Virus record (IMG/VR): IMGVR_UViG_2713896774_000001
Span: 1 to 29,255 of that record
Origin: a virus
Lineage: Duplodnaviria; Heunggongvirae; Uroviricota; Caudoviricetes
DNA: 29,255 nucleotides
Reading direction: 5' to 3' (one strand)
In this document: positions 1 to 29,255 of the stretch, piece by piece
How positions within the stretch are numbered: the first letter of the stretch is position 1
How the letters are laid out: each line of letters starts with the position of its first letter
Position numbers and translations under genes: made by a program
Notes under the pieces: generated by a model
The model's database searches: none
Seen by the model: the letters and a program-made list of their open reading frames with translations, nothing else
What the model was told of the DNA's origin: nothing

Positions 1-7703: not shown

Positions 7704-8324
7704 ATGAACAGACCACACCCACCAGCGCATTTTACGATGCCACCTGACCCGAAGCCTTACATCAGCATAATGCCCGCCATTGACGTTGGCGAGTGGCTGA
7801 ATCAGCACATCCTGAGCGATGAGGGTGACCTCTACAACCCTGACCACCAGCATTTGCTTGAAGCGGATCTGTGCTTTCTCTGGGCGTCGAACACTTTCGA
7901 GAAGAAAGGGCGGTCCGTGCTGGGGCAGGCGGAAGAAGTGGCAATGCGGGCTGGAGGCTGGCAGAAAGCGCGGATGGAGCAGCAGATGTATGAATGGTTC
8001 GGCAGGGTGCCGCAGTTCATCATCACGCTGGCCGCCGATTACTGCTCGCAATGTTCCGATCTGGAATTCTGCGCGCTGATAGAGCACGAGCTTTATCACA
8101 TCTGCCAAGCGACAGATGAATTTGGTGCGCCGAAGTTCACGCAGGAAGGGCAGCCAAAGCTGAAGCTGCGCGGCCATGACGTGGAAGAGTTTGTGGGCGT
8201 GGTTCGCCGTTACGGTGCGAGCCGGGACGTGCAGGAAATGATTGATGCGGCGAATCAGCCAGCGGAGGTTGCTCATCTCGATATTGCCAGAGCGTGCGGG
8301 ACGTGCATGCTGCGACTGGCTTAA
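7704..8324 (+). CDS. Hypothetical protein with an HEXXH zinc-metallopeptidase-like motif (IEHELYHI)
   Basis: 206-aa ORF co-oriented with the phage operons and containing HELYH. The almost fully overlapping minus-strand ORF 7698..8393 looks like antisense noise (R/L-rich, no motif). Confidence 0.55.
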   Translation: MNRPHPPAHFTMPPDPKPYISIMPAIDVGEWLNQHILSDEGDLYNPDHQHLLEADLCFLWASNTFEKKGRSVLGQAEEVAMRAGGWQKARMEQQMYEWFGRVPQFIITLAADYCSQCSDLEFCALIEHELYHICQATDEFGAPKFTQEGQPKLKLRGHDVEEFVGVVRRYGASRDVQEMIDAANQPAEVAHLDIARACGTCMLRLA

Positions 8325-8355
8325 ATACTGGACTGTATAAGACGAATGGTGATTT

Positions 8356-8829
8356 ATGGCTGCATTAAAACCTGATGTGAAAGCCTTCATCATTCAGTCG
8401 CTTGCGTGCTATGACACGCCATCGCAGGTGGTCGAGGCTGTCCAAAAAGAATTCGGGATCAGGATCACCCGCCAGCAGGCTGAATCTCACGACCCCACGA
8501 AGGCCAGCGGTAAGACGCTCGCCAAAAAGTGGATCGAGATGTTCCACGCGACGCGCGAACGGTTCCTGACCGAAACCAGCGACATTCCGATAGCGAACAA
8601 ATCCTATCGCCTCCGCGTGCTTGACCGCATGGCAACCAAAACCGAGGGGATGAAAAACTTCTCCCTGACGGCGCAGCTTATCGAACAGGCCGCGAAAGAG
8701 GTTGGCGACGCTTACACCAATAAGCTGAAGGTTGAGAGCACTGGCAAGGATGGCGGCCCGATCAAGACCGAGACGACCAACCTCACCGCAGATCAGGCCG
8801 CAGAGATTTACCGCAAGATGATGGGGTGA
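8356..8829 (+). CDS. Putative terminase small subunit (DUF2280-like)
   Basis: 157-aa ORF immediately upstream of, and overlapping, the large terminase gene; recalled as a DUF2280-type protein commonly at the small-terminase position. Confidence 0.5.
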
Positions 8830-10454
8830 TCATGCCTCTCCCGTTTGAATTCGATTTCAGAAACCCTGATTACCAGATGGTTTTTGAATGGCGGATGGAG
8901 CGCTTACAGCGCATTCGCCAGAACCCTGAAATGCTGCCAGCGCTAAAGCAGTTTTATCGCACCAACCCGGCACAGTTCATCATCGACTGGGGTATGACTA
9001 CTGACCCGCGTAACATCGATTATGGCCTGCCGGTCACCATCCCTTTTCTGCTGTTCCCGAAACAGGAAGAGTGGATTCACTGGATCATGGAGCGGCGCGA
9101 ACGACTGGAGAACGGCATCACCGAAAAGAGCCGCGAAATGGGGCTCAGTTGGACCGCGATCGGGCTGGCCTGCTCGCTTTGTCTCTTCAACAAAGAAATG
9201 GTTATCGGTTTCGGCTCCCGTAAAGAGGAATACGTCGACAGCACCGGTGACCCGAAGGCGCTGTTCTGGAAGGCGCGAAAGTTCGTGGAAACACTGCCCA
9301 TCGAGTTTCGTGGTTCGTGGGACGAGAAGAAGCATGCGCCGTATATGCGCGTTGAGTTTCCAGATACTGGCGCGGTTATCAAAGGCGAGGCTGGCGACAA
9401 TATCGGACGTGGTGACCGTACCACGCTCTACCTGGTGGATGAAGCTGCATTCCTCCAGCGTCCTCTGTTGATTGATGCGGCACTGTCGCAAACCACCCGT
9501 TGCCGTATTGACCTGAGCTCGGTTAATGGCATGGCGAACCCGTTCGCGCAGAAGCGCCACGGCGGAAAGATACCAGTATTCACGTTCCACTGGCGAGATG
9601 ACCCGCGCAAGGATGAAGAGTGGTATCGCAGGGAGTGCGAGAAAATCGACAATCCGGTGGTGGTGGCGCAGGAACTTGACCTGAACTACAGCGCATCTGC
9701 GGAAGGCGTCCTGATCCCGTCCGACTGGGTACAGGCTGCCGTCGACGCGCATATCAAACTTGGTATTCAGCCAACGGGCAAGCGACTGGGCGCGATGGAC
9801 GTCGCCGACGAAGGCCGGGACAAAAATGCCTTTTCGACCCGTCACGGCTTCCTTCTGGAGAACGTGCGTGAATGGTCCGGCGTTGGCAGCGACATTTACC
9901 AGTCTGTTGAGAAGGTCTTCGGCTTTTGCGAACAGGACAACCTCGAAGAATTTCGCTTCGACGAGGACGGCCTGGGCGCTGGCGTTCGCGGCGATGCACG
10001 CGCCATCAACGAACTGCGTAACGCTGCGCGCCGACCGTCAATACTCGCCACACCGTTTCGCGGTAGCGGCGCGGTGTTTGATCCGGACGACGAAGCGGTG
10101 CGCGGCGACAACGGACAGGCCGCCCGCCTGAACAAGGACTTCTTTGCTAACGCCAAGGCCCAGAGCTGGTGGTGGCTACGCAAGCTTTTCCAGAACACCT
10201 ATCGCGCCGTGGTTGAGGGCATGGCCTACAACCCGGACGAAATTATCTCAATCAGCAGCGCCATGGCGAGCAAAGACAAACTCATCATCGAGCTGTCGCA
10301 ACCGACCTATTCCATTAACGGCGTGGGGAAAATCGTTGTTGATAAACAGCCTGACGGCACCAAGTCGCCGAACCTCGCCGACTCGGTGATGATCAGCTAC
10401 GCGCCAATGAATTCAGCCCTGAACATCTGGGAGCTGCTAGGGAGACAGGCCTGA
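8826..10454 (+). CDS. Terminase large subunit
   Basis: 542-aa ORF with an ATPase-like N-terminus (Walker-B-like LYLVDEAAF) and a nuclease-like C-terminal half. Track start 8826 is a GTG; ATG at 8832 is the alternative. Confidence 0.8.
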
Positions 10455-11923
10455 TGGCACGAAACAAGCAATCCTCTCAGCGAACGGCACAGGCCACCGC
10501 TGACGGCTACGAGAACTTCGTCGCCCGCGTTGGGATGCAGACGCCTAACCAGCATTCAGCATCGACCTACCGGGCGAACTTCACCAGCCGCAACCGCATG
10601 CTGGTGGAATGGTCATATCGCGGTTCGTGGGTTATCGGTGAAGCGGTCGACGCTATCCCGGACGATATGACCCGAAAGGGCATTCGCATCACTTCGGAGA
10701 TTGACGCCAAAGACCGTGGCACCCTCGAAGCGCAACTGGATGAGTTGCAGATCTGGGATGCGCTGAACGACGTGCTGAAATGGTCGCGCCTCTACGGCGG
10801 CGCGGTCGGCTTCATCATGATCGAGGGGCAAGCACCAATGACCCCGCTGCGACTCGAAACCATTGGCGAGGGCAAGTTTAAGGGCATTCTCCCGCTCGAC
10901 CGCTGGATGATTAACCCGGTGCTGACACGCCGCATTAAAGAGATGGGGCCGGACCTCGGCAAGCCTGAGTTTTACGACGTGGTGACCACCGCAACGGGCA
11001 TTCCGGCCTGGCGCATCCATCACAGCCGCCTGATCCGCTTTGATGGCGTCACGCTGCCATTCCAGCAGAAGATGACCGAAAACGAATGGGGAATGTCGGT
11101 TGTAGAGCGTATCTGGGATCGGCTTACTGCGTTCGATAGCGCTACTGTCGGCGCGGCGCAGCTGGTCTATAAAGCGCATCTGCGTACCTATAGCGTGGAG
11201 AAGTTGCGCGAGCTTATCGCGCTTGGAGGCCCGGCGTTCGAAGCGTTGCTGAAGAACATCGACCTGATCCGCCAGTTCCAGAGTAATGAAGGCATGACGC
11301 TCATGGACTCGCGGGATAAGTTCGAAACCCACCAGTACAGCTTCAGTGGTCTGGATGACATTCTTTCGCAGTTCGCTGAGCAGATCAGCGGTGCCGTTGG
11401 TATCCCGCTGGTACGCCTGTTCGGTCAATCCCCGAAAGGCTTCTCTACTGGTGATGCAGACCTCGCCAACTATTACGACCGGGTGAGCTCATTGCAGGAG
11501 CGCCGTTTACGGCTGCCGATGCGCCGGATACTGGACATTATGCACCGCTCGAAACTCGGAAAGCCGCTGCCGGACGATTTCACGTTTGAGTTTAACCCGC
11601 TATGGCAAATGTCAGACGTTGACCGATCAACGGTGGCCGTAAACACCACCAACGCGATCAGTACCGCGCTGGGCGACGGATTGATGACGCGTAAGGCGGC
11701 GATGACCGACCTGCGCGAAAACTCTGACGTCACCGGCATCGGGGCATCCATTACCGACGAGGATATCGAGAATGCCGAAGACGAAGCGCCGCCAGGGATC
11801 GGCGAACTTGGCGACAAACCGCCAGAGCCGCCAGGCGGAGATCCGATATCGAACGAGCCTACGGCAGATAGCGCGGGCAGTCGGGGATATCGTAAATGGT
11901 CGCTACGATGGTTCAAACGATAG
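10454..11923 (+). CDS. Portal protein (DUF1073-type) with an acidic, Pro-rich C-terminal tail
   Basis: 489-aa ORF directly after the large terminase (ATGA-type overlap) and before the MuF-like gene, the canonical order. Confidence 0.7.
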   Translation: MARNKQSSQRTAQATADGYENFVARVGMQTPNQHSASTYRANFTSRNRMLVEWSYRGSWVIGEAVDAIPDDMTRKGIRITSEIDAKDRGTLEAQLDELQIWDALNDVLKWSRLYGGAVGFIMIEGQAPMTPLRLETIGEGKFKGILPLDRWMINPVLTRRIKEMGPDLGKPEFYDVVTTATGIPAWRIHHSRLIRFDGVTLPFQQKMTENEWGMSVVERIWDRLTAFDSATVGAAQLVYKAHLRTYSVEKLRELIALGGPAFEALLKNIDLIRQFQSNEGMTLMDSRDKFETHQYSFSGLDDILSQFAEQISGAVGIPLVRLFGQSPKGFSTGDADLANYYDRVSSLQERRLRLPMRRILDIMHRSKLGKPLPDDFTFEFNPLWQMSDVDRSTVAVNTTNAISTALGDGLMTRKAAMTDLRENSDVTGIGASITDEDIENAEDEAPPGIGELGDKPPEPPGGDPISNEPTADSAGSRGYRKWSLRWFKR

Positions 11924-12545
11924 CGTCACCGAAATAATGGATGCGCTGGAGCGCTACAGCGAAATCATCACCCCCTGGGCGACTAAGGTTGCTGAGAGCT
12001 TCACCGCCGACATTGCGCGCCAGAATGAAAAGCAGTGGCGTCAGCACAGTCGGAACATCAGCGCAGAACTACGCAACATGGTCGACCGCGCCCCGGTAGG
12101 CCAGGTGATGAAATCCATCGTCGCCGAGCAAATTAAGTACATCAAATCGCTGCCTCTTGAGGCCGCCGATCGGGTGTATGACATTCAGAACAAAGCCATC
12201 GAGGCTGTTGTGACTGGTGGCCGCGCTGAGCCATTCGCGAAAGAGATAGCTGCTTCCGGTGACGTGTCACGCTCACGAGCGAACCTTATCGCCCGGACTG
12301 AGCTTGGGCGCGCAACCGGCGCGCTGGATCAGGCGCGTGCGCTGTCAATCGGCTCGAATGGTTATATCTGGCGTACAGCCGAAGATGGCGACGTCCGGCA
12401 TTCTCATCGAGAGATGGAAGGGAAGTTTGTCGAATGGGGCCGACCTCCAACGCTTGACGGCATGACCGGTCACGCTGGCGAGCTCCCGAACTGCCGCTGT
12501 TACAAAGAAATCGTCTTCCCCAACCCTCATTCTTATCTCGCCTGA
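11772..12545 (+). CDS. Head morphogenesis protein (Mu F-like / SPP1 gp7-like minor head protein)
   Basis: Conserved C-terminal MuF signature (ARTELGRATG...IWRTAEDGDVRHSHREMEGK...LPNCRCY). ATG 11772 has a strong GAGGA 8 nt upstream but overlaps the portal by 152 nt; an in-frame ATG at 11937 is the alternative. Confidence 0.8.
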   Translation: MPKTKRRQGSANLATNRQSRQAEIRYRTSLRQIARAVGDIVNGRYDGSNDSVTEIMDALERYSEIITPWATKVAESFTADIARQNEKQWRQHSRNISAELRNMVDRAPVGQVMKSIVAEQIKYIKSLPLEAADRVYDIQNKAIEAVVTGGRAEPFAKEIAASGDVSRSRANLIARTELGRATGALDQARALSIGSNGYIWRTAEDGDVRHSHREMEGKFVEWGRPPTLDGMTGHAGELPNCRCYKEIVFPNPHSYLA

Positions 12546-12559
12546 ATCGCAGGTAAACC

Positions 12560-13792
12560 ATGAAATATTTTTTCAATACCCGGCTGGGGGAAACCCGTTA
12601 TCAGCTGGCTGACGGCTCGCTGCTGTGCAAAGACGTGCCGATAGGTCGAACGGGTAAGCAGCTTTACGGCGCTGCCGATCTGCCAAACCTCAAACCCGAC
12701 AAGCTCGGCGAGATAGTCGTAACGCGCTCTCCTGATCAGGTATTCCATCCGGCCACGCTCGCCTCATTCGAAGGGATGAGCATCACGATCCTGCATCCTG
12801 AAGATGAAAACGGGAATGTGCGGCTGGTCAACCCCGAGAACTGGAAAGAGCTTGCGGTCGGGCATCTTCAGAACGTTCGGCGCGGGACTGGTGATCAGTC
12901 TGATTTGATGCTGGCTGACCTTATCGTCAAAGACGAAAGCGCCATTCAGCTGATCGAAGATGGTCTGCGCGAAGTGTCGTGCGGCTATGACGCTGAGTAC
13001 GAGCAGACCGAACCCGGAAAAGCCGAGCAGGTCGATATTACCGGAAACCATGTGGCTCTTGTCCCTAAAGGCAGAGCCGGAAATCGTTGTGCAATTGGAG
13101 ACAGAGACACAATGGCAAATCAAAAGAAAAGCTGGTGGACCCGCATGCGCACGGCCATCAAAACGGGTGATGCTGACACCATGAACGAACTGCTGGACTC
13201 TGCGCCAGCGGCGGTAACGGGCGATGAAGGGGATCTGCCGAGCGGCGTTAACCTCAACATTAATCTTTCACCGCAACAACCATTGCCGGACAAAAAGCCG
13301 GAAATGGGCGGAGAGCCAACCGGCGACGGCGAGGACGATATCAAAACCTTGCTCAAAGCCCTGCTGGCTAAGCTGGAAGGTACTGCAACGGGCGATAACG
13401 ACGATAAGCCTGACGGCAAAGATAACAAAGACCCTACCGGCGACGGTGAGGACGACGAAGAGGAAACCACGATTACCGGTGACGCTGCTTATCGTGCCGA
13501 AGTTATCGTTCCGGGTATCGATCTGAGCCGTAAGGTGAAACCGACCGCGTTCAAACGTGATGTGCTGTCCGCCGCTGACAAAACACTGGTTCGCCAGGTT
13601 GTCGGTGATGCAGATATCCGCAAATTGCCCAAGCAATCGGTCGATATGGCGTTTAACGCCGTGTCTGAGATTGCCAAAGGGCGAAACACCCGCAGCACCA
13701 CGGGCGATGCACAACGTCAAAATATGGGCATGACCAGCATCGCTTCCCTGAACAAACAAAACGCCGACTTCTGGTCTAACCGCAAAGGATAA
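12560..13792 (+). CDS. Putative scaffolding or prohead-processing protein (DUF2213-like) with an acidic repeat-containing centre
   Basis: 410-aa ORF between the MuF-like and capsid genes, with internal repeats (PTGDGEDD twice) and a charged low-complexity middle typical of scaffold proteins. Confidence 0.45.
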   Translation: MKYFFNTRLGETRYQLADGSLLCKDVPIGRTGKQLYGAADLPNLKPDKLGEIVVTRSPDQVFHPATLASFEGMSITILHPEDENGNVRLVNPENWKELAVGHLQNVRRGTGDQSDLMLADLIVKDESAIQLIEDGLREVSCGYDAEYEQTEPGKAEQVDITGNHVALVPKGRAGNRCAIGDRDTMANQKKSWWTRMRTAIKTGDADTMNELLDSAPAAVTGDEGDLPSGVNLNINLSPQQPLPDKKPEMGGEPTGDGEDDIKTLLKALLAKLEGTATGDNDDKPDGKDNKDPTGDGEDDEEETTITGDAAYRAEVIVPGIDLSRKVKPTAFKRDVLSAADKTLVRQVVGDADIRKLPKQSVDMAFNAVSEIAKGRNTRSTTGDAQRQNMGMTSIASLNKQNADFWSNRKG

Positions 13793-13796
13793 TCCA

Positions 13797-14300
13797 ATGA
13801 CTGCATATTTGTACCGGATGCCTGTTGGCATTGCCGGGGCTATCTCTCGCCCGCAGGACTTAACCGTCGAACCGGTGATCCTTAAATCCGCTAACGCCTT
13901 CGCTGCCTATGGTCTGGCTGGCAAATATGACGCTGACGGCTTTTTCGTGCCGCTGGCGGACGGTGACACCGCCGACAAGGTGAAGGGGATCTACGTTCGT
14001 CCGTATCCGACCACATCGCAGCCAGACATGGTTCGCCAGGTGGGGACGGATAAGAACTTCCCGGGTGACGCCATGAAGCGTGGCTACATGACCGTTAATC
14101 TCGGTTCTGATTTTGATGCCAGCACCATCAAAAAAGGCGACCCGGTATACGTTGTCGTCTCCACTGATGAATCCATCAAAGTGCCGCTGGGCGGCTTCAT
14201 GTCCACGTCCGTCAGTGGCAAAAACGTGGCGCTGACCAACGCCGAATTCACAGGGGCCGGTGACGCTAACGGCAATGCAGAAATCTCCTGGAAGATTTAA
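13797..14300 (+). CDS. Head-associated structural protein (possible decoration or accessory protein)
   Basis: 167-aa ORF immediately upstream of the putative major capsid gene; position-based call. Confidence 0.4.
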   Translation: MTAYLYRMPVGIAGAISRPQDLTVEPVILKSANAFAAYGLAGKYDADGFFVPLADGDTADKVKGIYVRPYPTTSQPDMVRQVGTDKNFPGDAMKRGYMTVNLGSDFDASTIKKGDPVYVVVSTDESIKVPLGGFMSTSVSGKNVALTNAEFTGAGDANGNAEISWKI

Positions 14301-14311
14301 GGAACAGACGA

Positions 14312-15253
14312 ATGATTACTTTTGATCAGGCAACCGTTGATAGCTCTGGTGCCTTTCTCATCGGGGAGCTGGAGCGACTCGACCAGACGCTGAACCTGCC
14401 GCTGGTGGGTTACACCTGGACCCGCGATATTCAGCTGCGTGAAGACGTTTCTATCGCAGATGACATTTCCAGCTGGACTAACACCAGTTTTGGCGCTGCT
14501 GGTACTGGCGCAAATCCGAACGGTAAAAACTGGGTAGGCAAAGACTCCACTGCTATTGCTGGCGTGAATGTTGATATCGGCAAAGACGGCAATCCGCTGA
14601 ACCTCTGGGGCATGGAACTGGGCTGGACCGTTGTAGAGCTGGCAGCAGCTCAGCAGGTAGGTCGCCCGATTGATACCCAGAAGTACGACGGGATGCAGCT
14701 CAAATGGCAGATGGACAACGACGAGCAGGTTTACATTGGCGATGATGCGCTCGGCCTGAAAGGGCTGGCAAACCTTGTCGGTGTGACGCTGAACAATGCG
14801 CCGAAGACCTGGGCGAACTCCACCAACGACGAGATTCTCGATAGCGTGAACAGCATTCTGTCGAATGCCTGGGCAGCATCCGGTTATTCCGTCGTGCCTT
14901 CTGATCTGCGCATTCCGCCAGAGCAGTATTCACTGCTGGCGAGCCGTAAGGTTTCCGAAGCGGGTAACCAGTCGCTGCTGACCTATCTGGCCGTGAACAC
15001 TATCGCTTTCCACCAGAACGGCGTTCCGCTGGAAATCAAAGCGGTTAAATGGCTGAAAGGGCGCGGGGTTGGCGGTAAAGACCGTATGGTCGCCTACACC
15101 AACGACAAGAAATACGTGCGCTATCCGCTGGTGCCGTTGCAGAGCGTTCCTATCCAGTATCGCGGTCTGCACCAGATTGCGACCTACTACGGCAAGCTCG
15201 GTGCGGTTGAGCCAGTGTACAAAGAAACCCTGTCCTACGTGGACGGTATCTGA
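14312..15253 (+). CDS. Putative major capsid protein
   Basis: 313-aa ORF in the capsid position, followed by a strong GNRA-loop hairpin; recalled as a DUF2184-type capsid family. Modest confidence. Confidence 0.55.
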   Translation: MITFDQATVDSSGAFLIGELERLDQTLNLPLVGYTWTRDIQLREDVSIADDISSWTNTSFGAAGTGANPNGKNWVGKDSTAIAGVNVDIGKDGNPLNLWGMELGWTVVELAAAQQVGRPIDTQKYDGMQLKWQMDNDEQVYIGDDALGLKGLANLVGVTLNNAPKTWANSTNDEILDSVNSILSNAWAASGYSVVPSDLRIPPEQYSLLASRKVSEAGNQSLLTYLAVNTIAFHQNGVPLEIKAVKWLKGRGVGGKDRMVAYTNDKKYVRYPLVPLQSVPIQYRGLHQIATYYGKLGAVEPVYKETLSYVDGI

Positions 15254-15263
15254 TAACCAGAAC

Positions 15264-15279
15264 GGCCCCGAAAGGGGCC
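15264..15279 (+). other. Stable stem-loop GGCCCC-GAAA-GGGGCC after the capsid gene (no U-tract)
   Basis: Perfect 6-bp GC stem with a GAAA tetraloop, 10 nt after the capsid stop and just upstream of the next ribosome-binding site (AAGGAAA). Confidence 0.6.
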
Positions 15280-15294
15280 AGAAGGAAACTTGAA

Positions 15295-15705
15295 ATGGCG
15301 AAAGAAAAGCTGGTTACCATCCATGTTCACACCCCGTTTACGCTGACGCTCGGCGATCAGTCAAAACAGGAGTTTGGCCGGGGACGGCATAACGTACCGG
15401 AAGAGGTTGCGTCGCACTGGTTCACCCAGGCGCACTCTGAGCTTTCCGAAAGCGTGATTAGCGACACCGATGATCTGCAACCCATTATCGACAGCCTGCA
15501 AGCGCAGATTGCCGACAAAGATAAGCAGATTGCCGACAAAGATAAGCAGATTGTCGATAAAGATCAGCTGATTGCCGATCTGAAAGAAGCGCTGCTCAAG
15601 CTGCAAGAGCAGAACGACAGCCTGCAAGCGCAGATTGCTGCCGCCCAGACTGGCGGTAATGGGGCGAAAGATGCCAAAGAATCAAAGCCTGCCAACAGTA
15701 AGTGA
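15295..15705 (+). CDS. Coiled-coil protein with heptad tandem repeats (QIADKDK), unknown function
   Basis: 136-aa ORF whose centre is encoded by 21-bp tandem repeats and is flanked by a 23-bp direct repeat encoding DSLQAQIA. Confidence 0.6.
15505..15567 (+). repeat. 21-bp tandem repeat, about 3 units (CAGATTGCCGACAAAGATAAG x2 plus a degenerate third)
   Basis: Read directly: units at 15505..15525 and 15526..15546 are identical; 15547..15567 is CAGATTGTCGATAAAGATCAG. A 23-bp direct repeat GACAGCCTGCAAGCGCAGATTGC occurs at 15490..15512 and 15616..15638. Confidence 0.9.
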
Positions 15706-16078
15706 TTTTCGCCGCGACTTCCCGCAGTTTGCTGACCCTGCCAAATATCCCGAAGCGCAAATCCAGTTTCGTCTGAATCTGGCTGATGTGCTGCTGAGCG
15801 AAAACGTCACCGGCAAAGAGTTGTTTCTGTACTTTGTCGAGTTGTTCGTGGCTCACTACATGACGCTCTGGGCGGCAGATAGCCGGGCAATGCTCGTCGG
15901 CGGCCCGGGTGGCTCAACCAATGGTGTTCAGTCCTCCAAGTCCGTTGACAAGGTAAGCGTCAGCTATGACACCAGCGCGACGCTAAACCCTGACGCAGGC
16001 TTCTGGAATAACACCCGATATGGCGCTGAATTTTATCAGCTGATCACGATGTTCGGTGCGGGCGGTCGCCAGCTATGA
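15671..16078 (+). CDS. Putative head-tail connector or head completion protein
   Basis: ORF in the head-to-tail joining gene block; ATG 15671 chosen over the track start 15635 to limit overlap with the upstream gene. Position-based call. Confidence 0.45.
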
Positions 16079-16662
16079 GTTTCAAAAGCGGTGTAACAAC
16101 GAGGGTGGATAACGCTAAGGCCATTCTGGATGCGCTCCGGTCGTTAACCAAAAAAGATGTGCTGGTCGGCATCCCGGAAGAAGACAGCGAGCGTGAGGAT
16201 GTTCCGTTTGGTAATGCCGGGATCGGTTACGTCAACGAATACGGCTCACCAGCGCAAAACATCCCCCCACGCCCGCACCTGATCCCCGGCGTTAAATCCG
16301 TAGAGGAACAGACGGTGCCGCAGCTCAAAGCAGCGGCGCAGGCTGCGCTTGATGGAAATGCGGCGGGTGCGGAAAGAGCGCTTAACCGCGCCGGAACGCT
16401 GGCCGCGAATGGCGTCAGGCGTTACATGACCATTACCGGCTTTACACCGCTTGCTGATAGCACCGTTGAAGCCCGCGCGCGTCGAGGGCGCAAAGGGGCG
16501 AAAGCTGAGGTAGCACGCAGATCGGCAGACGGAAAGCTTAATGCTATCAACCCAGATTCTGGTCAATTGATAAGCAATGAGAATGTAAGGCCGTTGATTG
16601 ATACCGGACAGTACCGCAGAGCCATTACCCATATTGTGAGGGATAAAGATGCCGAATCTTGA
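16075..16662 (+). CDS. Hypothetical virion protein (head-tail joining region)
   Basis: 195-aa ORF, start overlapping the upstream stop (ATGA), within the structural operon. Confidence 0.5.
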
Positions 16663-17038
16663 TGTGACGGATGTGCTTTTTGACCCCGATTTTTGCGACT
16701 TCAATTTGTGGGTAACACGCCGAGTGCAAACGGTGGATGAGGACGGGATCGGCAGCGACAGTGAAGTTAAAAAGCAGTTTGCCGGGGATGTTACTGTTGA
16801 CCGCTCCCTGGAAAACCGCCGCATGCAGGCCGGGCAGGTTATCAGCGGCGCGATTCTCATCGTGACAACTGAGCGGCTGACGCAGGGGCAGACTGGCCGT
16901 GATGCCGATATCGTGACGTATCAGGGCCGTGATTATCGTGTGACCTTCGTCGACCCGTATACAGCTTATGGGGCCGGATTCGTTCAGGCGCATTGTGAGT
17001 TGCTGCCGTTTGATGGGGGAACTCCCATTGAGCAATAA
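16649..17038 (+). CDS. Hypothetical virion protein (head-tail joining region)
   Basis: 129-aa ORF with a GGGA ribosome-binding site, co-oriented and overlapping its neighbours. Confidence 0.5.
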   Translation: MPNLDVTDVLFDPDFCDFNLWVTRRVQTVDEDGIGSDSEVKKQFAGDVTVDRSLENRRMQAGQVISGAILIVTTERLTQGQTGRDADIVTYQGRDYRVTFVDPYTAYGAGFVQAHCELLPFDGGTPIEQ

Positions 17039-25712: not shown

Positions 25713-26912
25713 ATGGCTTTGAACCTCGACACGCTGGGGCTATCGGCAACGGTAACCGCCCAGGGGATTAGTGCGCCTGATTACCAGACAATCCTAGATA
25801 CACTGACCAGCTATTTCAGGCAGATTTACGGTAGTGATGCCTACCTCGAACCAGACAGCAAAGACGGGCAGATGGTCGCGCTGGTGGCTCTTGCCGTGCA
25901 TGACGCTAACAACACCGCTATCGAGATTTACAACTCGTTTTCACCGATGACAGCGCAGGCCGCAGCGCTTAGCAGCAATGTGAAAATTAACGGGATCACG
26001 CGAAAAGTAGCGACAAACTCTACTGCTGACCTTCTGTTAACCGGTACGGCAGGCACGACTATCACGAATGGCTCCGCACGGGATAAAAACGGCATTATCT
26101 GGAATTTTCCCGCGAGTGTAGCGATCGGCGTTGACGGTACTGTGCTGGTGACGGCCACATGTGCGAATAGCGGTTCGGTTGCGGCGATGGCCGGGACTAT
26201 CACCACCATTAACACACCGACTCGCGGATGGGTATCAGTCACCAACCCAGCAGCGGCTACGGTTGGTTCTCCGGCCGAGACAGACGCGGAGCTTCGCATC
26301 CGGCAGGGCCAGAGCGTCGCGCTACCGTCAATCACCCCGTTTGAAGGTGTCGACGGTGCTATTGCTAATGTTAATGGCGTGACACGTCACAAACTGTACG
26401 AGAATGACACTGGCTCGACAGATAGCAACGGGCTGCCGCCTCATTCCATTTCTGCGATTGTTGACGGCGGTGATGTGACAGAAATCGCCCAGACTATCAG
26501 GGGCAATAAAGGGCAGGGAACAGCAACTTACGGGAAAACTTCTGTCACGGTGCCAGATACTTACGGTAATCCCCACGTCATTAACTTTTCGCGCTCGACC
26601 GACGTACCGATTTTCGTAGCCATTACCCTGAAAGTTTTTACCGGGTATACCTCTCAAATCGGCGAGCAGATCAAACAGGCTGTTGCCGATTATATTAATG
26701 GCCTGACAATTGGCGACGACGTGCTGCTGAGCCGTATTTATTCCCCGGCAAACCTTGGCGTGGTGAGCGGCGGAAATGCCCGCTATTACGATATTACCGA
26801 CCTGCTGATCGGTAAGTCATCAGGCAGCGTATCGGCATCAAACATTGATATTGCCTATGATGCTTCGGCGTCCTGTAGCACCGCGAATATCAGTATCACG
26901 GTGACCTCATGA
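25713..26912 (+). CDS. Baseplate J-like protein (Mu gp47 / P2 gpJ family)
   Basis: 399-aa ORF of the size and position of baseplate J-family proteins; translationally coupled to both neighbours. Confidence 0.65.
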   Translation: MALNLDTLGLSATVTAQGISAPDYQTILDTLTSYFRQIYGSDAYLEPDSKDGQMVALVALAVHDANNTAIEIYNSFSPMTAQAAALSSNVKINGITRKVATNSTADLLLTGTAGTTITNGSARDKNGIIWNFPASVAIGVDGTVLVTATCANSGSVAAMAGTITTINTPTRGWVSVTNPAAATVGSPAETDAELRIRQGQSVALPSITPFEGVDGAIANVNGVTRHKLYENDTGSTDSNGLPPHSISAIVDGGDVTEIAQTIRGNKGQGTATYGKTSVTVPDTYGNPHVINFSRSTDVPIFVAITLKVFTGYTSQIGEQIKQAVADYINGLTIGDDVLLSRIYSPANLGVVSGGNARYYDITDLLIGKSSGSVSASNIDIAYDASASCSTANISITVTS

Positions 26913-27589
26913 GCAAATACACCGAACTGATCACTAACTACCACGCTACCAAGCCACTCTTTTTTGACCATATAGATCTGAGCACCCGCCCGCTGATTGA
27001 TGTGTCCAGCACTATGTCAGGGCTTGTAACAGCCTTCGATATCGATACGGCGGTCGGTGTGCAGCTCGACATCCTCGGTCTGTGGATCGGACGCAGTCGC
27101 ATAGTCAGCCAGCCAATTAGCGGAGTTTATTTCAGCTGGGACACTGACGGGCTTGGATATGACCAGGGCATCTGGCAGGGGCCATATGATCCTGATTCTG
27201 GCTATACGACGCTGAGTGATGAGACGTACCGCATCATTCTGAAAGCGAAAATCGCTATCAACAACTGGGACGGCCGGAACGATTCTCTGCCTCCCATCCT
27301 TGACGCTGCGACTGCTGGCTCAGGCCTCAGGATGCAAATTGTCGACAACCAGGACATGACGATATCGGTCTGGGTATTCCCCGAGACTGATATTTCTGAT
27401 GTGTCTCTTGAACTGATTGCCGCTATCAAACAGGGCTATCTCACCGTTAAAGCCGCCGGCGTATGGGTCGGTGATGTTGAAACGCCTTCGGTAGAAGCAC
27501 CATCCGAGGGCTCTAAATTCTTTGGGTTTGATATGGATAACGAATACATCGGTGGGTTCGATGTTGGAGCATGGGGGACAATACTCTAA
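26909..27589 (+). CDS. Baseplate or tail protein (Mu gp48 / P2 gpI-like)
   Basis: 226-aa ORF between the baseplate-J-like gene and the tail fibre gene. Confidence 0.55.
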   Translation: MSKYTELITNYHATKPLFFDHIDLSTRPLIDVSSTMSGLVTAFDIDTAVGVQLDILGLWIGRSRIVSQPISGVYFSWDTDGLGYDQGIWQGPYDPDSGYTTLSDETYRIILKAKIAINNWDGRNDSLPPILDAATAGSGLRMQIVDNQDMTISVWVFPETDISDVSLELIAAIKQGYLTVKAAGVWVGDVETPSVEAPSEGSKFFGFDMDNEYIGGFDVGAWGTIL

Positions 27590-28830
27590 TGGCAACAAAC
27601 AACTTTAAACCGTTCGCGACAGCGGCAAATGCTAACGTGACGGCCCAGGCTGACTGGGAATCGCTTCCGGCTCTGCTTTCTGGCTTCACGGCTGGCAAAG
27701 CTTCCAGTGCTCAGGTAAACAAAGCCATTCGACAGGCCAGCTTTATAGCTGCAGCGCTGGCGCAGTACACCGCCAACAAAAGCGGTCTGGATGTACTTGA
27801 TGATGGTGACCTGAACGGGTTTATCGCCAAAATGTCCGCCGCGTTCGGTAAGGATTTCCAGGCGCTTGACGCCACGCTGACGGCATTGGCAGGGCTCACA
27901 ACCGGTGCAAATAAACTCCCGTATTTCACTGGAACTGATACCGCATCGCAGACTGATTTAACTTCTGTCGGTCGAGATATTATCGGGAAAGGTACTATTG
28001 CTGACATTCTCACATACCTTGGAATGACAGACATTCTGAATGATAAACAGGATAAAAATGATAATCTGACATCATTGTCGAGCTTAACAGGAATACCGGA
28101 TGGGCTGGCATTTTTTACAGGTGCTGGAACAATGGATATGACAGCGCTGACTCAAAATGGTAGGGAAATTTTAAGTAAAAAAAACGTATCGGAAACTCTA
28201 CAATATTTAACACTTGGTGATGGAACAGGAAGGCTTTTGGGGGTTCAGGTATTTGGATCATCTGGGACTTATCACAAATCACCTGGTGTAACGAAAATTA
28301 TAGTGGAAGCCGTTGGCGGTGGTGGTGCCAGTGGCAATTTATCAGCAACAGCCTCAAATAACTGTGGTGTAAGTGCTGCCGGTTCCAACGGGGCATATGC
28401 TAAAGCATTTTTTTATCAGTCTATACCTGAATCCGTGCAAGTAACTATTGGAAGCGGTGGTGTAGCAGGAACAGGACCAGGAGGCTCTGGAGGTGACGGC
28501 GGGAATACAAGCTTTGGTGATTTGCTTGTATGCCCGGGAGGAAGGGGATCAACTCAAGTTCAGCAGGTACCTCCATTTTCAGGGGGAAGTGCAACAGAAG
28601 CACCAATTCCTACAGGGCAAGGGATTCTGTTCCATTCAGTTTCACGATCAAATTTATGTGGGGCACTTGGACTTGGTGATGATCAGGCGATTGGCGTTGA
28701 AAGTATAACCACTACTATGCTTGGGACATACGGTATTGGCGGGACAGGTAAATACAATAAGGCGTCATCAGGCCCAGCGACAGGAAATAATGGAAATCAG
28801 GGATATATTCTTGTGTGGGAGTATCAGTAA
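27589..28830 (+). CDS. Tail fibre protein with an AT-rich, Gly-rich C-terminal (receptor-binding) region
   Basis: Conserved-looking N-terminus (MATNNFKPFATAANANVTAQADWESLPALLSGF) and Gly-rich distal part (GGGGASGN..., GSGGVAGTGPGGSGGDGGN). Base composition shifts to AT-rich from about 27960. Confidence 0.75.
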   Translation: MATNNFKPFATAANANVTAQADWESLPALLSGFTAGKASSAQVNKAIRQASFIAAALAQYTANKSGLDVLDDGDLNGFIAKMSAAFGKDFQALDATLTALAGLTTGANKLPYFTGTDTASQTDLTSVGRDIIGKGTIADILTYLGMTDILNDKQDKNDNLTSLSSLTGIPDGLAFFTGAGTMDMTALTQNGREILSKKNVSETLQYLTLGDGTGRLLGVQVFGSSGTYHKSPGVTKIIVEAVGGGGASGNLSATASNNCGVSAAGSNGAYAKAFFYQSIPESVQVTIGSGGVAGTGPGGSGGDGGNTSFGDLLVCPGGRGSTQVQQVPPFSGGSATEAPIPTGQGILFHSVSRSNLCGALGLGDDQAIGVESITTTMLGTYGIGGTGKYNKASSGPATGNNGNQGYILVWEYQ

Positions 28831-29036
28831 TGAGCGATATTTATGCAGTCGTACAAAATGGTGTCGTTACAAATCTTGTTGTATGGGATGGTAAGTCAGA
28901 GTTTAAGCCAGAAAAAGCGGATATAGTTAAATGTGTTGGAGGTGTCGGTATCGGCTGGTTATATGATGGTGAAAAATTCATTAAGCCTTCCTTAAAACAA
29001 GACGACGTTATACTTACTGAGGGGAGAGCCAGTTAA
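28830..29036 (+). CDS. Small protein downstream of the tail fibre (possible fibre chaperone; uncertain)
   Basis: 68-aa ORF from ATG 28830, overlapping the fibre stop (TAATG), AT-rich like the fibre 3' half, followed by a terminator. Confidence 0.4.
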   Translation: MSDIYAVVQNGVVTNLVVWDGKSEFKPEKADIVKCVGGVGIGWLYDGEKFIKPSLKQDDVILTEGRAS

Positions 29037-29049
29037 TACACAGAGTGCC

Positions 29050-29082
29050 GGAGGGGGCAAACACCCTCCCATCTTTTAATTT
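29050..29082 (+). terminator. Intrinsic terminator ending the tail fibre operon
   Basis: GGAGGG-GGCAAACA-CCCTCC hairpin followed by ATCTTTTAATTT. Confidence 0.55.
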
Positions 29083-29223
29083 CTGCATAAAAAACAAATA
29101 AATATGTAATAACTTAACGTTTCTATAACTATAGTTAGTAATAAAATAATGATGACTTTTTGATGCGTTTAGAGATAAGATAATTACACATTTTTCTTCG
29201 AGTTTCTGAGGAGTTAAGTTGAA

Positions 29224-29255
29224 ATGAAGCCCTGCAAAGCCCTGCAAAGCCCTGC
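29224..29255 (+). repeat. Start of a downstream gene or locus: ATG followed by three tandem copies of a 10-bp unit (A)AAGCCCTGC, truncated by the window edge
   Basis: GAGGAG ribosome-binding site 11 nt upstream of ATG 29224, then GAAGCCCTGC-AAAGCCCTGC-AAAGCCCTGC to the last base. Preceded by a very AT-rich intergenic region (29083..29223). Confidence 0.5.

Follow-up and report, generated by a model that had tools for sequence, protein, structure and literature searches.

The 29,255-nucleotide stretch of viral DNA analyzed here (the window; IMG/VR record IMGVR_UViG_2713896774_000001) encodes a 136-aa protein of the STY1053 family that is built from three parts: an N-terminal α/β domain of ~45 aa, a heptad-repeat helix, and a Lys-rich disordered tail. 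Its gene, ORF 15295..15705 on the + strand, is a real and conserved head-module gene of an SEN34-like temperate myovirus prophage. Between near-identical prophages the gene differs in length, and these differences are genuine repeat dynamics and not assembly errors. This mutational and architectural account is held with high confidence. The helix itself appears to be a length-tolerant spacer that links two functional ends and probably dimerizes, and not a structural ruler. When repeat-driven length variation, the spacer, and an accessory role like that of lambda gpFI are taken together as the best explanation of the whole, the full combination has about an even chance of being right.

The STY1053 gene, its setting, and the anatomy of its protein

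The ORF starts with an ATG that is preceded, 8 nt upstream, by the Shine-Dalgarno-like ribosome-binding site GAAGGA (15281..15286, + strand), which is conserved in relatives. Its 136 codons and stop codon were taken from the ORF list and assigned to two families of which the protein is a direct member and which are both catalogued without a function. The NCBIfam model NF047914 (STY1053 family phage-associated protein) matches residues 8-49 with 77.1 bits against a cut-off of 40, and PHROG 2619 covers residues 3-135 on profile positions 1-124 (E 1.8e-45). NF047914 models the 42-aa N-domain only; the repeat-encoded helix and its polymorphism lie outside the definition of the family. Across the first 62 codons dN/dS ranges from 0.1 to 0.4, which marks the ORF as a real gene under purifying selection, and an identical 136-aa protein is on record from E. 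coli. Antisense ORFs over the repeat (15361..15627 and others) were set aside as by-products of the repeat.

Among named phages, the window is closest to Citrobacter phage Omnitron and to Salmonella phage SEN34, the latter of which is a temperate myovirus (PMC5261728). Read from the left, the prophage encodes an IS66 transposase, a DUF2280 small-terminase-like protein, the large terminase, the portal, and a Mu-F-like protein. These are followed by a DUF2213 protein, a cement protein of the XM1 gp53/E217 gp24/Pam3 gp6 type, the PF09950 major capsid protein, the STY1053 ORF, a DUF4054 adaptor, and a neck terminator; a DUF3383 sheath, the tube, the tape measure protein, and the baseplate form the final part. 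DUF2213 carries the newer Pfam name Pa193_gp24 (putative scaffold/protease) and is encoded at 12560..13792. The middle of this scaffold/protease protein is acidic and of low complexity; a TGDGEDD motif recurs there, along with a 12-bp tandem repeat (Tandem Repeats Finder match at 13341-13365). Relatives of the protein are 406 or 410 aa long, so that its length may vary too. At the left end of the window, the IS66-family transposase (42-1580, − strand; Pfam E 2.5e-104) is accompanied by two small ORFs (1629-1976 and 1973-2314) that could be IS66 accessory genes, and a run of 50 N at 2351-2400 represents either a masked stretch or an assembly gap. The right end is reached by a perfect 10-bp tandem repeat (AAGCCCTGCA × 2.9, 29227-29255).

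The upstream neighbor of the ORF is the major capsid protein gene (14312..15253, + strand; Pfam PF09950, E 6.5e-82; PHROG 264, major head protein). On the downstream side, the gene for the DUF4054 (E217 gp27-type) head-to-tail adaptor (15671..16078, + strand; Pfam PF13262, E 6.9e-27) starts inside the STY1053 ORF and overlaps its last 35 nt (15671-15705) in a different frame. The same overlap is present in the gene calls of enterobacterial relatives, whereas in Magia and IFTN9 the STY1053-family gene abuts the adaptor gene with no overlap. Between the capsid stop codon and the ribosome-binding site of the ORF lies a stem-loop, GGCCCC-GAAA-GGGGCC (15264..15279, + strand). The stem is kept in relatives with the GNRA loops GAAA, GTAA, GCAA, and GGAA, and the stems of phages yong1 and Mulock differ from it yet stay complementary. 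A function of the hairpin as a + strand terminator was ruled out because no T-run follows it; it may act in mRNA protection or attenuation, which would lift capsid expression above that of the downstream genes.

An AlphaFold2 model of the single chain, which was based on a 41-sequence alignment, has a mean pLDDT of 82.7. The family-defining N-terminal domain (aa 8-49 by the span of the NCBIfam model; 15316..15441, + strand) is modeled with strands at 6-11, 15-18, 24-27, and 30-35 and a helix at 36-48. A low-confidence hinge (50-54) leads into one long helix that spans residues 55-120 with a pLDDT >90, and the chain ends in a disordered tail (121-136, pLDDT <50 for 123-136). Within the long helix, eight continuous heptads cover aa 65-118 (15487..15648, + strand). 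Their register is unbroken, with I,I,I,I,I,L,N,I at the a positions and L,K,K,K,L,L,L,A at the d positions. The earlier note had described a coiled-coil protein and proposed a coiled-coil prediction as a check, and the prediction bears the description out, as a continuous register, hydrophobic a/d positions, and a long helix of high confidence come together in aa 65-118. The three tandem heptads place Ile at a and Lys at d, which results in a weak core. A single Asn at an a position hints that the coil is a parallel dimer. The Lys-rich C-terminal tail (15649..15702, + strand) is mildly basic in the clade of the window (net about +2) and is kept even in a coil-less allele of 73 aa. Matches to FAM76, GAS, SMC, SlyX, and similar Pfam/NCBIfam entries all remained below their cut-offs and were dismissed as reflections of coiled-coil composition.

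Repeats, length ladder, and recurrence

Two repeats are found in the DNA that encodes the helix. The tandem array has a period of 21 bp and 3.6 copies (15504..15578, + strand; 90% matches), encodes heptads that include IVDKDQL, was recovered by both Tandem Repeats Finder and a direct-repeat search, and reaches the top Tandem Repeats Finder score in the 29-kb window (122). Two exact copies of its unit, CAGATTGCCGACAAAGATAAG, lie at 15505..15525 and 15526..15546, and a third at 15547..15567 matches it at 18/21 positions, just as 21-bp repeats had been claimed for the center of the 136-aa protein. The array is enclosed by a direct repeat of 100% identity, the two copies of which (15489..15512 and 15615..15638, both on the + strand) are spaced by 126 nt or 42 codons. 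That a direct repeat encoding DSLQAQIA lies on both sides of the array had equally been noticed before, but its length is 24 nt and not 23. A search for direct-repeat families of ≥18 nt within 1 kb returned only these two, the 21-bp array and the 24-nt pair, in the whole window, and the other repeated 20-mers stem from the run of 50 N alone. The longest exact repeat inside the ORF measures 29 nt, whereas in 2000 codon shuffles it averaged 8.6 nt and never exceeded 17; a single repeated 24-mer in 29 kb has an expectation of 1.5e-6 by chance.

The comparison set comprised 120 close homologues, and the length ladder was counted on complete proteins. Allele DNA was collected by exact-protein look-ups, and a scan of genome contigs gave 5 loci only. 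In numbers of clusters, complete close relatives measure 94 aa (15), 122 aa (23), 129 aa (29), 136 aa (13), 143 aa (3), and 150 aa (4), and a 164-aa form occurs in one complete E. coli genome. Counted by member sequences, 122 and 129 aa are the commonest lengths, longer alleles are rare, and the 136 aa of the window are a minority form. All indels in the helix along this ladder are multiples of 7 aa. When the DNA is set out in 21-nt rows, the alleles of 122, 129, 136, and 143 aa resolve into 1, 2, 3, and 4 DKD-type units, respectively. The 94-aa allele is a precise deletion that has its junction at the 24-nt repeats and leaves a single DSLQAQIA copy. In the 150-aa allele, the 84 bp that the 24-nt repeats delimit in the 122-aa form are duplicated exactly, and the 164-aa allele is derived from the 129-aa form by the corresponding 105-bp duplication. 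Rare additional events of 7 aa are a duplicated EQNDSLQ in one relative (P0064) and a deleted PIIDSLQ in another (P0049). Across the alleles the middle of the protein spans ~2 to ~12 heptads, with the N-terminal domain and the Lys-rich tail constant.

Copy number differs among close relatives and the junctions fall at repeat boundaries, which are the marks of a variable-number tandem repeat. The earlier note had predicted that the copy number, and with it the coil, would change in-frame, and had named an invariant copy number among relatives as the refuting outcome. The comparison revealed 1-4 units and a 7-aa ladder from 94 to 164 aa that is made up of gains and losses of the 21-bp unit and of repeat-to-repeat deletions and duplications, in line with the prediction. 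Frameshifts in or just after the repeat region were encountered in L003 (Apirhabdus apintestini, ~4001-4345), P0104, and P0105; these are possible pseudogenes or homopolymer, sequencing, or assembly errors.

The alleles were placed on their genomic backgrounds by comparison of 1.5 kb of flanking DNA (capsid gene, N-domain, and adaptor gene), and nearest neighbors by these flanks usually have different alleles. The flanks of the window (136 aa) and of L013 (143 aa) are 98.8% identical, those of L006 (94 aa) and L013 98.9%, and those of L016 (94 aa) and L018 (122 aa) 98.4%. The 94-aa deletion is present on an E. coli-type background (L006-L009) and on a Salmonella-type background (L016/L017). 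Since the 94-aa alleles are nearest to full-length alleles on both, the full deletion arose at least two times. Duplications were seen on three backgrounds (L014, L015, and L027); the 150-aa duplication occurs on two of them, in Citrobacter (L014) and E. coli (L015), and P0109 represents an older, diverged case. An assembly artefact is an unlikely source of the ladder because the alleles occur in complete genomes.

The two 24-nt repeat copies co-vary within genomes, synonymous sites included. They differ by 1.1 of 21 positions within a genome, compared to 2.4 for the same copy between genomes (permutation p 0.002, on 10 distinct, non-independent sequences). Changes common to both copies are AGC→AGT in Rahnella, CAA→CAG in Dryocola, and GCG→GTG in Enterobacter, a set that includes synonymous ones. 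A simple explanation for this concerted evolution of the copies is that unequal exchange proceeds in cycles, and that the 150- and 164-aa alleles have been caught at one stage of them.

The DNA of the helix changes in-frame by two routes. Along the first, 21-bp units are gained or lost, most simply through slippage during replication, which yields 1-4 DKD heptads. Along the second, unequal recombination between the 24-nt DSLQAQIA repeats either removes the intervening segment (94 aa) or adds an exact second copy of it (150 and 164 aa). Events of both types recur in independent lineages, and repeated exchange keeps the flanking copies alike. Slippage and unequal recombination in a gene with heptad periodicity are ordinary mutational mechanisms of textbook kind. 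The in-frame repeat polymorphism of coiled-coil proteins in general proceeds similarly, by whole-heptad units, slippage and unequal crossover, and homogenization of the copies, with the difference being that a phage head-module gene is affected here and that its repeat region can disappear completely. For bacterial surface proteins, which provide the classic repeat cases, length or antigenicity is thought to matter.

The apparently dispensable helix and the wider STY1053 family

In the loci with 94-aa alleles, the neighboring head, neck, and tail genes are all called at full length. The 73-aa allele is more divergent and lacks the coil, its N-domain being joined almost directly to the KESK..K tail that the longer alleles also have. 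Annotated copies of it are present in complete E. coli genomes as well as in phage vB_EcoM-683R1. Part of the capsid-ORF-adaptor region is matched in 337 of 5426 complete E. coli genomes (~6%), some of which have two copies, and many of the matching genomes harbor this divergent coil-less allele and not the coiled-coil type.

A HMMER scan with the N-domain alone collected 127 representatives at 50% identity, which range from 49 to 328 aa and in which the domain is nearly always N-terminal. In the 103 interpretable distant members, the N-terminal domain is followed by 7-237 aa (median 63). Their middle is rich in Ala/Glu/Asp/Pro, has a median net charge of −5, and is not a coiled coil; three or more Lys/Arg are found in the last 12 residues of 75% of these 103 members. 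The gene directly follows the capsid gene in Burkholderia phage Magia, Klebsiella phage Mulock, Bordetella phage IFTN9, and Hafnia phage yong1. Two further features were noticed among P0131, P0133, P0134, and P0172, and also P0175, P0212, P0228, P0239, and P0243. Some distant members carry two STY1053 N-domains in tandem, and in a subfamily the domain is followed by another conserved motif, PGTPEYA, which points to an extra interaction site that the protein of the window lacks.

The coil-less alleles in modules without visible damage, together with the unrelated middles of distant relatives, argue for a helix that is a length-tolerant spacer and against a ruler. By the same evidence, length looks tolerated and not used, and most of the variation in helix length would, judging from this tolerance, be nearly neutral. 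The repeat-encoded coil would then represent one local solution for a spacer that is free in length and chemistry, which argues against a length-setting role.

Possible functions of the STY1053 protein

The most likely role of the protein is tentatively that of a capsid-associated assembly or packaging accessory, working by analogy like lambda gpFI or YqbF from Bacillus subtilis, although even this role falls clearly short of an even chance. The N-domain would dock on the lattice that the capsid protein forms in the prohead, and the tail, being flexible and basic, would contact DNA or the terminase complex and so help the packaging complex to form. The gene order matches, as capsid, STY1053 ORF, and DUF4054 adaptor in the window correspond to E, FI, and FII in lambda. 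Like the STY1053 ORF, gpFI (Pfam PF14000; PDB 2LSM) occupies the slot between the capsid and head-tail joining genes. [quoted passage not shown] The function of gpFI, unlike the role proposed for the STY1053 protein, has been shown experimentally. The domain order is reversed in gpFI, the folded domain of which is C-terminal, and gpFI is devoid of tandem repeats.

YqbF (Pfam PF14553 and PF21488; PDB 2HJQ) is encoded in the B. subtilis skin prophage, where yqbF directly follows the capsid gene. It consists of an N-domain and a C-terminal HeH motif, and a variable acidic spacer separates the two in its family. The C-terminal element of YqbF is thus a folded HeH motif and not a Lys-rich tail, and its spacer is acidic and disordered and not a coiled coil. 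The length of the YqbF family also varies (103-132 aa, L026 5001-5312 and alignment) through an acidic Pro/Glu/Asp/Lys-rich insert between the N-domain and HeH, in parallel to the free spacer of the STY1053 family.

Profile comparisons for homology to gpFI gave an hhalign probability of 0.5% against lambda gpFI, the profile of which is shallow (its search gave only relatives at ≥78% identity), and 0.07% against an alignment of the gpFI C-domain. For the N-domain of YqbF, the values were 0.12% (single sequence) and 0.07% (16-sequence profile). The ORF and the family members have no match to Pfam PF14000 or PF14553, and a PDB sequence search with the STY1053 family profile gave no matches. A Foldseek search of BFVD with the STY1053 protein returned nothing at E 0.001 or better, and all matches were uncharacterized. 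The three proteins come from the same slot and may be alike in architecture and perhaps in fold, and the STY1053 protein may be filed, by analogy, as working like gpFI and YqbF and not as a member of either family. Popovic and colleagues reportedly described, in 2012, prophage proteins with gpFI-like folds.

The functions proposed in the earlier note, namely head decoration, head fibre, and scaffold, fared less well than its reading of the repeats: they lose support through the absence of the coil from the 94- and 73-aa alleles and through the scaffold and cement genes that the module already has. A point of comparison is provided by the PB1-like phages E217 and Pa193, which have related head modules. 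E217 gp26 and Pa193 gp27 lie in the same slot between homologous PF09950 capsid and PF13262 adaptor genes, and Pa193 gp27 was detected in virions by LC-MS and is unlocated in the map (PMC11456595). This detection of a non-homologous protein of the same slot would fit a virion component better than a chaperone and is a point against a gpFI-like role. A head decoration or head fibre would have its N-domain anchored on the outer capsid and its coil pointing outward, and the copy number would tune the reach of the Lys-rich tip, for example in adsorption. An anchor domain with a helical stalk and a flexible tip resembles head fibres such as phi29 gp8.5, the gene lies in the head module adjoining the capsid gene, and two proteins among the weak BFVD matches are annotated as “structural protein” (E >0.5). 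Such a role is nevertheless rather unlikely. Neither Pa193 gp27 nor E217 gp26 is homologous to the STY1053 protein; homology to E217 gp26 was rejected at an hhalign probability of 0.05%, gp26 belongs to a different PHROG (3714), and both proteins are without coiled coil and repeats. Moreover, modules that look intact and one named phage genome have no coil at all, acidic or Pro-rich disorder takes the place of the stalk in distant relatives, and the capsid is already equipped with a trimeric cement protein. The dimer suggested by the Asn at position a would also mismatch the 3-, 5-, or 6-fold sites of a capsid. The literature yielded no proteomics or structure for any STY1053-family member, and the SEN34 paper contains no virion proteomics (PMC5261728).

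The overlap with the adaptor gene raises the prospect of a neck-associated or head-completion factor. Such a factor would be coupled in its translation to the DUF4054 adaptor and would work at the portal vertex, for instance as a whisker-like dimer or an adaptor chaperone. The arrangement in which the last 35 nt overlap the adaptor start is conserved, and the gene always lies immediately upstream of connector genes, but coupling is not universal given the lack of overlap in Magia and IFTN9. No fold match to any neck protein was obtained. The solved necks of E217, Pa193, and Pam3 are fully accounted for by adaptor, collar/connector, and gateway/terminator, albeit in phages without a homologue, and a neck factor is improbable. 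Still less probable is a contingency locus, in which high-frequency repeat change would be selected because it generates functionally different phage subpopulations. Perfect 21- and 24-nt repeats, many recurrent events, and concerted evolution do indicate a fast turnover; all changes are in-frame, however, which provides no on/off switch, the 122- and 129-aa alleles dominate over rare longer ones, and total deletion is tolerated. The least probable reading is a scaffolding or internal core protein, which would sit inside the procapsid as a coiled-coil dimer with a basic end at the C-terminus for binding of coat or DNA. Elongated coiled coils with a charged C-terminus are typical of scaffolds, and sub-threshold matches to Pfam PF06810 (20.7 bits against a cut-off of 35) and PHROG 194 (E 4e-4) recur in similarly weak form in 6 of 73 family members. 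These matches, however, cover the coiled coil only and stand among many generic coiled-coil matches, the gene is located downstream and not upstream of the capsid gene, and the complete loss of an oligomerizing helix is unlikely to be tolerated in a scaffold. The module, too, already encodes a scaffold/protease protein of the Pa193 gp24 type at 12560..13792 (PMC11456595).

The reading as a gpFI/YqbF-like packaging accessory can be extended from the single protein to the family. The STY1053 domain would then represent a large unrecognized class of gpFI/YqbF-type capsid-lattice tethers, which many myoviruses of Proteobacteria would encode right behind their capsid gene; this generalization is at present doubtful. 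In such a tether, the docking domain would sit on the prohead, and a spacer of almost any length, entropic or coiled-coil, would present the basic tail that captures DNA or terminase. Apart from this proposal, the analysis provides the first structural and evolutionary description of a widespread head-module family that has so far only been named. The new content is the architecture of two constrained ends joined by a free spacer, along with the gpFI/YqbF lead, and the opposition of constrained ends and a freely variable middle narrows the possible functions. The natural series of alleles from 73 to 164 aa is available for testing the gpFI-like tether model; if the model is true, these alleles with identical ends would constitute a ready-made experiment on how tether length relates to the initiation of packaging.

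Follow-up and report, generated by a model that had tools for sequence, protein, structure and literature searches.

A tail-fibre tip and its small partner gene as a probable portable host-recognition cassette behind a relic invertase crossover site in an Escherichia coli prophage

Why does the last fibre gene of a prophage change its base composition in mid-course, and why does the small open reading frame (ORF) behind it share the change? The DNA analysed here, a stretch of 29,255 nucleotides (nt) referred to as the window, was the late region (head, tail and baseplate genes) of an E. coli prophage. From the letters of the sequence it had been predicted that the distal part of the fibre and the downstream small ORF were acquired together by recombination. 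Our analysis led to the reading, to which we assign a probability of roughly 0.78, that 28023..28988 is a portable host-recognition cassette joined to a native fibre N-terminus, with the small gene contributing the fibre-specific half of a chaperone. The features of the locus are collected in Table 1.

Table 1. Coordinates of the features at the right end of the window
Feature	Position	Strand	Remarks
Baseplate J	25713..26912		Upstream of the fibre
DUF2612/wedge-1 gene	26909..27589		Directly upstream of the fibre
Tail-fibre gene, 413 aa	27589..28830	+	PHROG tail-fibre families
Native N-terminal fibre module	27589..28022	+	Baseplate-docking part and fibre repeat unit 1
Fibre repeat unit 1	27847..28023	+	…LTALAGLTTGANKLPYFTG…ILTYLG
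Relic left half and core of a Pin/Cin-type invertase crossover site	28007..28022	+	TTCTCACATACC-TT-GG
Exchanged distal (receptor-binding) fibre module	28023..28830	+	GC 0.447, GC3 0.283
Fibre repeat unit 2 / helical neck	28024..28218	+	
A8 tract	28177..28184	+	AGT AAA AAA AAC = S-K-K-N; helical neck, upstream of the receptor-binding domain
TNF-like and glycine-rich domain	~28219..28827	+	Pfam Gly_rich_2 at 28267..28803
68-aa partner ORF	28830..29036	+	Start overlaps the fibre stop (TAATG, 28828-28832); GGGAG 9 nt upstream
Conserved β-sandwich domain of the small ORF, residues 1-53	28830..28988	+	
Variable, low-confidence tail of the small ORF	28989..29036	+	
Terminator-like GC hairpin and T-run	29050..29079 (hairpin 29050-29069)	+	Closes the late operon

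The genes upstream of the fibre also included a spike gene and a sheath-initiator-like gene. The ATG at 27589 overlaps the stop codon of the wedge gene (TAATG) and gives a product identical to the database protein P0012; it is most likely the fibre start, rather than 27571, where the mechanical ORF of 419 aa begins. Behind the fibre stop the first terminator was at 29050, with none between the fibre and the small ORF, and the terminator foreseen after the small ORF was confirmed as a terminator-like hairpin with its T-run. The contig L088 (GCA_001309455.1) was 100% identical over window 22589..29255 and had the same last base as the window, and L086, L087 and L089 were 99.5-99.9% identical from 24595 to the window end. 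Beyond that end, L086 and L087 continued with a GDSL esterase, an IntS-type integrase and then host yfdC/mlaA-like genes; thus the structural operon of the prophage has the fibre/small-ORF pair at its right end.

There is a second AT-rich island (23763..24594, GC 0.42) inside the baseplate operon. Its two small ORFs, 23809..24159 (PHROG 3443, unknown function) and 24179..24565 (without a family), both have N-termini that resemble signal peptides. The otherwise near-identical L086, L087 and L089 showed no alignment across the island, and it therefore looks like a swapped moron.

Base composition was then compared along the window. The structural genes (7501-27588) had a GC content of 0.545, and the first 419 nt of the fibre (N-module, 27589-28007) had 0.525. 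The values then fell to 0.447 for the fibre C-module (28023-28830), 0.391 for the small ORF (28830-29036) and 0.352 downstream. Over 27960-29036 it was 0.435, a value as low being reached in only 1.2% of equal-length windows of the 29-kb window. This bore out the original prediction of an AT-rich stretch running from about 27960 through the small ORF. The likelihood of a GC change point peaked at ~27909 and was flat between 27880 and 28010, a plateau that includes 27960; as a start of the acquired DNA 27960 was misplaced, with the recombination junction at 28022/28023, ~60 nt further downstream. The first part of the window (1..2000) had a GC content of 0.58-0.61, markedly higher than the rest, and carried a 512-aa ORF (42..1580) on the minus strand.

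Between 28300 and 28700 the GC content partly recovered to 0.47-0.50, because this stretch is rich in GGN glycine codons. Such a recovery within the glycine-rich domain is what might be expected if the low GC content reflected local amino-acid content or selection in a fibre that was neither foreign nor mosaic. However, GC3 fell from 0.575 in baseplate J, 0.573 in the wedge gene and 0.514 in the fibre N-module to 0.283 in the C-module of the fibre and 0.304 in the small ORF. GC3 stayed low in both the C-module and the small ORF, and thus the shift in composition is one at the codon level and not an amino-acid effect. Sharp homology breakpoints and multiple unrelated N-modules, both observed directly, also speak against a native composition, and we give that explanation hardly any credence.

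These breakpoints were seen when window 26900..29255 was used as a megablast query against 5426 complete E. coli genomes. The search returned 563 records, none with 80% query coverage, and most of them matched only to 28022 and then continued into other fibre ends (gp53-like, glycine-rich or 'phage tail protein'). At 90-96% identity the N-module was present in ~560 prophage records of E. coli, and relatives that share the backbone were 94% identical up to 28022 and unrelated beyond. Salmonella phage SEN34 and Yersinia phage YP3 aligned at ~80% over fibre nt 1-455, with the alignments ending at 28022-28025, and the wedge gene and the N-part are common to these two phages and the ~560 E. coli records. 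P1-like S fibre genes matched 27901-27981 only, which is the conserved …KLPYFTG… repeat.

The distal block (28008/28023..28988) was found in just 10 of the 5426 complete genomes, at 83-99% identity, in three other prophage contexts: Mu/e14-like prophages with a StfP-type N-terminus (L004-L006), a distant SEN34-like prophage with a backbone only 72.5% identical (L002), and a third DUF2612-type prophage (L001). In blastn alignments window 28008..28988 or 29010 was 96.5-98.9% identical in other contexts, and 83% in L006. L001 matched 28090..29255 at 97.3% and had a common right arm that went on through the esterase and integrase genes (~3.3 kb in total). C-modules with 98-100% identity to that of the window at the protein level were fused to at least six unrelated N-termini, all joined at the conserved …LG|, in fibres with total lengths of 413, 382, 366, 374, 398 and 404 aa. 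The minimal shared block (28023..28988) begins with the fibre codon that follows LG and ends with codon 53 of the small ORF; its right edge falls within the 3′-terminal part of that ORF. The breakpoints, the contexts and the unrelated N-modules support the joint acquisition of the distal fibre and the small ORF, and the comparison that had been proposed as a check gave different nearest relatives for the N- and C-parts, which excludes the alternative of shared relatives. Among 50,697 GenBank phage records, tblastn with the small ORF found nothing and tblastn with the fibre C-module found only a 53-aa neck match in a Pseudomonas phage; thus the cassette is in no sequenced isolate phage of that collection.

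In L002, L004, L005 and L006 PGAP labels the fibre 'StfP, partial/pseudogene' and either leaves a gap without annotation or lists a 'glycine-rich domain-containing protein' as a gene of its own. The idea that the cassette fibres in L002 and L004-L006 were decayed was rejected, as their ORFs of 382 and 366 aa are intact, and the PGAP calls on these chimeric fibres are a systematic annotation artefact. A comparison between L006:4993-5963 and window 28018..28988 showed a diverged glycine-rich domain (dS 0.69) and a near-identical small ORF (dS 0.13). There is further mosaicism within the cassette of L006, and one partner serves diverged tips.

The left junction (…LG|MTD…) was positioned on the core of a relic Pin/Cin-type crossover site. 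The N-module relatives L003, L092, L093 and L094 had the full 26-bp site, TTCTCACATACCTTGGTTTGGGAGAA, at the homologous place, which puts the end of the constant N-module at the crossover site. In these relatives the site is a quasi-palindrome, TTCTCACATACC-TT-GGTTTGGGAGAA. L094 also carried a perfect inverted copy of TTGGTTTGGGAGAAG 1.8 kb downstream, adjoining a serine 'recombinase family protein', and between the inverted sites were two opposed sets of a fibre C-module and Tfa genes. The P segment of e14 is inverted by Pin recombinases and is flanked by the repeats TTGGTTTGGGAGAAGG, and the 26-bp repeats of the relatives are equal to them (PMC12529663). The hix, gix and cix sites were tried as the nearest site and rejected with only 13-17 of 26 positions shared with the 26-mer of the window, where the e14 pix-type repeat fits.

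In the window the left half and the core (TTCTCACATACC-TT-) were kept and were followed by cassette sequence, GGAATGACAGAC, in place of the right half. The StfP-type contexts read CTCTCGAAAACC-TG-GGAATGACAGAC. As GGAATGACAGAC comes directly after the core in both, the cassette begins right behind the crossover core in two unrelated N-modules. A second crossover site was absent from the window when up to 3-4 mismatches were allowed, and there was no serine invertase gene in the window; the next genes in L086 and L087 were the GDSL esterase and a tyrosine integrase. The fibre of the window derives from a switchable one and is itself fixed and non-switching. The right 'half-site' of the cassette matched at only 7 of 12 positions, and the join may have been made by an invertase acting at a quasi-site or by homologous exchange in the short conserved half-site.

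The same junction separates two structural units of the fibre. Its two tandem repeat units of ~57 aa are 39% identical (E 6e-11), and the N- and C-modules are joined exactly between them. Downstream of the neck, Pfam PF21722 (Gly_rich_2) matched aa 233-411 of the 419-aa ORF with 31.6 bits, compared to a gathering cut-off of 24.3, and the tip was predicted to fold as a TNF-like β-sandwich that runs on into a glycine-rich lattice. Fold comparison alone reached gp24 and gp25 of the cyanophage Pam3, which were not among the hits of profile searches of PDB sequences. None of the three genes (wedge gene, fibre and small ORF) had a model in NCBIfam, and a literature search for PF21722, Gly_rich_2 and phrog_14370 found nothing. 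By analogy, the receptor of the fibre would likely be of the LPS class.

The small ORF belongs to PHROG 14370 ('unknown function') and had no match in Pfam or NCBIfam. A word-indexed protein search with it found close E. coli copies only, and an exhaustive HMMER search gave 309 cluster representatives. Family members of ~130 aa have a Caudo_TAP domain (Pfam), and those of ~180 aa have DUF4376. For the best 150 of the 309 representatives, 89 were at most 80 aa long and 23 had a Tfa C-domain according to our own HMM. In common with Tfa-type proteins, the small ORF lies immediately 3′ of a fibre gene, with a stop/start overlap and no intervening terminator, and has an N-terminal β-sandwich domain specific for the fibre C-terminus. 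It does not have their C-terminal α-helical Caudo_TAP domain, for which there was no hit in the small ORF even at E ≤1, and the C-domain HMM found no Tfa C-domain elsewhere in the window. The fold prediction was confident. In Pam3 gp25, residues 1-55 form a β-sandwich that binds to the flank of the TNF-like/glycine-rich junction (PMC9608196; PDB 7YPX) and residues 64-162 form a trimerising helical domain (PMC9608196). The small ORF looks like a homologue, in stand-alone form, of the N-domain with which Tfa-type chaperones bind the fibre.

The linkage between this domain and the glycine-rich tip was measured in 79 viral loci that were retrieved by the small-ORF motif alone. A glycine-rich fibre ended at the start of the small gene in 70 of the 73 loci with an evaluable upstream ORF, or in 17 of 19 clusters at 60% identity, and the three exceptions were visibly glycine-rich but below the threshold. 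The initial glycine-domain HMM had missed 13 upstream fibres, almost all of which proved to be glycine-rich as well by Pfam and an iterated search. Among the 70 linked partners, 40 were stand-alone and 30 were fused to a Tfa C-domain. The invertible relatives served as a control. In L092 and L093 a glycine-rich C-module is followed by a protein with this N-domain and a Tfa C-domain, and in L003 and L094 a non-glycine C-module is followed by a Tfa protein with the C-domain and without this N-domain. A Citrobacter fibre tip, 47% identical, has a 65-aa homologue directly after it. The dN/dS ratio was ~0.17 for the fibre C-module, with the value for the L001 fibre left out, and ~0.2 for the small ORF, from few substitutions. 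From the linkage counts, the invertible relatives, the Citrobacter pair and the dN/dS ratios it follows that the small protein is a fibre-type-specific partner of the glycine-rich tip, and this is why the two move together.

A partner without the C-domain could also be a dead remnant of a full-length Tfa gene from which Caudo_TAP was deleted, so that the linkage would be historical and not functional. The Caudo_TAP in ~130-aa members would fit such a history, as would a shared block that stops at codon 53, the domain/linker boundary, with tails that vary by context (59 vs 68 aa), and a window with no other Tfa C-domain. A remnant is nevertheless quite improbable, as the stand-alone form dominates among the best 150 cluster representatives and makes up 40 of the 70 linked viral loci, across diverse phages. 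The core motif of the small-protein family is conserved, the low dN/dS ratio points the same way, and the gene has kept its overlap with the fibre stop, its Shine-Dalgarno sequence and a confidently predicted fold.

Some chaperones and adhesins remain on their fibres, for example gp38 of T2 and S16, which also have glycine-rich domains, and Tfa of Mu forms a stable complex with its own fibre. By the same token, the small protein might be a stably bound accessory of the mature tip (a cap, adhesin or decoration) that aids receptor recognition. It lacks the domain to which the organisation and release of the chaperone trimer are attributed, and its C-terminal tail varies between contexts, as would suit an accessory. 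In contrast, Pam3 gp25 is missing from virions and covers the receptor-binding loops (PMC9608196). The core domain of the small protein is also conserved where the tip diverges, and the dS contrast in L006 therefore makes it unlike a receptor-contacting part. We regard a stable accessory as unlikely, although less so than a dead remnant, and prefer the reading of a fibre-specific chaperone half.

The neck of the cassette contains the A8 tract, which had been noted at exactly 28177..28184 and proposed as a slippage-prone site. The location was correct, and there was no evidence of a programmed switch. One could imagine a functional slippage switch, by phase variation or programmed frameshifting, that toggles the receptor-binding domain: A8 is the only homopolymer of at least 8 nt in the window, and one of 22 cassette copies (L008) has A7, the sole indel in a 1-kb alignment, with the fibre frameshifted right there. 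However, 1.34 such runs are expected by chance, with at least one in 63 of 100 shuffles, and exactly A8 with intact ORFs was present in 21 of the 22 copies, one of them only 83% identical. The Lys-Lys pair was not conserved in more distant homologues (SKEN, SKNT and SKDS), the shifted frame at A7 reaches a stop after 5 codons and has no plausible product, and the single A7 is possibly a homopolymer sequencing error. Such a switch is very improbable, and the A8 tract is read as an incidental run of Lys-Lys codons, mutable like any homopolymer.

A better candidate for a slipped-strand switch was found in the GDSL/SGNH esterase gene that starts at 29224 and runs past the window end (29224..29255 in the window), where a 10-nt tandem repeat, AAGCCCTGCA, is right behind the ATG. 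The gene continues in L086:6636-7385 and L001:7135-7894. An intact 249-aa ORF with 5 copies of AAGCCCTGC is present in L086 and L087. With the 6 copies of E. coli WS4437A-1 (L001) the upstream ATG falls out of frame, and a shorter CDS is annotated there by PGAP. The window and L019, L088 and L089 all end within the repeat, and with the esterase gene in only 1 of the 5426 complete genomes the copy-number statistics are thin. An Acyl_transf_3 (OafA/Oac-like) gene follows the cassette on the opposite strand in L002:6022-7041, L004:5996-7015 and L006:5996-7015. A gene of an acyl-transfer/esterase family thus adjoins the fibre tip in both contexts, and these neighbours possibly modify the receptor by lysogenic conversion.

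We propose that the cassette combines the neck repeat, a receptor-binding domain of the Pam3 gp24 type (TNF-like and glycine-rich) and a translationally coupled 68-aa gene. It would have been joined by recombination at the constant/variable boundary of the fibre, where the …LG| codon pair lies on the former Pin/Cin-type crossover core, and the foreign, AT-rich codon usage would have come in with it. By analogy with the N-domain of Pam3 gp25, the small β-sandwich protein may clamp the side of the TNF-like/glycine-rich domains in each fibre subunit during folding. Because of this pairing of chaperone and tip, the small gene would have to travel with the tip. Trimer registration would presumably be left to the N-terminal and neck parts of the fibre itself, because the small protein has no C-terminal helical trimerisation domain.

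That fibre tips are exchanged together with their chaperones is textbook phage mosaicism. New here are the exact junctions, the link to a relic crossover site, and the assignment of an unannotated ~60-aa family as the stand-alone Tfa fibre-binding domain for glycine-rich tips. Two generalisations can be put forward together, as a tentative and on balance rather doubtful proposal: that the 55-75-aa proteins of PHROG 14370 are single-domain minimal chaperones, monomeric clamps on glycine-rich domains without Caudo_TAP, and that Pin/Cin-type invertases capture tip cassettes into unrelated fibre genes at the crossover core. If the former is true, the clamps would work without the trimerising Caudo_TAP, the engine of Tfa function in current models. 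If the latter is true, there would be a site-specific route for horizontal exchange of host range beyond intramolecular switching.

Temperate phages alter their host range mainly by exchanging tail-fibre tips, and phage therapy and tailocins make use of engineered fibres. The locus offers nucleotide-precise swap points, at …LG| (28022/28023) and at codon 53 of the partner gene, and suggests a rule for annotation and design, namely that a Gly_rich_2 tip needs a small β-sandwich partner, with or without Caudo_TAP, from the gene directly behind it. It also provides a testable function for widespread 'hypothetical' 60-aa phage proteins, and if the one-domain protein suffices, the two-domain model of Tfa chaperones would be refined.

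Compared to known systems, the closest fold kin of the fibre tip is Pam3 gp24, yet neither gp24 nor gp25 showed detectable similarity in sequence. The N-terminal part of the window fibre differs from that of gp24 and is longer, with two fibre repeat units. The window partner is equivalent to the N-domain of gp25 (1-55) only and has no counterpart of its helical trimerisation domain of 100 aa. The same holds for Tfa-type proteins (Mu U/TfaMu, PDB 5YVQ; lambda Tfa; P2 G; Caudo_TAP PF02413), whose defining C-terminal domain is missing from the window protein. Glycine-rich domains of the polyglycine type that may be compared with the tip are those of the S16/T2 gp38 adhesin, gp33 of mycobacteriophage Bxb1 ('tail wing brush') and ALK/LTK. 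Gp38 of S16 and T2 is a separate adhesin on gp37, whereas the glycine-rich domain of the window is the C-terminus of the fibre itself.

As in the invertible segments e14 P/Pin, Mu G/Gin and P1 C/Cin, the crossover site marks the end of the constant N-module in the window fibre. The equipment of a Din-invertase switch is complete in close relatives whose N-module is identical (the site in full and in an inverted copy, alternative C-modules accompanied by Tfa genes, and a serine recombinase), whereas the window has the left half-site and core and one fixed C-module, without an invertase or a second site. In the fibre mosaics of P2, Mu, P1, lambda and T4, a receptor-binding part and its cognate chaperone are likewise swapped as a unit between unrelated backbones, and host-recognition modules of a fibre plus a chaperone are shared among unrelated Alteromonas phages (PMC10579305). 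The cassette differs from these modules in module type only and is another instance of the same phenomenon.

Follow-up and report, generated by a model that had tools for sequence, protein, structure and literature searches.

A decanucleotide repeat at the start codon of a prophage SGNH esterase gene: a putative neuO-like on/off switch in Escherichia coli

The 29,255-nt stretch of viral DNA analysed here, IMG/VR record IMGVR_UViG_2713896774_000001 (hereafter the window; overall GC 53%), ends in what we take, with a probability of about 80%, to be the beginning of a prophage cargo gene, the expression of which depends on a decanucleotide tract prone to slippage. The tract starts immediately after the initiation codon, and related E. 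coli loci reveal the rest of the gene, which encodes an SGNH/GDSL-type esterase. A preliminary description of the window had read its last letters as the beginning of a phase-variable contingency locus. The loci examined below support that reading, since the esterase is in frame in only one copy-number class of three and copy number is polymorphic.

The window contains the greater part of a temperate phage that has a contractile tail and a lambdoid early and lysis region, and its genes run in the order terminase, portal, sheath, tape measure, baseplate J, wedge protein, tail fibre and a small gene of 68 aa. Its nearest deposited relatives are Citrobacter phage Omnitron and Salmonella phage SEN34. 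The left edge is occupied by an IS66-type insertion element, in which ORFs of 115 and 113 aa lie upstream of the transposase gene (Table 1). Both ends of the window thus lie in repeated DNA, the insertion element on one side and the decanucleotide tract on the other, which suggests that the window is an entire short-read contig bounded by two repeats.

Table 1. Features of the window that bear on the esterase locus, with positions counted from the first nucleotide of the window.
Feature	Position	Strand	Description
IS66-type insertion element, left window edge	42-2314	minus	512-aa transposase (phrog_688, E 4e-261)
Tail fibre gene, 419 aa	27571..28830	+	PHROG tail fibre families, best 2.6e-85; outside the switch
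68-aa gene directly 3' of the fibre gene	28830..29036	+	phrog_14370, function unknown
Intrinsic terminator of the fibre operon	hairpin 29050-29069, with T-run to 29079	+	GGAGGG-GGCAAACA-CCCTCC, then a T-rich run
AT-rich leader	29076-29223	+	148 nt, 23.6% GC against 53% for the window
Shine-Dalgarno sequence GAGGAG	29208-29213	+	10-nt spacer to the ATG; kept in all E. coli loci and in Citrobacter
Esterase start codon ATG	29224-29226	+	fits the conserved MKP(C/Y)KAL N-terminus of the Citrobacter orthologue
Decanucleotide tract (AAGCCCTGCA)n	29227-29255	+	TRF: period 10, 2.9 copies, 100% matches, score 58

The fibre operon closes with an intrinsic terminator, at which a terminator scan returned three overlapping terminator-like matches (29050-29079) against 0.2 expected from shuffles. 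The very AT-rich DNA and the ribosome-binding site that the preliminary description had placed after this terminator are both present (Table 1). The cassette presumably has its own promoter in the AT-rich leader. This promoter is predicted; a scan of 29076-29223 gave no sigma-70 consensus site at the threshold used, and the best -35/-10 pairs picked by eye were 4/6 plus 4/6 candidates that we do not claim as a promoter. When the sequences are set side by side, the last ~100 nt of the leader are visibly conserved in the Citrobacter orthologue of the gene.

Downstream of the Shine-Dalgarno sequence, the array of three tandem 10-bp units behind an ATG was found as described (2.9 units), but the ATG begins at 29224 and not at about 29225, as the preliminary description had implied. 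The unit proposed there, AAAGCCCTGC, is AAGCCCTGCA rotated by one base. The last letters of the window after the ATG read AAGCCCTGCA AAGCCCTGCA AAGCCCTGC, with the first unit directly abutting the G of the start codon. Because the window stops within the array, three units are a lower bound for its copy number. A 19-nt two-unit pattern, searched with up to two mismatches, has a single site in the window, and 100 dinucleotide-preserving shuffles contained no instance of it. On the minus strand, a TTG-initiated ORF of 77 codons (29014-29247) spans the terminator, the leader and the first tract units; it is taken to be a chance ORF in AT-rich DNA.

Among 5,426 complete E. coli genomes, only NZ_CP035822.1 (strain WS4437A-1) matched the end of the window, and the cassette is therefore rare. 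In this chromosome the leader and ATG are as in the window and are followed by 5.9 units and then by a frame encoding LLLLMFLMAFWVLGFVSHKYRIPP... and a GDSL-type esterase; downstream lie the integrase gene intS and host genes. A route through protein collections gave another 32 E. coli loci; in 31 of these the tract is resolved in full. One of these, on an E. coli contig (L031, GCA_024493375.1), is 100% identical to the last 3032 nt of the window and continues it to the right with two more units (n = 5), a 232-codon esterase frame, an IntS-type integrase gene and tRNA-Arg(CCT), which is argW. The rightward extension that the preliminary description had called for thus leads through the array into the esterase gene and on to the integrase. 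On this contig the esterase gene lies between the fibre module and int/att and is therefore the last gene of the prophage, in a cargo slot at the prophage end. This slot is the classical position of lysogenic-conversion cargo. The integrase gene is convergent with the esterase gene, and the DNA between the two contains a long imperfect inverted repeat, CACAAAGCTTTGCA ... TGCAAGGCTTTGTG, just 3' of the esterase stop codon (L031 3750-3835; L001 9895-9980). This repeat could serve as a terminator in both directions or belong to the attachment region.

Other properties of the gene also fit cargo. Its GC content is 32%, compared with 53% for the phage; it follows a terminator, sits at a prophage end and is found on several phage backbones. 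On these different backbones the cassette has at least three kinds of tail or regulatory neighbour (Phage_Wedge1-, Mu_Gp48- and P22_AR-type genes), and it is found beside several different host genes. In loci L017-L048, one integration site is argW, with an IntS-type integrase gene and nearby genes for a Form_Nir_trans protein and MlaA. Other sites are by purK, by a phosphatase gene and rsmF, by biotin-synthesis-type genes (Aminotran_3, Radical_SAM+BATS), by an xdhC-like gene and by Mn-catalase genes. Wherever an E. coli or Citrobacter contig extends far enough upstream, an equivalent of the 68-aa gene is found ahead of the cassette.

BLAST comparison of the last 6 kb of the window with the fetched loci showed 97-99% identity to other cassette-bearing backbones from ~28016 onward. 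This position lies inside the fibre gene, at about residue 150 of the protein, where the conserved N-terminal PHROG match stops, and the shared segment reaches the esterase cassette. The fibre tip, the 68-aa gene and the esterase gene therefore often travel together. Some E. coli prophages carry the fibre tip and the small gene (annotated StfP) without the esterase gene, and there the match stops near 28988. Four short-read contigs begin at the terminator, three at 29058 and one at 29059. Together with the differing upstream sequence in other contexts, these contig starts place the left boundary of a mobile cassette at about this point.

Wider searches returned few relatives. No match to the esterase region was found in the phage GenBank collection, even with the search set to "distant" sensitivity, and a protein-guided scan of a one-genome-per-species collection found no relative of the esterase. 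Searching the latter collection with the repeat as a DNA pattern gave 13 single matches in unrelated taxa, which we ascribe to chance, and a metagenome scan gave an unrelated GC-rich gene that happens to begin MKPCKALL. Of two IMG/VR matches, L015 was also put down to chance; L016 is a genuine relative, and its contig likewise stops inside the tract, at four units where the window stops at three.

Unit counts in the 32 resolved E. coli loci were n = 2, 3, 4, 5, 6, 7, 9, 10, 12 and 13, and every unit was perfect. The commonest count, n = 5, was found in 12 of the 32, a dominance that may reflect clonality. To compare loci on a common background, flank haplotypes were defined as 160 nt upstream plus 720 nt downstream of the tract (880 nt), identical base for base. 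Five such haplotypes each hold between two and five different copy numbers: n = 2, 3, 4, 5 and 6 on haplotype 0; n = 3, 5 and 7 on haplotype 1; n = 7, 9 and 10 on haplotype 2; n = 10, 12 and 13 on haplotype 3; and n = 5 and 7 on haplotype 4. Since the counts differ on identical flanks, the tract must change far faster than point substitutions build up. Differences of this kind between isolates are fast evolution, from which reversible high-frequency switching does not necessarily follow; that switching is also frequent and reversible within a clone is what we infer.

In a low-complexity region such as this, the copy-number differences, together with the contig ends at the tract, could be artefacts of sequencing or assembly. 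Many short-read contigs do break exactly at the tract, as the window and L016 do within it. Twenty contigs carry a "partial" esterase protein (P0042), and the six of these that were read, plus L022, begin one base past the tract. Such breaks are compatible with long or mixed arrays in the isolates concerned. However, the differences consist without exception of whole, perfect 10-nt units, they recur in a large number of assemblies made independently at different centres, one of which is a finished chromosome, and arrays of 20-130 nt fit within the length of an Illumina read. Proteins predicted for n = 8 and n = 11 have moreover been deposited independently. We consider an artefact of this kind scarcely credible.

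Translation of the array in all phases for n = 1-14 gave a full-length protein only at n = 2, 5, 8, 11 and 14, so the frame of the downstream ORF depends on copy number, as had been anticipated from the unit length. When n = 2 mod 3 (ON), the ATG is fused to the esterase frame, with products of 239, 249, 259 and 269 aa for n = 2, 5, 8 and 11. When n = 0 mod 3 (OFF), translation yields a short peptide, MKPC...SPAIINVFNGVLGSRIC, ending ...IINVFNGVLGSRIC before the stop codon, and when n = 1 mod 3 (OFF) it stops at TAT TAT TAA, two codons past the tract. The preliminary description had offered a 10-residue peptide repeat with a 30-bp period as the alternative to a frame switch, and this too is correct: each set of three units in an ON allele lengthens a short lysine-rich N-terminal tail, ahead of the membrane helix, by KPCKALQSPA with its two lysines. 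As the sole explanation of the tract, a peptide repeat was rejected because the counts often differ by non-multiples of three. A promoter-spacing role was rejected because the tract lies 3' of the ATG, and an iteron or att site because the supporting context is absent.

The frame rule was used to write out ten ON proteins beforehand (n = 5, 8 and 11 on four allele backbones), which were then sought in public data by exact-sequence look-up. Five of the ten were found, and these comprise three n = 8 proteins and a single protein each for n = 11 and n = 5. Known ON alleles therefore span n = 2, 5, 8 and 11, of which n = 8 and n = 11 are known solely from database proteins and not from loci read as DNA.

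Fifteen of the 32 resolved loci are ON and 17 are OFF, a ratio from a biased sample, as the loci were fetched via chosen protein sequences. The 232-codon frame is intact in every OFF locus, which argues against simple decay. Two observations that the preliminary description had named as fatal to its own proposal, an array fixed at three units and the lack of a downstream ORF, are both contradicted: the array ranges from 2 to 13 units and differs on identical flanks, and the ORF behind it encodes a transmembrane helix and an SGNH esterase.

Within the esterase gene (L031 3001-3750) is also a run of eight A in the codons for GAKKIF. In one complete 4.95-Mb E. coli genome, which holds two cassettes, one esterase copy is split at this A8 tract into products of 83 aa (P0049) and 114 aa (P0046), while the second copy is an intact n = 8 ON allele (P0063, QTY37987).

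The frameshifted copy in that genome, the out-of-frame state of about half of the resolved loci and the rarity of the cassette (one in 5,426 complete genomes) are what one would expect of a decaying cargo gene, in which repeat expansion is neutral and OFF alleles are dead pseudogenes. We nevertheless judge decay to be very unlikely. In all 17 OFF loci the A8 tract is unchanged along with the rest of the frame, ON alleles occur at four lengths and on several backbones, and ON and OFF counts are found on identical flanks, which is the pattern of back-and-forth slippage and not of one-way loss.

Annotation of the locus in public genomes raises a further alternative. PGAP begins the esterase of NZ_CP035822.1 at an internal ATG, giving a protein of 198 aa, and other pipelines likewise use in-frame ATGs after the tract (MFLMAF..., MSVMGV...) in OFF loci. 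If the enzyme were made from such an internal start, copy number would be immaterial and the tract would be a microsatellite without regulatory effect. Some tract-independent translation from these codons is indeed compatible with the sequence. However, the membrane helix is missing from the 198-aa product and incomplete in the 229-aa product, one allele has ATA in place of the first internal ATG, and neither internal start has an evident Shine-Dalgarno sequence upstream. An anchor or signal peptide is near-universal among the homologues, so an enzyme without one would be mislocalised. In Citrobacter, by contrast with the internal starts, the upstream GAGGAG, the ATG and the residues MKP-KAL are all kept, and the protein begins there. 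On this evidence we regard exclusive use of an internal start as unlikely, and the tract-controlled start at 29224 as the start of the gene.

The Citrobacter orthologue, at 89% identity, occupies the same slot in prophages of the window's type and starts from the same GAGGAG...ATG, with a protein that begins MKPYKALQ.... Conservation of this N-terminus supports initiation at 29224. The 5' end of the Citrobacter gene reads ATG AAGCCATACA AAGCCCTACA AATTTTCA TATTATTAATGG, encoding MKPYKALQIFILLM..., in which AAGCCATACA AAGCCCTACA form two imperfect proto-units, in frame and without a perfect repeat. These letters are identical in all five loci printed, out of eight fetched by an exact-protein look-up that selects for identical protein. 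The E. coli tract thus resembles an ancestral N-terminal coding sequence that has been perfected and expanded, and from the comparison of the two sequences it looks as if it arose in this way.

Decanucleotide-type repeats were not found in the more distant homologues from Pectobacterium (50% identity) and Providencia (40% identity). Other runs occur at the 5' ends of such genes. The Providencia homologue has TTG followed by A9 (L069 8001-8015), the Pectobacterium homologues have a T8 run within the membrane-helix codons near the gene start (L063-L066), with a database variant (P0061) that reads as expected from T7, and a further slippage-prone run lies at the 5' end of the homologue in L071 (8001-8030). 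The genes of these distant homologues are AT-rich, and such runs may therefore be due to chance.

Behind the tract, the 232-codon frame specifies a single transmembrane helix near the N-terminus, together with an SGNH/GDSL esterase domain in which every catalytic block is present (FLGDSIT, NFGIGGN, MGGVND and DGTHLN). Pfam assigns it to PF13472 Lipase_GDSL_2 (57.3 bits; cut-off 32.9) and PF00657 Lipase_GDSL (41.6 bits; cut-off 23.6). NCBIfam and PADLOC assigned no family, and the best PHROG match was phrog_14008, of unknown function, with a weak second match (phrog_6102, E 6.5e-06) that belongs to the moron category and carries the label lipase. Ser89 (GDS), Gly109, Asn140 (GxND) and Asp226/His229 (DxxH) are invariant across the 39 homologues aligned, and nearly all of these proteins have either a hydrophobic anchor or a cleavable signal peptide at the N-terminus. 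From these N-termini the catalytic domain is predicted to lie outside the cytoplasm, probably facing the periplasm.

An AlphaFold model of the protein (pLDDT 92) shows a long helix at residues 14-36 followed by the SGNH fold, and a structure search with this model gave more than 100 SGNH matches in the PDB at E <= 0.001. The sialate O-acetylesterase of Phocaeicola (Bacteroides) vulgatus (6NJC / 6XPM / 7PZG) is the solved structure closest to the protein in both sequence and fold, with E 1e-20 over residues 67-246, a TM score of 0.86 and an rmsd of 1.8-2.0 A, at an identity of 30% that does not allow the sialate O-acetylesterase specificity to be transferred or the protein to be classed as EstA-like. 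The same SGNH catalytic blocks are present in both enzymes. Unlike the prophage protein, the solved chains are ~200-220 residues long, align only from query residue 67 and lack anything equivalent to the membrane helix and the juxtamembrane segment. Next among the structural matches are uncharacterised Bacteroides acylhydrolases and PAF acetylhydrolases. Those members of this set that have been characterised have small acyl (acetyl) groups as their targets.

The Providencia homologue is again located at a prophage end, where it adjoins a tailspike gene. On one metagenome contig (L071 5670-8678, a single instance), a 44%-identical homologue lies directly 3' of a 651-aa Acyl_transf_3 + SGNH gene of the OafA/OafB type, a neighbour that hints that the family acts on O-acetylated surface carbohydrate. 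No AT3 or Gtr gene was found alongside the esterase gene in the E. coli loci examined. Taken together, the structural relatives and the gene neighbourhoods of the homologues make O-acetyl groups of a cell-envelope glycan the probable substrate. Both this substrate and the direction of the reaction, removal or transfer, are guesses that draw on the 30% identity and the gene position. With a single transmembrane helix and no AT3 domain, the protein would not import acetyl groups by itself, which makes an esterase role likelier than a transferase role.

The closest parallel to this arrangement is neuO of prophage CUS-3 in E. coli K1, in which a heptanucleotide VNTR (5'-AAGACTC-3', poly-psi) begins 2 nt past the start codon, only multiples of three units leave the gene ON, and each three units encode the heptad RLKTQDS (PMC3046976; PMC13001214). 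Natural copy numbers run from 2 to 93, and roughly two in three complete genomes are OFF (PMC3046976; PMC13001214). Like neuO, the esterase gene is an E. coli prophage cargo gene that is predicted to act on carbohydrate O-acetylation. Both genes have a non-triplet tandem repeat at the start of the coding sequence (offset by 2 nt in neuO and by 0 nt here), both are translated in full in one copy-number class of three, and in both three units form an N-terminal peptide repeat, RLKTQDS in one and KPCKALQSPA in the other. The copy-number range is wide in each case, though 2-13 so far for the esterase gene against 2-93 for neuO, and ON and OFF genomes coexist.

The two genes differ in other respects. 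The esterase unit is 10 nt long, in contrast to 7 nt in neuO, its sequence is unrelated, and the ON state falls at n = 2 mod 3 and not at n = 0 mod 3. NeuO is a left-handed beta-helix acetyltransferase and a soluble cytoplasmic enzyme, whereas the esterase is a membrane-anchored, probably periplasmic SGNH hydrolase with no homology to it. The carriers are also distinct: CUS-3 is a P22-like podovirus, and the esterase gene is borne by contractile-tail prophages of the SEN34/Omnitron type. The esterase locus is thus a mechanistic analogue of neuO that stands outside the NeuO family, given its SGNH rather than LbH fold and its unit of AAGCCCTGCA.

Simple-sequence contingency loci of Haemophilus and Neisseria are the wider class to which such switches belong. 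These loci mostly have 1-7-nt units, are chromosomal and are found in small-genome, host-restricted pathogens. Tetra- and pentanucleotide tracts in LPS and outer-membrane genes are examples. The esterase locus is like them in having an in-gene non-triplet repeat, translational ON/OFF control that would act by slipped-strand mispairing, and a presumed link to a cell-surface feature (PMC2651432, PMC11475388). It has the sequence hallmarks of the class: a perfect tract in the 5' coding sequence, a non-triplet unit, copy-number variation, and natural ON alleles beside intact OFF alleles. It is unlike them in its 10-nt unit, in its host, E. coli, which has few such loci, and in being prophage-borne.

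The position of the gene recalls serotype-converting modules, such as gtrABC of P22/SfV-type phages and oac of Sf6, which also occupy the slot between tail-fibre or tailspike genes and int/attP. In those modules the lysogen alters its surface polysaccharide, and we presume the same logic for the esterase. GtrABC and AT3 acyltransferases add glucose or acetyl groups, and phase-variable gtr operons are controlled by Dam/OxyR epigenetics and are not known to use a repeat. An SGNH domain takes part in surface carbohydrate acetylation in the AT3-SGNH proteins OafA and OafB (PMC7448272). The esterase differs from these in having a single transmembrane helix and no AT3 domain.

A tract-controlled switch would be expected to work as follows. 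Slipped-strand mispairing at replication would add or remove 10-nt units and so shift the frame. One phase in three would give a membrane-anchored, probably periplasm-facing acetyl-esterase, and the other two would give short peptides. In ON cells the enzyme would remove, or possibly transfer, O-acetyl groups on O-antigen, capsule or a similar surface glycan, and the changed acetylation may in turn change recognition by phages and antibodies. A lysogen population that holds both states would be heterogeneous for a phage-receptor or antigen feature.

A more specific form of this proposal is tentative, and the odds are somewhat against its being correct in every part. It envisages an undescribed phase-variable lysogenic conversion in which the periplasm-facing esterase deacetylates O-antigen or capsule, the tract toggles the enzyme, each lysogen clone contains both receptor states, and the Citrobacter gene represents a locked-ON ancestor from before the repeat. 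Under this proposal the nearest solved structure makes sialic-acid-containing glycans a possible target. By analogy with heptad number in NeuO, the length of the KPCKALQSPA tail might also tune the level or activity of the enzyme. If the proposal is true, the esterase switch would be the functional mirror image of NeuO.

To our knowledge, repeat-driven contingency genes typify pathogens with small genomes and are regarded as rare in E. coli, with neuO as the textbook case. In the literature searched, coverage of which is incomplete and which took in decanucleotide phase variation in E. coli and prophage SGNH esterases in lysogenic conversion, we found no description of this locus, of its repeat or of a phase-variable E. 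coli prophage esterase. The esterase locus therefore seems to add a second E. coli case, apparently an undescribed one, to the neuO type of on/off repeat switch. It is unusual in its 10-nt unit, in encoding an esterase instead of a transferase and in having a visible evolutionary precursor. The tract at the start codon doubles as an N-terminal peptide repeat, and its origin appears traceable to the imperfect two-unit sequence seen in Citrobacter.

These findings have practical consequences. Public genomes mis-annotate the locus, with the gene begun at an internal start or marked "partial", and the tract breaks short-read assemblies. The locus could account for unstable serological or phage-typing behaviour of carrier strains, and it offers a simple system for measuring slippage of 10-nt units. 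More broadly, a second, unrelated prophage gene built like neuO suggests that temperate phages repeatedly evolve stochastic switches for surface-modifying enzymes.
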